In this document: positions 1 to 64,000 of the stretch, piece by piece
Layout of the letters: each line of letters opens with the position of its first letter
Position numbering within the stretch: the stretch's first letter is position 1
From: Sphingomonadaceae bacterium
Lineage (GTDB): Bacteria > Chloroflexota > UBA6077
Reading direction: 5' to 3'
Assembly (NCBI GenBank): GCA_050261575.1
Contig: JBLNDL010000013.1
Location: 1-64,000, forward strand
DNA length: 64,000 bases
Made by a program: the position numbers and the translations under genes
The notes under the pieces: model-generated
Database searches by the model: none
What the model was told of the DNA's origin: nothing
What the model saw: only the letters and a program-made list of their open reading frames with translations

Positions 1-124
1 GGTGTAGGTTTCACCCGAGGTGCCGGCACGCCCGTGAGGAGTGCAGCCAGTTGGAGCCGGAGTTCAGGGAGGTGGAGCACGGCCATTGGGTGGCGTGCCA
101 CTTCTGGAACGAGATTGGGTAGAC

Positions 125-162
125 AGAGAAGGGGGGCGGCCACTCGGCCGCTCCCCTTCTCT
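125..162. terminator. Hairpin downstream of ftsH, probable terminator
   Basis: AGAGAAGGGGGGCGGCC-actc-GGCCGCTCCCCTTCTCT inverted repeat a few bp past the ftsH stop. Confidence 0.6.
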
Positions 163-168
163 TCTCCA

Positions 169-2028
<1,860 letters not shown>

Positions 2029-2244
2029 CGCTCGCCTCGTCTCGTGCGAACTCAGGGGAGTCTGCGGATGCAGGTGTGAATATTAATTATACACCATTGC
2101 TTGTGGCCAGCAAGGGTAATAGGGGCTATGTTGTTGTAGCCGTTCCACACTTCCCCGCGATGAGCCGCCTGAAGGGCAGCGAGGCGCGACGGCGACGAAG
2201 GCGGTATAATCTGGGCGCTGCAGGTCTCGGATGGGAGCGCGACT

Positions 2245-2499
2245 ATGGCCGAAAGGAAGTGCCGCTACTGCCTGTACTGGCATTCCCGCTTGCCTGGGAG
2301 GTTCGAGGCGAAGGACGACAGCGTGGGAGAGTGCAGGTTCAACCCGCCGTCTGTGAGCCCTGCTGGCGGGAGTCAGAGGGCTTCGCAGAAGAAGGGGATC
2401 TGGCCGGAGACGTACGGCGGGGATTGGTGCGGGCAGTTCAGCTTGAGTCGGTGGCCGCAGCCGGGTGGATGGCACCTGAAGCCGCCGCCGGTGAACTAG
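2245..2499 (+). CDS. Small four-cysteine putative metal-binding protein
   Basis: CRYC...GECRFNPP...WPET...DWCGQF pattern; GGGAG SD and TATAAT upstream. Confidence 0.7.
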   Translation: MAERKCRYCLYWHSRLPGRFEAKDDSVGECRFNPPSVSPAGGSQRASQKKGIWPETYGGDWCGQFSLSRWPQPGGWHLKPPPVN

Positions 2500-2514
2500 C
2501 CAGGACCGAGTGGC

Positions 2515-2554
2515 GAGGACTGAGGACTGAGTGACGCTCTCAGCCCTCAGTTCC
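2515..2554. repeat. Heptamer-based palindromic repeat (TGAGGAC / CTCAGCC units)
   Basis: GAGGACTGAGGACTGAG...CTCAGCCCTCAGTTCC; related copy at 58877-58926. Confidence 0.6.
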
Positions 2555-2646
2555 AGCCAGTGTTCGAGCACACCGGTTTTGAGGGTGTCACCCTTCTCTG
2601 CCGCTCAGCGTGACAGCACCTGTCAGCACCGCTGTGTCGAACCACC

Positions 2647-2716
2647 AAGCAGGTATCTCCAGATAGAGTACACGTTTCCCGCCAGAGAAGTTGGCATGAA
2701 CGAGAGATACCCGCTT
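2647..2716 (+). repeat. 70-bp terminal-inverted-repeat element, copy 1
   Basis: AAGCAGGTATCTC...GAGATACCCGCTT; aligns without gaps to 22255-22324 (54/70) and 28914-28983 (56/70), counted by hand. Confidence 0.9.
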
Positions 2717-3629
2717 AGTCGTTGCCGCCGAGGTTGCCGAAGGGATTCTCGTTTGCCTCGATCTCGGCCAGCGCCTCGGCGGCCGCCTCCCGCATAGTGG
2801 GATCGGAGCTCTCGTAGCAGTAGACGAGGGCATCGCGAGCCTCCGGGCCGCCGATCTGTCCCAGGGAGGAGATGGCGGCCAGCCGGACGGACGCATCCGG
2901 GTCGTCCACCAGGTCGGCCAGGGTGTCGACGACCTCCTCGTAGTCGGCGGCGGCGATCGCCGCCTCACGGCGAACGGCGGGATCATCGCTGGCCATCTGC
3001 TCTCGCAGGGACTCCGCCCAAACCGGATCGATGTTGCGTCCGATGGCCTGGATGGCGGCGAGCCGCAGCCCGGCGCGGGTGAGGCCGCGCCGGATCTCAG
3101 CGCGGACGTTGTCGGTGGAGAAGTAGCCCACCGAGGCGAGCGCCGCAGCCCTCACGCTGGTAGCCTCAGTCTCGGACTGGGCTCGATCCAGCAGTACGCG
3201 CTCTATCTCCCTTGCGTCTTCCTCCGGCCGTTCCCCCAACTCTGCAGCCAGGGCGAACCCACCCAGACGGTCGGCTGCGGCTGCCCGCACGGTCTCGTCG
3301 GGGTCGTGGAGGCAGAGATCCAGCAGCTTGGCGAGCAGCTCCTGGCTGTCGTCGTCCACCGAGGCGCCGATGGCCAGCCGGCGGACATCGGCGTTGGGGT
3401 CCTCGATCGCCATCTCGTAGATTGCGTCGAAGTCCACCAGGGTGTCCTCCTCCGCGTGCTGGCGGAGGGTTGCGAGCAGGGTCATACGCTCGCGGTCGGC
3501 GAGACCCAACCACACGGTCCTGAAATGCTGCAATTGATCCTGACCAAGATCGGTGAGCTGCCTGGTCTGGGGGCGAGTGAGTCGCCTCCGGGCAGCCAAC
3601 GTCTCCAGGGTTTCCTCGAAGCTGGGCAT
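2715..3629 (-). CDS. HEAT/PBS-lyase repeat protein
   Basis: Repeated D-P-x-x-x-V-R-x-x-A motifs (DPNADVRRLA, DPDETVRAAA, DPDASVRLAA). Confidence 0.85.
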   Translation of the reverse strand: MPSFEETLETLAARRRLTRPQTRQLTDLGQDQLQHFRTVWLGLADRERMTLLATLRQHAEEDTLVDFDAIYEMAIEDPNADVRRLAIGASVDDDSQELLAKLLDLCLHDPDETVRAAAADRLGGFALAAELGERPEEDAREIERVLLDRAQSETEATSVRAAALASVGYFSTDNVRAEIRRGLTRAGLRLAAIQAIGRNIDPVWAESLREQMASDDPAVRREAAIAAADYEEVVDTLADLVDDPDASVRLAAISSLGQIGGPEARDALVYCYESSDPTMREAAAEALAEIEANENPFGNLGGND

Positions 3630-3741
3630 CGTACGTTTCCTGTGTTCTAGTCCCTACAAGCAGTGGTGGGGGCAGGCAGACTGAGTCTGCCTGCCGCGAG
3701 CGCACCACGGGCACGCCGCTACCGGGCACGGACAGGCCTTC

Positions 3742-5190
3742 TCAGTATGCCTTGCCGAAGACCACACGCCGGCCGCTGGGCTTGGCACACCACACGCAGC
3801 TTCCGTCCTCCAGCTCGGCCTCCAAAGGTATGCATCGGATGGTGGCCCCGGTCTCATCCTTGATCTTGGCTTCGCATTCGGCACCGCCACACCAATGGGC
3901 GAGCAGGAAGCCACGCTTCTCCTCCAGAGCGGTCGTGAACTCCTCGAAGCTGTTCACCTTGGCGGTGCGCTCGGCCATGAACCTGCGCGCCCTCTCCAGA
4001 AGATCGCGTTGGATCTGGTCCAGCAGCTCGGCCAGGCGCGCCTTGACGCCGTCCATCGGGACCAACTCCTTGGCTCGAGTGTCGCGACGGACCAGGACGA
4101 CCTGGTTGTTCTTGACGTCGCGTGGGCCGATCTCGATGCGGATGGGAACACCCCGCAGCTCGTGCTCGTTGTACTTCCAGCCTGGGGTGTGGGCGTCGTC
4201 CCAGTCCACCTGCAGGCGGATGTCGGCCCCGAGGCTGGCTTTCAACCGGTTCACGGCCTCGGCCACCGCCTCCTTCTCCTGCTCTTTCCGCCAGATGGGG
4301 ACGACCACGGCCTGGACCGGGGCGACCCTTGGCGGCATGATGAGACCCGAGTCGTCGCCGTGGACCATGATGATGGCGCCGATCAGCCGGGTGGATACTC
4401 CCCAACTGGTCTGCCAGGCGTACTTCCGCTCGCCGTCCATGTCCTGGAAGGTGATGTCGAAGACCTTGGCGAAGTTCTGGCCCAGGTAGTGGGAGGTGCC
4501 AGCCTGGAGTGCCTTGCCGTCTCCCATCATCGCCTCGATGGCGTAGGTGCGGACCGCGCCCTTGAACTTCTCGGCCTCGGTCTTTTGCCCATACACGACC
4601 GGAATCGCCAGGTCCTCCTCGACGAAGGAACGGTAGATGTCGAGGATCCTCAGCGTTTCCTCCTGCGCCTCCTCCGCAGTGCGGTGGACGGTGTGGCCTT
4701 CCTGCCAGAGGAACTCGGTGGTCCGGAGGAAGAGACGGGTGACCTTCTCCCAGCGCAACACGTTGCACCACTGATTGACGAGTATGGGTAGGTCCCGCCA
4801 GGAGTTGACCCACTTCGAGTACATGTGGCCGATGATCGCCTCGGAGGTGGGTCGGATGGCGAGGCGTTCCTCCAGGGGCTCGCTACCGCCCTGGGTCACC
4901 CAGGCCACCTCGGGAGCGAAACCCGCCACGTGCTCGGCTTCGCGTGCCAGGAAGCTCTCGGGGATGAGCAGCGGGAAGTAGGCGTTCACGTGGCCGGTGG
5001 CCTTGAATCGGGCGTCGAGCAGCCGCTGAATGTTCTCCCAGAGGGCGAAGCCGTAAGGGCGGATGACCATGCACCCGCGCACCGGGGCGTAGTCGGCCAA
5101 CTGGGCCTTGAGGATCACCTCAGTGTACCAGCGCGAGTAGTCCTCACTCTTATCCGTGAGCTTCTCGACGAAGGATTCCTGGTCGGACAT
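3742..5190 (-). CDS. proS: Proline--tRNA ligase, short archaeal/eukaryote-like type
   Basis: LAIRPTSE, FLRTTEFLWQEGHT, ALQAGTSH, C-terminal FGKAY; start moved to MSDQES behind a GGAGG SD. Confidence 0.97.
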   Translation of the reverse strand: MSDQESFVEKLTDKSEDYSRWYTEVILKAQLADYAPVRGCMVIRPYGFALWENIQRLLDARFKATGHVNAYFPLLIPESFLAREAEHVAGFAPEVAWVTQGGSEPLEERLAIRPTSEAIIGHMYSKWVNSWRDLPILVNQWCNVLRWEKVTRLFLRTTEFLWQEGHTVHRTAEEAQEETLRILDIYRSFVEEDLAIPVVYGQKTEAEKFKGAVRTYAIEAMMGDGKALQAGTSHYLGQNFAKVFDITFQDMDGERKYAWQTSWGVSTRLIGAIIMVHGDDSGLIMPPRVAPVQAVVVPIWRKEQEKEAVAEAVNRLKASLGADIRLQVDWDDAHTPGWKYNEHELRGVPIRIEIGPRDVKNNQVVLVRRDTRAKELVPMDGVKARLAELLDQIQRDLLERARRFMAERTAKVNSFEEFTTALEEKRGFLLAHWCGGAECEAKIKDETGATIRCIPLEAELEDGSCVWCAKPSGRRVVFGKAY

Positions 5191-5446
5191 CTTTCCTCCC
5201 ACACCTGCTTGCGTTTCGGTGGACCGTGCTGGCCCGCCATCGCTTGGATGGCGAAAAGGAGGCCAGATTGAGGCCTCCTCGGACTTCCACTATTCGGGCC
5301 TGGACCCTGCCACACGGTCCTCGCGTGGTGCGGGACCATGCGCCCCGCCGCCCGCGTGGGCCGGTAATGCGCCGCCTTACACGACGTCGCGGATGCCGCA
5401 TGCCGGGGCCGGTGGGCCGACTCCCCCGCACAGGCACCCGCGGTCC

Positions 5447-6241
5447 CTACAGTTCGATCCTGGCCACCGGTGGCATCCGCCGCTTAAACTCGGAGGAGGC
5501 CACAAGCCCCGCGACGCGATCGACCGTCTCCCGCGGGTAACCAAGGGCAACGATTTGGCCGCGAGCCAATCCACGGTCAATCAACAAGTATAGCACACGG
5601 TCGGCCACGTCGTAGGACACCCCGAGCTCCTCCTCGTCGGTCTGTCCGGCCCAGAGATCGGCGGTGGGGGCCTTGTCGACGATGGCTGGATCCACCCCCA
5701 TGTGGCGCGCTAGTTGCCGGACCTGCGTCTTGTAGAGGCAGCCGATGGGGTTGATTGCCCAGGCGGCATCACCGTGGAGGGTCCCGTAACCCAGCAGCAT
5801 CTCGGTCCGGTTGCTGGTGCCGATGACAAGGGCGTCGTGCTCCTCCGACTGATCGTAAAGGATGGCCATGCGGATCCGAGCCATCGCGTTGCCCATCCGC
5901 CGTCGATCCGTGATGGGGACATCTCGGAAGAGGGCCTCCGCCACCGGCGTGATATCGACCGTCTTGGACGGCATTCCCAGCCGCTCGATCTCCAGGCGGG
6001 CGTGGTCCAGGCTCTCGGGGCTGCTGGTGCGGTAAGGGAGTACGTAGCCGTGGACGTTGGCCCGCCCGAGTGCTCGAACGGCGAGGCGGGCGACGAGGCT
6101 GGAATCGATGCCGCCTGACATCCCCAGGACGACCGCTTTGCGTCCGGCTCGGGTGATCTCCTCGCGGATGAAGCCGACGAGCCGCGGCACTACGCGTTCG
6201 ACGTTGAGACTGAAGGCGTCCGCAGGGGGCTCCGGGGGCAT
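5447..6241 (-). CDS. nadE: NH3-dependent NAD+ synthetase
   Basis: SGGIDSS PP-loop, GNAMARIRM, GYGTLHGD, PTADLWAGQTDEEELG; start approximate. Confidence 0.95.
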   Translation of the reverse strand: MPPEPPADAFSLNVERVVPRLVGFIREEITRAGRKAVVLGMSGGIDSSLVARLAVRALGRANVHGYVLPYRTSSPESLDHARLEIERLGMPSKTVDITPVAEALFRDVPITDRRRMGNAMARIRMAILYDQSEEHDALVIGTSNRTEMLLGYGTLHGDAAWAINPIGCLYKTQVRQLARHMGVDPAIVDKAPTADLWAGQTDEEELGVSYDVADRVLYLLIDRGLARGQIVALGYPRETVDRVAGLVASSEFKRRMPPVARIEL

Positions 6242-6288
6242 GGATAGCACGGGAAGGACCTCCACTTCGAACTCGCAACGGTGTTGTT

Positions 6289-6351
6289 CACGAAGGCATG
6301 GAGACACGGAGAAGAGGAATTCACGTCTCCGTCACTCTGTGCATCCGCGGT
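6289..6351. repeat. Eroded nonamer-unit palindromic intergenic repeat
   Basis: CACGAAGGCATGGAGACACGGAG...CTCCGTCACTCTGTGCATCCGCGGT imperfect inverted repeat. Confidence 0.5.
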
Positions 6352-6364
6352 CTAACGGTCACTC

Positions 6365-8869
6365 TCAGTCTTGCAGGCCACTGATGAGCGCGGCGTACTT
6401 GTCCTGGAGAACGCGCGCCTGGTCGGACGAGGTGGACTCGGCTATGACGTGGAAGATGGGCCGGTCGGGATCGGGCAGGATGAGGACCCATTCGTTTCCG
6501 AGATCGATCCTCACCCCGTCGATCTGCTTGGTCTGGCCGTCCCTGTACTGCTCGTGCAGGATGCGCATGATGCGGCCCTTCCGCTCCCAGGGGCACGAGA
6601 CCTTCGTCGACGACATGAAGTAGGGAGGCAGCGAGCCGACGACGTCGGCTAGGCTGGCACCCGCCGCGGCGAGCAACCCCATCATCTGGGCGATGGCGAA
6701 CATGCCGTCGAAGCTGGGGTGGAATGCCGGGAATATGAAGCCGCCGTTGCCGTCGCCGAGCATGGCCACGCGTTCGCGTGCGGCCGCCTCCATCATAGAA
6801 TGGGGGTTGACACGGGTGCGGATGACCTTGCCCCCGTGCCTCGCTGCCAACTCGTCGATCGTCCTGGAGGCCGAGACCGGCACCGCAACGACGGCACCCG
6901 GCTTAGCCCGGAACACCAGGTCGGCCATGGCGGCGAGTGCAGTCATCCCGGGCAGGATCTGGCCGGTACCGGTGACCAGGAAGACGCGTTCCCCTCCTGG
7001 GTCGATCCGGGCGCCCATGCTTGCCCGGAGGGCGGCTGAGATGGAGGCGCACTGAGTCAGCGCGACTTCGTGCTCCTCGGGCGAGGCCATCGGGCGGGCG
7101 TCTTCCACGGCAGCGTTCAGGGCCACCACCCTAGTGCCCCCCTGCCGCAGGATCGGGGACAGGATGGTGGACGAGAGGGAGTTGCTGTAGTCCACCACGA
7201 GGGTGAAGCCCTCGGGCGGAGCGGGCAGGGTGGATCGAGCCATGGCCTGGAGGAAGCTCTCGCTGTAGGCCTCGATGACGCGTGGCTGGTAGTAGATCAG
7301 CCCCACCTCATCGAGGTAGACCCGACGGAAATCCTCGCGGAAGAAAGTATTCTCTATCTTGCGCTCGGTGGGTTTGCTGATGTCCATACCGTTCTGGTCG
7401 AAGAACTTGATGTCGACGACCCGATTGTCGAACGGGGAGAGTCGGACGTCGATACCCGCCTGGGCCTCGGAGACGCGGGTGATGTAGCGCGCGACGGGAA
7501 TCGGCACCGACGCCAGGTCGGCCACGTTGACCCCGGCAGAGGGTAGACCGGAGATGATGGCCCGCTTGATCATGCGGGGCGTGCGGTTGGGATCGCGGTT
7601 AACCGCGACCACAGCCCCTTTCGGTAGGGTGGCGCCGAAGGCTGCGCCCAGCTTGGCGGCGAACTCGGGTGTCAGGTCGATGTTGACCAGGCCGGTGACG
7701 CCGTAGCGGCCGAAGAGGACGCGCCTACCCTGCGCCCCCCATATGATGCTGGTGCCCACGGTAGCGCCGGTCTCGATCTCCTTATTGGGCCATATCTTCA
7801 CGTTCGGCTGGATGATGGCGCCGTCCCGGACGACGGTGCCGTCGCCGATGACCGCGCCCTCGAAGAGGACAGCCTTGCTCTCGATATGGCACTGTTTGCC
7901 GACGATAGCGCCGTGGACCTCCACTCGCTCGCCCAGATAGCTGTTGTTCCAAATGACGCTGCGCACGACGTGGCAACGGGTGTCCACGACGGAGTACTCG
8001 CCGATGACGCTGGGACCGTGGACCACAGCACCGCTCTTGACCTTGGCCTCTCGGCCTACGCAAACCGGGCCGTAGAGCTGGGCGTCCGGCGCGATGTCGG
8101 CGCCCTCGTCGACCCAAACCCCGCCGCCCATGTGCTTCCCAGGCAGCGGGATGGCGACCTTCCCGGAGAGGAGGTCCGCGTTGGCCCGGATGTACTCTTG
8201 CAGGTTGCCCACGTCGCACCAGTATCCGGGTGCGATGAAGCCGTACAGCGGGTCCCCCTTCTTCAGCATCATGGGGAACAGCTCCTGGCTGAAGTCGAAG
8301 ACCTTGTTGGGCTCGAAGTAGTCCAGCACCTCCGGCTCGAGGACGTAGATGCCGGTGTTCACGGTGTCGCTGAACACCTCGCCCCAACTGGGCTTCTCCA
8401 GGAACTGGACGATCGTCCCGTCCTCGCGCGTGATGATGACCCCATACTCCAGAGGATTGGGCACCCGATAGAGGGTGAGGGTAGCGAGGGCCTTCTTCTC
8501 CTTGTGGAACTCCACGATCTGGGTGAGATCGAAGTCGGTGAGAGCGTCTGCGCTGATGACCAAGAAGGTGTCGGTGAGGTGCTTCTGGGCGAGCTTGACG
8601 CTGCCAGCGGTTCCCAGGGGGGATTCCTCCACCGAGTAGATGATCTTCATTCCGAGTTGGCTACCGTCGCCGAAGTAGTCCTGGATCATCGATGCCAGGT
8701 ACTGGACGGTGACCACGACTTCGGTGATCCCGTGTCTCTTGAGGAGATCCAGGTTGTGCTGCATCACTGGTTTGGTGGCGATGGGCACCATCGGCTTGGG
8801 GCGGCCCAAGGTCAAAGGGCGCAGCCTCGATCCCTCACCTCCGGCCATCACGACTGCCTTCATTGTCAT
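6365..8869 (-). CDS. Sugar-1-phosphate (mannose-1-P) guanylyltransferase / hexapeptide repeat / phosphomannomutase-like fusion
   Basis: [13 protein letters not shown]...PKP NTP-transferase motif, LbH region, [15 protein letters not shown] domain. Confidence 0.9.
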
Positions 8870-9081
8870 CTCCTCTTAGAACGCTGGTGCTGAACAATCG
8901 CCATGTCTCAATAATACCCAAAGCCCGAAGGCTGCAGCAAGGAAATGTGTTCGGGGCTATAATTCGCTCGGTTCTGAGGAGTGCTCGACGAATGGGCAGG
9001 GGCAGGTCTGAGTCTCCTCCCAGGCGTACGCCGAGGTGCGCCGCTGCCGGGTACAGACGCTCTGAGGAGGTGGGGGTTGTG

Positions 9082-10296
9082 ATGGACGTTTCGAACGGCG
9101 GCACCGGGGAGGCAGGGGGAGCAGCGTGGCCCTGCTGGGTCGAGGTGGATCTGGACGCGATCCGGCACAACGTCGCGGAGATCAGGGGCTTGCTTCCGCA
9201 GTCGTGCCAGGTGATGGCGGTCGTGAAGTCTCAGGCGTATGGACATGGGGCAGTGGCGGTAGCTGGGGCGGCGCTCGAGGCGGGCGCGACCTGGCTGGCG
9301 GTCGCGCGGGTCCGAGAGGGAGTGGAGCTTCGGAAGGCGGGGATAGGCGCCCCCATCCTCCTCCTGGGACCGGTGGCGCCTCCGGAGATACCGGCCATGG
9401 TGGAGCACGAGATCCGGCCCGTCCTGGTGAGCTTCGAGCAGGCAGCGGCGATCTCGCGGGCCGCGGTTGTCGCGGGGAAGCGGCTGCCCGTGCACCTCAA
9501 GCTGGAGACCGGAATGGGCAGGTACGGGGTCCCACTGGCAGATCTGCTGGAGCTGTTGCCCCGGGTGGCGGGGCTGCCCGGGTTGGAACTGGAGGGGCTC
9601 TGCTCGCACTTCGCCACCGCCGACGAGGCGGATGAAAGCTACGCCCGATCGCAACTCGCCGCTTTCCAGGAGGGGAGAAGGAGGCTCGAGCAGGCAGGGT
9701 TCCATGCCTCCGTAGTCCACATGGCGGCCAGCGCGGCAGCGCTCGGGCTGGGGGTAAGCCACCTGGACATGGTGAGGATCGGGCTATCCCTGTACGGTCT
9801 CTATCCCGCCCCCCACCTCGCCGGGCGGACCGCGCTGCGGCCGGCCCTCTCGGTTCACAGTTGGGTGGCCCGAGTCTTTCGGCTGGAGCCGGGCCAGAGC
9901 GCCGGTTACGGACGGACCTTCGTCGCCTCGGAGCCCACCACCGCCGCGTTGGTGCCGATGGGGTACGCCGACGGGCTGCCGCGCTGCCACTCGAATCGGG
10001 GCTGCGTTCTGGTCCAGGGGCAGCGGGCGGCGATAATCGGCCGGGTGAGCATGGATCAGTGCGTCGTGGACGTGAGCCATTGCGGCCCCGTGCGGGAGGG
10101 AGACCCGGTGGTGGTGATCGGTTCCCAGGGAGATGACACCATCAGTTGCGACGAGTTTGCCGAGAGGTCCGGGACGATCAGCTACGAGGCACTGACCTCG
10201 TTGGGTGAGCGGATGCCAAGGGTGTACCGGAGCGGCGGCCGGGTGGTCGGCGTGGCGTATCTGGACGAGGGGAGATTGGAGTGGTGCCAGCGCTGA
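9082..10296 (+). CDS. alr: Alanine racemase
   Basis: AVVKSQAYGHG PLP lysine, ETGMGRYG, SHFATAD, GYADG, GRVSMDQ; start set at GAGGAGG SD. Confidence 0.96.
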   Translation: MDVSNGGTGEAGGAAWPCWVEVDLDAIRHNVAEIRGLLPQSCQVMAVVKSQAYGHGAVAVAGAALEAGATWLAVARVREGVELRKAGIGAPILLLGPVAPPEIPAMVEHEIRPVLVSFEQAAAISRAAVVAGKRLPVHLKLETGMGRYGVPLADLLELLPRVAGLPGLELEGLCSHFATADEADESYARSQLAAFQEGRRRLEQAGFHASVVHMAASAAALGLGVSHLDMVRIGLSLYGLYPAPHLAGRTALRPALSVHSWVARVFRLEPGQSAGYGRTFVASEPTTAALVPMGYADGLPRCHSNRGCVLVQGQRAAIIGRVSMDQCVVDVSHCGPVREGDPVVVIGSQGDDTISCDEFAERSGTISYEALTSLGERMPRVYRSGGRVVGVAYLDEGRLEWCQR

Positions 10297-11612
10297 GAGC
10301 CGTCGAACTCATTGAGAGGAAGAGGGCGGGGAAGGAACTCACGAAGGAGGAGATAGAGGAGCTCGTCTCCGGGTACGTTAGGGGGGAGATCCCGGACTAC
10401 CAAGTCTCGGCGTGGCTCATGGCGGTGTGCTTGCGCGGCCTGAGCCAGCGGGAGACCGTGGATCTGACGTGGGCGATGGCAGCATCGGGCGCGATGCTGG
10501 ACCTCGCGGGTGTCGGGTGGCCGGTGGCCGACAAGCATAGCTCCGGTGGCGTGGGCGACAAGACGACGCTCGTGGTGGGGCCGCTGGTGAGGGCGTGCGG
10601 GGTGGCGGTGGCCAAGATGTCCGGGCGGGGGCTGGGCTTCACGGGCGGCACCGTGGACAAGCTGGAGTCGATCCCCGGGTACGTCGCGGACCTAAGCGCG
10701 GCCCAGTTCGTGCGGCAACTGGAGAGGGAAGGCATCGTCCTCGCTGGACAGAGTCCCGAGCTGGTGCCGGCCGACCGCAAGCTGTACGCGCTCAGGGACG
10801 TCACGGGCACCGTGGAGAGCATTCCACTGATCGCCAGCAGCATCATGTGCAAGAAGCTGGCTGTCGGGGCCCAAGCCGTCGTGCTGGACGTGAAGGTCGG
10901 GTCCGGCGCGTTCATGGCCGAGTTGGGAGAGGCACGTGAGCTGGCCCGCCTGATGGTCGACATCGGCACGGCCGCGAACAGGAGGGTGAGCGCTCTGCTG
11001 ACCCCGATGGACCAACCCCTCGGGATGGCGGTGGGGAACGCGCTGGAGGTGGCCGAGGCCATCGCGACGCTGCGGGGGGATGGTCCGCGGGATCTGGTCG
11101 AGCTGTGCGTGCTCCTGGCCGGGGAGATGCTCTACCTGGCAGGCGCGGCGGGCAGTCCGCAGGAGGGCAGGGAGCGGGCACAGAAGGCTCTCGACTCGGG
11201 CGATGCGCTCCAAGTGATGGAGAGGCTGCTCCTGGCTCAGGGAGGCGATCCGAGGGTGCTGGAGAACCCGGGGATCATGGGAAGGGCTCCCCATGTCCTG
11301 CCCGTCACCAGCCATTCCCGAGGCTGGGTAGCGGGAGTGGATGCGCGTGGCGTGGCCAGGGCGGCCCTGTCGCTAGGAGCAGGTCGGGCTCGGAAGGAGG
11401 ACGCCGTGGACCACCAGGTAGGGGTGGTGCTGCGGGTGAAGGCGGGGTCCGAGGTGGAGGAGGGCACGCTACTGGCGGAGGTGCACGCCCGAGATGCGTC
11501 CGTCGGGGAGCGGGCGGCGGCTGAGGTGCTGCGCGCCTTTCGGATCGAGGATGTGCGGCCGGAAGTCGCCCCAGATTCCATCGAGAGGGTCGGCCCGGTT
11601 CCGGCCGTTTGA
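10281..11612 (+). CDS. pdp: Pyrimidine-nucleoside/thymidine phosphorylase
   Basis: DKHSSGGVGDK, KMSGRGLGFTGGT, LYALRDVT, DVKVGSGAFM. Confidence 0.95.
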   Translation: MVPALRAVELIERKRAGKELTKEEIEELVSGYVRGEIPDYQVSAWLMAVCLRGLSQRETVDLTWAMAASGAMLDLAGVGWPVADKHSSGGVGDKTTLVVGPLVRACGVAVAKMSGRGLGFTGGTVDKLESIPGYVADLSAAQFVRQLEREGIVLAGQSPELVPADRKLYALRDVTGTVESIPLIASSIMCKKLAVGAQAVVLDVKVGSGAFMAELGEARELARLMVDIGTAANRRVSALLTPMDQPLGMAVGNALEVAEAIATLRGDGPRDLVELCVLLAGEMLYLAGAAGSPQEGRERAQKALDSGDALQVMERLLLAQGGDPRVLENPGIMGRAPHVLPVTSHSRGWVAGVDARGVARAALSLGAGRARKEDAVDHQVGVVLRVKAGSEVEEGTLLAEVHARDASVGERAAAEVLRAFRIEDVRPEVAPDSIERVGPVPAV

Positions 11613-11761
11613 GCAGCCGGGCGGGGTTCCGCCCGGGCGGATAGCGGGTTATAATCCTGGTGTGGGCACTACTCTGGCTTTTGCTGGAGCGGCATTTTCG
11701 CCTCCGGGCGATCTGTATCCGCCCGGTGCGCCGTCCACCGATCGGAGAGAAGGAGGCACCG

Positions 11762-11980
11762 ATGAAGCTATACGTAGACCTGAACGGTGACCGACACTAC
11801 TTGATGACCGATGACGGGGAAGCAGTGTACATAGATGATCTGAAAGAAGAGGGGCGCGATACCGAGTTCATCGATCAGGTGATCGATTCCGCGAGGTATC
11901 GGCGGGGCCCCAAGCGCACTAGGGTTGCCGGTTCGCTGGAGGTTGAGACGTTCGGCGCCGGTCGCGACGAGCAGCTTTAG
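11762..11980 (+). CDS. Small acidic hypothetical protein (72 aa)
   Basis: AAGGAGG SD, TATAAT near 11650, protein-like composition. Confidence 0.7.
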   Translation: MKLYVDLNGDRHYLMTDDGEAVYIDDLKEEGRDTEFIDQVIDSARYRRGPKRTRVAGSLEVETFGAGRDEQL

Positions 11981-12033
11981 GTTGAGTCGGGTGAGCGCGG
12001 GGCAGGCGGCACGCCTGCCCCGCGCGTTGCTTT

Positions 12034-14946
12034 CTATCCGGGGATGGAATGCGAGGCTAGCCAGGCTCTCGCGGCCTCGCCCACGTGGGCGGCCGGCCCT
12101 ACTCGCACCGTGCACTCCGGCAGTGAGTGGATGAAGGCCGGACCGTAGAACTTCCTCCCAACCCGACTGTCCAGAATCACGACTATCCCTCTGTCGGTCC
12201 TGCTTCGTATCAGCCTGCCGAATCCCTGCTTCAGACGAAGAATGGTCTGGGGAACCGAGTACTGCCGGAAAGGCTCTTCGAATGCCTCGCTGCGGGCCGC
12301 GAAGATGGGGTCGGTAGGCACCGAGAAGGGGAGCTTCACGATCACCAGGCAACTGAGGGCATCGCCGACTACGTCGATCCCCTCCCAGAAGCTGCTGGTT
12401 CCCATCAGGACAGCCCTCGGGGTGGTCATGAAGGCCTGGAGCAGTCTGCGCCGCGAACCATCCAGTCCGTGGGCGAGCAGCAGGATCCCTCGATCCTCGA
12501 GCCGTGGGCGGATAGCGCTGGCGGTGAGCCTGAGTTGAGCGTGGGAAGTGAAGAGCACGAGGGTGCGTCCCTCCATGGCGAGGGCGATGTCCGCGACGGC
12601 AGACTCGACCGCCCTCTGTGATGAGGGCTTTGCCGGCTCAGGAATGTCCTGGACGACGTATAGAAGGGTGGAGCGCTTGTAGTCGAACGGCGAACCCACC
12701 ATCAGCTCGCGGGCATCCTCGAGTCCGAGCCGCTCTCGGACGTAGTCGAAGCTGCCCTCGGTCGTGAGCGTGGCGGAGGTGAGGATGACGGAGTCCTTGC
12801 AGGAGAACAGGGCATCGTTGAGGATGTCACCGACGTGCAGCGGCGCCGAGCGCAGCGTGAGATCCTCAAGCATCGTGCCCGAGGCGATCCAGTAGATGCC
12901 GTTGGCACTGGGGGAGGAGACGATCTCCTCTCCCTGCGTGCAGAGCCGCTCCAGGTAGCTCTGAAAACCGCTCATCTCGGCGAGTATGCCCTCTCTCTCG
13001 ACGATCTCCCCGTCGTCCAGCGGTTGGATCGCCAACACCAGCCGCTCTAGCTGCTGGCGGAGGGAGAGAAGCCTGCGAGATAGCTCTGCCCATCGCACCT
13101 CGATCTCCGACCAGCCGGGCTGAGCTCGGACGGCGCCGGTTACGCGGAGCCGGATGGCTGTCCGGGGCCGCTCCTCGGCGTGATCGTACAGGAAGCAGTT
13201 GACCGCCTCGAAGAAGGATCGTCCCTCCTCGATAGCGGCCTCCACCCCGGCCTCGGCCTCCGAGACCAACCTTCTCAGTCGGGCCAGCGTTTCGGGTGGC
13301 ATCGCCTTCGTCCTTACCGCCCCGAGCAGCTCTGAGAGGAAGCCCGCGGACCGGTGGCTGGCCGTTACTTGGTGCAAGCCGGCCAAGAAGGAGGAGAGAT
13401 CGCCCCAGCCGAGGGTGAAACCCAGTTGCTCTGTGGCTTCCTCTTCCAGGTGGTGGGCCTCGTCCACGATCACGTGGCTGTATTCGGGCAGCACTCCCCC
13501 TGCGGCCGCAAGGTCGCTCAGCAGCAGGGCATGATTGACCACCACGATGTGGGCACTCTCGGCTTCTCGGCGGGCGCGGACGACGAAGCAGCTTCCGCGC
13601 CGGAACTGAGGGCAACTGGAGAGTGCGCAGGATTCGGCCTGGGCCGACACCCGTGACCAGAGGGCAGACTCTGCGGGGGAGAGGTTCAACTCGGCCCGAT
13701 CGCCTGTCGCGGTGGAGGAGAGCCAGACGAGGGTCTTTATCAGTAGTTGCACCTCGGCGGGCGAGAGGTTGGGGGTGCGGGACAGCACCATCCAGCGGCG
13801 AAGGCAGAGGTAGTTGGCCCTCCCCTTGAGGAGGGCAGCCCTGAACTCGACCGGAAGGCACGCGCGCAGAGCGGGGATGTCCTTGTTGTACAGTTGGTCC
13901 TGCAGGTTGATGGTGTTGGTGGAGATCACCACCCGCTGCCCGTTGCGGACCGCGTAGTAGATGGACGGGAGCAGGTAGGCCATCGACTTGCCGGTGCCTG
14001 TCCCGGCCTCCACCAACAGCCGCGTGCCCGTGTTGAGCGCGTCGACAACGGCCTCCAGCATGCGAATCTGCTCCTCTCGCCTCTCGAAGCCTGGAATGGA
14101 GGACGCGACGGTCCCGCCGGGCTGGAGCAGGGCGGTGAGGTCGTCAACGTCGATGGGTGTGGGGCTGGGCGCGACGCGCAGCGCTGGCTTCGGCGCCGGA
14201 CGGGCGGAGGCAAAGAGGACGAGTTCGTCACTGAAGGACTCGGGGTCGAGGGCAGAGGTGTGCTGCGTGCCGGGTGACGGATGTCGGCGTGTGGCCACGG
14301 GGCTGTTGGCGACGAAGTGCTGTCTCAGTCGGCGGCGCTGCGCCTCAGCGAACAGATCGCGGAAGGGCCAGTTGGGGAGTTGCGCCGCCAGATTGTGGAT
14401 GTGCACCAGGACGCCAAGGTCGAGAGCGGCGGCCTTATCGAGCAGACCGAGGAAAACCCTGCCGGCCACGATCGCGTCGGCGAGGGCGCGATGCTCCTGC
14501 TCGACCTCCACGCCCAGCGAGCGGGCGATGGTGGGTAGGTCGTAGGATGATAGGCCGGGAAGGAGGAGGGAGGCGAGTTCGAAGGTGTCGTAGGATCTGT
14601 TGGTGAGAGTGACACCGGAGGCCGCCAGGGCCTCCAGATCGATCTGGATGCTCTGTCCGACGAGAGGGTCCGTGCCGACGAAGTCGAGAAACGGGGGAAC
14701 GACGTCTCGGAGACCAGGGGCCGCATCCACCTGGTGCTGGCGGATGCCGGTGAGGACTTTCACCCGGTGGTCTAGGCCGCAGTCGGGGTCGACGAGGGAG
14801 CTGAATGTGTCCGATGCCTGTCCGGCACGAAACCTGACCGCCGCGATCTCAATGATCCGCTGCTGGTCGCCGGCGTGGGGTGTCAGTTCCAGGTCGAGGG
14901 CTACAAAGCTCTCCACCTCGCTGTCCTTACTAGGGAGCCGCTCCAT
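12034..14946 (-). CDS. dinG: DinG-family helicase with N-terminal DEDDh (DnaQ-like) exonuclease
   Basis: ALDLE...HRALADA exonuclease motifs; EAGTGTGKS, KGRANYLC, DEAHH, LFTS, FWEGID, QGFGRLIR. Confidence 0.93.
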   Translation of the reverse strand: MERLPSKDSEVESFVALDLELTPHAGDQQRIIEIAAVRFRAGQASDTFSSLVDPDCGLDHRVKVLTGIRQHQVDAAPGLRDVVPPFLDFVGTDPLVGQSIQIDLEALAASGVTLTNRSYDTFELASLLLPGLSSYDLPTIARSLGVEVEQEHRALADAIVAGRVFLGLLDKAAALDLGVLVHIHNLAAQLPNWPFRDLFAEAQRRRLRQHFVANSPVATRRHPSPGTQHTSALDPESFSDELVLFASARPAPKPALRVAPSPTPIDVDDLTALLQPGGTVASSIPGFERREEQIRMLEAVVDALNTGTRLLVEAGTGTGKSMAYLLPSIYYAVRNGQRVVISTNTINLQDQLYNKDIPALRACLPVEFRAALLKGRANYLCLRRWMVLSRTPNLSPAEVQLLIKTLVWLSSTATGDRAELNLSPAESALWSRVSAQAESCALSSCPQFRRGSCFVVRARREAESAHIVVVNHALLLSDLAAAGGVLPEYSHVIVDEAHHLEEEATEQLGFTLGWGDLSSFLAGLHQVTASHRSAGFLSELLGAVRTKAMPPETLARLRRLVSEAEAGVEAAIEEGRSFFEAVNCFLYDHAEERPRTAIRLRVTGAVRAQPGWSEIEVRWAELSRRLLSLRQQLERLVLAIQPLDDGEIVEREGILAEMSGFQSYLERLCTQGEEIVSSPSANGIYWIASGTMLEDLTLRSAPLHVGDILNDALFSCKDSVILTSATLTTEGSFDYVRERLGLEDARELMVGSPFDYKRSTLLYVVQDIPEPAKPSSQRAVESAVADIALAMEGRTLVLFTSHAQLRLTASAIRPRLEDRGILLLAHGLDGSRRRLLQAFMTTPRAVLMGTSSFWEGIDVVGDALSCLVIVKLPFSVPTDPIFAARSEAFEEPFRQYSVPQTILRLKQGFGRLIRSRTDRGIVVILDSRVGRKFYGPAFIHSLPECTVRVGPAAHVGEAARAWLASHSIPG

Positions 14947-15147
14947 TGAGACTTGGGCAGGAGGAAACGGTGGCCATCCTGAGGAATTCCTGCTGTCGCC
15001 GCTCGCGACGGCGCGAACGGCAGGAGCATTCTAGCACTTCTGATCTGGACTGACCAGTTGGGTGAGCGGTGGAGGGCCTCATCTGGATGGGACGGCGGGG
15101 GTGTGGGTTGAGGGCTCTGGCGGCGCGCGGACACCGCCCGCTCGGGG

Positions 15148-15214
15148 CGCTACCGGTCGTGACTACTTCAGCCGATGGTGTCGGAAACGACTGAGGTGGT
15201 TACGACCGGCAGCG
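15148..15214. repeat. REP-like long imperfect palindrome
   Basis: 27-bp arms CGCTACCGGTCGTGACTACTTCAGCCG / CGACTGAGGTGGTTACGACCGGCAGCG differing only by 5 transitions. Confidence 0.65.
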
Positions 15215-15283
15215 TCGGCGGAGTATCGCGCGGGGCAATCCGAGCTTCCGGAAGGGTCCGCTTCCGTGTACGAGCGCCGTCGC

Positions 15284-15859
15284 CTATCGGCCTCTGATCC
15301 TTCGGGACAGCAGACGGAACCCTATGTCACGGACCATGGGGTTTCGAAGGAGGGTCAAGGCCACCGGGATGAGGCTCGCCGCGTAACCGACCTGCCTGGC
15401 GACTTGCTGGGGTCCCCCGGCCTGCCGGCGGGGTATGGCGACTCCCGGAATGCCGCCCACCATGGATTCCGTGAGGTCTACCATGCTCTCGCCCCGTTCC
15501 CTCAGAGCCTCGATAGGACCTTTCCTCCGCCTGCTGATCTGCAGAGCCGCGATAAGCGGGGTCAGGTTGCCCAGGGCTTCGGCTGCTCGCTGGAATGCGT
15601 TCTTTCTTCGGCGCATGGCCTGCATCTGAGCGATGCGGATGCCCACAAAGGCGCCAAGGATCGCAGTGGCCAGGGAGCCGAGGATCAAAGGGCGGGTGCG
15701 GGCCTGGTCCGAGATGAATCCCGCGACCTGCCTTGAGCCAGTGGAAAGCGTCTCGATGACCTGAGCGACATCGAATCGAGGCCGGTATGCGACTGCCGTC
15801 TCCTCCGGCTGGGTACGTGTCTCGCCCGGGGTGGGTGAGGCATAAGGCTCTCGCTGCAT
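15284..15859 (-). CDS. Hypothetical membrane-associated protein
   Basis: AGGAGGT SD; hydrophobic segment ILGSLATAILGAFVGIRI. Confidence 0.7.
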   Translation of the reverse strand: MQREPYASPTPGETRTQPEETAVAYRPRFDVAQVIETLSTGSRQVAGFISDQARTRPLILGSLATAILGAFVGIRIAQMQAMRRRKNAFQRAAEALGNLTPLIAALQISRRRKGPIEALRERGESMVDLTESMVGGIPGVAIPRRQAGGPQQVARQVGYAASLIPVALTLLRNPMVRDIGFRLLSRRIRGR

Positions 15860-16040
15860 CGGGCACCTCCTGCTCCTATAGGGTGAACCCTAGCGCACCG
15901 CACAGCCGGCCAATCCGGGGAGGTGGAGGGCGTCGCTGCCCCCAGTGGCGCCTGGGACAACGGTGGTCCTCGGCATCATGACCGGACAGACAGTGCACTC
16001 GCTGCGCTAGGGGGCGGAAGGAGGGCAAGTTTGGTGCCAC

Positions 16041-17510
16041 TCACCGGGCGAGGGCGGCCTCCATGACCTTGCGGCCGGCCGGGGCGGCAAAGTCGGAGCC
16101 GGGGCCCTTGTTCTCCAGTACCACGGCAACGGCGACGACCGGGTCGTCCGCGGGCGCGTAGCCGATGAACCAGGAGTGAGTCTTCTGGCCGGGACCTACC
16201 TCGGCGCTGCCGGTCTTGCCCCCGACCGGCACGCCTGGGATGGCAGCGGTCTTGGCGTAGCCCTGTTGCACGCTTGCGACCATCAGTCGGTTCACGCTGC
16301 GGGCGCTCTCCGGTGAGATCACCTCGCGAAGCACTCGCGGCGAGCGCTTTTCGAGGACGTTTCCCCTCGGATCGCGGACCTCAGCGACGAGGTACGGCTG
16401 GGGCATCTTGCCCTCGTTGGCCACGGCGGCAGACGCGAGGGCCATGAGAAGGGGGGTAACCTGGAGGTTACCCTGGCCGAAGGCTGTGTTCGCCAGTTCG
16501 ACTCGGGAGAGGTCTCGGCCTCCCACCCGGCTCGTGGCGGTCGGCAGATCGAACGGTAGGTCCGCCTCCAGCCCGAAACGGGTGGCGTAGTCGAGGAAGC
16601 GTCCCCGGCTTTCGTCGATGCTGCGGACCCAGGGAGCAGGATTGGGGAGCGCATCGCCCACCGGGAGGGGATCGGTGCCGAGCCCCAGGCCCGCCTTGGC
16701 GAAGGTCACGTTGCAGGAGTAGGCGAAGTCCTCCACGAAGGTGACGCTGGAAACGCCGGGATGGTTCTTGTTCTTGATGACGAACCCGTCCACCGTCAGA
16801 TCGTCGCTGCACTCGTAGCGCTCGTCCAGGTGTACGAGCCCGAGGTCGATGGCGGCGCTGGCAGTGACTATCTTGAACACCGAGCCGGGGGTGTAGAGGC
16901 CGAGGGTGGCTCGGTTGAAGAGCGGCTTGTCTGGATCGGTCCGGAGACTGTTCCACGATTCGTCGACCCTGTTCGGATCGAAGTACGGTGTGGAGGCCAT
17001 GGCGAGCACTGCGCCGGTGCGGGGGTCCAACGCGACCACGGCCCCTCGATCCGATCCCAGTGCCCGGACCGCCGCGGCCTGGATCGCGGGATCGATGGTC
17101 AGGTGGAGGTCGGCGCCGACGCGTGGTCGGTGAAGCGCCTCGTCGAGCAGGGTATCCAGCGGGTTGGCCTGGACGTCGCCTCTCAGGTAGCGGGTGAAGC
17201 TGGCCTCCAGACCGGAGGTACCGTAACGGATGCTGTAATGGCCGGTGATGGGGGCTGTGGAGGGATCGGAATACCGGCGCACCACGCCCTGAGCCGTCTG
17301 CTCGCTGTACGCGAGCGCGCGGCCGGTGCGGTCAAGAATGCGACCCCGAAGGGTCCGCTTCTCCTCTTCCAGCAGCCTGGCGTTGTGGGGACCGTAGACC
17401 AGATCCTGAGCCCGGATCACCTGCCAATAGGTGAGGGTGATGGTGATGGCGCAGAAGGCGAGCAGCAGGAGGCCGGCGAGCCGGCGGATGCTAGTCTCCA
17501 CGGTCACCAC
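16041..17510 (-). CDS. pbpA: Class B penicillin-binding protein (PbpA-like)
   Basis: N-terminal TM, RGRILDR, SVFK, SCN, KTGSA transpeptidase motifs. Confidence 0.92.
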   Translation of the reverse strand: MVTVETSIRRLAGLLLLAFCAITITLTYWQVIRAQDLVYGPHNARLLEEEKRTLRGRILDRTGRALAYSEQTAQGVVRRYSDPSTAPITGHYSIRYGTSGLEASFTRYLRGDVQANPLDTLLDEALHRPRVGADLHLTIDPAIQAAAVRALGSDRGAVVALDPRTGAVLAMASTPYFDPNRVDESWNSLRTDPDKPLFNRATLGLYTPGSVFKIVTASAAIDLGLVHLDERYECSDDLTVDGFVIKNKNHPGVSSVTFVEDFAYSCNVTFAKAGLGLGTDPLPVGDALPNPAPWVRSIDESRGRFLDYATRFGLEADLPFDLPTATSRVGGRDLSRVELANTAFGQGNLQVTPLLMALASAAVANEGKMPQPYLVAEVRDPRGNVLEKRSPRVLREVISPESARSVNRLMVASVQQGYAKTAAIPGVPVGGKTGSAEVGPGQKTHSWFIGYAPADDPVVAVAVVLENKGPGSDFAAPAGRKVMEAALAR

Positions 17511-18789
17511 CCCGATCAGCCGAGACCCGGAGGAGCAACCCGATGATGATGAAGTTGGTGATGATGGAGCTGCCTCCGTAGCTGACGAATGGCAGGGTAA
17601 TGCCCGTGAGGGGTATCAGCTTGGTGGTGCCGGCGAGGATCACGAAAGCCTGAACCCCGAGGATAGTGGTGAGCCCGGTGGCGAGCAGGCTGGAGAAGGC
17701 ATGGGATGCGTCCAGCGCTATCCGGAAGCCCCTGTAGACCAGCAGCATGAAGAGGGCCACCACCCCCAGGGTTCCCACCAAACCGAATTCCTCTCCAATC
17801 GCAGCGATGACGAAGTCGGTATGGACCGCTGGGATGAAGCCGGGGTAGCCCTGGCCCAGACCGCTGCCCACGAGTCCCCCTGTAGCCATGGCGACGAGCG
17901 CCTGGACGATCTGGTAGCCCTGGGCATCGGCGAAGGACCAGGGATCGAGCCACACCTCCACCCTCAGCCGGATGTGGGCGAAGAGCAGAAAGCAGAAGTA
18001 GGCACCAGCCGCGAAGGCCGCGAGCCCGCCCCACACGTAGATCGCCCGAGAACTGGCGACGTAGAGCATAGCAAGGTAGATACAGAAGAAGAGTAGGGCT
18101 GCCCCGACGTCCCGCTGTGCGACCAGCATCGCCATGGAGAGGGCCCACATGACGGCCAGCGGGCCAAGGTAGGGCAGTGGCGGCAGCTTGAGACCGACGA
18201 GCCGGCTGGAACTCCACGTGAGCAGCTCCCGCTTGTCCTCGAGGTAGGCCGCGAGGAAGATGGCCAGCAGCACCTTGAGGATCTCCGAGGGCTGGAACAT
18301 CATGCCTCCCAAGGCGAGCCAGGACCGGACTCCGCTGTCGTTCGGGTCCGTTCCGAGCACGAAGGTGGTTCCGACCAGGAGCAGCCCGAGTATGGCGGCG
18401 CTGTACTTGTAGGACTGGAGGATGGCGACGCTGGGCAGGAACAGCACGGTGCCGATCATCAGGGTGAAGCCCAGGGCAACCCAGAGCAGTTGGCGGAGTG
18501 CGAGCTCTGGAGTGAGGCGGGTCACCACGACCAGCCCGACGCCGACTAGCATCGCCACCATGGGAAGGAGCAACTGGTCGGCGCGAGGGCTTCGCCACAG
18601 GAGCACGAGGTGGGCAAACAGCAGGAGGGCCGACATGGCGGCAGCGCCGCGGAAATGCCACTCCTGCACCGTGCCGGGGCGGGCAAGGCTCAGGAGCCCC
18701 AACCCCAGAATCAGGAAGAGGAGGGGAAGGGGAAGAAGCATGAGTTCGGTCCAGCGGACGCGCTGCGCCAATGGTCGATCGCGGATCAT
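17491..18789 (-). CDS. rodA: SEDS-family FtsW/RodA/SpoVE protein
   Basis: [36 protein letters not shown]. Confidence 0.93.
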
Positions 18790-19220
18790 GGTTCCAGCTT
18801 TACTTTGACCGGACCAAAGGCCACGAGGTCGCCGGGGCGGAGGCGCACCGGGCTCGATATCCTTTCGCCGTTAACCCAGGTCCCGTTTCTAGAGTTGAGA
18901 TCCGAGAGCCACCACGCACCATCCCGATAGTCGATCACCGCGTGTCTGGTAGAAACGTAGCCATCTGTCAGGGTGATGGTGTTCTCCGGCCCGCGGCCGA
19001 CCGTGGTGGTGCCGCAGAGGGGGAAGGTGTGACCCACCTGAAAGGAGGTGGCTCCCCCGTGAACGACTGTCAACCGGCCGAACTGGGGAGTGACCTTGGC
19101 GGCAGAGACGGTCGGCCGGTGCAGGTCTCTCCAGATGACGGCAATCAGTTGCCCCAGGAAGAGGTAGAGGATCAGCAGTATGGCGAGTCGAAGCAGCAGG
19201 ATGATGCTTTCCGCGGACAG
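18786..19220 (-). CDS. fhaB: FhaB/FipA-like membrane-anchored FHA protein, probable CTG start
   Basis: In-frame anchor [28 protein letters not shown] upstream of the called ORF; FHA motifs GR, STRHA, SRNGT. Confidence 0.85.
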
Positions 19221-19285
19221 GATCGTTCTCCCTAGGCAAGTGCTGGGTGATGGGTTCCGAGTTCTAGGTTTGGGCTGCTAAGTCC

Positions 19286-20098
19286 TCAGCCCTCAGCCCT
19301 GGGCTCCGGATCCTCTGCTGCGCCCGACTGGGGCTCGGCGAGCCGGAAGGTGAACAGCGCGCCGCCGAAGGAGATTTCCTCCCCCCCGGCCAGGGGCTCG
19401 TGGGTGACCCTCCTGCCCGATACGAAGGTTCCGTTGGTGCTGCCGAGATCCAGGACCCAATAGCGGCCGGCCTCCCAGACGATGCGGGCGTGATGGCGAG
19501 AGACCCCGCGGGCCTCCAGGACGAGATCGTTGTCCACCGCCCTACCGATGCTGATGTCGGGGCCCGTCAGGGGGAGGCTCTGGCCATCCTCGTCGATCAA
19601 GAAGGCTGGGAGGCTTTCGGCTTCGGGATGAGGCTGGGGCTGGGGCTCGGGCTGAATCGCTGGCATCACTGCCGTTCCCTGCCACTCGGGAGGGGATTCC
19701 GCTGGAACGGCTGCCGGCCGTGGCTCGACATCGACCATGGCGGCCCTCACCTCCACACGTCCCGGTGGCACGGTCGCGTCCGCGGGTAGGAGCCGGACCG
19801 AGGGCGGCCCGAGGGCGCGGAAACCGTGCCTCGCAGCATAGTCCTGGAGGTAGGTGGCCAGGTCTCGCTCCATGGTGGCCTGGTAGGCGGCGAACCCGGC
19901 CAGATCGCTCGGGTGGAGGAGAACCGTGTACTGATTGGCTACCAGCGGCCCGTCGGCGGCCACCATCTGGCTGCGCTCCATCTCCCTGGCCAGGGCCTTA
20001 GCCATCTGGACCGGCTGGAGCTTCGGCTTCAGGGCTCGGGCGAAGCTACCCTCCAGAAGGTTCTCCGCGAGCTTCTCTAAGAAGGCGATCTCTTTCAT
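19286..20098 (-). CDS. fhaA: FhaA-like protein (DUF3662-type N-terminus plus FHA)
   Basis: LQPVQMAKALAREME N-domain; IGR, VSRHHA, LGSTNGT. Confidence 0.88.
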   Translation of the reverse strand: MKEIAFLEKLAENLLEGSFARALKPKLQPVQMAKALAREMERSQMVAADGPLVANQYTVLLHPSDLAGFAAYQATMERDLATYLQDYAARHGFRALGPPSVRLLPADATVPPGRVEVRAAMVDVEPRPAAVPAESPPEWQGTAVMPAIQPEPQPQPHPEAESLPAFLIDEDGQSLPLTGPDISIGRAVDNDLVLEARGVSRHHARIVWEAGRYWVLDLGSTNGTFVSGRRVTHEPLAGGEEISFGGALFTFRLAEPQSGAAEDPEPRAEG

Positions 20099-20231
20099 GA
20101 GGAGCGATTATAGCACATGGATTCCCGGTGCTATAATCGCCGGAGGGTGCGATCGCAGCCCCGCCGAGTGTGCCACGGAGCTATCGACCGCCGCCGAGAG
20201 ATGGCTCCCGCGACCCAGGAGGGTGACCTTG

Positions 20232-20609
20232 GTGCTGGAGACGGGTGTGGACATCATCGAGATCCAACGTGTGGAAAGGGCGGTGGCGCGATACGGGCAG
20301 CGGTTCCTGGACCGTGTGTACACTCCTCTGGAATTGGAGCAGTGCCGAGGGCGGACGGAATCGCTGGCGGCTCGCTTCGCCGCTAAGGAGGCCGCCTTCA
20401 AGGTGCTGGGGGTTCGAGTGGCCTGGCGGGATGTGGAGGTCCGCAGAGAGACGAGCGGGAAGCCCAGGGTGGTGCTGCACGGGCGCGCTCGGGCGACAGC
20501 GGATCGGTTGTCGCTGGGCAGTTGGTCGGTGAGCCTCTCGCACGATCGTGGGCATGCCGTGGCCGTGGTGGTGGCCCTGGGGCGCGAGAGGGCGGACTCT
20601 GAGGTCTGA
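20232..20609 (+). CDS. acpS: Holo-ACP synthase
   Basis: GVDIIEI, LAARFAAKEAAFK, SLSHD. Confidence 0.95.
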   Translation: MLETGVDIIEIQRVERAVARYGQRFLDRVYTPLELEQCRGRTESLAARFAAKEAAFKVLGVRVAWRDVEVRRETSGKPRVVLHGRARATADRLSLGSWSVSLSHDRGHAVAVVVALGRERADSEV

Positions 20610-20653
20610 GTCCTCGGCCTTCGGTTCTGGGTGCGGAATGCTGGGGGTGTTGC

Positions 20654-22213
20654 GTGAAGGTCGTCACTGTCGAACAGATGAGGGCTATCGAACAGTCCTC
20701 GGTGGAGCACGGCGTCAGCCTGGACGAACTGCAGCGTAACGCGGCGGCAGCGGTGTCGCGAGAGGTGGGCCGTCTGGTGGCGAGGGGGAGCAGGCCGTTG
20801 CTGTTCCTTGTTGGCCCCGGCAACAACGGGCGCGACGCGTTGATCGCTGCCGAGATGCTGATGTCCGCGGGGTGGACTGTGCGCGCCTACTTGGCGCCGA
20901 AGGTCGGGTCGGAAGATGTGTTGGGGAGGCTGCGGGATGGTGGGTGTGAGGTTCACGCCCACGGAGAGGGCGACGACGCCGGCCTGCTGAAGCGGTGGGT
21001 CGCTGAGTCCATCGCGGTGGTGGATGGGCTGCTCGGCATAGGCATCCGGGGGGCGGTGCGGGAGCCGATGGCTGGGATAATCTCCGCGGCGGGGGAGGAG
21101 ACGTCGAGGCTCGGGATTCCCGTGGTGGCCGTGGATGTCCCCAGCGGGATCGACGCGGACTCGGGGGCGGTGGCGGGCGTGGCGCTTCGCGCGGACTACA
21201 CCGTCTCTCTCGGTTGCGTGAAGACCGGTCTGCTGAAGTTCCCTGCTGCGGAGTACGTCGGGAGACTCATTCCTGTGGAGATCGGGCTTCCGCCTGCGAG
21301 CTACGCCCAGATCCGAGTGAACCTGCTGTCGCCGGACTCCGCCGTCGGCCTCATCCCTCGCAGGCCGCTCAACGCCCACAAGGGGACCTTTGGCCGGGTG
21401 TTGGTGGTGTCGGGTTCTCGCTGCTTCGTGGGGGCGGCGTACCTGGTGGGGTGCGCCGCGGCGCGATCGGGATGCGGGCTGGTGACCCTGGCGGTGCCCG
21501 AGTGGCAGCGGGGCCCCCTGGCGAGCTTGCTGCCGGAAGCCACCTACCTTCCACTGCTCGATCCTGCGGAGGAGGGTGCCGGCGAGGCGAACCTGCGGGC
21601 CGTGCGAGAGATGCTGCACGATTGTTCCGCCATCGCCGTGGGCCCCGGACTGGGACAGAGCCCTGCGGTGGCGAGGCTGGTGATGGGGCTGCTGGAGGCG
21701 AACCGTGCCGAGAAGGCGGTTCCCACAGTGGTGGACGCCGACGGGCTGAACGCCCTTGCAGGCGAGAGGGAATGGTGGACGAGGGTTGGGGAGGGGCACG
21801 TGCTCACCCCCCATCCGGGTGAGATGAGCCGACTCTCGGGCCTCCCCACGGCCGAAATCAACAGAGATCGCTGGGAGGTGGCCCGAGGGGCTGCCGAGCG
21901 GTGGGGTCAGGTGGTGGTTCTGAAGGGGGCCTTCACGGTGATCGCCGAGCCCGGCGGAGTCGGGTGGGTGAGTCCCTTCGCTTTGCCCGCGCTGGCGAGC
22001 GGGGGAACGGGGGACGTGCTGACCGGGCTGATAGCGGGGCTGATCGCCCAGGGGACGAGACCGGCTGAGGCTGCCCGTGCCGCAGTCGTGGTACACGCCC
22101 TCGCGGCGGAGAGGTGGCTTGCCGAGAACGGGGCCGATCGGATGCTGGCGAGCGACCTGCTGCCCCACCTGCCTCGGGTGATTCGGGAGCTCGAGCCGCC
22201 TGGCCGAGCGTGA
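20654..22213 (+). CDS. nnr: Bifunctional NAD(P)HX epimerase/dehydratase
   Basis: GPGNNGRD, DVPSG, HKGTFG, DADGLN, LTPHPGE, GGTGDVL. Confidence 0.94.
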   Translation: MKVVTVEQMRAIEQSSVEHGVSLDELQRNAAAAVSREVGRLVARGSRPLLFLVGPGNNGRDALIAAEMLMSAGWTVRAYLAPKVGSEDVLGRLRDGGCEVHAHGEGDDAGLLKRWVAESIAVVDGLLGIGIRGAVREPMAGIISAAGEETSRLGIPVVAVDVPSGIDADSGAVAGVALRADYTVSLGCVKTGLLKFPAAEYVGRLIPVEIGLPPASYAQIRVNLLSPDSAVGLIPRRPLNAHKGTFGRVLVVSGSRCFVGAAYLVGCAAARSGCGLVTLAVPEWQRGPLASLLPEATYLPLLDPAEEGAGEANLRAVREMLHDCSAIAVGPGLGQSPAVARLVMGLLEANRAEKAVPTVVDADGLNALAGEREWWTRVGEGHVLTPHPGEMSRLSGLPTAEINRDRWEVARGAAERWGQVVVLKGAFTVIAEPGGVGWVSPFALPALASGGTGDVLTGLIAGLIAQGTRPAEAARAAVVVHALAAERWLAENGADRMLASDLLPHLPRVIRELEPPGRA

Positions 22214-22254
22214 CCGGTTCAAGATTGCTGGAGGGGCACGCGTCTTTGCCACTC

Positions 22255-22324
22255 AGGCAGGTTTCTCGAGATAGGGCCCACGTTTCCCACCACAAGAGTT
22301 GGCACGAAATGGAGACACCTGCTT
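22255..22324 (+). repeat. 70-bp terminal-inverted-repeat element, copy 2
   Basis: AGGCAGGTTTCTC...GAGACACCTGCTT; ungapped match to the other two copies. Confidence 0.9.
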
Positions 22325-22495
22325 AGGCCGTGGCGTCCTGGCCGACGAGGGAGCCCTGCCATTGGGGCGGGCAGGGCGGAGGGCCCGAGGGGGACTGGAG
22401 CCGGGCCGGCTGGGCAGGCGCACCACATTTCGTCTGCCTGCCCAGGCCACTGCGCCGTGGGATCGTGGGGGAAACGGGAGGACGGCCGGGAGGTG

Positions 22496-22918
22496 CTATG
22501 CCTCCCCAGTGCCTTCCCTCCCCTCTTCGTGCTCGTGGACGCGGGGCGGTAGCTCCTCGTAGAGCGCCGGCCCCTCCTCGGGAACCTCACCGGTCTCCTT
22601 AGCGACCCTGTACTTGGAGAGTAGCTCCGCCTTCTTCTCCGCTGCCGCCTCTTTGCCTTCCTCGACGGCCTCGAGAATGCGGGCCTTCTGGCCCTCGATC
22701 ACGGACTTTCCGAGGGTGATCAACTCGTCCGCTTCCTCTCGGGCCCTGGCGGCTACCTCCTCTGCCTTGACCTTCAGTTCGATCCCTTTATCCATAAGGG
22801 TATCCCTGGTCTCTTCGCCGCGTTGCGGGGTCAGCAACAAGGCAACCGCGGCACCGACCAGGCCTCCAAGCAGGAAACCGGAAACGAAGCCTCCGCTCCC
22901 GCTCTCTTCCGACCTCAT
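22496..22918 (-). CDS. YtxH-domain protein
   Basis: GFLLGGLVGAAVALLLTPQRGEETR signature. Confidence 0.9.
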   Translation of the reverse strand: MRSEESGSGGFVSGFLLGGLVGAAVALLLTPQRGEETRDTLMDKGIELKVKAEEVAARAREEADELITLGKSVIEGQKARILEAVEEGKEAAAEKKAELLSKYRVAKETGEVPEEGPALYEELPPRVHEHEEGREGTGEA

Positions 22919-23262
22919 CTGTGACCTCCGTCCTTGGACGTACTGGATGCTCCGAAGAGCGCGGTTACGAAGCCCTTGGCACCCGCGACCGCGCTGACAA
23001 CTTGGACCACCGGGCTGACGACCGTGTCGCTGAGAAACTCCGCCGAGCCCTTCACCGTCGTGGCCGTCTCGCTGGCCTTCCCGGCCGTCTCCCTCGCTGA
23101 GTCGAGCACCGCCCTGCCTACGGCGCTGAACTCCTCGGTCTTGGACCTGACGAAGCCCATCAACTGGTAGGCCTTCCAGGCGATGAACAGGAGAACCAGC
23201 AGGAGGAGGATGGATTCGAAGGCCAGGATGATGATGGCGACGTCACGAATTGTCGCGATCAT
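22915..23262 (-). CDS. Membrane-anchored helical protein (YtxG/DUF948-like)
   Basis: IRDVAIIILA TM, GGGAGG SD, 4-bp overlap with the YtxH gene. Confidence 0.75.
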   Translation of the reverse strand: MIATIRDVAIIILAFESILLLLVLLFIAWKAYQLMGFVRSKTEEFSAVGRAVLDSARETAGKASETATTVKGSAEFLSDTVVSPVVQVVSAVAGAKGFVTALFGASSTSKDGGHR

Positions 23263-23293
23263 GAGCGAATACCCTCCCGATTTAGGGATGCTA

Positions 23294-23599
23294 TCACAGT
23301 CGCAGCGACCGCGCAACGAAGAGGATGACCCAAGTAGCCAGCGTGGTCGCGACCACGTTGACGTCGCCGAGCATCGGCCCCGAGCCAGGCAGGTGGGCGC
23401 CGACCGTGAGCCCCATGAGGGCCGCGCCGGACCCCAGCACCAGATACGGAAGGAAGAGCTTCAGCCCGCGACCGAAACGGAGATAAAAGAGACAGGTGTT
23501 GACGATGCCGAGAAGGGCTCCCACGTAGTAGGGCGGTGGGACTTTGGAGATGATGGGCGTGAGGGTGTTCAGAAAGCGCAACGTCTGCTCTTCAATCAT
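23294..23599 (-). CDS. Small multi-TM hypothetical protein
   Basis: About three hydrophobic segments; start uncertain. Confidence 0.6.
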   Translation of the reverse strand: MIEEQTLRFLNTLTPIISKVPPPYYVGALLGIVNTCLFYLRFGRGLKLFLPYLVLGSGAALMGLTVGAHLPGSGPMLGDVNVVATTLATWVILFVARSLRL

Positions 23600-24127
23600 C
23601 TGCGCCCATGCCCACCGCGACGCCACCCACCGATTCGCCACCTCGGCTACAATCGAAGAAGTGAAGCTAAAGAGGAATGTAGCATGAGGCGGAAACAAGC
23701 GTCAATCCTGGCTACGGCGAGGATCAGGGCTTGGGGCGTCCAGAGCGTCATGCCTAGCACGGCGCGGACCCCGCCGAGGGCGTGCTGAGGGGCCGCCCTG
23801 GACCCCCGACCACGAAGGAAACGAAGAGGCACCCTTCGCCCACGGCACGGGTGACGACGGGAAGCCTCCAGGAGCGGCGTTCCGCGAATGCGTCGCGCGT
23901 GGGACGGGCGCGGCCGCGAGGCTGTGCTCGCTCGCCTCGCGTGCCCTCTCGCGTTAGGTGTGCCCCGCTGCCCGGCCCATCGGACGCGTCCGGCTGCGGG
24001 GGACAAAACCCCCGCCCTATCGGATGGGACCTGTGGAACGGCGCACCAAGCGGTTGGGGCGGGGCGCTGGCTCAGTGGAGGCAGGGTTGGTAGAATGCGC
24101 GCACTCGGATCTCAGAGGTGGCACGGA

Positions 24128-25849
24128 ATGGCTGAGTGGGCCTGGCGAATAGCAGAGCCGCTGACGGACGGCTCGGCGCCGGATCTGGAGGTGTGGCCGT
24201 GGCCACTGCCGCAGCTACTGTTCAACCGCGGGCTTCGGAGCGCCCAGGAGGTGGAGGAGTTTCTCTACCCAGAGACCATCGGGCTGCACGACCCGTTTCT
24301 GCTGCGGGGGATGGATGTCGCGGTGGACCGGATCTGCAGGGCTCTGCGAGATGAGGAACTGATCGGACTCTACGGCGACTTCGACGTCGACGGGCTCACA
24401 TCCGTGGCGCTGCTGGCCGGTCTGTTGGAGTCGGAGGCGCTGCAGGGGCACGTGGTTACCTACCTGCCTCATCGCACCAAGGAGGGATACGGCCTCAACT
24501 CGGAGGCGATCTGGCGGCTGGCGCAGACCGGGGTCCGACTGCTGGTGACCGCCGATTGCGGCGTAGGCGCGGACCGAGAGGTGCGACTCGCCGGCGAGCT
24601 GGGGATGGATGTGATCGTCACGGACCACCATCTGGTCGCGGAGGGGCCGCCGCCGGCCCTGGCGGTCCTGAACCCTCGACAGGGTGGATGTGAGTACCCC
24701 TGCAAGGACCTGGCCGGAGTGGGAGTGGCCTACAAGCTGGCTGAGGCGGTGCTGTCCAGGGTGTGGGGTCTGCAGGAGGCGCGGCGGCGGTTGGAGCCAG
24801 AATTGGACTTGGTCGCGCTCGGGACCGTCGCGGACCTGGTGCCCCTGGTTGGGGAGAACCGGCTGCTGGTGAGACTGGGGCTGCCGCGCATCCAGCAGGG
24901 AGGGCGGACGGGGCTGCGGGCGCTGATGGGCACGGCAGGGTACGCCGGTCGGCCGATCGACGCGGACTCGATCGCCTACGGGCTGGCTCCTCGGCTGAAC
25001 GCGGCCGGGAGGATGGGGGATGCGCGCCTCGGCCTCGACCTGCTCACCTGTCGCTCCGAGGATCAGGCGAACCGCATCGCCGAGCAGTTGGAGGCGGCCA
25101 ACCGAGAGCGCCAGGCCGCGACCGCCGCGGCCATCAACTGCGCACGGAAGGAGCTATCCCGTCTGGCCGAACTGCCTCCCGCGATCGTCGTCGCCGGGGA
25201 CTATTCGGCGGGGGTGGTGGGGCTTGTGGCGAGCAAGCTGGCAGAGGAGTTCCAGCGACCGGCGTTCGTCGTCGAAGTGGGGCCGACCGAGAGCCGCGGA
25301 TCGGGGCGTGGGGTGGCAGGCTTCGACGTGGTTCGGGCGCTGGCCGCGTGCTCGGACCTGCTCCTGCGGTTCGGGGGGCACGCGCAGGCCGGCGGCTTCG
25401 CAGTCCCGACGCCGCTGCTCCCAGCCGTCCAGCAGCGATTGGAGGCGGCTGCTGCCGAGCAAATCGAGGAAGCTCCCAGCGCGAGAGAGCTGTTCCTGGA
25501 GGCGGGGCTGGCGCTGCGGGAGATAGGACCCTCCCTCTACCACGGGTTAAGCCTGCTGGAGCCCTTCGGATCGGGTAATCCTCACCCTGTCTTCTACACC
25601 ATGTGCGCGCAAGTTCGGGAAGCACGGATCGTGGGATCGAACCACCTGAAGCTGTGGCTGTCGGACGGCAGTGGCACATCCTCTGCCATTGGGTTCGGGA
25701 TGGGGATCGAGAGGTTCGATTTCGCGCGGCGCGGCAGCTACGTCGACTGCGCCTACACCATCTCCCGCAACGAGCGACACGGCACCGTCGGGTACGAGAT
25801 GGTGCTGAAAGACCTGCGGCCTTCGACGGGCAGGTCGCCCGCGCTGTGA
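24128..25849 (+). CDS. recJ: ssDNA exonuclease RecJ
   Basis: YGDFDVDG, EGYG, TADCG, TDHH, GTVAD, PRLNAAGR, GGHAQAGG. Confidence 0.96.
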   Translation: MAEWAWRIAEPLTDGSAPDLEVWPWPLPQLLFNRGLRSAQEVEEFLYPETIGLHDPFLLRGMDVAVDRICRALRDEELIGLYGDFDVDGLTSVALLAGLLESEALQGHVVTYLPHRTKEGYGLNSEAIWRLAQTGVRLLVTADCGVGADREVRLAGELGMDVIVTDHHLVAEGPPPALAVLNPRQGGCEYPCKDLAGVGVAYKLAEAVLSRVWGLQEARRRLEPELDLVALGTVADLVPLVGENRLLVRLGLPRIQQGGRTGLRALMGTAGYAGRPIDADSIAYGLAPRLNAAGRMGDARLGLDLLTCRSEDQANRIAEQLEAANRERQAATAAAINCARKELSRLAELPPAIVVAGDYSAGVVGLVASKLAEEFQRPAFVVEVGPTESRGSGRGVAGFDVVRALAACSDLLLRFGGHAQAGGFAVPTPLLPAVQQRLEAAAAEQIEEAPSARELFLEAGLALREIGPSLYHGLSLLEPFGSGNPHPVFYTMCAQVREARIVGSNHLKLWLSDGSGTSSAIGFGMGIERFDFARRGSYVDCAYTISRNERHGTVGYEMVLKDLRPSTGRSPAL

Positions 25850-25932
25850 TGCCTCGCCCCGGACCGATCTTCGTCTGCGCTGTCGATCCGCGGCTACCCG
25901 CGGGTGGCGAGGGGACGGCGGTGGAGGGAGCG

Positions 25933-26592
25933 ATGAACGAGAAGCGGGAAGTGGCGGCCGAGAGGCGGGTGGTCAAGGGAAAGAAGGTGCGGCGGCTTCG
26001 GAGGCAGGGACTGGTTCCGGCGGTCCTCTACGGCCACCACCTGGGTTCGATATCGTTGCAGGTCGACCGCGATGTGATGAGCGAGATCCTTCGGCGTGGG
26101 GAGACCTCCTCTCTGCTTCAGCTTCGGATCGGGCGTGAGAAGCCCATGCAGGTACTGATCAAGCAGTTCCAGATGCACCCCGCCAGGCACGAGCTGCTCC
26201 ACGTGGACTTCTTCGGGGTGTCGCCAAGAGAGAAAGTGAGGGTGCAGGTTCCGCTACGTTTCGTGGGGGAGGCGCCGGTGGACGAGACCCACGACGTGGC
26301 TATCGTGAGGCAGATGGAGCAGGTGGAGGTGGAGTGCTACCCAGCGGACCTGCCCAGGGCGATAGAGGTTGACCTGTCGCTGCTGAGGGACCTGCATTCC
26401 ACGATACGCGTCCAGGACCTGGCCGCCGGTCCGGGAGTGGCGATTGTGGACGATGGAGACGAGGTGGTGGTGAGCGTGACTCCCACCGCGAAGGAAGTGG
26501 TCGAGACGCTCGAGGCTCAGGCGAAGGAGGCGGCAGAAGAGATGGCCGAGACGGCCGGGGGCGCCGTCGAGGAGATCGAGCGCGCGGCGTAA
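25933..26592 (+). CDS. rplY: 50S ribosomal protein bL25/CTC
   Basis: RLRRQGLVPAVLYG, LLHVDF, C-terminal CTC domain. Confidence 0.95.
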   Translation: MNEKREVAAERRVVKGKKVRRLRRQGLVPAVLYGHHLGSISLQVDRDVMSEILRRGETSSLLQLRIGREKPMQVLIKQFQMHPARHELLHVDFFGVSPREKVRVQVPLRFVGEAPVDETHDVAIVRQMEQVEVECYPADLPRAIEVDLSLLRDLHSTIRVQDLAAGPGVAIVDDGDEVVVSVTPTAKEVVETLEAQAKEAAEEMAETAGGAVEEIERAA

Positions 26593-26921
26593 GCAGCCAG
26601 GCTGTCGTGGTCCGCTTCTTGCGATAGAAGGAGTCGAAGGGATCGGGATCGAGTACCTTCGACTTTCTCCTCCTCCCACAGTTTGGCGGGGTGGGACCGG
26701 AAGGTCTCGCCCCGCCAAATGGCCCTCTTTCTGGTGACCGATGGCTTCTCGTGTGCGTGGTCCACGGAGACTTGTGGCTATGTCCCATTTCCCCGCGAGC
26801 AACGGTTTCGACCCTGGCGCACCTGCTCCTCTCTGGCCTGACTGTGGCATGTCCCTCACTGCCCCGAGGACAGTTCCCACGGGAGGAGGAGGCGGTTGCC
26901 AGCTTTCCCCGCGAGCGCGAC

Positions 26922-26949
26922 TTGACAGAATGCGGCAGAAGCGTATAAT
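26922..26949 (+). promoter_or_regulatory. Consensus sigma70-type promoter
   Basis: TTGACA-16 bp-TATAAT. Confidence 0.85.
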
Positions 26950-26956
26950 GGCGCTT

Positions 26957-26970
26957 AGAACTAATGTTCT
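26957..26970. promoter_or_regulatory. LexA (SOS) box, GAAC-N4-GTTC type
   Basis: AGAACTAATGTTCT at the expected transcription start. Confidence 0.85.
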
Positions 26971-27078
26971 GGTTCCGGGTGGGCGGTGCCGCCCGTCGGT
27001 GTGCCGTGGGCCGCATCGGCGGACCCGGAGCCGCCGGTTCGCCGAGGTACGGTTTAGCACGAGAGGAGGACGGTTAGC

Positions 27079-27783
27079 ATGAGCGAGGTATCGGCGAAGA
27101 CCGAGATGGCTGAGGGGGCGGAGGTCAAGCGGGAGAAGGGTGCCTCTGCAAAGGATGACAAGCGAGTCGAAAGGCACTTCGATCCCGGCAAGTATCTGCG
27201 CAAGCTTGGCGGCAAGGACTACCTCGAGGTGAAGTGGCGGCTGCTGTGGCTCCGTACGGAGCATCCGGACGCCGCGGTGCATACAGAGTTGGTGAAGCTG
27301 GAGGACGGTTTCGCCCTGTTCAGGGCTCGGGTGGCGATACCCGGCGGGGGCGAGTCCACCGGGTGGGGGTCGGAGACGCGCCAGGACTTCTTCGACTACA
27401 TTGAGAAGGCCGAGACGAAGGCCCTCGGCAGGGCGTTGGCTGCGCTGGGCTATGGGACGCAGTTCTGCGAGGATTTCGACTTCGCGGCGGGGTCGGCTGG
27501 GAACGCGCACGTGGTGGACTCACCCGTGGACCTGTCCCAGACCACCGGCTCGGGGCAGCAGCCCCAACGGCCGACGCCTTTGCCACAATCCACCAGCTCG
27601 CTGGCCACTCCGGCGCAGCTCAAGCTGATCTACCTCACCGCCACCAGGGACCTCCACATCACCGAGGAGGAGTTGGAGGAGAGGTGCCAGGCCCAGTACG
27701 GGCGGCTTCCGCTCCACCTGACCAAGCGGGAGGCATCCGAGTTCATCGACTCGTTGAAGGGCAACCGGACTGTGGCGAGCTAG
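27079..27783 (+). CDS. Rad52/Sak-like single-strand annealing protein (putative)
   Basis: KDYLEVKWRLLW...ALFRARV...TGWG...EKAETKALGRALAALGYG; C-terminal ATPAQ...LTKREASEFID domain. Confidence 0.75.
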   Translation: MSEVSAKTEMAEGAEVKREKGASAKDDKRVERHFDPGKYLRKLGGKDYLEVKWRLLWLRTEHPDAAVHTELVKLEDGFALFRARVAIPGGGESTGWGSETRQDFFDYIEKAETKALGRALAALGYGTQFCEDFDFAAGSAGNAHVVDSPVDLSQTTGSGQQPQRPTPLPQSTSSLATPAQLKLIYLTATRDLHITEEELEERCQAQYGRLPLHLTKREASEFIDSLKGNRTVAS

Positions 27784-27834
27784 GCGGTTATCTCCAGGCC
27801 ACGTGGACCTGAGCGCGGGATCGCTGCGGCCCGC

Positions 27835-27862
27835 TTGCATATTGTCATGACAACTGTATAAT
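27835..27862 (+). promoter_or_regulatory. Promoter with embedded palindromic GntR-like operator
   Basis: TTGCAT-16 bp-TATAAT with perfect palindrome TTGTCATGACAA (27842-27853) in the spacer. Confidence 0.75.
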
Positions 27863-28051
27863 GGGGCCGGGTCTTCTAACTGGAAGGCCCGGCCCCTCCG
27901 TTTCAGTGCGGGCGCCGCTGGGAATCGGCACGAGGGCGGGCAGTGTGCCCCAGGCCCCTGGAGTGAGAACGCGTTTTCAGGTGTCGTTCCCGCCTGGGGG
28001 CGTTGCCGCACCACCATTCAGGGCGCGTGGAGCCCCGGAAACAGGCTCCGG

Positions 28052-28876
28052 GTGATGGAGTGCATGGCTGCGAATAGAGGTGAGGCGACTCCGACCGTTC
28101 CCGGTAAGGACGCGGCGGGCGACGTCGTGGAGTTGGTGCGCGTTCCCCTCGCCGCCGGAGAGGGCCATGCACCCCTCTACCACCAACTGAAAGAGCTGCT
28201 GCGGGATAGGATCGAGTCCGGCGAGTGGCGGCCCGGGCAGAGGATCCCGCCTGAGCGGGAGCTTTGCCTCGCCTTCAACGTCAGTCGCGCCACCACCACC
28301 CAGGCCCTGAAGGACCTCGAGCGGATGGGGCTGGTGGAGCGGCGCCAGGGGAGTGGCACCTTCGTCGCTCGACCCAAACTGGTGCAGAGCCTCGTGGACT
28401 TCTACAGCTTCACCGAGAGCACGCTCGCTCGCGGTCTGACCCCCACCGTCAGGATCCTCTCCCTTGAGGTGGTCCTGCCAACGCCGCGCCAGGCCCAGAT
28501 GCTCAGACTCGAGGCCGGCGACCGGGCGATTCGGATCGAGCGTCTCCGGCTGGTGAACGGTGAGCCTGTGCTGTTGGATGTGTGCCTGCTCCCACAAGGT
28601 CTGTGTCCAGACCTTGTGAAGGGGGATCTGGAGCGGCGGCTCCTCCACGATGTGCTGTTGGAGAAGTATGGGATCCGCGTGGTGGAGCAGGAGAAGTGGG
28701 TGGAGCCGGTGGTGCTGGACGACTACGAGGCCGGGGTTCTTCAAACGAAAAGGAACGCACTGGGCCTGTTGGTGGAGAGGCTTGCCTACGCGGAGGGAAA
28801 GCGGCCGGTGGAGTTCCGGAAGATGCTGGTGCCTGGCCACCGGTGCAAATACGTTGTGGAGGTGAACAGACCATAG
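28052..28876 (+). CDS. GntR-family regulator, HutC/UTRA subfamily (start uncertain)
   Basis: PLYHQL...IPPERELC..FNVSRAT...RRQGSGTFV; UTRA-like C-terminus. Confidence 0.92.
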   Translation: MMECMAANRGEATPTVPGKDAAGDVVELVRVPLAAGEGHAPLYHQLKELLRDRIESGEWRPGQRIPPERELCLAFNVSRATTTQALKDLERMGLVERRQGSGTFVARPKLVQSLVDFYSFTESTLARGLTPTVRILSLEVVLPTPRQAQMLRLEAGDRAIRIERLRLVNGEPVLLDVCLLPQGLCPDLVKGDLERRLLHDVLLEKYGIRVVEQEKWVEPVVLDDYEAGVLQTKRNALGLLVERLAYAEGKRPVEFRKMLVPGHRCKYVVEVNRP

Positions 28877-28913
28877 GTTAATAGTCGCGCGTCGCAGGGG
28901 CGGGACTAGATCC

Positions 28914-28983
28914 AAGCAGGCATCTCCAGGTTGAGTACACGTTCCCGGCTGGAGAAGTCGTCACGAACTGGGGATACCTGCTT
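28914..28983 (+). repeat. 70-bp terminal-inverted-repeat element, copy 3
   Basis: AAGCAGGCATCTCCAG...CTGGGGATACCTGCTT. Confidence 0.9.
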
Positions 28984-29104
28984 CGAGCGGGAATGGCCTT
29001 GCCTTTTTTCGGCAGAGGGTAAGTATGGACAGGATGACATAGCAATAACTGGGCAAGCGGATAGTGCTACATCAGCACCTTTGTATGGGGAGGCTTGCTG
29101 TACT

Positions 29105-30109
29105 GTGGCCGATAGCTCTCCTATCCCGTTGCACACTCGTGCCGTCTCCATCCTAGAGGCTACCTTCGGGCTGGTGTCCAACAACCGCTGGTTGCTCCAC
29201 AATCCCGAGTTCTTCAGCGAGTACAAGATGCAGTGCTTGCTGACCGACGTCTATCGGGTGGATGACATCCCCTTCGGCCCCAACCTGGACGCCTACCTGT
29301 ACCTCATCGACCAGCCCAACCTTCCCCCAAGCATCAAGGTGACCGAGCGCGAGATCTGGTGTGCCGGTCCCTTCACCCAGATGGACGCTGCGATGGCGGA
29401 TCGGCGTTACAGCGTGTTCGGCAACCTGGGCCTCTTCTTCAAGTACGCGATGGCGACGCTGGAGCGCCGCCACGGAATCTACAGCTTCCATGCCTCGGCG
29501 ATGTACGTGCCGGAGCGGCACGAGCTGATAGCGGTGATCGGCGGCGCGGGCGCTGGCAAGACGGTGCTTATCCTGGAGGGGCTCAGCCGCGGCTACCAGA
29601 TCTTCACCGTGGAGATGCTGCACTTCGCCTTCCGCGAGGAGGGGATCGTGTTCTTCAAGGGTGCCCTGATGGACAACATCAGGGTCGGCAACCTGATCCA
29701 CGACTTTCCCAGAGCGGCGGAGCGGCTGGGGGCCAGGATCCCAGAGGTCCAGGACGTGTGGGGGACGAAGATCGCCATCGATTTCCGTCCTCTTGCTCCC
29801 GAGAGCGACACCATTGTGAACCCCAAGCTGACCCTTCTCTTTCCTCGCATCGAAGCCGGGCGGGATCCGGCGATCATCAACGACATCACCAATCGCTCCA
29901 AGCTGAAGTGGATGCTGTTCAACAACGCCACCGAGAAGATCGGTGGCACGAACCTCTTCTACGAGGCGGTGACGGTGGACACCATGGACACACCGGAACT
30001 GATGGAGCGGCGACTGAGGGCTATGGAGCGACTGGTGTCGGGCGAGGTCGAGATCCTTCGCGCCAAGTCCATCCTGGCGGGAACCCACAATTGTATGGAG
30101 GGTATCTGA
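29105..30109 (+). CDS. HprK/PEPCK-like P-loop kinase of unknown function
   Basis: FHASAM followed by Walker A GGAGAGKT; GTG start behind GGGGAGG; TGATG overlap with the next gene. Confidence 0.7.
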   Translation: MADSSPIPLHTRAVSILEATFGLVSNNRWLLHNPEFFSEYKMQCLLTDVYRVDDIPFGPNLDAYLYLIDQPNLPPSIKVTEREIWCAGPFTQMDAAMADRRYSVFGNLGLFFKYAMATLERRHGIYSFHASAMYVPERHELIAVIGGAGAGKTVLILEGLSRGYQIFTVEMLHFAFREEGIVFFKGALMDNIRVGNLIHDFPRAAERLGARIPEVQDVWGTKIAIDFRPLAPESDTIVNPKLTLLFPRIEAGRDPAIINDITNRSKLKWMLFNNATEKIGGTNLFYEAVTVDTMDTPELMERRLRAMERLVSGEVEILRAKSILAGTHNCMEGI

Positions 30110-30906
30110 TGAAGTCCTTCGAGGGTGTGTTTGCGACCCCCATCTCCGGCAGGAGCGTCAAACCCCGGAAGACCGGCTACACCATGGTAATCGACAAGGG
30201 GCTCGGCCTGCAGGCCACCAGGGACCTAATGGACACTGCGGCCGACTACATCGACTCCCTCAAGCAGACCTTCGGCACCTCCGCGTTCTTCGACGAGCGG
30301 CTGATGCGGCAGAAGATCGAGATCGTGCGGGCGGCAGGGGTGAACGTGTACCCTGGTGGCACCTTCCTCGAGATCGCTGTCTGGCAGGGCAAGGTGCAGG
30401 AGTACCTGAGCCGGGTGAAGGAGTTGGGCTTCACCGGCGTGGAGGTTTCCGACGGCACCATCGAGATGTCCGACGCCCAGCGGCACGACGCGATCAAGAG
30501 GGCGGTGGACATGGGCTTCCTGGTGATCAGCGAGGTGGGCAAGAAGGACCCTAGCGACAAGGTCGCCTACCCCAAGATGCACGAGGACATCAAGAACGAT
30601 CTGGAGCTGGGTGTCCACAAGGTCATCGTGGAGGCCCGAGAGTCCGGCAAGGGCGTTGGCATCTTCGACGCATCGGGGAATCCAGATGGGGCGGAGGTGG
30701 ACGCGATCATCAGCGGCGTCAAGGACCCCAACGACCTGATCTGGGAAGCGCCCCTGAAGAACCAGCACGTGTGGCTGATTAAGCGGTTCGGCATCAACGT
30801 GAACCTGGGCAACGTGCCTCCGGAGGAGGTGCTAGTGCTGGAGGCCCTTCGTAACGGGATGAGGGGCGACACCCTGAAGATGGCCTATCTTGGGAAGGTG
30901 AGGTAG
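30109..30906 (+). CDS. comA: Phosphosulfolactate synthase (ComA family)
   Basis: KPRKTGYTMVIDKG, GGTFLE, EVSDG, SEVGKK, EARESG, WEAP, VNLGN, LEALR.G.RGDT. Confidence 0.92.
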   Translation: MKSFEGVFATPISGRSVKPRKTGYTMVIDKGLGLQATRDLMDTAADYIDSLKQTFGTSAFFDERLMRQKIEIVRAAGVNVYPGGTFLEIAVWQGKVQEYLSRVKELGFTGVEVSDGTIEMSDAQRHDAIKRAVDMGFLVISEVGKKDPSDKVAYPKMHEDIKNDLELGVHKVIVEARESGKGVGIFDASGNPDGAEVDAIISGVKDPNDLIWEAPLKNQHVWLIKRFGINVNLGNVPPEEVLVLEALRNGMRGDTLKMAYLGKVR

Positions 30907-30973
30907 CCGGCAGTGGCCCTACGCGGGGGGCTGCCGATCGGCCTGGTGGGGACGAGGTAGATGCCTTATCATT

Positions 30974-32560
30974 GTGCTCATCACCGAGATGGGCAGTGGT
31001 GTGGGTAAGTCTACCTCGCGCTCCGATATTCGGGTTCCCCTCGCGTTGGCCGCCGTTCTTCTGCTGGCAGGCGCGCTGCGCCTGTTCCTACTGGCCGGGC
31101 CCCAGACTGAGTTGGAGGCCGACGAGGCGATCGTCGGCCTCATGGGGCGGCACATCCTGCAGGGTGAGCGGCCGGTCTTCTACTACATGCAGCCGTACAT
31201 GGGCAGCCTTGAGGCGTACCTGGCGGCTGCGCTCTTCTCAGTGGCGGGCAGCTCGACCTTCGTCCTGAAGCTGGTGCCCCTGTCGGCCGCGCTGCTCTTC
31301 ACCGGGCTGGTCTTCGCCACGGGGTACAGGCTCGGTGGACTGGCCGCCGCATTCGTCTCGGGGCTCTACGTGGCCCTGCCGCCGGCCTTCCTGGCTTTAT
31401 GGAGCCTGAAGGCGCGTGGCGGCTACGTGGAGATCCTGGTGCTGGGTCAGTTCGTCATCCTGCTGGCCATGGCTGTGGCAGAGAGGAGGGCGGTCAGACC
31501 GTGGGAGGGGGCCGCGTTGGGGTTACTGGCGGGTCTGGGGGTCTGGACCAACCCTCTCATCGGCGTCTACCTGGTGCCGGTAGGGATCTACCTGCTGTTG
31601 GCGCTCCGCCGAAGGCTGGTTGGGAGCTGGCTCCTGGCGGCAGCAGTGGGCGCAGTGGCTGGGTCCTACCCGCTGCTCCAGTACAACCTGGAGCACGGGT
31701 TTGCGACAGCGGAGGCGATGTTCGGTGGCTCCTGGTCTCTGGCCGAGGCACCGGGGTACCTGAGCCGCGTCGCAAGGGTGAGCCTCCCGATCCTGGCCGG
31801 ATTGGCTCAGGGTAGCTCCTCGCAGAGGCTGTTCTGGCCGGCTTTCGGGTCCAGCTCCGCCGCCAGTCCCTTGGTTGCGGCTCTGGTGTGCGGGGTTCTT
31901 CTGGTCGCCGTGTTCTATGGGGCCGCGAAGATGCTGCTCAGGCTGAGGCGCTCCGGTGCACCTGGGCCAGAGGGCCTCCTGGCTATGCTGCTGATGGTGG
32001 TGCCCCTCGTGTTCGCGATAAGCAAGTTCCGGGAGCTGGTCACCGAGCCTCGATACCTGCTCCCCCTCTACTCGGGGGTGCCCCTCGCAGCGGCGGCCAT
32101 CCTGGCCGGCCGTCGGGTGATGCGATGGATTGCGCCCGCCCTTATTGCGCTGATCCTGGCGCTGAACGTTTTGAGCCTTGCTGTCCTCGATCCGACCTTG
32201 AACCTGCCGGACACCGCCATTGGCAGCGTAGCTGCCAACCGGGCTGAGCTCGCGCGCTTTCTCCTGGACCGCGGCCTCGACAGGGTCTACACCGACTACT
32301 GGATCGGCTACCCGCTGGCTTTCGAGACTCAGGAGCGGGTGGTGCCTGCGGTCATTTCGGGCGGCTTCAACCGATACATCCCCTATGCCCACGAGGTTCT
32401 GGTGTCGCGGAATCCCGCCTTCGTCTTCATCGATGGGTCGCCCGAGGAGAAGGCGTACCTCGCCAGATGGCAAGAACGTGGCGTGGAGGCCAAGAAGGGA
32501 ATAGTCTCCATATACTCGGTCTACTGGGATGTGAGGCCACTGGATCTCGCCAGGCCGTAG
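30974..32560 (+). CDS. GT-C fold membrane glycosyltransferase (PMT/ArnT-like); start uncertain
   Basis: Multi-TM; ADEAIVGLM acidic first loop; PRYLLP; TDYWIGY. Confidence 0.75.
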   Translation: MLITEMGSGVGKSTSRSDIRVPLALAAVLLLAGALRLFLLAGPQTELEADEAIVGLMGRHILQGERPVFYYMQPYMGSLEAYLAAALFSVAGSSTFVLKLVPLSAALLFTGLVFATGYRLGGLAAAFVSGLYVALPPAFLALWSLKARGGYVEILVLGQFVILLAMAVAERRAVRPWEGAALGLLAGLGVWTNPLIGVYLVPVGIYLLLALRRRLVGSWLLAAAVGAVAGSYPLLQYNLEHGFATAEAMFGGSWSLAEAPGYLSRVARVSLPILAGLAQGSSSQRLFWPAFGSSSAASPLVAALVCGVLLVAVFYGAAKMLLRLRRSGAPGPEGLLAMLLMVVPLVFAISKFRELVTEPRYLLPLYSGVPLAAAAILAGRRVMRWIAPALIALILALNVLSLAVLDPTLNLPDTAIGSVAANRAELARFLLDRGLDRVYTDYWIGYPLAFETQERVVPAVISGGFNRYIPYAHEVLVSRNPAFVFIDGSPEEKAYLARWQERGVEAKKGIVSIYSVYWDVRPLDLARP

Positions 32561-32867
32561 GACGCGTCGCGACCTACTACTAGTCAGTAGCGGGGCTGTG
32601 TATAATGGCACTGGTTCCTTCCCCTCAATAGTCCACTTGACTGATCGTGAGGAGGGGGGTGTGACGCGGTGAGTGGAGCGTCATGCCCTCTGCGCGAAGA
32701 GCGTCAGGGGTGGGCGCGAGATCCGCAATCGCGCCGCCGGGCTCCCGGTATCCGAACCGGATTGGCAGAGTATCCAGTCTCCCCCACGGAGGATCACAGT
32801 GTCTTGGATGCCCGCAGACCATACTCGAGGCGACACCAGCCGCGCTTCGGCTTTCGGAGACTTCGCA

Positions 32868-33332
32868 GTGGGTAACGGCTCGACGGAGAGCCAAGCCGCG
32901 GGCTTGCTCAGACTCATAGCCTTTAGCCTTGACGGCGAGTGGTACGGGCTGGAGGTTTCCCACGTCAGGGGCATCGAGCCCGAGAGTCAGATCTCGCCCG
33001 TGCCGCGTGCGCCGGCCTGGCTGCTAGGGGTATTCAATCTGCACGGCACCATCCTGCCTGCCATCGATCTGCGTCCGCTGCTCGGAATGGCCGATCGGAA
33101 GAAGAACGATGCCACTCTTCTGCTCATCTTCCACTGGGAGGGTAATCTGGCAGCCCTGAGGGTGGATTCCGTGGACGAGATGTACGAACTCCCTCGGTCC
33201 AGTCTCGAGCCACAGTTGGCGACGGGAAGCGCCGATCCGACCGAGTTGCTCCTTGGACAGGTGCGGGTGCGGGACCGGGTGATCGGTGTGATCGATCCGG
33301 ATAGGCTGGTGGCAGCACTGGTGGAGGAGTAG
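32868..33332 (+). CDS. cheW: CheW adaptor
   Basis: FSLDGEWYGL, PVPRAPAWLLGVFNLHGTILPAIDLR. Confidence 0.9.
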   Translation: MGNGSTESQAAGLLRLIAFSLDGEWYGLEVSHVRGIEPESQISPVPRAPAWLLGVFNLHGTILPAIDLRPLLGMADRKKNDATLLLIFHWEGNLAALRVDSVDEMYELPRSSLEPQLATGSADPTELLLGQVRVRDRVIGVIDPDRLVAALVEE

Positions 33333-33341
33333 CACCACACT

Positions 33342-33884
33342 GTGGATCTGATGACTGGTGGCATAGGAGACTGTGGTGGCCGACTCTGGGATGGGGCGGA
33401 CGGCGTGCGTCTGCTGGTGGTGAGATGCGGCGCCTTCCGATTCGCACTTCCTACCGGGCTGGTGCGCGGTGTCGTGTCCGCTGAGGAGATCGTGCCGCTG
33501 GATCTGCCAGATCTGGAGGGGCTGATGTGGCGGGACGGCGAACTCATTCCTGCGACGCGGTTGCACCCCCTCCTGCACAGCTCCCGTTCGAAGGAATCTG
33601 GCGACGGGCACGGGGTGCTGGTGCACGCGGAGGGCAGGCTACTCTGTGTGATGGTGGACGAGGCGATGGACCTGGTGGAGGTTCCAGCCGAGTCGATCGT
33701 GCCACTGCCGGAACTGGTGAAGAGGGCGCTCAAGGTGGATGGACTGGAGTCCGCCACCCTGACTGATGAACTCCTCTTGATCCTGGATCCGGTGCGCCTG
33801 CTGGGCACCGAGCGAGTAGCGACCCTCGTGCGCGCTGCCGCGGTGGCCGTGAACTCAGATTCTGTCTCCGAGGGGCGAGGCTAG
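33342..33884 (+). CDS. Second, divergent CheW-like protein
   Basis: FALP..VRGV, GLMWRDGELIP, VMVDEA, LILDP. Confidence 0.75.
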   Translation: MDLMTGGIGDCGGRLWDGADGVRLLVVRCGAFRFALPTGLVRGVVSAEEIVPLDLPDLEGLMWRDGELIPATRLHPLLHSSRSKESGDGHGVLVHAEGRLLCVMVDEAMDLVEVPAESIVPLPELVKRALKVDGLESATLTDELLLILDPVRLLGTERVATLVRAAAVAVNSDSVSEGRG

Positions 33885-33887
33885 GCG

Positions 33888-36038
33888 ATGTCGATGGGGA
33901 TAGACCGATCCGCATACGTGGAGGCCTTTCGCGAGGAGATGCTGGAGCATCTCCAGGTGTTGACGCAGGGTCTGCTGTCCCTCGAGGGTGCCCCCGAGGA
34001 CACCGCGTCCGTCGGGGAGGTATTCCGGCGCGTCCACACGATAAAGGGCTCGGCGCGGATGATGGGGTTCGCCGATGTGGCCGACTTGGCCCACTCGGTG
34101 GAGGATGTGCTGGACGATCTGAGATCGGGACGGCTCCGTGCGAGCCCGCCGCTGCTGGACGCTATGCTCACCGCAGTGGACTTGCTGCGCGAACTGGTGA
34201 ACGCGCCTTCCAAGGGCTCGGGTGAGCGTCCGGATGTGCAGGCGGTGCTCCGGTGGTTGGGCGAAATGCGCGGCGCAAAGGAAGAGGAGGCGCCTCCGAC
34301 GGCGCCGGCAGCGGAGCCTCCCGATAGACGTCCCGTCAGGGAGCGATCGGGAGGGCCGCAGCGGGAGACCATACGGATTGAGGTCACGCGCATCGACACG
34401 ATACTGAATCTCGCCGGCGAACTGATGGTGCTCGATGGGGCGAACAGGCAGTGGATCGATGAGGTCGGCCGGTTAGCAGAGATCCTGGAGTCGGTGCGGG
34501 TCGCGGCACACCGTGCCGGACTGAACGTGCTTGACGAGCGGACACAGGAGCTATGCCGCGGCGCGGCCAGGGTGGTGAAGCAAAACCGTCGCCTGATCGC
34601 GCACCAGTCCGAGTTGGTGCGGGAACTCCACTACCAGGTCGCTGCTCTGCGTATGCTCCCCGCGAGGGCAGTCTTCTCCACATTGCCGAGGGCAGTGAGG
34701 GATCTCGCTCGGGAGGAGGAGAAGGAGGTAACGGTCGTAATCGAAGGCGAGGACACGGAGATCGACCGGGAGGTTCTGGAGCGGGTGAGAAATCCTCTCC
34801 TGCATCTGCTGCGGAACGCGGTGGTTCACGGGATCGAGGGGCCGGCCGAGCGGGTGGCAAACGGGAAGCCACGGGCAGGGCAGGTGCGGATCGTTGCGTA
34901 CACCCGGGGAGAGCAGGCGTATATCGAGGTGGAGGATGACGGTGCCGGAGTCCACTTTCCGGCTGTGCGGGAGGCCGCTGTCAAGCTGGGAATGGCGACC
35001 CGGGAGGAGGCTGCCTCCATGGATGAAGGCGAATGCCTCCGACTGCTATTCGCTCCCGGGTTCACCACCAGATCCTCGGTGAGCGAGGCATCGGGCCGTG
35101 GAGTGGGCCTCGACGTGGTGAAGTCGGAGGTCGATGCCATGAAGGGGCAGGTGCTCGTCGAGAGCCGTGCGGGTGAGGGGACGAAGGTTACCATGCAGTT
35201 GCCCGTCACCCTGGCGTTCACGCACGTGCTCTTGATCGAGGTGGGGCACGTCACCTACGCGTTGGCCTGCTCGTCCACTCTGGGGATCCTGGAGGTGCCA
35301 ACGAGCGCGATCCGCACCCTCCGAGGCCAGGAGGGGGTGGATCTGCAGGGCAAGGTCGTGCCCCTGGTGTGGATGGATCGGGCCCTGGGCATCGAGCCGC
35401 GAGCCGGCAGGAGAGACGGGCGGTGGCCGGCGGTCCTGATGGGGCCGGCGGAGCGGCCAATCGCCTTCGCGGTGGATCGAGTGGTCGGCGACGAGAGCGT
35501 GATAGTGAAGCCGCTCGGCCCCGTGCTGAGGAGGTTCCCAAACCTCTCAGGGGGGATCGTCTTGGGGGACGGGCGGGTGGCATTACTGCTGTCGGCCTCG
35601 GCGCTGGTGGAAAGCGTCCGCGGATTGTTGACACCCCTGCGTCCGGAGGTGCGAGGACGTACCTCGCACGAGTTGAAGAGTATTCTGGTTGTCGATGACT
35701 CGGCGGTCAGCCGCGAGCTAGAGCGCGGGATCCTGGTGACAGCGGGGTACCAGGTGGAGACGGCCGTCGATGGTTTGGACGCCCTCGAGAAGCTGAGGGC
35801 GAAGGACTTCTCGCTGGTGGTGGCCGACGTGGAGATGCCGAGGATGGACGGGCTTCAATTGCTGTCCGCGCTGCGAGCGGACCCGCGGTTCGGGGAACTG
35901 CCGGTGGTGATAGTGAGTGCCAAAGAATCCGAGGAGGACCGACGGCTAGGCCTGGAGATGGGGGCGCAGGCATACGTGGGAAAGGCGTCGTTCGACCAGG
36001 CGACATTGCTGGATACCGTCGAGTCGTTGATAGGGTAG
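33888..36038 (+). CDS. cheA: CheA-type hybrid histidine kinase (Hpt-HATPase-CheW-REC), WspE-like
   Basis: FRRVHTIKG, HLLRNAVVHGIE, DDGAG, SGRGVGLDVV, receiver DVEMPRMDG. Confidence 0.93.
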   Translation: MSMGIDRSAYVEAFREEMLEHLQVLTQGLLSLEGAPEDTASVGEVFRRVHTIKGSARMMGFADVADLAHSVEDVLDDLRSGRLRASPPLLDAMLTAVDLLRELVNAPSKGSGERPDVQAVLRWLGEMRGAKEEEAPPTAPAAEPPDRRPVRERSGGPQRETIRIEVTRIDTILNLAGELMVLDGANRQWIDEVGRLAEILESVRVAAHRAGLNVLDERTQELCRGAARVVKQNRRLIAHQSELVRELHYQVAALRMLPARAVFSTLPRAVRDLAREEEKEVTVVIEGEDTEIDREVLERVRNPLLHLLRNAVVHGIEGPAERVANGKPRAGQVRIVAYTRGEQAYIEVEDDGAGVHFPAVREAAVKLGMATREEAASMDEGECLRLLFAPGFTTRSSVSEASGRGVGLDVVKSEVDAMKGQVLVESRAGEGTKVTMQLPVTLAFTHVLLIEVGHVTYALACSSTLGILEVPTSAIRTLRGQEGVDLQGKVVPLVWMDRALGIEPRAGRRDGRWPAVLMGPAERPIAFAVDRVVGDESVIVKPLGPVLRRFPNLSGGIVLGDGRVALLLSASALVESVRGLLTPLRPEVRGRTSHELKSILVVDDSAVSRELERGILVTAGYQVETAVDGLDALEKLRAKDFSLVVADVEMPRMDGLQLLSALRADPRFGELPVVIVSAKESEEDRRLGLEMGAQAYVGKASFDQATLLDTVESLIG

Positions 36039-36054
36039 AGTTGAGGGTGCTGGG

Positions 36055-37551
36055 GTGACGGTGGACTGCACGATCGGCAACTTGACGAGAGCTGAGTACC
36101 TGGCGTTCCAGGAACTGGTCCAGCAGGCGAGCGGCTTGGATCTGGAGGACAGGGACTGGACGCCTTTGCGCTCGGCGATCTGCAAGCGGGCCGCGGCTGT
36201 GGGGAGCGCAAGCTTCGGGGAGTACTACGAGTTGGTGCGTTCGCCGGAGGGCGCGGCGGAGATGGGGCGGCTGATCGAGTTGCTGACGGTCCACGAGACC
36301 GCCTTCTTCCGAAACCGCGCCCACTTCGATCTCCTGACCAGCAGGGTAATCCCCGAACTGGTGCAGAGGAGGGGGGACTCCAGGACCCTGAGGCTGTGGA
36401 GCGCGGGCTGCTCCACGGGACAGGAGGCCTACTCGATCGCCATCTCGCTGCTGGAGTCGGTTCCGACTCCGGACTCGTGGCGGATCGAGGTGCTCGCCAC
36501 GGATATCAGCCATCAGGCCCTGGCTCTGGCGGAGAAGGCTGTCTATCCCGAGCGTGCGCTGAGGGATGTGGACCCGTGGCTGCTGGATCGCTATTTCGAG
36601 CCTGGGGCGGGCGAATACCGTGTTCGGGATCGGGTGAGACAGTTGGTCCGCTTCGAGTACCTCAACCTGGTCAAGGAACCCTTCCCCTTGGCTGCACTGA
36701 GCCCTCTCGACGTCATCTTCTGCGAGAACGTCACCATCTACTTCAAGATCGAGTCCACCCGCCGGGTGATCCGCAACTTCTACGATGCGCTTGCCGATGG
36801 AGGGTACCTGTTCCTGGGCTACTCGGAGACGTTGTGGCGGATTCCCAACGACTTCGTTCTGCGCGAGATGAACGACACGTTCGTGTACCAGAAGCTGGAG
36901 CAATCGACCGCAGAGAGGCAGCCCGCGAGGAGGGTGGAAGCGGTGGAACGGGAGAGCCTGGGCGCCACGCCGCGGCCGACCCGGGCAACCCTGCGGCGTC
37001 GCTCGGGCTCCACGGGTGCGTCCGGAATCCCCAAGAAGGCGTCGACGCTGGAGGAGGCTTACGAACTCTACGAGGCGCACCGGTTCGAGGAGGCTCTGCT
37101 GGCCGCTGAGAGCCTGCTCTCGGTGGAGCCCAGAAACGCGAGGGCGCATCTCCTCGCGGCCAAGCTACGGGCGGACAGGGAGGAAATCGGGGCCGCCTTG
37201 AGGCACTGCCGGAGGGCGTTGGACGCAGATCCGCTTCTGGAAGAGGGCCACTACCTGATGGGACTTCTACAGATCCGATCGGGCGACAATGCCGCCGCTG
37301 CAGAGGCGCTGTCTCGGGTGATATACCTGAACCCCATGGGACCCCGATCCGCTCTCGCCCACTTTCATCTGGCCGGCTTGCGGTCCGACGCGGAGGATTG
37401 GGCGGCGGCGAGTCGAGAGTATCGCAACGCGCTGCGATTGCTGGAGCGTTTGGCGAAAGACGAACTGGTGGAGGAGTTCTCGGCCGATTTCCTGGCGAGG
37501 GTCTGCCGAAGGAGACTGGATGAACTGAGCGGGTATCCCCAGAGGGCTTGA
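36055..37551 (+). CDS. cheR: CheR methyltransferase with C-terminal TPRs, WspC-like
   Basis: TVHETAFFR, WSAGCSTGQEAYS, DVIFCENV.IYF, LGYSE; TPR-like tail. Confidence 0.92.
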   Translation: MTVDCTIGNLTRAEYLAFQELVQQASGLDLEDRDWTPLRSAICKRAAAVGSASFGEYYELVRSPEGAAEMGRLIELLTVHETAFFRNRAHFDLLTSRVIPELVQRRGDSRTLRLWSAGCSTGQEAYSIAISLLESVPTPDSWRIEVLATDISHQALALAEKAVYPERALRDVDPWLLDRYFEPGAGEYRVRDRVRQLVRFEYLNLVKEPFPLAALSPLDVIFCENVTIYFKIESTRRVIRNFYDALADGGYLFLGYSETLWRIPNDFVLREMNDTFVYQKLEQSTAERQPARRVEAVERESLGATPRPTRATLRRRSGSTGASGIPKKASTLEEAYELYEAHRFEEALLAAESLLSVEPRNARAHLLAAKLRADREEIGAALRHCRRALDADPLLEEGHYLMGLLQIRSGDNAAAAEALSRVIYLNPMGPRSALAHFHLAGLRSDAEDWAAASREYRNALRLLERLAKDELVEEFSADFLARVCRRRLDELSGYPQRA

Positions 37552-37623
37552 GCTGCGGTCTCCGCCTGCAGTCCGCATCGAGGGATATCGGCTCGCGTCG
37601 AGGCCGAGACTTAGGGGACAGAA

Positions 37624-39099
37624 ATGGCAAAGGGAACGGTGCTGGTGGCCGACGATAGCCAGACTTCACTTGCACTGGTGAGAGATCTCCTGGAGAGCAA
37701 CGGTTATAGAGTGATCACCGCGCGAGACGGGCTCGAGGCGGTGGAGCGCGTCTTCAAAGAGGATCCGGACGTGGTACTCCTCGATGTGGTGATGCCCAGG
37801 ATGAACGGCTACCAGGTGTGTCGCATGCTCAAGTTGGACGAGCAGACGAACCACGTTCCGGTGATCATGCTGACGTCTAAGGATCAGCCCGCTGACGAGT
37901 ACTGGGGGCTACAGACCGGGGCAGACAAGTACGTCACGAAGGAACAGCCCCTGAAAATGGTTCTGGAAGCGGTAGCCGGGGTGCTGAACGGGCGGCAGGG
38001 AGCGAGGGGGAGCAGACCGATCGGTGCCGTCGGCCGGTTGACCAGCCCAGTGGACCTGCTGAGCCGGCTGAACGACATACTGGACCGCAAGCTGTACGAG
38101 GCGACGATCCTGGGTGAGGTGAGCAGACTCGCGTGGTCGGCGACGGATCTCGAGAAGACCACGAGGGACGTCATGGCTCTGTTCAGCAAGCTGTTCGAGT
38201 TCAACCTGGCCTGTTTGGTGGTTGGGGGAGACAGGGCGCGTACCGGCGAGGTGCTGTGGATGGTGAAGACGTCGATCTCCACCGCTACTCTGCTGGCCTG
38301 CGAGGAGAGGCTGCTGGGCGCTTATGGCGACAGGTGCGGGATAGCACCGGATCGGCGGCCGCTCAAGCGGCGGACCGTGACGGCGGAGGGGGTTCGTGTG
38401 GGCCAAGGCGAGGAGTGCATGGCAGACCTCGGGGCCTTCCACGCGGTGCCCCTTGGGTCCAAAGAGCACCAGGCGGGACTCTTTGGCCTGTGGGGCGGTG
38501 AGCGGACGTTTGCTTCGCAGGAGTCCCGGCAGATGATCGGCATGCTGGCGAGCGCGGCCTTCGCGGTGCTGGACAACGCGCGTCTGTACCAGGAGATGCA
38601 GCGGCTGGCGACGACCGACGAGTTGACCGGACTGGCCAACTACCGCCAGTTCCAGGAACGGCTGGAGCGGGAATTCCAGCGGAGCAAGCGCACGGGCGAG
38701 CCGCTGTCCGTGCTGATACTGGACTTGGACGATTTCAAGGCGATCAACGATGCGTTCGGCCACAAGCGCGGCGACCAGGTGTTGCAGGCGGTGGGTGCTG
38801 CCCTCAGCGGAAGCGCTCGACCGTACGACCTGATCGCGAGGTACGGGGGCGAGGAGTTCTGCGCGATACTGCCGGGGACCGGGCTGCGCGGCGCTGTGGA
38901 GATGGGCGAACGGCTGCGGTTGCTGGTGCGGACCGTGGCGGCGCGCCTGAACCTGGAGAGACTGAGCACCAGCGTTGGGGCGGCCGTATACCCGAACGAA
39001 CGGGTGCTCGACGCTGACGGGCTGGTGCGCGAGGCGGACGCCGCGCTCTACCGTGCTAAGGCGGAGGGGAAGGACAGGGTCCGCCTGGCTCCCTCGTAG
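37624..39099 (+). CDS. REC-GAF-GGDEF diguanylate cyclase, WspR/PleD-like
   Basis: LLDVVMPRMNG receiver; DLDDFKAINDAFGH; RPYD I-site; GGEEF. Confidence 0.93.
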   Translation: MAKGTVLVADDSQTSLALVRDLLESNGYRVITARDGLEAVERVFKEDPDVVLLDVVMPRMNGYQVCRMLKLDEQTNHVPVIMLTSKDQPADEYWGLQTGADKYVTKEQPLKMVLEAVAGVLNGRQGARGSRPIGAVGRLTSPVDLLSRLNDILDRKLYEATILGEVSRLAWSATDLEKTTRDVMALFSKLFEFNLACLVVGGDRARTGEVLWMVKTSISTATLLACEERLLGAYGDRCGIAPDRRPLKRRTVTAEGVRVGQGEECMADLGAFHAVPLGSKEHQAGLFGLWGGERTFASQESRQMIGMLASAAFAVLDNARLYQEMQRLATTDELTGLANYRQFQERLEREFQRSKRTGEPLSVLILDLDDFKAINDAFGHKRGDQVLQAVGAALSGSARPYDLIARYGGEEFCAILPGTGLRGAVEMGERLRLLVRTVAARLNLERLSTSVGAAVYPNERVLDADGLVREADAALYRAKAEGKDRVRLAPS

Positions 39100-39126
39100 C
39101 GTGCACAGATAGGTCTCCACGACCAC

Positions 39127-39169
39127 AATGTTCGTTAATGTTGACCCGCATCGGGCAGTTGGGAATAAT
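39127..39169 (+). promoter_or_regulatory. Promoter with upstream AATGTT direct repeat
   Basis: TTGACC-17 bp-AATAAT; AATGTT at 39127 and 39137 (10-bp period) overlapping the -35. Confidence 0.55.
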
Positions 39170-39325
39170 CACGCTGGCCCAGTGCCGTGACGTTCCGCAT
39201 CGGGATGCAGGGTGTCGTGTGGTGTGGCGGCGACGTGGGCCGGAAAGGAGGTATGCAGAGCATCAATAAGGCGAAACCCCAGTTCTCCGTTCGGTAGCGC
39301 ACCAAGTGATCGAAAAGGAGATGCC

Positions 39326-39931
39326 ATGTCTCGGATTGTGCATGCCAAAGGTGGCTGGCTCGCGGTGCTCATGGCTCTTGTCCTAACCCTGGTCATGGTC
39401 CCTACCGCATTTGCTGGCGGCGTCGATGTGAAGGTCGGCGACGTGCAGGCGACTGTGTACGCTCCTAGCGTCGTGTGGCAGGCGACCAACGCGCACATAG
39501 TCGTCAAGATGACGAACACCGGCTCCAAGACCGTGACGGTGGACGGGCTGTTCAAGTTCCCGGAGGGGAAGGAGAACCAGTTCACCTACGGGACGAAGAA
39601 GCCCAACGACGTCCCGAAGGAAGGAGCCACTAAGAGCCTCAAGGATCTGAAGCCCGGCGAAAGCAAGTACATCGCTTTCACCTACATCACCCCCAAGGGC
39701 AACGCCCAGCTCGGGCAGTACACCGGCAACCTCACCCTGAAGGTGGATGGTGACTCCAAGGTCATCCCCTGGACTTTCGACGTTCGCACCGGCGCGGTCT
39801 TCGTCGCCCAAACCGATGCCATCGTCTACATGCTCTACGCGATCTCGGCGGGGATGCTGGTGTTCTGGTTCGTCTACTTCAAGTTCTTCGTCAACAAGTC
39901 GTTCAGCATTTTTGCCGGCGAGCAGGGCTAG
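39326..39931 (+). CDS. Exported beta-rich (Ig-like) protein with C-terminal TM anchor
   Basis: Signal peptide ending TAFA; KMTNTG, LKPGESK; TM near the C-terminus; AAGGAG SD. Confidence 0.8.
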   Translation: MSRIVHAKGGWLAVLMALVLTLVMVPTAFAGGVDVKVGDVQATVYAPSVVWQATNAHIVVKMTNTGSKTVTVDGLFKFPEGKENQFTYGTKKPNDVPKEGATKSLKDLKPGESKYIAFTYITPKGNAQLGQYTGNLTLKVDGDSKVIPWTFDVRTGAVFVAQTDAIVYMLYAISAGMLVFWFVYFKFFVNKSFSIFAGEQG

Positions 39932-39947
39932 AAGGGAGGGGTAAGCG

Positions 39948-41249
39948 ATGGCAACCGTCTCTGGTGCGATTGGGGCAGACGTAAAGCCCTGGTCGTTGAA
40001 GGAAGGCACGAGCTTCATTCAGCGTGCCAAGGACCTTGGGCCCGGCGCCTTCGTCGCCGCTACCTTCATTGGCTCCGGCGACATCGCCACCGGCGGTACC
40101 GCGGGTGGCGCGTTCGGCTACGGCTACTGGTGGGCCTACTGGGTCACCTGCACCGTGGCGTGGTTCTGTTTGGACGTAGTCTCCCGCTACTACCTGGTCA
40201 CGGGAAAGGCGGGTGTCTCCATGTTCCGGTCGATCCCGAAGATCGGCTGGTTCCTGGCTCTCTTCGTCGGCCTGTTCGGCGTCTACTACGGGGTCGGCAA
40301 CGTCACTTCCCAGTTCTCGGCGTCCGCGTGGGCGATCACGGGGATGTTCCCTGCCGTCAACTATGAGGTGGCGGCTGGAGCCGTTGCCGTGCTGTGCATG
40401 GTCCTCATCTGGATCGGCAACTACGGGATCCTCGACAGGTTGATGAGCATCATGCTGGGCGCCATAGTGGCGAGCTTCTTCGCGGCGGCCTTCGCGACCG
40501 GCGTCAACATCGCCGATGCGGCCCGAGGCATGATCCCAGCAGGCGACCCGGGAGGAGGGTTCGCCAACAACTTCCAGGCGATCGCCGGCACCAACATCAA
40601 CGGCGCGGCGGTGCTGCTGTTCGCCTACAGCCTGCGGGAGCGCGGGAACCTTCCCGACGACCTGAGGGGCAAGGCTAGGTTCCTCAGCTTCGCAAGGTCC
40701 AACGCCCTGCTCGGCTCCTTCGGGGCGGTGGTGGTCTCCTTCGCGCTGTTGGGCGTGATCAACCAGGTCATCTATCCCTACGGGATCATCCCCCGCAAGC
40801 CCGAGGACTTCGCCATCCTGATCGAGCCGGTCGCGGGCCCCTGGGCCATCCCGGTCTTCAGCCTGGGCGTGCTGGCTGCTGCCCTCTCGTCGGCACTGGG
40901 CAACGGAATGATCGGGGCCTACGTGACCTGCGAGTACTTCCTCGGCAAGCCGGTCAACAGCAACAATATCCACTTCAAGACAGTCTACATACTGAACGCC
41001 GTCATCGCGGGCGGCATCGTGCTGGCCAGGATCGACCCCATCTTCCTCAAGACCATCACCTCCATGATGAACGCGAGCTTCTTCGGGGTGGTCGGGCTGG
41101 TCCTTGCCTACTGGGCCGGTAGCAGTAAGCTGGGCTACTTCCGCAATGGGAGCAGCATACCGCTGTGGGCACTCACCGTGTTGACCATCGTGGTGGCCAG
41201 CTACGTCGGTATCTTCAACCTGGGTGGCTACTTCGGCCTCAAGTTCTAA
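39948..41249 (+). CDS. NRAMP-related (APC superfamily) transporter lacking the DPGN motif
   Basis: LGPGAFVAATFIGSGDIAT...AGGAFGY TM1; about 11 TMs; GVLAAALSS. Confidence 0.8.
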   Translation: MATVSGAIGADVKPWSLKEGTSFIQRAKDLGPGAFVAATFIGSGDIATGGTAGGAFGYGYWWAYWVTCTVAWFCLDVVSRYYLVTGKAGVSMFRSIPKIGWFLALFVGLFGVYYGVGNVTSQFSASAWAITGMFPAVNYEVAAGAVAVLCMVLIWIGNYGILDRLMSIMLGAIVASFFAAAFATGVNIADAARGMIPAGDPGGGFANNFQAIAGTNINGAAVLLFAYSLRERGNLPDDLRGKARFLSFARSNALLGSFGAVVVSFALLGVINQVIYPYGIIPRKPEDFAILIEPVAGPWAIPVFSLGVLAAALSSALGNGMIGAYVTCEYFLGKPVNSNNIHFKTVYILNAVIAGGIVLARIDPIFLKTITSMMNASFFGVVGLVLAYWAGSSKLGYFRNGSSIPLWALTVLTIVVASYVGIFNLGGYFGLKF

Positions 41250-41260
41250 GGAGGGGTGCA

Positions 41261-41347
41261 GTGGAGGTCTTGGCGATCGTAGCAATGGTCGGCTATCTGA
41301 TCCTCGCTGGCTGGGTGATCTACGCCTCCATGTGGGGCAAGGCCTAG
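41261..41347 (+). CDS. 28-aa single-TM peptide
   Basis: AAGGAGG SD directly after the transporter stop; MEVLAIVAMVGYLILAGWVIYASMWGKA. Confidence 0.7.
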   Translation: MEVLAIVAMVGYLILAGWVIYASMWGKA

Positions 41348-41651
41348 GCCGAGGGGCCGCTTCTGGCCAGACGTAATCTGGAATGCCGAGACGCGGGTTC
41401 ACTTGCGGGGCCCGCGTCTCGCTACAATGCAGCATGAGACGGATGGTTCCTCAGGTACCGGTAGGGGCAGACCTTCCGTCTCTCCAGGGCGCGCGTTTGG
41501 GCGCGCCCCTCGCCGGATCGGCAGCCACTCCTGGCGCTGAACACTCGTGGCGTCCGAGCAGGTATCCCTGGTACGAGTCGGTTTCTCTGTCGGGAAACGC
41601 CTAGTCTGCCCAGAGACAATGCTTGGCCTCGCCACCGGAAAGAAGTCTCCC

Positions 41652-42239
41652 ATGTCAAAGGCATTGTTGGCCGTTTTCGCCATCGTTCTGCTCGTCGGCG
41701 GCTACTCCGTCTGGGAGTTCCGAGCCAAGATGGGCGATGCTCGGTTGGGTTCGGACGTTACGTACACCATCGACGCGCAGGGCAACGCCGCCGTCGAGAT
41801 GGTGAACAAGAGCTACTTCACCGATGCCAGCGTAGAGAAGAACTTCGATGGAATGGTGAGCCGACTCGGCCGGCCCGATCCCGAGTCCTTCCGAAAGGGA
41901 CTGGAGGAATCTCTGAAGAAGCTCTCGGAGAAGACTGGCAGAGAGTACGTCGTATCCGACTTCGATGCTGCCTTCGAGCGGCATCCGGAATACGGCGCGC
42001 AAGTGTATCGTTTTCGTTGGTCGGGCTTCGCAGAGGAGCGGGATGGGGTGTGGGTGGTGGACTTCAAGGCCGCCAGCAGTGTGAAGCTGAACAAGGACTC
42101 GGCGCTGACGGTGGTGCTGCCGGAGGGCGTGACGATGGTCAGGGCCAAGCCCGCGCCGACAGCAGGCGACGGGAAAACGAGGCTGGTGTGGACTGGCGCG
42201 GCGGAAATGGCGTGGCCGTTCATCGAATACAGGCGATAG
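41652..42239 (+). CDS. Membrane-anchored hypothetical protein (tentatively DUF4897-like)
   Basis: N-terminal TM; FRWSGFA, LTVVLPEG, LVWTG...WP.IEY. Confidence 0.7.
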   Translation: MSKALLAVFAIVLLVGGYSVWEFRAKMGDARLGSDVTYTIDAQGNAAVEMVNKSYFTDASVEKNFDGMVSRLGRPDPESFRKGLEESLKKLSEKTGREYVVSDFDAAFERHPEYGAQVYRFRWSGFAEERDGVWVVDFKAASSVKLNKDSALTVVLPEGVTMVRAKPAPTAGDGKTRLVWTGAAEMAWPFIEYRR

Positions 42240-42271
42240 GTGTTGGACCTGGATTCTCGAGGAGGATTGGG

Positions 42272-42532
42272 ATGAGGTTGCCTATCACCCCAGGCTCGTA
42301 CGAGCCTGGGAGCATGGCGGGTGGTGGCAAGTACGGGGCGCCCACGCAGGCGCCCAGGGTCGATGCCTCGAAGTGCACCCAGTGCCTTGCCTGCTGGATC
42401 TTCTGCCCCGACAGCGCGATCTCGGTGGATGGGAGTGCCGTGATCGTGGACGTTACCCACTGTAAGGGCTGCGGCATCTGCGCCACCGAGTGCCCCGAAG
42501 GGGCCATCCGCATGATTGGGGTGGCGGAGTGA
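42272..42532 (+). CDS. porD: 2x[4Fe-4S] delta subunit of a 2-oxoacid:ferredoxin oxidoreductase
   Basis: CTQCLACWIFCPD and CKGCGICATECP; GGAGG SD. Confidence 0.9.
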   Translation: MRLPITPGSYEPGSMAGGGKYGAPTQAPRVDASKCTQCLACWIFCPDSAISVDGSAVIVDVTHCKGCGICATECPEGAIRMIGVAE

Positions 42533-43740
42533 TGCGCGAGACGGTCCAGCTAACTGGAAACCAGGCCGCAGCAGAGGCGGCGCGGCTGGCAAGAACAGAG
42601 GTGTTCCCCGCATTCCCGATTACGCCGTCGTTTCCGGTGATGACGTTCCTCACCAGGGCGATCGACGAGGGGAAGCTGCGAGCCAGGTTCATCAGGGTTG
42701 AGTCCGACCACAGCGCCCTTGCAGCGGCAGTGGGGGCGTCGTTGGCGGGGGCTCGCACTTTCAGCGTCACCAACTCCCAGGGCCTGGCCATGATGCACGA
42801 AGTGCTGCACTTCGCGGCCGGACTTCGGCTTCCCATCGTGATGGCGGTGGTCAACCGGGCCCTGTCCGCGCCGCACAACCGCTTCGCGGACCACGGTGAT
42901 GCGATAGCCCAGGAGACCACCGGCTGGCTCCAACTCTTCTGCGAGAGCAACCAGGAGGTGCTGGACACCATCGTCCAGGCCTTCCGGATTGCGGAGGATG
43001 CCCGGGTACTGCTTCCCGTGCTTGTGAACTACGAGGGCTACATCCTCGGCGATACCAGGCAGGAGGTGGTGCTCCCGGCAGATGGCGAGGTGGATGCCTT
43101 TCTGCCACCCTACTCACGGGCTGTGCTGGACGTGGACCAGCCCGCATCGCTCAACCCCCCTACCGGACCCTCTCTGTACACCGAGTTCAAGTTCCAGGAG
43201 CACGCGGCGAACCTAGCAGCTCTAGAGGTGATCGAGGAAGTCAGCGCGGAGTACGGGCGCCTCTTCGGTCGAGACTGGGACGGCGCGGTGGAAGGGTACC
43301 AGACCGAGGACGCAGACGCGTTGATAGTGGCGATGGGCTCCATGGTGGCTGCTGCCAGACAGGCGGTCGACGCCATGCGGGGTGCCGGCAAGCGGATCGG
43401 CCTGGTGAAGGTTCGCTCGTTCCGCCCCTTCCCCTTCCAGGAATTGGCGAGGCTAGCGGGGAGGGCTCGTGCCCTCGCCGTGCTCGATCGATGCGCAGTG
43501 TACGGGGTTGGCGGGGCTCTCTATCGGGAGGTGCTGATGGCTCTCGCGCAGGCCGGACTCTCCAAGCCTGTGCTCGGGGTGATTGCGGGCCTCGGGGGCC
43601 GCGAGGTGGCCCCGGCGGACGTGGAGTCGGTGGGGGAGCGCGCACTGTCGGTGGCGGCCACCGGAGAGCCTGGGGGCCAGGTAATCTGGTTGAAGCTCAA
43701 CAGCGAGATCTTGCGTGAGGAGGCGGCGAGGTGGATCTAG
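42532..43740 (+). CDS. porA: 2-oxoacid:ferredoxin oxidoreductase alpha-like subunit (divergent)
   Basis: GNQAAA, FPITP, VESDHSA, NSQGL, NRALSAP, RSFRPFP, GLGGR. Confidence 0.88.
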   Translation: MRETVQLTGNQAAAEAARLARTEVFPAFPITPSFPVMTFLTRAIDEGKLRARFIRVESDHSALAAAVGASLAGARTFSVTNSQGLAMMHEVLHFAAGLRLPIVMAVVNRALSAPHNRFADHGDAIAQETTGWLQLFCESNQEVLDTIVQAFRIAEDARVLLPVLVNYEGYILGDTRQEVVLPADGEVDAFLPPYSRAVLDVDQPASLNPPTGPSLYTEFKFQEHAANLAALEVIEEVSAEYGRLFGRDWDGAVEGYQTEDADALIVAMGSMVAAARQAVDAMRGAGKRIGLVKVRSFRPFPFQELARLAGRARALAVLDRCAVYGVGGALYREVLMALAQAGLSKPVLGVIAGLGGREVAPADVESVGERALSVAATGEPGGQVIWLKLNSEILREEAARWI

Positions 43741-44597
43741 GAGAGATCGAGCTGCTGAGGAGTCTACCCCGAGAGGAGTTGCTCACGGGTGGCCACGGGG
43801 GAATGGCCGGCTACGGAGGGGCTATTGCCCTGAGGCAGGCGCTGAAAGCGCTGGGGCCCAGAACGATCCTCTGCATTCCGGCCTCATCGCTGGCGACTGC
43901 CGTAGCGCTGGATCTTCGCACCGCCTTGAAGGTGCCCCAGATCCACTGCCTGTTCGAGAGTTCCGCGGTGATCGCCTCCGGCATCAAGGCGGCGCTGGAG
44001 ATGAAGGGGAAGGATGACGTGACGGTGGTGTCGTGGGCCGGCGACGCCGGGACCGCGGACATCGGCTTCCAGTCGGTGAGCGGGGCCGCGGAGCGGAACG
44101 ACGACATCATCCACGTGTGCTACGACGACGAGGCGTACCTGAACACGAGTGGGCAGGCAGGCGGGCTCACTCCGAAGATGGCCACCACTGTCGACACGCC
44201 GTGGGGCAAGGAGACGCCCAAGAAGGACATGATCTCCATCATGGCCGGGCACGGCGTTCCCTACGTTGCGAGTGCGTCCATAGCCTACCCCGGGGATCTC
44301 ATTCGCAAGGTGCGGCGCGCGAAGGAGCTGAAGGGGTTCCGCTACATCCACGTGCTCGCTCCACAGCCGCAGGGATGGGGTTATCCGCCGGATCAGACGA
44401 TCCGGATGGCGCGCATGGCCGTGGAGACCGGGCTGTGGCCGCTGGTGGAGGTGGTGGGTGGAGTGAGAGTTCTCACCTATCGCCCGGAGCGGCGGATCCC
44501 GGTACGCGACTACATTCGGGCGCAGCGGCGGTTCGACAGAATGAGCGACGAGGAGATCGAAGAGCTACAAGAAGCGGTGGACCGAGCCTGGAGGTAA
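43731..44597 (+). CDS. porB: 2-oxoacid:ferredoxin oxidoreductase beta-like subunit lacking Fe-S cysteines
   Basis: GDAGTADIG...YDDEAYLNT ThDP-type motif; GHGGMAGYG in place of GHxxCxGCG. Confidence 0.85.
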   Translation: MDLGEIELLRSLPREELLTGGHGGMAGYGGAIALRQALKALGPRTILCIPASSLATAVALDLRTALKVPQIHCLFESSAVIASGIKAALEMKGKDDVTVVSWAGDAGTADIGFQSVSGAAERNDDIIHVCYDDEAYLNTSGQAGGLTPKMATTVDTPWGKETPKKDMISIMAGHGVPYVASASIAYPGDLIRKVRRAKELKGFRYIHVLAPQPQGWGYPPDQTIRMARMAVETGLWPLVEVVGGVRVLTYRPERRIPVRDYIRAQRRFDRMSDEEIEELQEAVDRAWR

Positions 44598-44614
44598 GTC
44601 CGGCCGATTGGACC

Positions 44615-44701
44615 GATCCGTAGATGTCGCGGGTGCCGCAGCCGGTGGAGATGCGTGTTCAGACAGGAGAGATCTGCGTCGACCTGCGACATCTGTGGAT
44701 C
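44615..44701. repeat. Eroded long palindromic intergenic repeat
   Basis: GATCCGTAGATGTCGCGGGT...ACCTGCGACATCTGTGGATC arms. Confidence 0.6.
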
Positions 44702-44760
44702 AGCTTTAGGGAGGCTTAGTGGTTTTTATCCTGGAGTGACTGCTGTAGGGCCAAATGCCG

Positions 44761-44839
44761 TTGCGCAGGGGGAGCGTCCCTGCTATAATCTCATTGCAAC
44801 AGTTCCGACTTGAAGTGGTGGGCGCGCCCCCACTTTTTT
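44761..44839 (+). promoter_or_regulatory. nusA operon promoter and leader hairpin
   Basis: TTGCGC-17 bp-TATAAT with extended -10 TG; AAGTGG..GGGCGCGCCCCCACTT then TTTT. Confidence 0.7.
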
Positions 44840-44903
44840 GTTGCGGCCCTGCAAGGGCGCAGGGATGTCTTAGGGGTGTCGGCTTCCTGCAGGAGGGATT
44901 GCG

Positions 44904-45986
44904 ATGAAGAGCGACTTTGTGACAGCGATAAGCCAGCTTTGTAGCGAGAAGGGCGTCACGCGCGAAGCGGTGATGCACGCTATCGAAGTGGCTTTGGTGT
45001 CTGCCTACAAGAAGAACTTCGCCCCCACAGGTCAGAACGTCACCGCTCAGATCGATCCGGCCACGGGCGCGGTTCGGATCTTCGCCGAGAAGCAAGTGGT
45101 GGAGCAGAATGGGGAGGCGGGCCCAGACAAGATCCCGCTGGACGTCGCTCGGAAGATCCGCCCGGACATCCAGGTAGGCGAAACCCTCGCTGTGGAAACC
45201 ACGCCTCCCAACTTCGGCCGCATCGCGGCGCAGACTGCCAAGCAGGTGATCCTGCAGCGGCTGCGCGACGAGGAGCGGCGGATGATCTACGACGAGTACC
45301 ACGAGCGAGAAGGGGAGCTGCTGCACGGTGTAGTGCAGCGGATCGAGAACCGCACGGTGTACATCGACCTGGGGAAGGCAGAGGGAGTCATGGCTCCCAG
45401 CGATCAGGTTCCCACAGAGCGGTACCATCCCGGGCAGCGATTGCGGGTGTACCTGGTCGAGGTGCACGATACCCACAAGGGGCCTCAGATCATAGTATCC
45501 CGGAATCACAAGGCGATGCTGCGCCGCCTGTTCGAGCAGGAGGTTCCCGAGATCTTCAACGGCACGGTGGAGTTGAAGGCTATCGCCAGGGAGGCTGGAG
45601 CGCGTTCCAAGGTGGCTGTGGCCGCCCGGCAGGAAGGCATCGACCCGGTGGGATCGTGTGTCGGGATGCGCGGTGTGCGCATCCAGAACATCGTCAACGA
45701 GTTGGGTGGCGAGAAGATCGACGTGGTGCAGTGGAGCCCGGACGCGGCGACATTCGTTGCGAACGCCCTGAGCCCGGCCCAGGTGATCAGCGTCGACATC
45801 AACGAAGAGGAAAAGACCGCCACAGTCATCGTGCCCGAGAGGCAGCTTTCGCTGGCGATCGGGAAGGAAGGCCAGAACGCACGGTTGGCGGCGAAGTTGA
45901 CCGGCTGGCGCATAGATATCAAGGCGGCAGGCGCCGAGCCTGTGGGCCCCGAGGTGGGAGAGACCGCCACGGAGTCTGTTCAGTAG
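44904..45986 (+). CDS. nusA: Transcription factor NusA
   Basis: FGRIAAQTAKQVILQ, AREAGARSKVAV, LAIGKEGQNARLAAKLTGW. Confidence 0.98.
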   Translation: MKSDFVTAISQLCSEKGVTREAVMHAIEVALVSAYKKNFAPTGQNVTAQIDPATGAVRIFAEKQVVEQNGEAGPDKIPLDVARKIRPDIQVGETLAVETTPPNFGRIAAQTAKQVILQRLRDEERRMIYDEYHEREGELLHGVVQRIENRTVYIDLGKAEGVMAPSDQVPTERYHPGQRLRVYLVEVHDTHKGPQIIVSRNHKAMLRRLFEQEVPEIFNGTVELKAIAREAGARSKVAVAARQEGIDPVGSCVGMRGVRIQNIVNELGGEKIDVVQWSPDAATFVANALSPAQVISVDINEEEKTATVIVPERQLSLAIGKEGQNARLAAKLTGWRIDIKAAGAEPVGPEVGETATESVQ

Positions 45987-46001
45987 GCGGGGTGTCGGAC
46001 T

Positions 46002-46322
46002 GTGCGACAGAAGCACATCCCGGAACGAACCTGCGTGGGCTGTGGGCTAACGCAGCCGAAGCGGCAGATGGTCCGCGTTGTCCGGACGGTTTCCGGCGAG
46101 GTCGTGGTCGATCCCACCGGAAAGCGGGCGGGGCGTGGGGCCTATCTGTGCAAGAAGGCGGAGTGCTGGGAGAAGGCTTTGCTGAGATCGACACTCAACC
46201 GTGCACTCAAAGTCGAAGTGAGATCAGAGGACCGGGATGAACTAATCCGATTTGGCCGTCAATTCGGCCCAGAGTACGCAACTCAGTCTGCTCCTGAAGC
46301 CGAAGGCGAGGCGGGCAGTTGA
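46002..46322 (+). CDS. ylxR: YlxR/RnpM-family RNA-binding protein
   Basis: [15 protein letters not shown]. Confidence 0.93.
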
Positions 46323-46341
46323 GCGAAAGGAGGAGCAGCCA

Positions 46342-48240
46342 ATGAGTCCAAAACCGTTTAACAAGTCGAGGGGCACCCGGGACAACCGGAGACCCCAGGG
46401 CGGCAGATCGAGGCAGGGAGGGGGAGGTCCCAGACCACCCTTCAACCCCCAAGGACCGGTGAACAAGGGGGGTGTGGCCGTTGCTGCCCGTGAGGAGCCC
46501 AAGGCAGTCGAACTGCCGGACGGCATCGCCGTTAAGGATCTGGCGACCCTCCTCAACATAAGTCCCGTCACGATCATCAAGGAGCTGATGAAGAACGGGA
46601 TCATCGCCAACATCAACCAGCAGATCGACCGCGACGCTGCATCGGTGGTGGCCGCCGACCTCGGCTTCGAGGTGAAGGAGCCGGCCCCACAGGAACCGGC
46701 CGCGGCGTTGGAGCTACCTGCCGTAGAGGGCGAGGATCCTTCCCTGCTGGAGCCCCGGCCCCCCGTCGTGACCATCATGGGGCACGTTGACCACGGCAAG
46801 ACCAGCCTTCTGGACGTCATCCGCCAGACCAACGTGACTGCCCAGGAGGCGGGCGGCATCACCCAGCACATCGGCGCGTACCAGGTGGAGTTGCGCGGCC
46901 AGAAGATCACCTTCCTCGATACCCCTGGGCACGAGGCATTCACGGCGATGCGAGCGAGGGGGGCCCAGGCCACTGACATCGTGGTGCTGGTGGTGGCCGC
47001 CGACGATGGGATAATGCCACAGACTCGCGAGGCCATCGACCACTCGCGGGCAGCCAACGTGCCCATAGTCGTCGCCATCAACAAGATCGATAAGCCGGAC
47101 GCGAACCCCGACAGGGTCAAGCAGCAGCTAGCCGAGATCGGGCTAGTGCCCGAGGAGTACGGCGGGCAGACAGTCGTGGTGCCGGTATCCGCGCGCCGGA
47201 AGGAGGGGATCGACATCCTCCTTGAGATGATCCTGCTGGTTGCCGAAATGCAGGAGCTGAAGGCCAATCCCAGCCGGCCGGCGGCAGGGGTGGTGATCGA
47301 GTCGAAGCTGGACAAGGCCAGGGGGCCCGTCGCGACGGTCCTGGTGAAGGCCGGGACTCTGAAGGTGGGCGACGTGCTCGTCGCGGGAGGCAACTTCGGC
47401 AAGGTGAAGGCACTCTTCGACGACAAGGGGCGGCGGCTGCGGAAGGCCGGGCCATCGATGCCGGCGGAGGTGCTCGGTCTGAATGGCGTGCCGACTGCCG
47501 GCGACATCTGGAACGTCGTCGCGGACGAGAAGACGGCGCGGATGATCGCCGGAGAGCGGACCCTGGAGCCGTCTGTGGAGACCGCGGCGCCGGTGACGCT
47601 GGACGACCTGTACAGGCAGATCCAGGCTGGGCAGATAAGGGAATTGAACGTGATCGTGAAGGCGGACGTCCAGGGCTCGGTGGAGCCGATCGTCAACTCC
47701 TTGGGCCGGCTGCAGGCCGAGGACGTCAGGGTGCGGGTAATCCATGCCGGCACAGGCAATATCACCGAGTCGGACGTGAACCTGGCGTCTGCATCCCACG
47801 CCGTGATCATCGGCTTCAACAGCCGACTCGAGCCTGGGGCGAAGCACCTGGCCGAAGAGAACCAGGTGGACATCCGGTTCTACGATGTGATCTACAAGCT
47901 GGTCGAGGACGTGCAGAAGGCCCTCACCGGTCTGTTGGAGCCGAAGTACGAGGAGGTCACCGAAGGCCACGCCGAGGTGAGGCAGGTCTTCAAGATCGGC
48001 AAGTCCGACGCAGCAGCCGGGTGCATGGTAACTGACGGGAAGATCTCCAGAAACTCTCACGTCCGGGTCATCCGGGGTGGCGGTGTCGTCTTCGATGGCC
48101 GGATAGAGAGTCTGCGCCGCTTCAAGGAGGACGTGCGGGAAGTGGCCGCGGGCTACGAATGCGGCATTCACTTGGAGGGGTTTGGGGACTTCCAGATAGG
48201 AGACATCCTCGAGGCATTCCGCATGGAGCGGGTTAGTTAG
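46342..48240 (+). CDS. infB: Translation initiation factor IF-2
   Basis: [21 protein letters not shown]; start behind an AAAGGAGG SD. Confidence 0.98.
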
Positions 48241-48252
48241 GGCACCGGCGGC

Positions 48253-48321
48253 GTGGGGCGGGGGTGTCCCCGCTCCCTGGCCGAGAGGCGCCCGCCGGCA
48301 GGGGACGAGCTACCGCCCTAC
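48253..48321. repeat. Degenerate GTAG-type REP doublet
   Basis: GTGGGGCGGGGGTGTCCCCG...GGGGACGAGCTACCGCCCTAC; related half-element near 23995-24021. Confidence 0.5.
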
Positions 48322-48337
48322 TGAATGGTACTGTGGT

Positions 48338-48688
48338 ATGAGCAGGCGGATAGAGCGAGTCAACGAGCAGATCAAAGAGGAGATCGCCGCGCTCGTGCAG
48401 AGGGAGATGCAGGACCCCCGCTTGCGCGGGCTGATCAGCATCACCGGGGTCACGACGAGTCCAGATCTCCACTACGCGACCGTGCGGGTGAGCGTCCTGG
48501 GCAGCGAGGAGGACGTTCAGCAGGTTATGACAGCCCTCCGACACGCAGCGGGCTTCCTCCGTCGAGAGATAGCATCCCGGCTGAGGCTCAAGCACGCTCC
48601 GGAGTTGAGCTTCAAGCTGGACACCTCTATGGAGCAGGGAGCGCGGGTGCTGGAACTCCTTCGCGAGATCCAGAAGGGGGAGAGGTAG
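48338..48688 (+). CDS. rbfA: Ribosome-binding factor A
   Basis: RRIERVNE, DPRL, AAGFLR, PELSFKLD. Confidence 0.96.
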   Translation: MSRRIERVNEQIKEEIAALVQREMQDPRLRGLISITGVTTSPDLHYATVRVSVLGSEEDVQQVMTALRHAAGFLRREIASRLRLKHAPELSFKLDTSMEQGARVLELLREIQKGER

Positions 48689-48691
48689 CAG

Positions 48692-49744
48692 GTGGAGTCC
48701 GGATACCGGCCGGTATTGCTGCCGCTGCTGAAGTCCGCTAGACGCGTGGTGGTCACCTGCCACGTGGACCCCGATGGGGACGCGGTGGCTGGCTTGTTGG
48801 CCCTGTCCCATTCCCTCAGGAAGCTGTCCAGGTGGGACGTGCACGCCATCAGCCCCGGGCAGGTTCCCGCCAGCTACCACTTCATGCCGAACTGGGAATC
48901 GGTGGAGGTGTACTCACCCGAGCGGCTGGAGACCCTGCAGGGGATGGCGACGAAGGATGCCGTGCTCTCTGCTGACGTCATAGTCTGTCTCGACAGCAGC
49001 GATCTCCATCGGCTTGGCGCCCTTTACGTGCAGAACCGCACGAAGTTCGAGTCCGTGCCGATCGTGAACATAGACCATCACCCCAGCAACAGCCGATTCG
49101 GCACGGTCAACCTCGTCGATGGGTCGGCCGCGGCGGTGTGCGAGCAACTGGCCGAGCTGATGGAGAGAGAGGACCTACCCATCCCCGAGGAGGTCGCCAC
49201 GGATCTCCTGGTGGGCATAGTCACCGACACCCTCGGGTTTCGCACCCCCGCGACTTCCGCCCGCACCCTTCGCACCGCCGCGACTCTGATGGAGAGGGGC
49301 GCATCCCTCTCGCTGATCAGCGAACGCGTCTTCAACACTCGATCCCCTCGCACCCTGTGGCTGTGGGGCCGTGTGCTGAGCCGGACTCGGGTGGAAGACG
49401 GGCTGGTGTGGGCCGACATCACCAGCGACATGCTGGCCGAATGCGGCGCAACCCTGGAGGATGCGGACACGCTGGTGGATTTCATCGCCGGGGTGCCTCG
49501 GACGAACGCGGCTTTCCTGTTCAGCGAGCAGAGGGGCAAGGTCCGTGTGAGCATGAGGACGTCGGCCGAGTTGGATGCGGCCGCCTTGGCCAAGAGCTTC
49601 GGCGGCGGCGGACACGCTCGCGCGGCAGGATGCACGCTGGAGGGATCCATCGCCGACGTCCAAGCCCTGCTCCTGGGTGAGGCCCGGCGACGGCTCGGGA
49701 TGGTGGCGAACGGGGGTGAACGGTACCAAGAAAGCGGCTCCTGA
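48692..49744 (+). CDS. nrnA: DHH/DHHA1 oligoribonuclease/pAp phosphatase
   Basis: HVDPDGDA, IDHH, TDT, GGGGHARAAG. Confidence 0.9.
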   Translation: MESGYRPVLLPLLKSARRVVVTCHVDPDGDAVAGLLALSHSLRKLSRWDVHAISPGQVPASYHFMPNWESVEVYSPERLETLQGMATKDAVLSADVIVCLDSSDLHRLGALYVQNRTKFESVPIVNIDHHPSNSRFGTVNLVDGSAAAVCEQLAELMEREDLPIPEEVATDLLVGIVTDTLGFRTPATSARTLRTAATLMERGASLSLISERVFNTRSPRTLWLWGRVLSRTRVEDGLVWADITSDMLAECGATLEDADTLVDFIAGVPRTNAAFLFSEQRGKVRVSMRTSAELDAAALAKSFGGGGHARAAGCTLEGSIADVQALLLGEARRRLGMVANGGERYQESGS

Positions 49745-50627
49745 GGGCTTCCTTAACGTCTCGAAGCCTTACGGTTGGACGTCCCACGACGTCGTTCAGT
49801 TGGTGCGCCGTCTGACGCGGACCCGACGGGTCGGCCATGCGGGGACTCTGGACCCCGCCGCGACCGGCGTGCTCGTCGTGGCCGTGGGACGAGCGACCCG
49901 GCTGGTAGACTACCTCGGGGAGCAGGACAAGAGCTACTGCGGGGACGTCGTCCTCGGCGCCACTACCACGACGGACGATGCCGAAGGGTCCGTCTTGGGT
50001 GCCCGCGATCCCTCCACCGTGACCCTCGATCAGGTGACCCGGGCCCTGTCTGGCTTCGTCGGCGAAATCGACCAGTTGCCCCCGCAGTACTCTGCCGTCA
50101 AGCTGGAGGGCAAGAAGGCTTACGAGATAGCCCGAAAGGGAGGGCTGGCGGCCGTGAGGCCCCGGCGAGTGACCATCAAGGGGATCGCTGTGGTCGCATG
50201 GGAGCCTCCCATCGTGAGCCTCATGGTACGCTGTTCCAAGGGAACTTACATCCGGAGCCTGGCAAGAGACCTGGGACAGCGGTTGGGCGTCGGTGGCCAC
50301 CTGGGCGCGCTGGTCCGTGTCAGCAGCGGGGTCTTCGACTGTGAGGATGCCATTGGGGTCGAGGATCTGCGACTGGCTGCGGAGTTCGACTATCTGGAGA
50401 AGCTGATCTGGCCGCCAGACGTCGCGGTGGCCCACCTGCCTGCCCTGGTGGTGGCGGAGCGGCATGCCGAGGACATGATGGGGGGGCGGTCGTGGGCGGC
50501 GACATCGCCCCCGCAGGGAACGAAGTCGGTGAGAGTCTACACCACGGAAGGGGTCTTCTTGGGGCTGGCTGAGTTGCGGGAGATGCGCTGGTGGCCGAAG
50601 CTGGTGCTGTTGCCGGAGGAGCAGTGA
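49716..50627 (+). CDS. truB: tRNA pseudouridine-55 synthase
   Basis: KPYGWTSHDVV, GHAGTLDP, QLPPQYSA, CSKGTYIRSL. Confidence 0.97.
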   Translation: MNGTKKAAPEGFLNVSKPYGWTSHDVVQLVRRLTRTRRVGHAGTLDPAATGVLVVAVGRATRLVDYLGEQDKSYCGDVVLGATTTTDDAEGSVLGARDPSTVTLDQVTRALSGFVGEIDQLPPQYSAVKLEGKKAYEIARKGGLAAVRPRRVTIKGIAVVAWEPPIVSLMVRCSKGTYIRSLARDLGQRLGVGGHLGALVRVSSGVFDCEDAIGVEDLRLAAEFDYLEKLIWPPDVAVAHLPALVVAERHAEDMMGGRSWAATSPPQGTKSVRVYTTEGVFLGLAELREMRWWPKLVLLPEEQ

Positions 50628-51580
50628 GTCCACAAGCTGAAGTTGCCACGCCGGAAGCGGTGGCGACCATTGGAGTGTTCGACGGGGTGCATCTGGGTCA
50701 CCAGGCGCTGATCCGCCGCGTGGTGGAGCGGGCCGGGCAGCTTGGGATGGTGAGCGTGTGCGTCACCTTCTCGCCTCACCCGGAGGACGTGCTACGTCCC
50801 GACAGCGGCATCGCCCACCTGGCGGGAGTGGAGGATCGGTTGGCCACCATCAAGGGGCTCGGCGTCTCCGAGGTAGTGGTGATGGAGTTCACCAGTGCCC
50901 TCGCAGCCCTCTCTCCGGAGGAGTTCATCGACCGCTTGATGCAGCGCTTCCGATTGCGGGAGCTGTGGATCGGGAGTGACTTCGCGCTGGGGCGTGGGCG
51001 GACCGGTACCCCGGAGCGCCTGGCAGCCATCGGGAGGGAGAAGGGGTTCGTGGTACGGTCGCTTCCCCCGGTGGAGGTCGATGGGCAGGTGGTTAGCAGC
51101 AGCCGCATCAGGCAACTTCTGGCCGATGGCCAGGTGGAGGAGGCGGCGCGGCTGTTGGGCCGCGCCTACAGGCTGCGGGGGCGCGTCGTCGCGGGCGATG
51201 GCCGTGGCAGAAGCCTCGGCTTCGCAACCGCGAATCTGGCCCCTGACGACCGGCTGTGCGTGCCCGGCGATGGGGTCTACGCGGTCGCCGTGCAAGTGGA
51301 AGGCGGAGGAGAATGGCACGGCGTTGCGAACGTGGGGGTGCGCCCAACCTTCGGCGAAAGCGCGCGCCAGATCGAGATCCACCTGCTAGGCTTTTCGGGC
51401 GACCTGTACGGCAAGAGGCTGGCCGTGGATTTCGTGGCGAGGCTTCGGGGTGAACGGCGGTTCGAGTCTGTGGAGGCCCTGAAAGCCCAGATAGCTGAGG
51501 ACGTGCGGAAGGCACGGTCGATCCTGGGGGAGTCTCCACCCCACAGCGCGAGCGCGCGCAGCGTTGCGCCTTTCCCTTAG
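50624..51580 (+). CDS. ribF: Riboflavin kinase/FAD synthetase
   Basis: GVFDGVHLGH, SSSRIR, GFATANL, NVGVRPT, EIHL. Confidence 0.97.
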   Translation: MSPQAEVATPEAVATIGVFDGVHLGHQALIRRVVERAGQLGMVSVCVTFSPHPEDVLRPDSGIAHLAGVEDRLATIKGLGVSEVVVMEFTSALAALSPEEFIDRLMQRFRLRELWIGSDFALGRGRTGTPERLAAIGREKGFVVRSLPPVEVDGQVVSSSRIRQLLADGQVEEAARLLGRAYRLRGRVVAGDGRGRSLGFATANLAPDDRLCVPGDGVYAVAVQVEGGGEWHGVANVGVRPTFGESARQIEIHLLGFSGDLYGKRLAVDFVARLRGERRFESVEALKAQIAEDVRKARSILGESPPHSASARSVAPFP

Positions 51581-51598
51581 GGCGAGGCGATCCGGCAT

Positions 51599-51632
51599 CC
51601 CCTCTCCCTTTGAGAGAGGGTCAGGGTAAGGG
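51599..51632 (-). repeat. BoxC-like palindromic repeat
   Basis: Minus strand CCCTTACCCTGACCCTCTCTCAAAGGGAGAGGGG. Confidence 0.6.
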
Positions 51633-51896
51633 CGCAGGCCGTTGGCCGCGTAGACTCCGCATGGTCTCCTGGTCCCCACTCGGTAGCGCGCCCTACACGG
51701 GAGCCCGGGGGGCGCACCAGCGGGCTGCTTTCCGGCCGGTTTTCGGCCTGGCCGTAGGGCTCGGGGCACCCCCCTCCCTTCGGCCCGACGGTATGAGGCC
51801 ATTGCCGTCGTCGACGGCCTATGTTAGCATTATGACCACTTCGCAATACCCTTCGAGTTGATCGTGACTTCCTGAGGGCGGTCCCAAGAGAGGTCC

Positions 51897-52658
51897 ATGG
51901 CTTCGATCATTGCCATCTCCAATCAGAAGGGTGGTGTGGGCAAAACAACCACCACCGCGAACCTGGGTGCTGCGTTCTTCCAGTTGGGCTGCAAGGTTCT
52001 GCTAGTGGACATGGATCCGCAGGCCAACCTGACCACAGCCTTCGGGTTGAACGAGCAGACGGAAACCAGCATCGCGGAGGCGTTGCTGGATCGTAAGGTT
52101 CGGCTCCCCATCACGCCAGGCCCCGAGAACGGCAAGGCACGGCTGGACCTGGTGCCTTCCTCTCTTTCCCTGGCCAGCGCCGAGGCGGCGCTCATGAACA
52201 AACTGGGCAGGGAGTTGAGGCTGAGAGACCAACTCGCCGCGATAGAGACCCCCTACGACTTCATCCTGATCGACACGCCCCCCTCCCTTGGACTCCTGAC
52301 CATTAACGCCTTGGTGGCCGCCGAAAAGGTTGTGATACCCACCGAGGCGCGGCTGTTCTCCCTGCAAGGCCTTCAGATGATGCAGGATAGCATCGAGGAG
52401 ATCCTCTACCTGAACCCGAAGTTGCAGGTGGCGGGGATACTGCTGAGCAAGCTGGACCGTCGTCTCAAGGAGGAGAAGCTCGTCAGCGCCTACCTCCGGG
52501 AAAGGTGGGGTACTCAGGTATTCGAGACCGAGGTGGGGACCAACAGCAAGATACTGGAAGCCGCGTCATCCGGCACATCCGTATTCAACTACGCCGGTGC
52601 CGAGAAAGCTGCAGAGGCATATCTTTCCCTCGCCAGGGAGGTATTGGCTCGTGGCTAA
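51897..52658 (+). CDS. Orphan ParA/Soj-family ATPase
   Basis: NQKGGVGKTT, DMDPQANLT, IDTPPSLG; no parB adjacent. Confidence 0.93.
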   Translation: MASIIAISNQKGGVGKTTTTANLGAAFFQLGCKVLLVDMDPQANLTTAFGLNEQTETSIAEALLDRKVRLPITPGPENGKARLDLVPSSLSLASAEAALMNKLGRELRLRDQLAAIETPYDFILIDTPPSLGLLTINALVAAEKVVIPTEARLFSLQGLQMMQDSIEEILYLNPKLQVAGILLSKLDRRLKEEKLVSAYLRERWGTQVFETEVGTNSKILEAASSGTSVFNYAGAEKAAEAYLSLAREVLARG

Positions 52659-53958
52659 GCTGCGTGGTGGGTTTGACCCGGGGCGACTGGCGGAACCGGT
52701 CAGGAGCACTCCCGTCATTGGGAAGATCGTGTCCGAGGAGATCGAGGCCGACGCGAAAGGCTTTACCGAGATCAAGATTGTCGGCGTGGGTGGCGGTGGG
52801 AATAACGCGCTCAACCGTATGGTCGAGGCTGGCATCCGAGGTGTGGACTTCATCGCCGTCAACACTGATGCTCAGGCGCTCGACATGTCCTACGCCACTC
52901 GAAAGATCCCGATCGGTGGGAGGGCAATGAAGCGGCTTGGGGCCGGCGGCGATCCCATGGTGGGGGAGCGGGCGGCAGAGATAAGCCGGGACCAACTGGA
53001 GGAGGCGCTGGCTGGCGCCGACATGGTGTTCATCACTGCCGGCATGGGGGGCGGCACCGGAACCGGGGCCTCGCCCGTCATCGCGGAGATCGCCCGGAAG
53101 AACCGCTCGCTGACCGTTGCTGTCGTGACCATGCCCTTTACCTTCGAGGGACGCAGGCGCCGAGAGGTGGCGGAGCAGGGCTTCCAGATCCTCAAGGAGA
53201 GGGTCGACGCGATCATCAGCATTCCCAACGACCGGCTGCTGGCGATGGCCAACAGGAAGATGGGGCTGCTGGAGGCATTCCGCGCCGCCGACAACATCCT
53301 GCGCCAGGGTGTTCAAGGCATATCCGACCTGATCACGGTGACGGGACTGATAAACCTCGACTTCGCCGATGTGAAGACGATCATGACCGGAGCCGGCACC
53401 GCCTTGATGGCGATCGGCGAGGGGAAAGGGCAGGGCCGGGCTCTGCAGGCGGCGCGTGCGGCCATCGACAGCCCTCTGCTGGACATCTCCATCGATGGGG
53501 CGACTGGACTGCTGATCAACATCACCGGCGGACCGGACATGAGCCTGATGGAGGTGAGCGAGGCGGCCAGCCTTATCAGCGAGGCCGCGAGCCCCGAGGC
53601 CAACATCATCATGGGCGCTGTCATCCACCCGAAGCCCCAGTCGGAGTTGCAGGTCACCCTCATCGCTACCGGCTTCGGCGGGGCCGAGGTCCGAAAGCCC
53701 CAGGTGAAGGTGAGCGACGAGTTCGCCAGGCTGGAGATGTCCCAGGGGGAAACGGGTCGCCACGAGCCCGGCGACGTTCGAGAGCACCGGATCCTTGAGC
53801 AGCCCCGTGAACCTCTGGAGCCGTGGGTGGCAAGGGATGGTCGCGAACCGGCGGAACCATGGGAGCCTCGCGAACCTCGAGAACGGGAGCGCCGCGAGTC
53901 ACTGGGGCTGCAGGATCTGGACGTGCCGGCTTTCCTCAGGAAGAAGAAGCCCCAGTAG
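52651..53958 (+). CDS. ftsZ: FtsZ with probable N-terminal extension
   Basis: GVGGGGNN, NTDAQAL, GGGTGTG, GLINLDFADV, C-terminal DVPAFLRK; GTG behind GGAGGT overlapping the parA stop. Confidence 0.95.
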   Translation: MAKLRGGFDPGRLAEPVRSTPVIGKIVSEEIEADAKGFTEIKIVGVGGGGNNALNRMVEAGIRGVDFIAVNTDAQALDMSYATRKIPIGGRAMKRLGAGGDPMVGERAAEISRDQLEEALAGADMVFITAGMGGGTGTGASPVIAEIARKNRSLTVAVVTMPFTFEGRRRREVAEQGFQILKERVDAIISIPNDRLLAMANRKMGLLEAFRAADNILRQGVQGISDLITVTGLINLDFADVKTIMTGAGTALMAIGEGKGQGRALQAARAAIDSPLLDISIDGATGLLINITGGPDMSLMEVSEAASLISEAASPEANIIMGAVIHPKPQSELQVTLIATGFGGAEVRKPQVKVSDEFARLEMSQGETGRHEPGDVREHRILEQPREPLEPWVARDGREPAEPWEPREPRERERRESLGLQDLDVPAFLRKKKPQ

Positions 53959-53984
53959 CACCGCACCGGGAATCGACGGCAAGT

Positions 53985-54025
53985 AAGAAAAAGAGGCGGT
54001 AGCGCGACGGAGCGCTACCGCCTCT
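53985..54025 (-). terminator. Rho-independent terminator between convergent ftsZ and EF-G2 genes
   Basis: 14-bp stem AGAGGCGGTAGCGC/GCGCTACCGCCTCT with a U-tract on the minus strand. Confidence 0.85.
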
Positions 54026-54041
54026 CGTCGATTCGAAGGAG

Positions 54042-56105
54042 CTACTTCTCTTGCTCCTTTTCCTTCTTGGCCTCGGCGATGACCTGCTGCGCCACGTGAG
54101 CCGGGACTTCTTCGTAGCCCGCGAACTTCGTGGTGAACTTGCCTCGCGCTCCCGTGATGGAGCGCAGGTCCGTTGCGTAGCGGCGGACCTCCGCGTAGGG
54201 GGCCTTGGCCTGGATGGTGGTGAAGCCATCCTCCGGGGTCATCCCCAGCACCTGGGCGCGCTTCCCGTTTAGGTCGCCGATGATGTCCCCCGTGTAGGCG
54301 TCCGGCACGGTAATGGCCATCTCCACGACCGGCTCCAGCAGCACTGGCTTCGCATCCATCGCAGCCTTCTTGAAGCCCATGGAGGCCGCGATCTTGAAGG
54401 ACATTTCGTTTGAGTCCACCGGATGGTAGGAGCCGTCGTACAGAATGGCCTTGACGTCTACCATCGGGAAGCCGGCCAGGACCCCTTCCTGCATCGCCTC
54501 TCGCACGCCCTTCTCCACGGCCGGTATGAAGTTCTTGGGCACGGCGCCACCGACGATCCGGTCCTCGAAGACGAAGTCGCTGCCGCGGGGCAACGGCTCG
54601 AGCTCCAACCAGGTGTCGCCGAACATGCCGTGGCCACCGGTCTGCTTCTTGTAGCGTCCCTGGGCCTTGGCCGATGCGGTGATCGTCTCCCTGTAGGCGA
54701 CCTTCGGCTCGGCGATGTTGACGTCGACGCCGAACTTCCGCTTCATCCGCTCGACGGCGATGTCGATGTGGGATTCACCCATGCCCGACATCAGGGTGTC
54801 GCCCGTTTCGGTGTTCTTCTCGACCCGAAGGGTCGGGTCCTCCTCGGTCATGCGGGTTAGAGCCGGACCGAGCTTGTCGAGGTCGGCCTTGGTCTTGGGG
54901 GAGATGGCGGCCGAGAAGACCGGCTCGGGGAAGACGATGCCGGCCAGTTGCACCGGGTTCTCCTTGGTGGTGATGGTGTCTCCCGTCGAGGTCTCCTGCA
55001 GCTTGGCCACGGCGCCCATGTCGCCCGTAGTGACCCTGGGGACGGGATCCTGCCGCTTGCCCGTGAGCATGTAGAGCTGCCCGATCCGCTCCTCTCTGGC
55101 CCGGTTGGGGTTCCAGATGTGGGAATCGGACTGCAACGTGCCCGAGTAGACCCGGAAGTAGTTGAGCCGGCCGACGTAGGGGTCTGAGACCGTCTTCCAC
55201 ACGAGGGCGGACAGTTGGCCCTTGTCGATCAGCGCCTGAACTGGAAGCTCGCCGTCGGTGGTGCGGACGGTGACCTCCATCGGGGATGGGATGTAGTCCA
55301 CTATGGCATCCAGCAGATCGGACACGGCCTTATTGGCCAGGGCGGAGCCGCAAAGCACCGGGAAGAGGGACCTGGCCTTGACACCGCCACGGAGGACCCG
55401 CTGGAGTTCCTCGTTGGAGATCTCCTCGCCCTCCAGGTACTTGTTGATAAGCTCGTCGTCCAACTCGACGACGGTCTCGATCAGGGCGTCGCGCTGGGCC
55501 TGAGCCTCGTCTCGCAGCTCCGCAGGAATCTCCTGCGCCGGCGACTTGTCGTCCGTCTTGACGGTCATGGTCAAGAGATCGACGATCCCCTTGAAGTTCT
55601 GCTGAGAGCCGACCGGAATCTGAAGGGGAACGACACCCTTGCCGAACCTGGTGCGCAGGCTCTGCAGAACGGCGTCAAAGTTGGCGTTCTCCCGCTCCAT
55701 CTTGTTGACAAAGAAGATCCTTGGCACGCCGTTCTTCTCCGCCTCCTGCCAGGCGGTCTCGGTGCCAACCTCGAGGCCGGAGACGGCGTCCACCACAATC
55801 ACAGCCCCATCGACGACGCGCATGGCTTGGACGACCTCACCGATGAAGTCGGCGTAGCCAGGGGTATCGAGGACGTTTACCTTGTGATCTCGCCACTCGC
55901 ATGGGGCGAGGGCGGTGCTCACTGAGATGTGCCTCTTGATCTCGTCGGGATCGTAGTCGGTGGTGGTTGTACCCTCCTCCACCTTCCCCAGGCGGGTGAT
56001 GGCTCCACTCTGGAACAGCATCGCCTCGGCCAGTGAGGTCTTACCGGCACCACCATGAGAGAAGAGGCCTACGTTGCGGATCTGTTCCGCCTGGTATTCT
56101 TTCAT
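54042..56105 (-). CDS. Elongation factor G paralog (EF-G2 type)
   Basis: HGGAGKTS, RHIS, DTPGYADF, KKQTGGHG, DGSYHPVDS; not next to rpsL/rpsG/tuf. Confidence 0.93.
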   Translation of the reverse strand: MKEYQAEQIRNVGLFSHGGAGKTSLAEAMLFQSGAITRLGKVEEGTTTTDYDPDEIKRHISVSTALAPCEWRDHKVNVLDTPGYADFIGEVVQAMRVVDGAVIVVDAVSGLEVGTETAWQEAEKNGVPRIFFVNKMERENANFDAVLQSLRTRFGKGVVPLQIPVGSQQNFKGIVDLLTMTVKTDDKSPAQEIPAELRDEAQAQRDALIETVVELDDELINKYLEGEEISNEELQRVLRGGVKARSLFPVLCGSALANKAVSDLLDAIVDYIPSPMEVTVRTTDGELPVQALIDKGQLSALVWKTVSDPYVGRLNYFRVYSGTLQSDSHIWNPNRAREERIGQLYMLTGKRQDPVPRVTTGDMGAVAKLQETSTGDTITTKENPVQLAGIVFPEPVFSAAISPKTKADLDKLGPALTRMTEEDPTLRVEKNTETGDTLMSGMGESHIDIAVERMKRKFGVDVNIAEPKVAYRETITASAKAQGRYKKQTGGHGMFGDTWLELEPLPRGSDFVFEDRIVGGAVPKNFIPAVEKGVREAMQEGVLAGFPMVDVKAILYDGSYHPVDSNEMSFKIAASMGFKKAAMDAKPVLLEPVVEMAITVPDAYTGDIIGDLNGKRAQVLGMTPEDGFTTIQAKAPYAEVRRYATDLRSITGARGKFTTKFAGYEEVPAHVAQQVIAEAKKEKEQEK

Positions 56106-56280
56106 TCGGTGCTCCTTCCGCCATATCCTGGAAGGGGCGCAACCCGCCCATTCCGAGTGTCCAAAACGCAATTATACCAAACGGCGGCCCGGAGCGTTGG
56201 AGCCCGGCCGCGTTGGTCGGCCCGCCAGTCCTATGGTAAAATAACGCCTGAGCACAGGTGGGAAGGGAGGTGAGGTCGCT

Positions 56281-57045
56281 ATGTCTGGACATTCCAAATG
56301 GGCACAGATCAAGAGACAGAAGGGCGCCAACGACACCAAGCGAGGCGCTCTGTTCACGAAGCTAGGCCGCGAGATAACGGTTGCCGCGCGCGACGGCGGG
56401 GGGGATCCTAACGCCAACTTCCGCCTGCGGCTTGCGATCCAGCGGGCTCGCGAGAACAACATGCCGATGGAGAACATCGAGCGCGCGATCAAGCGTGGGA
56501 CCGGCGGAGGTGAGGGCGCCGCGCTCGAGGAGATAGTGTACGAGGGATACGGAGCCGGTGGAGCCGCTATAATGGTGGAGGCGATGACCGACAACCGCAA
56601 CCGCGCCGCAGCGGAGGTGCGGGCGGCTTTCACCCGACACGGGGGCACCCTCGGGGAGAGCGGCTGCGTATCGTGGCTGTTCGACTCGAAGGGGGTGATC
56701 TCCATCGACGCGGGCGGCAAGGACCCGGATGAGTTGGCGTTGATGGCCATCGATGCGGGTGCCGAGGACGTGAAGGTGGAGGATCGCTCCATCGAGGTAT
56801 ACACCGAACCTGCCGATCTGGAGACTGTGAGGCAGGCCCTGGAGTCGAGGAAGATCGACATCACCAATTCCGAAGTCGCCATGATCCCCAAGACGACTCT
56901 GGAACTGGATCCCAAGACCACAATGACCGTGATGAAGTTGATGGAGCGCCTGGAGGAGTTGGACGACGTCCAGAGGGTCTACTCCAACATCGAGGTCTCT
57001 GAGGCGGCCTTGGCGGAGTACTCCGAGCTTGGCGACAGGAAGTAG
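56281..57045 (+). CDS. yebC: YebC/PmpR family protein
   Basis: MSGHSKWAQIK, YEGYG, TDNRNR, DDVQRVYSN. Confidence 0.97.
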   Translation: MSGHSKWAQIKRQKGANDTKRGALFTKLGREITVAARDGGGDPNANFRLRLAIQRARENNMPMENIERAIKRGTGGGEGAALEEIVYEGYGAGGAAIMVEAMTDNRNRAAAEVRAAFTRHGGTLGESGCVSWLFDSKGVISIDAGGKDPDELALMAIDAGAEDVKVEDRSIEVYTEPADLETVRQALESRKIDITNSEVAMIPKTTLELDPKTTMTVMKLMERLEELDDVQRVYSNIEVSEAALAEYSELGDRK

Positions 57046-57544
57046 GCGTATCGTCCTCGGCGTAGACCCGGGGACCGCCATCCTGGGGTATGGCGTCGTC
57101 GCGACGACGGGTGAGACCCTGGAGGCCGTGGAGTACGGCGCGCTGACGACACCGGCCTACCTTCCTCTCACTTCCCGCCTTCTGATGCTGTTCGAAGGGC
57201 TGACCGAGATAATCGGGAGGGTTTCGCCCACCGAGGTCGCTGTCGAACAGCTCTTCTTTTCGAGGAACGTCCAGTCGGCTTTCGCCGTGGGCCAGGCCAG
57301 GGGAGTGGCCCTCTTGGCCGCCGCGCGATGCGGGCTTCCAGTCAGCGAGTACACGCCCCAGCAAGTGAAGCAGGCGGTGGCCGGGTACGGGAAGGCCACC
57401 AAGAACCAGGTGCAGAGTATGGTGCAGGTGATGCTGGCTCTGAGAGACATACCCCGGCCCGACGATGCGGCCGATGCCCTGGCGATTGCGATCTGCCACT
57501 CCAGATGGAACGAGACTCTCGGCGGGGGGAGGGTGGACCTGTGA
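57029..57544 (+). CDS. ruvC: Holliday junction resolvase RuvC
   Basis: LGVDPG, VEQLF, GQARG, DDAADALA. Confidence 0.96.
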   Translation: MATGSRRIVLGVDPGTAILGYGVVATTGETLEAVEYGALTTPAYLPLTSRLLMLFEGLTEIIGRVSPTEVAVEQLFFSRNVQSAFAVGQARGVALLAAARCGLPVSEYTPQQVKQAVAGYGKATKNQVQSMVQVMLALRDIPRPDDAADALAIAICHSRWNETLGGGRVDL

Positions 57545-58128
57545 TCGCGGGGCTTCGCGGGGTGGTGGAGGAAATTGGCGCCGATAACCTGCTGGTGAAC
57601 GTCGGGGGTGTTATCTACCGGGTCTTCACCTCTTCGGCAACCCTGTCGTCCGCCACCACGCCCGGGTCGCCGATCAACCTCCACACTCATTTCCAGTTGC
57701 GGGAGGACGTAGCCACCCTCTACGGCTTCTCCAGCCGGGCGGAACTGCAGATGTTTCAGTTGCTCCTGACTGTCGGCAGCGTGGGGCCTCGTAGCGCCCT
57801 GGCGCTGCTGTCTGCGATGTCCGTCGACGAGCTAGCGACCGCCATCGCATCCGAGGATATCGCGAGACTGAGCAGCGTCACAGGGATCGGGAAGCGGACG
57901 GCCGCCCGCATCGCGCTCGAGTTGAAGGGCAAGGTGGGGCAGATGGAGGCCGGCGGAGGGCCGATGCTTGGCTCCGGAAACAGCGGTCAGCTCGTGGCCG
58001 CGCTCACCGCCCTCGGTTACAGCAACTCCGAGGCGGCTTCCGCCGTCCGATCCATTCCGAACCTAGCGGCGCTCGAGCTGGAAGAGGCATTGCGTGAGGC
58101 GCTGCGGGTCCTCTCTTCGGGCAGGTAG
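57541..58128 (+). CDS. ruvA: Holliday junction DNA-binding protein RuvA
   Basis: MIAGLRG, LYGF, VGPRSAL, GIGKRTA, ALTALGY. Confidence 0.96.
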   Translation: MIAGLRGVVEEIGADNLLVNVGGVIYRVFTSSATLSSATTPGSPINLHTHFQLREDVATLYGFSSRAELQMFQLLLTVGSVGPRSALALLSAMSVDELATAIASEDIARLSSVTGIGKRTAARIALELKGKVGQMEAGGGPMLGSGNSGQLVAALTALGYSNSEAASAVRSIPNLAALELEEALREALRVLSSGR

Positions 58129-58289
58129 CCTCACTTTCTGGTTCGTTCTGTAGGTGGAGGACGGGCTTTGCCACGCACGCCGGCAGATCAGCAAGGCCCA
58201 CGACTCCGGATGGCACGGCTTTCCGTAGCTTGTCCGCGAGTGTCTGGTCGTGTAGAATCTTCGGCTAGCAAATGGGAGGAATCTGCGCG

Positions 58290-58871
58290 ATGGCAGACAG
58301 AGGGAAACGAAGCAAGGCCGAGATCGACGAGTTCGATGAAGCGAGGTTCCCCGAGGTAGAGGAGAGGCCCGCTGCCGTAGAGGAGGATGGTGCGGAGCCC
58401 AGGGAAGTGGCGGAGGAAGTCCGCTACTTCATCGATCCCCAATGGTACGAGGATAAGGGGATGGTGTTCAGCGCGGTTGCCCAGAGCCGGCTGTGCTACT
58501 CTTGCGCAGCGAAGCTGGGCACCTTCGTGGAGGAGCGCTACCCCGTGATCGACCCCAAGACGAAGAGGGTCACCTTCGAGAATCGACGGGTTCCCTTCGC
58601 CTCCAACCCACTCCCCATCATTCGGGACTGCTGCTCTCGGGCGCGGGACTACATAACGGCGGAAACACCGCTCCTGGAGGCCGTTTTCCGGGTGTTCCTG
58701 GCCAACGGGAATCAGCCGATGAGCATCGCGGCGGTGCGCGAGCACCTGCTGGCCTACCTTCCGGAGATGGCGGCTTTGAGGTCCGACTACCCTGTGGAGC
58801 TGTTGGAGAGGCTGGTCCGGGCCGACACGTCGTACGGGTTCAGGGAGCACAGGGTTCTCGCGACTGCGTAG
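58290..58871 (+). CDS. Hypothetical protein with Cys motifs
   Basis: GGAGG SD; YFID..WY, RLCYSC, IRDCCS, FRVFLANGNQPM. Confidence 0.8.
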   Translation: MADRGKRSKAEIDEFDEARFPEVEERPAAVEEDGAEPREVAEEVRYFIDPQWYEDKGMVFSAVAQSRLCYSCAAKLGTFVEERYPVIDPKTKRVTFENRRVPFASNPLPIIRDCCSRARDYITAETPLLEAVFRVFLANGNQPMSIAAVREHLLAYLPEMAALRSDYPVELLERLVRADTSYGFREHRVLATA

Positions 58872-58876
58872 ACGAC

Positions 58877-58926
58877 GAGGACTGAGGGCCGAGAAGAACA
58901 GACTCAGCCCCCAGTCCTCAGTCCCA
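58877..58926. repeat. Heptamer-based palindromic repeat between convergent genes
   Basis: GAGGACTGAGGGCCGAG...CTCAGCCCCCAGTCCTCAGTCC. Confidence 0.6.
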
Positions 58927-58938
58927 GGTCGTGGTAGT

Positions 58939-59805
58939 CTATAGACTCAACCCCTTCAGGTACGCCCGAAACTCGCTGCTCAGGTCGTCCCGCTTGAGGG
59001 CGAAATCCACAGTCGCCTGCAGGAACTCCAGCTTGTTGCCGGCGTCGTACCGCCGGCCTTCGAACTCCAGTGCCAGCACCTTCTGGCGCCGCATCAACGA
59101 CTTGATCGCATCGGAGAGCCAGATCTCCCCACCCTTACCCGCTGGCGTCGCTTCCAGCTCCTCGAAGATCTCGGGCGTCAAGATGTATCCCTTTACCGCG
59201 GCCAGATCGGATGGCGCCGATTCCAGAGAAGGCTTCTCCACCAGGTCCAGCACCTCGTAGACCCGATCCTCGATGGGCTTAGCGCCGATCACACCGTACT
59301 TGGGTATGCTCGCTCGCGGCACCCTCATGACCGCCATGACCGAAGTATGGTACTGCTCATACACCCGGATGAGCTGCTGCAGACACGGAACCTCGGCGTC
59401 GACCAGGTCATCGCCCCACAAAACGGCGAATGGCTCGTTGCCGATCACCTCCTTGGCGACCAGGACTGCGTGTCCGTTGCCCAGTGGCTGCTTCTGGCGG
59501 ACGTAGACGAAGTTGGCCAGCTCCGACAGCCGCTCGACCTCGTTCAGCTCCTCCAGCTTGTTCCCCAGCTTCAGCCGGTGGGCCAGCTCGAATGGATAGT
59601 CAAAGTGGTCCTCGATGGCGCGCTTGCTCTGGCCGGTGATGATGACGATCTGCTCGATGCCCGAGTCGACGGCCTCTTCGACGATGTACTGGATGACGGG
59701 CTTGTCGACGATGGGGAGCATTTCCTTGGGCTGCGCCTTAGTGGCCGGAAGGAAGCGGGTGCCAAGCCCCGCTGCGGGGATCACGGCCTTGCGAACCTTC
59801 TTCAA
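58939..59805 (-). CDS. galU: UTP--glucose-1-phosphate uridylyltransferase
   Basis: KAVIPAAGLGTRFLPATKAQPKEMLP, VEKP, GEIWLSDA. Confidence 0.97.
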   Translation of the reverse strand: MKKVRKAVIPAAGLGTRFLPATKAQPKEMLPIVDKPVIQYIVEEAVDSGIEQIVIITGQSKRAIEDHFDYPFELAHRLKLGNKLEELNEVERLSELANFVYVRQKQPLGNGHAVLVAKEVIGNEPFAVLWGDDLVDAEVPCLQQLIRVYEQYHTSVMAVMRVPRASIPKYGVIGAKPIEDRVYEVLDLVEKPSLESAPSDLAAVKGYILTPEIFEELEATPAGKGGEIWLSDAIKSLMRRQKVLALEFEGRRYDAGNKLEFLQATVDFALKRDDLSSEFRAYLKGLSL

Positions 59806-59854
59806 GTTGCGGCCTCCTTTGACACTCAGTTGTGAAGAAAGTGGTGACCTGAGT

Positions 59855-61015
59855 CTATCGAGGATCGGCCACCGAGTTGGTCACGGATTCGCCGTTGCCC
59901 TGGCCTTCCGCCACGGCCTGCCACGCCGGCTCCTCCAATCTCTGCTCCAGGTGGTGCTTCCGCTCCTCGACGGTCATTCGATAGAAGGAAACCATGGCGA
60001 CGATGACGCCAGCAACAGGAACGGCAAAGACTGCGCCCCAAGCGCCTGCCAGCTCCGCGCCAACCAGCAGGGCAACCAGCACTAGGAGAGGATGCATGCC
60101 TACGCTCTTGCTCATCACCCGTGGGGCTATCACGTTGAGCACCAACTGCTGGAGCAGGAGCAGCAGGAGGAAGACCCACCACGTCCGCTCGGGATGCACG
60201 AAGAGAGAGATGGCAACGGGCAGCACGATGGCGAGAATGGGGCCGATGAACGGGATCATCATGATCGCCGTCGCGAAGATGGCGGCCACGGCTACGTAGC
60301 TCAGGTCGGCTGCCACCATGATCGCTGCCGTGCCGGCACCGTAGACCAGTCCCTGAATCAACTGTCCGCGGATGAAGCCCCCGAAAGCTCGATGGGTGCT
60401 GTAGACGAGATAGTAGACTTCGTCCCTTCTGTCTGCCGGGACAGCGCGGAAGAGAGCGGCCATGAAGCGGCTTCCGTCCAGCATGATGTAGAACGAGATG
60501 ATCAGGAGTAGGACCAGCCTGAGCAGGAGGTTTGCGACCCCGGTGGCAAGGCCAACAGCGTTGTTGACGATCGCCGGCCCCATCGACTCCACGCGCCGTG
60601 CTGCCTCGCGGTAATCCAGCAACGTCGCGGTATCCAGGACGACGCCGTGCTCCGCGAGCCAGTATTGGAACGAGGCGATCCAGGAGAAGATGTTGGCCGC
60701 GTAGTCCGGGAGGCTGGTGCCGATCTGAGACACCTGGATGGCGACCATGGGGACGAGCAACAGGATGAGCAGGCTCAGGACGACGAGCAGGCCCAGGTAG
60801 ACGATGGCGACCGCCAGCCCGCGGTTCACGCGGGATCGAGCCTCCAGGAAGTAGGTCAGCGGCTCCAGGGCGAAGGACACAAGCCAGGCCAACACCAGCA
60901 GCAGCAGGATGTCGGCGAAACGGACGGCCAGTGCCCAGGCGAGTCCGGCGAGGTAGCTGGCGGCGATCACCACCAGGAGCACGATAAGGGCCTTCAGCCA
61001 GGGGTCTCGACTCAA
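59855..61015 (-). CDS. AI-2E family transporter
   Basis: Multi-TM, FIRGQL, IPFIGP, PRVMSKSVGMHP; start moved to TTG behind GGAG. Confidence 0.9.
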   Translation of the reverse strand: MSRDPWLKALIVLLVVIAASYLAGLAWALAVRFADILLLLVLAWLVSFALEPLTYFLEARSRVNRGLAVAIVYLGLLVVLSLLILLLVPMVAIQVSQIGTSLPDYAANIFSWIASFQYWLAEHGVVLDTATLLDYREAARRVESMGPAIVNNAVGLATGVANLLLRLVLLLIISFYIMLDGSRFMAALFRAVPADRRDEVYYLVYSTHRAFGGFIRGQLIQGLVYGAGTAAIMVAADLSYVAVAAIFATAIMMIPFIGPILAIVLPVAISLFVHPERTWWVFLLLLLLQQLVLNVIAPRVMSKSVGMHPLLVLVALLVGAELAGAWGAVFAVPVAGVIVAMVSFYRMTVEERKHHLEQRLEEPAWQAVAEGQGNGESVTNSVADPR

Positions 61016-61109
61016 GAGGAGGCGGCTCCAACTCTTATTGTGGTTACGTGGCGAGATTCTAGCACCCTCTGTAAGTGTTTTGCGAGAAGGCGCTGCTAAA
61101 AGTTGCCCC

Positions 61110-61535
61110 ATGAATACCTATCACATCCTTCTGGCAGACCCAAACCCGGTCGTACGGAAACTGCTGGCGGTGATTCTGGACGGCAGCCGGTATCGATTGA
61201 GCTTCGCCTCGAACGGAGAGGAGGCCCTGGGCATCGCCCTGGTGGATCCTCCGGACCTGGTGATTTCGGAGGTGCGGCTCGAGCGGCTGGACGGCATCGC
61301 CCTGTGCCAGCAGTTGAAGCAGCAGCCGAGGGGCAATCGTACCAAGGTTCTCATCCTCACCACTTCCACATCCGAGTGGGACATGCGGCGTGCGCGGCGC
61401 GCCGGCGCCGAATGGTACATGACCAAGCCGTTCAGCCCTGCTGTGCTCATGCGGCACGTGGAAGAAGCGGCGGAGGAGAAGGAGACCGGGAAGAGCGAGG
61501 TCCAGGGCACGCTCGTCGATCTTCAGACCAGCTAG
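61110..61535 (+). CDS. Single-domain atypical response regulator
   Basis: Receiver fold with KPF; acceptor position reads ISE instead of D. Confidence 0.85.
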   Translation: MNTYHILLADPNPVVRKLLAVILDGSRYRLSFASNGEEALGIALVDPPDLVISEVRLERLDGIALCQQLKQQPRGNRTKVLILTTSTSEWDMRRARRAGAEWYMTKPFSPAVLMRHVEEAAEEKETGKSEVQGTLVDLQTS

Positions 61536-61537
61536 TC

Positions 61538-62176
61538 TCACATCTTCGAGGCCACCGTAACGGCCTCAATGTTCTCCACCCTGAACATCATCACCCGCTT
61601 CTTCTGCCGACATCGTCCCACCAGATACCAGGCACCAAGGTAGGGCATCAGCAGATGGGGCTCGACGATGGGATCGGGCAGGGCTGCGCCGGCCTTGGAG
61701 GAGAGGTGCAGCCGCACCGGTCGCTTGTCGAAGAGGGCCTCGGTCAGGGCGAGGAAGACCCTCTCCTGGAGGGCCGGTTCTGGATTCCCCAACGACTCCA
61801 AGCTCTTTCGGATGAGAGGCTGCAAGTGCAGGGGAAAGACCGCTGGCAGCTTGGAGAGGAGGGATCGGAGCGGTTCCGGCGGGATCGAGCGATCCTGAGC
61901 GGCGACCTTCAGCGCCGACACTAGGGCCCGGGCTTCCGAGAAGGAGAAGTCCAGCACGACGTGGTCGTCGCCGGCCAGGAAGCGGTAGCCCTTCCGGCGA
62001 ACGAGCGGGAAGCGGAGTTCCTCCCGGATGACGCGCAGGTCCTCCTGGACCTGGCGCTCACTGAGGGCATAGCGCTCGGCGAGCCTGCGGCGGCTGGTGC
62101 CGGGGTTCTCGGCGATGTGCTCGATGATCGCCCAGATGCGACTGAGCCGGTCGATTGCGAGTTGATCCCGTTCCAC
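61538..62176 (-). CDS. wHTH-WYL transcriptional regulator, short form
   Basis: RLSR...LAERYALSERQVQEDL HTH; EP...WYLVG...FRVENI; ends right after the WYL domain. Confidence 0.85.
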   Translation of the reverse strand: MERDQLAIDRLSRIWAIIEHIAENPGTSRRRLAERYALSERQVQEDLRVIREELRFPLVRRKGYRFLAGDDHVVLDFSFSEARALVSALKVAAQDRSIPPEPLRSLLSKLPAVFPLHLQPLIRKSLESLGNPEPALQERVFLALTEALFDKRPVRLHLSSKAGAALPDPIVEPHLLMPYLGAWYLVGRCRQKKRVMMFRVENIEAVTVASKM

Positions 62177-62238
62177 CGTGCGCGGTCACCTCTCGGGGAA
62201 TTGCTCGCAGGTTCGATGCGGCCGCGGGGAAGACTGAC

Positions 62239-62289
62239 AAAACAAAAACCGCGGTCAACCACATCGAGATGGGTCCGGTCGACCAGCGG
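62239..62289 (-). terminator. Putative terminator/attenuator between tRNA-Arg and the WYL gene
   Basis: Minus strand CCGCTGGTCGACC...GGTTGACCGCGG then TTTTTGTTTT. Confidence 0.6.
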
Positions 62290-62405
62290 CCAGCCGTCCA
62301 CCGACGCGGGCCCAACCCACCGGTGGATACCCCGTGCGTAGACGACTCCGAAAGGCTGCCTGCCACAACAAGAATGCCGAGGGCAGTCAGACGACTCCAC
62401 GTCAA

Positions 62406-62482
62406 TGGCACCCCGGATAGGACTCGAACCTACGACCTTTGGGTCCGCAACCCAACGCTCTAATCCGCTGAGCTACCGGGGC
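62406..62482 (-). tRNA. tRNA-Arg(GCG)
   Basis: Cloverleaf; anticodon arm TTGGG-TTGCGGA-CCCAA; GTTCGAGTC T-loop; encoded CCA. Confidence 0.93.
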
Positions 62483-62487
62483 ATGGG

Positions 62488-62580
62488 CGGAGGAGATGGG
62501 ATTCGAACCCATGACAGAGGTTTATAGCCCCTGTAACCGCTTAGCAGGCGGCCGCACTAGACCAACTATGCGACTCCTCC
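62488..62580 (-). tRNA. tRNA-Ser(GCT)
   Basis: GCCGC-CTGCTAA-GCGGT, long variable arm, G discriminator. Confidence 0.95.
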
Positions 62581-62622
62581 ACACGAACGAAGACCTGGAG
62601 TGATCACTGCCCAAGATGGCGG

Positions 62623-62705
62623 CGGAGGGGGAGGGATTCGAACCCCCGGGGCTCGCGCCCGACCGTTTTCAAGACGGCCACCATAAACCACTCGGACACC
62701 CCTCC
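62623..62705 (-). tRNA. tRNA-Ser(TGA)
   Basis: GCCGT-CTTGAAA-ACGGT, variable arm, GTTCGAATC. Confidence 0.95.
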
Positions 62706-62762
62706 AGGTGTACGCGTATTGTGTTGTTAACACGTGCGGCAGACACGCCGCTCCACACGTGG

Positions 62763-62791
62763 ATTCTAGCCGACCAGCCACCTCATGTCAA
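62763..62791 (-). promoter_or_regulatory. Promoter for Ser(TGA)-Ser(GCT)-Arg(GCG)
   Basis: TTGACA-17 bp-TAGAAT on the minus strand. Confidence 0.8.
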
Positions 62792-62919
62792 CGTGCCACC
62801 GGCCATCATGAGCCGAGAACCGGCCAGAGACCATTCGCCATCAGCTTTCAGCTAGTGCCCAGGCTTCGCTCGGCCACGCCGAGGGCACAACGCTGACCGC
62901 TGATGGCTGATAGCTGTCG

Positions 62920-63007
62920 TGGCGGAGAGGGTGGGATTTGAACCCACGAGGCTGTTACACCTACCCGCTTTCCAGGCGAGCGCCCTAGGCCACTAGGCGA
63001 CCTCTCC
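62920..63007 (-). tRNA. tRNA-Ser(GGA)
   Basis: CTCGC-CTGGAAA-GCGGG, variable arm, encoded CCA. Confidence 0.95.
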
Positions 63008-63107
63008 ATGCAGGCTATTGACGTTCAACCGTGGGCTACGGATGCCAGCCACCCCGCCTATCGTCCCGAGGCGGATGCTGACAGCCCGATGCCGACGGCT
63101 GCTCGGG

Positions 63108-63194
63108 CGGAGGGAGAGGGATTTGAACCCCCGAGGCCTTTCGACCTACCCGATTTCGAGTCGGGCGCACTCAACCGGACTATGCGATCCCTCC
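63108..63194 (-). tRNA. tRNA-Ser(CGA)
   Basis: CCCGA-CTCGAAA-TCGGG, variable arm. Confidence 0.95.
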
Positions 63195-63330
63195 AAGAGG
63201 CCGCAGCCCTAGAGGGGCCGCGGCCCACAGTCTAAAGTATAGCATAGGGGCAGGTACACCACAACCAGCGCGTCTGCTATACTCCACGCACCATGCCCGG
63301 CTCCGACCAGGGCTATCCTTTGGAGGACGA

Positions 63331-63678
63331 ATGATCATCATCACGCCGGAAGCTGCCAAGGAGCTCCGCGATCTTGCTGCCAGCGGTGAGGCAGCGGTAC
63401 TCAAGTTCGATGCCGAGCCCGACAACGAGGGAGGATACGACTGCTCGGTGGGGCTGGTGGACACTCCTCCATCCGATGCTATCGTCGAGGAGATCGCTGG
63501 GGTCAAGGTCGCCTTCCTCGGCATGGCGGAAAGCGTCTTCGAAGGGGCAGTGGTCGGGCTCAGCCCGGAGGGAGAACTGACCCTGGAGATGATCGAGGAA
63601 GACTGCGAGCACTGCGAGCACGAACACGGCTGCGACTGCGGCGAGGGCAACGGTTGCAGCTCCGAAGGCCACATCTGA
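63331..63678 (+). CDS. HesB/IscA-like protein with Cys/His-rich tail
   Basis: IIITPEAAKEL N-terminus, GVKV, FEGAVV; tail CEHCEHEHGCDCGEGNGC. Confidence 0.65.
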   Translation: MIIITPEAAKELRDLAASGEAAVLKFDAEPDNEGGYDCSVGLVDTPPSDAIVEEIAGVKVAFLGMAESVFEGAVVGLSPEGELTLEMIEEDCEHCEHEHGCDCGEGNGCSSEGHI

Positions 63679-64000
63679 TGCCCGACGGGCCGGCTCCACG
63701 ACCCGAACGGTCGCCGGTATACGACAGCGACCTTGGGCGCATCTGCCCCTCATGCGGCAAGCCGGTGAAGGGCTGCGTCTGCCAGGCGAAGAAGGTGATT
63801 CCCCAGGCTGGGCCGAAGAACGACGGAGTAGTCAGGGTCTCTCGCGACCGCCGGAATCGACACGGCAAGACTGTCACGGTGGTCACCGGGGTGCCGGGCC
63901 ACCCCGCGGCGGTCGAGGATCTGGCGACGAAGCTGAAGCGGTTGTGTGGCTCGGGCGGCACCGTGAAGGAAGGGGTCATCGAAATCCAGGGCGACCATCG
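63678..64000 (+). CDS. yciH: SUI1/YciH translation initiation factor (cut by the window end)
   Basis: CPSC..CVC, RHGKTVTVVTG, LKRLCGSGGTVKEGVIEIQGDH; not in the ORF track because no stop is in the window. Confidence 0.92.
   Translation, partial: MPDGPAPRPERSPVYDSDLGRICPSCGKPVKGCVCQAKKVIPQAGPKNDGVVRVSRDRRNRHGKTVTVVTGVPGHPAAVEDLATKLKRLCGSGGTVKEGVIEIQGDH

What the first reader, a model, noticed from the sequence alone, without database searches (positions are those of the whole stretch)
42272..44597. OFOR-like enzyme whose beta subunit lost all four Fe-S cysteines, with no gamma subunit
Seen: beta reads GHGGMAGYG (canonical GHxxCxGCG), PASSL (canonical xTGCx) and APQPQGW (canonical xPCPxGW); the ThDP motif is altered to GDAG...YDDEAY. 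Alpha has VESDHSA, Asp where the ThDP-activating Glu sits in VESEHSA, and FPITPSFP for YPITP. Delta keeps both CxxCxxCxxxCP motifs. All ORFs are intact and overlapped, and no gamma (CoA-binding) gene is adjacent. Established: these four Cys bind the proximal [4Fe-4S] that takes electrons from the ThDP intermediate. Inference: coordinated loss without frameshifts suggests a new role, such as a non-oxidative ThDP lyase/decarboxylase or a non-catalytic partner of another OFOR.
Basis: partly seen in the sequence, partly recalled or inferred. Interest (0 to 1): 0.75.

Follow-up and report, generated by a model that had tools for sequence, protein, structure and literature searches.

The report
Thiamine enzyme missing its iron-sulfur relay
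Three genes encode a relative of pyruvate:ferredoxin oxidoreductase that has lost all four cysteines holding the iron-sulfur cluster next to its thiamine cofactor, a change shared by a conserved group of relatives, so it is likely an oxidoreductase turned into a non-oxidative 2-oxoacid decarboxylase, a natural form so far made only by mutation.

Summary
Observation confirmed. The beta subunit has M25, Y28, S53 and Q212 at the four proximal-cluster Cys sites. It is not decay: 21 of the top 120 beta hits (own protein included) lack these Cys, in three patterns, and dN/dS is about 0.11. All 21 also carry Asp for the Mg-binding Asn133, and the other ThDP and carboxylate-binding residues are kept. 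Delta keeps both cluster motifs and is no less conserved than in the sisters, which is the main puzzle. In this genome the genes lie in a six-gene block with an NRAMP-like transporter that a close relative lacks at the same site. Best reading (0.5): a non-oxidative ThDP decarboxylase or lyase of an anionic 2-oxoacid, as Cys mutants of Sulfolobus OFOR keep decarboxylase activity. Rival (0.25): still oxidative, bypassing the proximal cluster. Substrate unknown. Not found in the papers searched or in earlier scan notes.

The parts
42272..42532 (+). delta subunit (PorD-like), 2x[4Fe-4S] ferredoxin with a conserved N-terminal arm; all 8 Cys kept
   Evidence: (TIGR02179 above cut-off)
42532..43740 (+). 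alpha subunit (PorA-like, domains I-II); keeps T31 and R109; D59 for the ThDP Glu; subfamily loop H115-x-R117-F118
43731..44597 (+). beta subunit (PorB-like, domain VI) without the four proximal-cluster Cys; ThDP/Mg motifs kept
43803..43814 (+). codons 25-28 of beta: M-A-G-Y in place of C-x-G-C
43887..43889 (+). beta S53 in place of the third cluster Cys
44364..44366 (+). beta Q212 in place of the fourth cluster Cys
44127..44129 (+). beta D133 in place of the Mg-binding Asn; tracks the Cys loss (20 of 20 against Asn in 96 of 96)
42706..42708 (+). alpha D59 in place of the ThDP-activating Glu; subfamily-wide, older than the Cys loss
41652..42239 (+). DUF4897 protein with an N-terminal hydrophobic segment, 32 nt upstream of delta; part of the same block
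39948..41249 (+). NRAMP-like transporter with GSGD in helix 1 (aligned to GNDAGG of 7qia); candidate importer of the substrate
39326..39931 (+). small Ig-like (CARDB/NPCBM-associated-like) protein with hydrophobic ends; first gene of the block

Best explanation
Delta, alpha and beta likely form a ThDP enzyme on the OFOR scaffold that, lacking the proximal [4Fe-4S] cluster, is predicted to decarboxylate a 2-oxoacid without oxidising it, releasing an aldehyde (or a carboligation product) and CO2. Shown: the four Cys are gone and fixed as other residues; the ThDP/Mg motifs and the carboxylate-binding residues (alpha T31, R109; beta N138) are kept; the genes are under purifying selection; delta keeps eight Cys. 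Inferred: Tyr28 and Met25 fill the cluster cavity; Asp133 offsets the negative charge lost with the cluster beside the Mg-diphosphate site; the enamine is protonated and not oxidised; CoA is not used; the substrate carries a second anionic group held by alpha H115/R117 (a dicarboxylic 2-oxoacid such as oxaloacetate or 2-oxomalonate, or a sulfo/phospho analogue) and enters through the NRAMP-like transporter; the aldehyde goes to one of the genome's AOR-family enzymes. Delta would stay as a structural or redox-sensing subunit, or as a docked ferredoxin for a partner enzyme, much as FAD stays in acetohydroxyacid synthase.
For: Cys loss in 21 of the top 120 beta hits, own protein included; no conserved replacement Cys. 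dN/dS 0.108 for beta against L058 and 0.178 against partial L004, with 0.058-0.093 in three Cys-keeping pairs and 0.043-0.056 for nusA. F75, E76, G104, D105, G107, D110, D132, E134, Y136, N138, T139 and Q142 are invariant in 20 of 20 full-length Cys-less betas; alpha T31 in 15 of 15 and R109, H115, R117 in 16 of 16 matching alphas. AlphaFold2 model of beta: pLDDT 96, rmsd 1.3 A to 9bt4_C. S. tokodaii OFOR without its cluster loses oxidative but keeps CoA-independent non-oxidative decarboxylation (passages of PMC5020499, and PMC9405506, both citing Yan 2014, which I did not see). Vestigial redox cofactor precedent: FAD in AHAS (passage of PMC5298238, whose authors question that view). Eight AOR-family hits in the genome.
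Against: Delta keeps both cluster motifs in 14 of 15 close hits and in L031, although 5 of 35 sister deltas have shed one cluster. Its ferredoxin core is 69% identical among Cys-less pairs against 59% among sister pairs at matched alpha divergence (21 and 81 non-independent pairs), which is not what a vestige should show. No newly fixed acid residue near the substrate pocket was found to protonate the enamine. Decarboxylase activity of Sulfolobales OFORs is low, 0.03-0.13 U/mg. Keeping the cofactor residues is weak proof of catalysis: 79 of 95 sites conserved in the sisters are kept anyway, so 12 of 12 has a chance of about 0.1 on that background. No AOR gene is adjacent. No activity, expression or substrate data exist here.
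Confidence: 0.5

Rival explanations
1. The enzyme is still a CoA-independent oxidative decarboxylase, like its sisters are inferred to be, but passes electrons from the ThDP enamine straight to the medial cluster of delta across the Tyr/Met-filled cavity, or delta docks closer once the cluster is gone.
For: Delta's eight Cys and N-terminal arm are conserved, more than in sisters at matched divergence. An aromatic residue is fixed at a former Cys site in all 21 (Y28 in 20; H28 plus Y53 in one). The sisters' gamma already lacks the canonical GRGGQG loop (38 of 38), so CoA-independence probably came first.
Against: Removing the cluster abolishes oxidative activity in S. tokodaii OFOR, though that enzyme has no delta. 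The ferredoxin cluster is modelled 14 A from the proximal cluster, so the ThDP-to-medial gap would be over 20 A (recalled, not measured), beyond the usual 14 A limit of natural chains (recalled). Tyr relays carry oxidising holes, not low-potential electrons (recalled).
Confidence: 0.25
2. The proteins are catalytically silent: a ligand- or redox-sensing complex, or a regulatory partner that mixes with one of the genome's other OFORs.
For: The genome holds seven other OFOR beta paralogues with cluster Cys motifs. Asp for Glu usually lowers ThDP activation (recalled).
Against: Asp59 is shared with cluster-complete sisters. The locus has its own alpha and delta, and the paralogues are only 37-45% identical. 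Cofactor and carboxylate residues are kept. The block travels with a transporter, as a catabolic unit would.
Confidence: 0.12
3. The genes are decaying after the loss of function.
For: dN/dS is somewhat higher than in Cys-keeping pairs (0.11-0.18 against 0.06-0.09); distribution is patchy (full-length match in 2 of 66 class genomes).
Against: No stops or frameshifts in 20 full-length betas spanning 61-100% identity; the replacements are fixed, not drifting; synonymous sites are near saturation while the frames stay open.
Confidence: 0.03

Closest known systems
Four-subunit pyruvate:ferredoxin oxidoreductase PorABCD of Methanosarcina acetivorans (PDB 9bt4)
   Same: Best solved match for alpha (E 2e-93) and beta (E 3e-63; model rmsd 1.3 A, TM 0.92); separate delta with two cluster motifs; YPITP-type Thr and the Arg for the carboxylate.
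   Different: No proximal-cluster Cys, no gamma, Asp for the ThDP Glu, GDAG and YDDE motifs, His/Arg in the substrate loop; all scores are below the PorA and PorB equivalog cut-offs.
Oxalate oxidoreductase of Moorella thermoacetica (PDB 5c4i, 5exd, 5exe)
   Same: Second-best match for alpha and beta, best for delta; a CoA-independent member of the family (recalled), as this subfamily is inferred to be.
   Different: OOR has YPIRP (Arg31) and Asp116, Glu59 and three clusters, with gamma fused to delta; here T31, N116/R117, D59 and two clusters at most.
Uncharacterised Cys-keeping sister OFOR subfamily (Neomoorella, Thermanaeromonas, Desulfosporosinus, Negativicutes; L032-L057)
   Same: 52-62% identical beta; shares GDAG, VE(S/C)DH, the PHxRF loop and the gene order delta-alpha-beta.
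   Different: Keeps four Cys and Asn133, has a short gamma, and sits with a PrpR-type activator, LeuC-like protein, carboxylate carriers and GlcD/F.
Engineered Cys mutants of Sulfurisphaera (Sulfolobus) tokodaii OFOR1 (Yan 2014, seen only through PMC5020499 and PMC9405506)
   Same: An OFOR without the proximal cluster that decarboxylates pyruvate to acetaldehyde without CoA.
   Different: Laboratory mutants of a two-subunit enzyme with no delta; the present case is natural, selected and keeps a ferredoxin subunit.
Acetohydroxyacid synthase and glyoxylate carboligase
   Same: ThDP enzymes of net non-redox chemistry that keep a redox cofactor (FAD) from an oxidase-like ancestor (PMC5298238 passages).
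   Different: Another ThDP superfamily and fold arrangement; an analogy for delta, not a relationship.

Membership tests
2-oxoacid:ferredoxin oxidoreductase (OFOR), PorABCD type | Domains I-II (alpha) and VI (beta) with the OFOR fold | tested here: met
   Pfam POR_N, PFOR_II, TPP_enzyme_C; PDB matches; model against 9bt4_C
2-oxoacid:ferredoxin oxidoreductase (OFOR), PorABCD type | Four Cys in domain VI binding the proximal [4Fe-4S] cluster | tested here: not met
   M25, Y28, S53, Q212; no conserved replacement Cys
2-oxoacid:ferredoxin oxidoreductase (OFOR), PorABCD type | Domain III (gamma) with the CoA-binding P-loop | tested here: not met
   None adjacent, no orthologous short gamma in a genome scored 100% complete; a gamma borrowed from another operon is not excluded (cross-cluster pairing noted for T. 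tenax in PMC13768988)
2-oxoacid:ferredoxin oxidoreductase (OFOR), PorABCD type | Domain V (delta) with two [4Fe-4S] motifs | tested here: met
2-oxoacid:ferredoxin oxidoreductase (OFOR), PorABCD type | ThDP/Mg motif GDG...N and the Glu at N1' | tested here: inconclusive
   GDAG, D133 for Asn, D59 for Glu: variants that keep carboxylate or amide ligands; binding not measured
2-oxoacid:ferredoxin oxidoreductase (OFOR), PorABCD type | Oxidative decarboxylation with ferredoxin reduction | not testable with these tools
   needs purified enzyme
Oxalate oxidoreductase | YPIRP motif (Arg31) and Asp116 in alpha | tested here: not met
   FPITP and N116; 256 and 215 bits against cut-offs 500 and 590
Non-oxidative ThDP 2-oxoacid decarboxylase (works-like claim) | Carboxylate-binding and ThDP residues kept, redox relay absent | tested here: met
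   alpha T31, R109; beta D105, N138; no cluster Cys
Non-oxidative ThDP 2-oxoacid decarboxylase (works-like claim) | General acid to protonate the enamine | tested here: inconclusive
   H115 is a candidate but is shared with the Cys-keeping sisters; no new acid fixed
Non-oxidative ThDP 2-oxoacid decarboxylase (works-like claim) | Aldehyde and CO2 formed without electron acceptor | not testable with these tools
   needs assay
Pseudogene or decaying gene | Stops, frameshifts or dN/dS near 1 | tested here: not met

The most novel reading that the evidence does not exclude
This is an OFOR that still oxidises its substrate but has deleted the cluster thought essential in every family member, moving electrons from the thiamine intermediate directly to a ferredoxin subunit across an aromatic plug; the loss may have arisen up to three times, each time with the same Asn-to-Asp change at the Mg site.
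Probability: 0.2. Interest if true: 0.88.

Novelty: new variant of a known kind. Interest (0 to 1): 0.68.

Why it matters
Current accounts treat the domain VI proximal cluster and the CoA-binding domain III as common to the family (passages of PMC13768988 and PMC12337175). A natural, selected lineage without them, next to cluster-complete sisters at 52-62% identity, is a ready-made before-and-after pair. Either outcome teaches something: a dedicated aldehyde-forming ThDP decarboxylase built from an oxidoreductase (an Fe-S parallel of the oxidase-to-AHAS step, and a possible anaerobic decarboxylase for engineering), or long-range electron transfer that skips the proximal cluster. Databases label these proteins pyruvate synthase or PFOR, so metabolic models of these Chloroflexota probably misread them. 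The sister subfamily, in cultured Neomoorella and Desulfosporosinus, also looks uncharacterised.

Tried and rejected
Complex prediction of alpha+beta+delta with two 4Fe-4S: no verdict, because the control with alpha replaced scored as high; not used as evidence. Single origin of the Cys loss: the 20 Cys-less betas form one clade when the Cys columns are in the alignment (quick tree, SH-aLRT 96), but with those columns dropped 13 of them fall in an unresolved group with three Cys-keeping proteins (one clade in 10% of bootstrap trees, range 1-3 origins); left open. A hypergeometric test of cofactor-site invariance (P about 1e-5) was set aside: I had seen the alignment before choosing the sites, and the fair background gives about 0.1. 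Searches for more Cys-less loci with context: 66 class genomes, 401 phylum genomes and 60 relatives of G041 gave only the own locus, one further Cys-less locus (seen under two handles, counted once) and two canonical CCCC betas. Among 150 distant representatives (of 3641 hits) one, P0386, shows the Cys-less pattern; a few others differ at one site in fragments or poorly aligned rows. NRAMP-like transporter: no other match in 401 phylum genomes, so no substrate hint. Rfam over 39000-45200: nothing. The one promoter-like site (39141-39169) is at chance level. Oxalate as substrate: rejected for lack of Arg31. Selenocysteine or recoding at the Cys sites: rejected, the codons are ordinary. Expression could not be checked, and host names for most homologues could not be retrieved. 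Gibson 2015 (OOR structure) was not held, so OOR and PFOR residue roles rest on PMC5020499 and on recall.

Full report
Observation. The three ORFs are intact and overlap by 1 and 10 nt. They match PorD, PorA and PorB families; alpha and beta stay below the equivalog cut-offs. Against M. acetivorans PFOR (9bt4) and oxalate oxidoreductase (5c4i), beta M25, Y28, S53 and Q212 fall on the four cluster cysteines, and alpha D59 on the conserved Glu. An AlphaFold2 model of beta, built on 91 sequences of which 71 keep the Cys, has pLDDT 96 and lies 1.3 A from 9bt4_C; it shows the fold is compatible, not that the cavity is filled. The host is a Chloroflexota bacterium by the names of 78-86% identical hits. 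Its genome has seven other OFOR sets, with seven gamma-domain hits of their own.

A clade, not an accident. Of the 120 best beta hits listed (457 found), 21 lack Cys at every site they cover: 16 of type M-Y-S-Q (own protein and one partial included), 4 of type I-Y-A-N and 1 of type D-H-Y-N; 97 keep all four and 2 are partial (the fourth column printed there was off by one and was corrected). Among 150 distant representatives only P0386 shows the pattern, and 134 other beta matches in fetched loci have all four Cys and Asn133. Nei-Gojobori dN/dS for beta is 0.108 against L058, 0.178 against partial L004 and 0.304 against L031, with synonymous sites near saturation, so the larger values are probably inflated; Cys-keeping pairs give 0.058-0.093 and nusA 0.043-0.056. 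Selection is purifying, perhaps slightly relaxed. Whether the loss happened once or up to three times is unresolved.

What changed with the loss. Of 95 sites at least 97% conserved in 96 Cys-keeping relatives, 79 are kept in the 20 full-length Cys-less proteins. Six changed in all 20: the four Cys, Asn133 to Asp and Met137 to Leu or Trp. No conserved new Cys appears. Asn at this place binds Mg in OFORs (PMC5020499), so Asp may offset the charge lost with the cluster (inference). Alpha T31 and R109, which hold the substrate carboxylate in PFOR, are kept. H115 and R117 are invariant in 16 of 16 Cys-less-type and 96 of 96 sister alphas; they lie in the loop that carries Leu121 of the methyl pocket in D. 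africanus PFOR and Asp116 in OOR, which suggests a substrate with a second anion (inference).

The sister subfamily. In 26 genome loci (L032-L057) the order, where the contig shows it, is delta-alpha-beta-short gamma. A sigma-54 activator hit, PrpR-type where checked, is present in 23, a LeuC-like protein in 18, a MatC, GntP or TctA carrier in 19 and GlcD in 9; several loci are cut short by contig ends. The short gamma has GRxGQ followed by P, S or R in 38 of 38, where two canonical gammas in the same scan have GRGGQG. A domain III P-loop binds CoA (passage of PMC8091585); that this motif is the loop is recalled. The sisters are therefore probably CoA-independent oxidases of a carboxylate-pathway 2-oxoacid. 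Cys-less L031 keeps the short gamma and has a LarA-family and a CGGC gene upstream. In the M-Y-S-Q type nusA follows beta directly in 3 of 3 loci (window, L058, L004), and the genome holds no orthologous short gamma.

Context here. An Ig-like protein, an NRAMP-like transporter and a DUF4897 protein precede delta. In G001 (same family, 97% complete) the GGDEF gene runs straight into nusA, without the six genes. G002 has the first three genes in the same order (76, 88 and 70% identical) at one contig end and the end of beta plus nusA at another; its delta and alpha were not found, probably lying in the gap. The transporter matched in 2 of 66 class genomes, the two with the M-Y-S-Q beta. Two genomes are thin support, but the six genes look like one unit.

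Delta, the puzzle. Both cluster motifs are kept in 14 of the 15 closest hits (one is the window's own cluster; the exception has an aberrant C-terminus) and in L031. The N-terminal 14 residues are nearly invariant. Five of 35 sister deltas have lost one cluster, so loss is possible. The ferredoxin core is more conserved among Cys-less sets (69%) than among sisters at matched alpha divergence (59%); the sets were paired by equal contig length and the pairs are not independent. This keeps a redox role open.

Mechanism. S. tokodaii OFOR without its cluster loses oxidative activity and keeps CoA-independent decarboxylation to acetaldehyde. With ThDP and carboxylate sites kept and the relay gone, non-oxidative decarboxylation or carboligation is the most economical reading (0.5). 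The genome has eight AOR-family hits that could take an aldehyde, none adjacent. Delta would then be structural, a redox switch or a docked ferredoxin, as FAD is viewed in AHAS. Direct transfer to delta (0.25) needs a gap of over 20 A (recalled). A silent partner (0.12) and decay (0.03) fit worse; about 0.1 is left for chemistry not listed.

Literature. Seen: PMC13768988 (passages and the section on structure and mechanism), passages of PMC5020499, PMC9405506, PMC12337175, PMC8091585, PMC5298238 and PMC12873857 (not used). Yan 2014 and Gibson 2015 were not seen. Searches listed no natural OFOR without the proximal cluster; no listed paper held the phrase on a missing cysteine. The library lacks most subscription papers and no supplements were read, so a remark in a phylogenetic supplement cannot be excluded. 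Earlier scan notes held no like finding; one describes the mirror case, a beta that keeps the Cys and loses the ThDP pocket.

Verdict. A real, selected, apparently undescribed variant of the OFOR family that fails two family-defining tests. The reaction is untested. Interest 0.68.

Noticed in passing
L032-L057 (e.g. L035:4182-11910, L049:4379-14879): Uncharacterised Cys-keeping OFOR subfamily in cultured Neomoorella and Desulfosporosinus: PrpR-type activator, delta-alpha-beta-short gamma with an altered P-loop, a LeuC-like large subunit with no small subunit seen beside it and an unusual Cys pattern (GGC...CGPC), dicarboxylate carriers and GlcD/F. Looks like an undescribed carboxylate pathway.
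   Followed up: partly
L043:6409-6792, L045:6531-6806, L048:6529-6804, L068:1746-2039, L074:6531-6806: Sister deltas that have lost the four Cys of one cluster and keep the other (5 of 35; L045 and L074 look identical).
   Followed up: partly
window 44790-44850; L058:1150-1260: Conserved leader upstream of nusA with a GC-rich hairpin and T run (44817-44834), nearly identical in L058; no Rfam match. Possible attenuator.
   Followed up: partly
window 39948-41249: NRAMP-like transporter with GSGD in helix 1, 88% identical in G002 and not found in 400 other phylum genomes; may carry an organic solute.
   Followed up: partly
proteins P0364, P0381, P0392, P0409, P0413, P0414, P0417, P0418, P0443, P0445, P0448, P0453, P0476, P0502: Distant PorB representatives split by long inserts beside the ThDP motif, several with Cys at the start and His-Asn at the end, as inteins have; at least three insertion points.
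   Followed up: no
L169:2929-4195 (G002): A molybdopterin oxidoreductase fragment and a four-cluster Fe-S subunit lie directly upstream of the transporter block in G002, unlike in the window.
   Followed up: no
L042:2188-3756: A ferredoxin-domain protein plus a 224-aa protein of no family upstream of a sister OFOR; resembles the two-subunit Fe-S pair in earlier notes on this genome.
   Followed up: no
L146 (G004:C28): An OFOR whose delta lies in a 321-aa frame, the size of the gamma-delta fusion of oxalate oxidoreductase, in a same-family genome.
   Followed up: no
proteins P0136, P0142: Two alphas of the subfamily have Glu, not Asp, at position 59; P0142 shares its contig length with the Cys-keeping beta P0030.
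   Followed up: no
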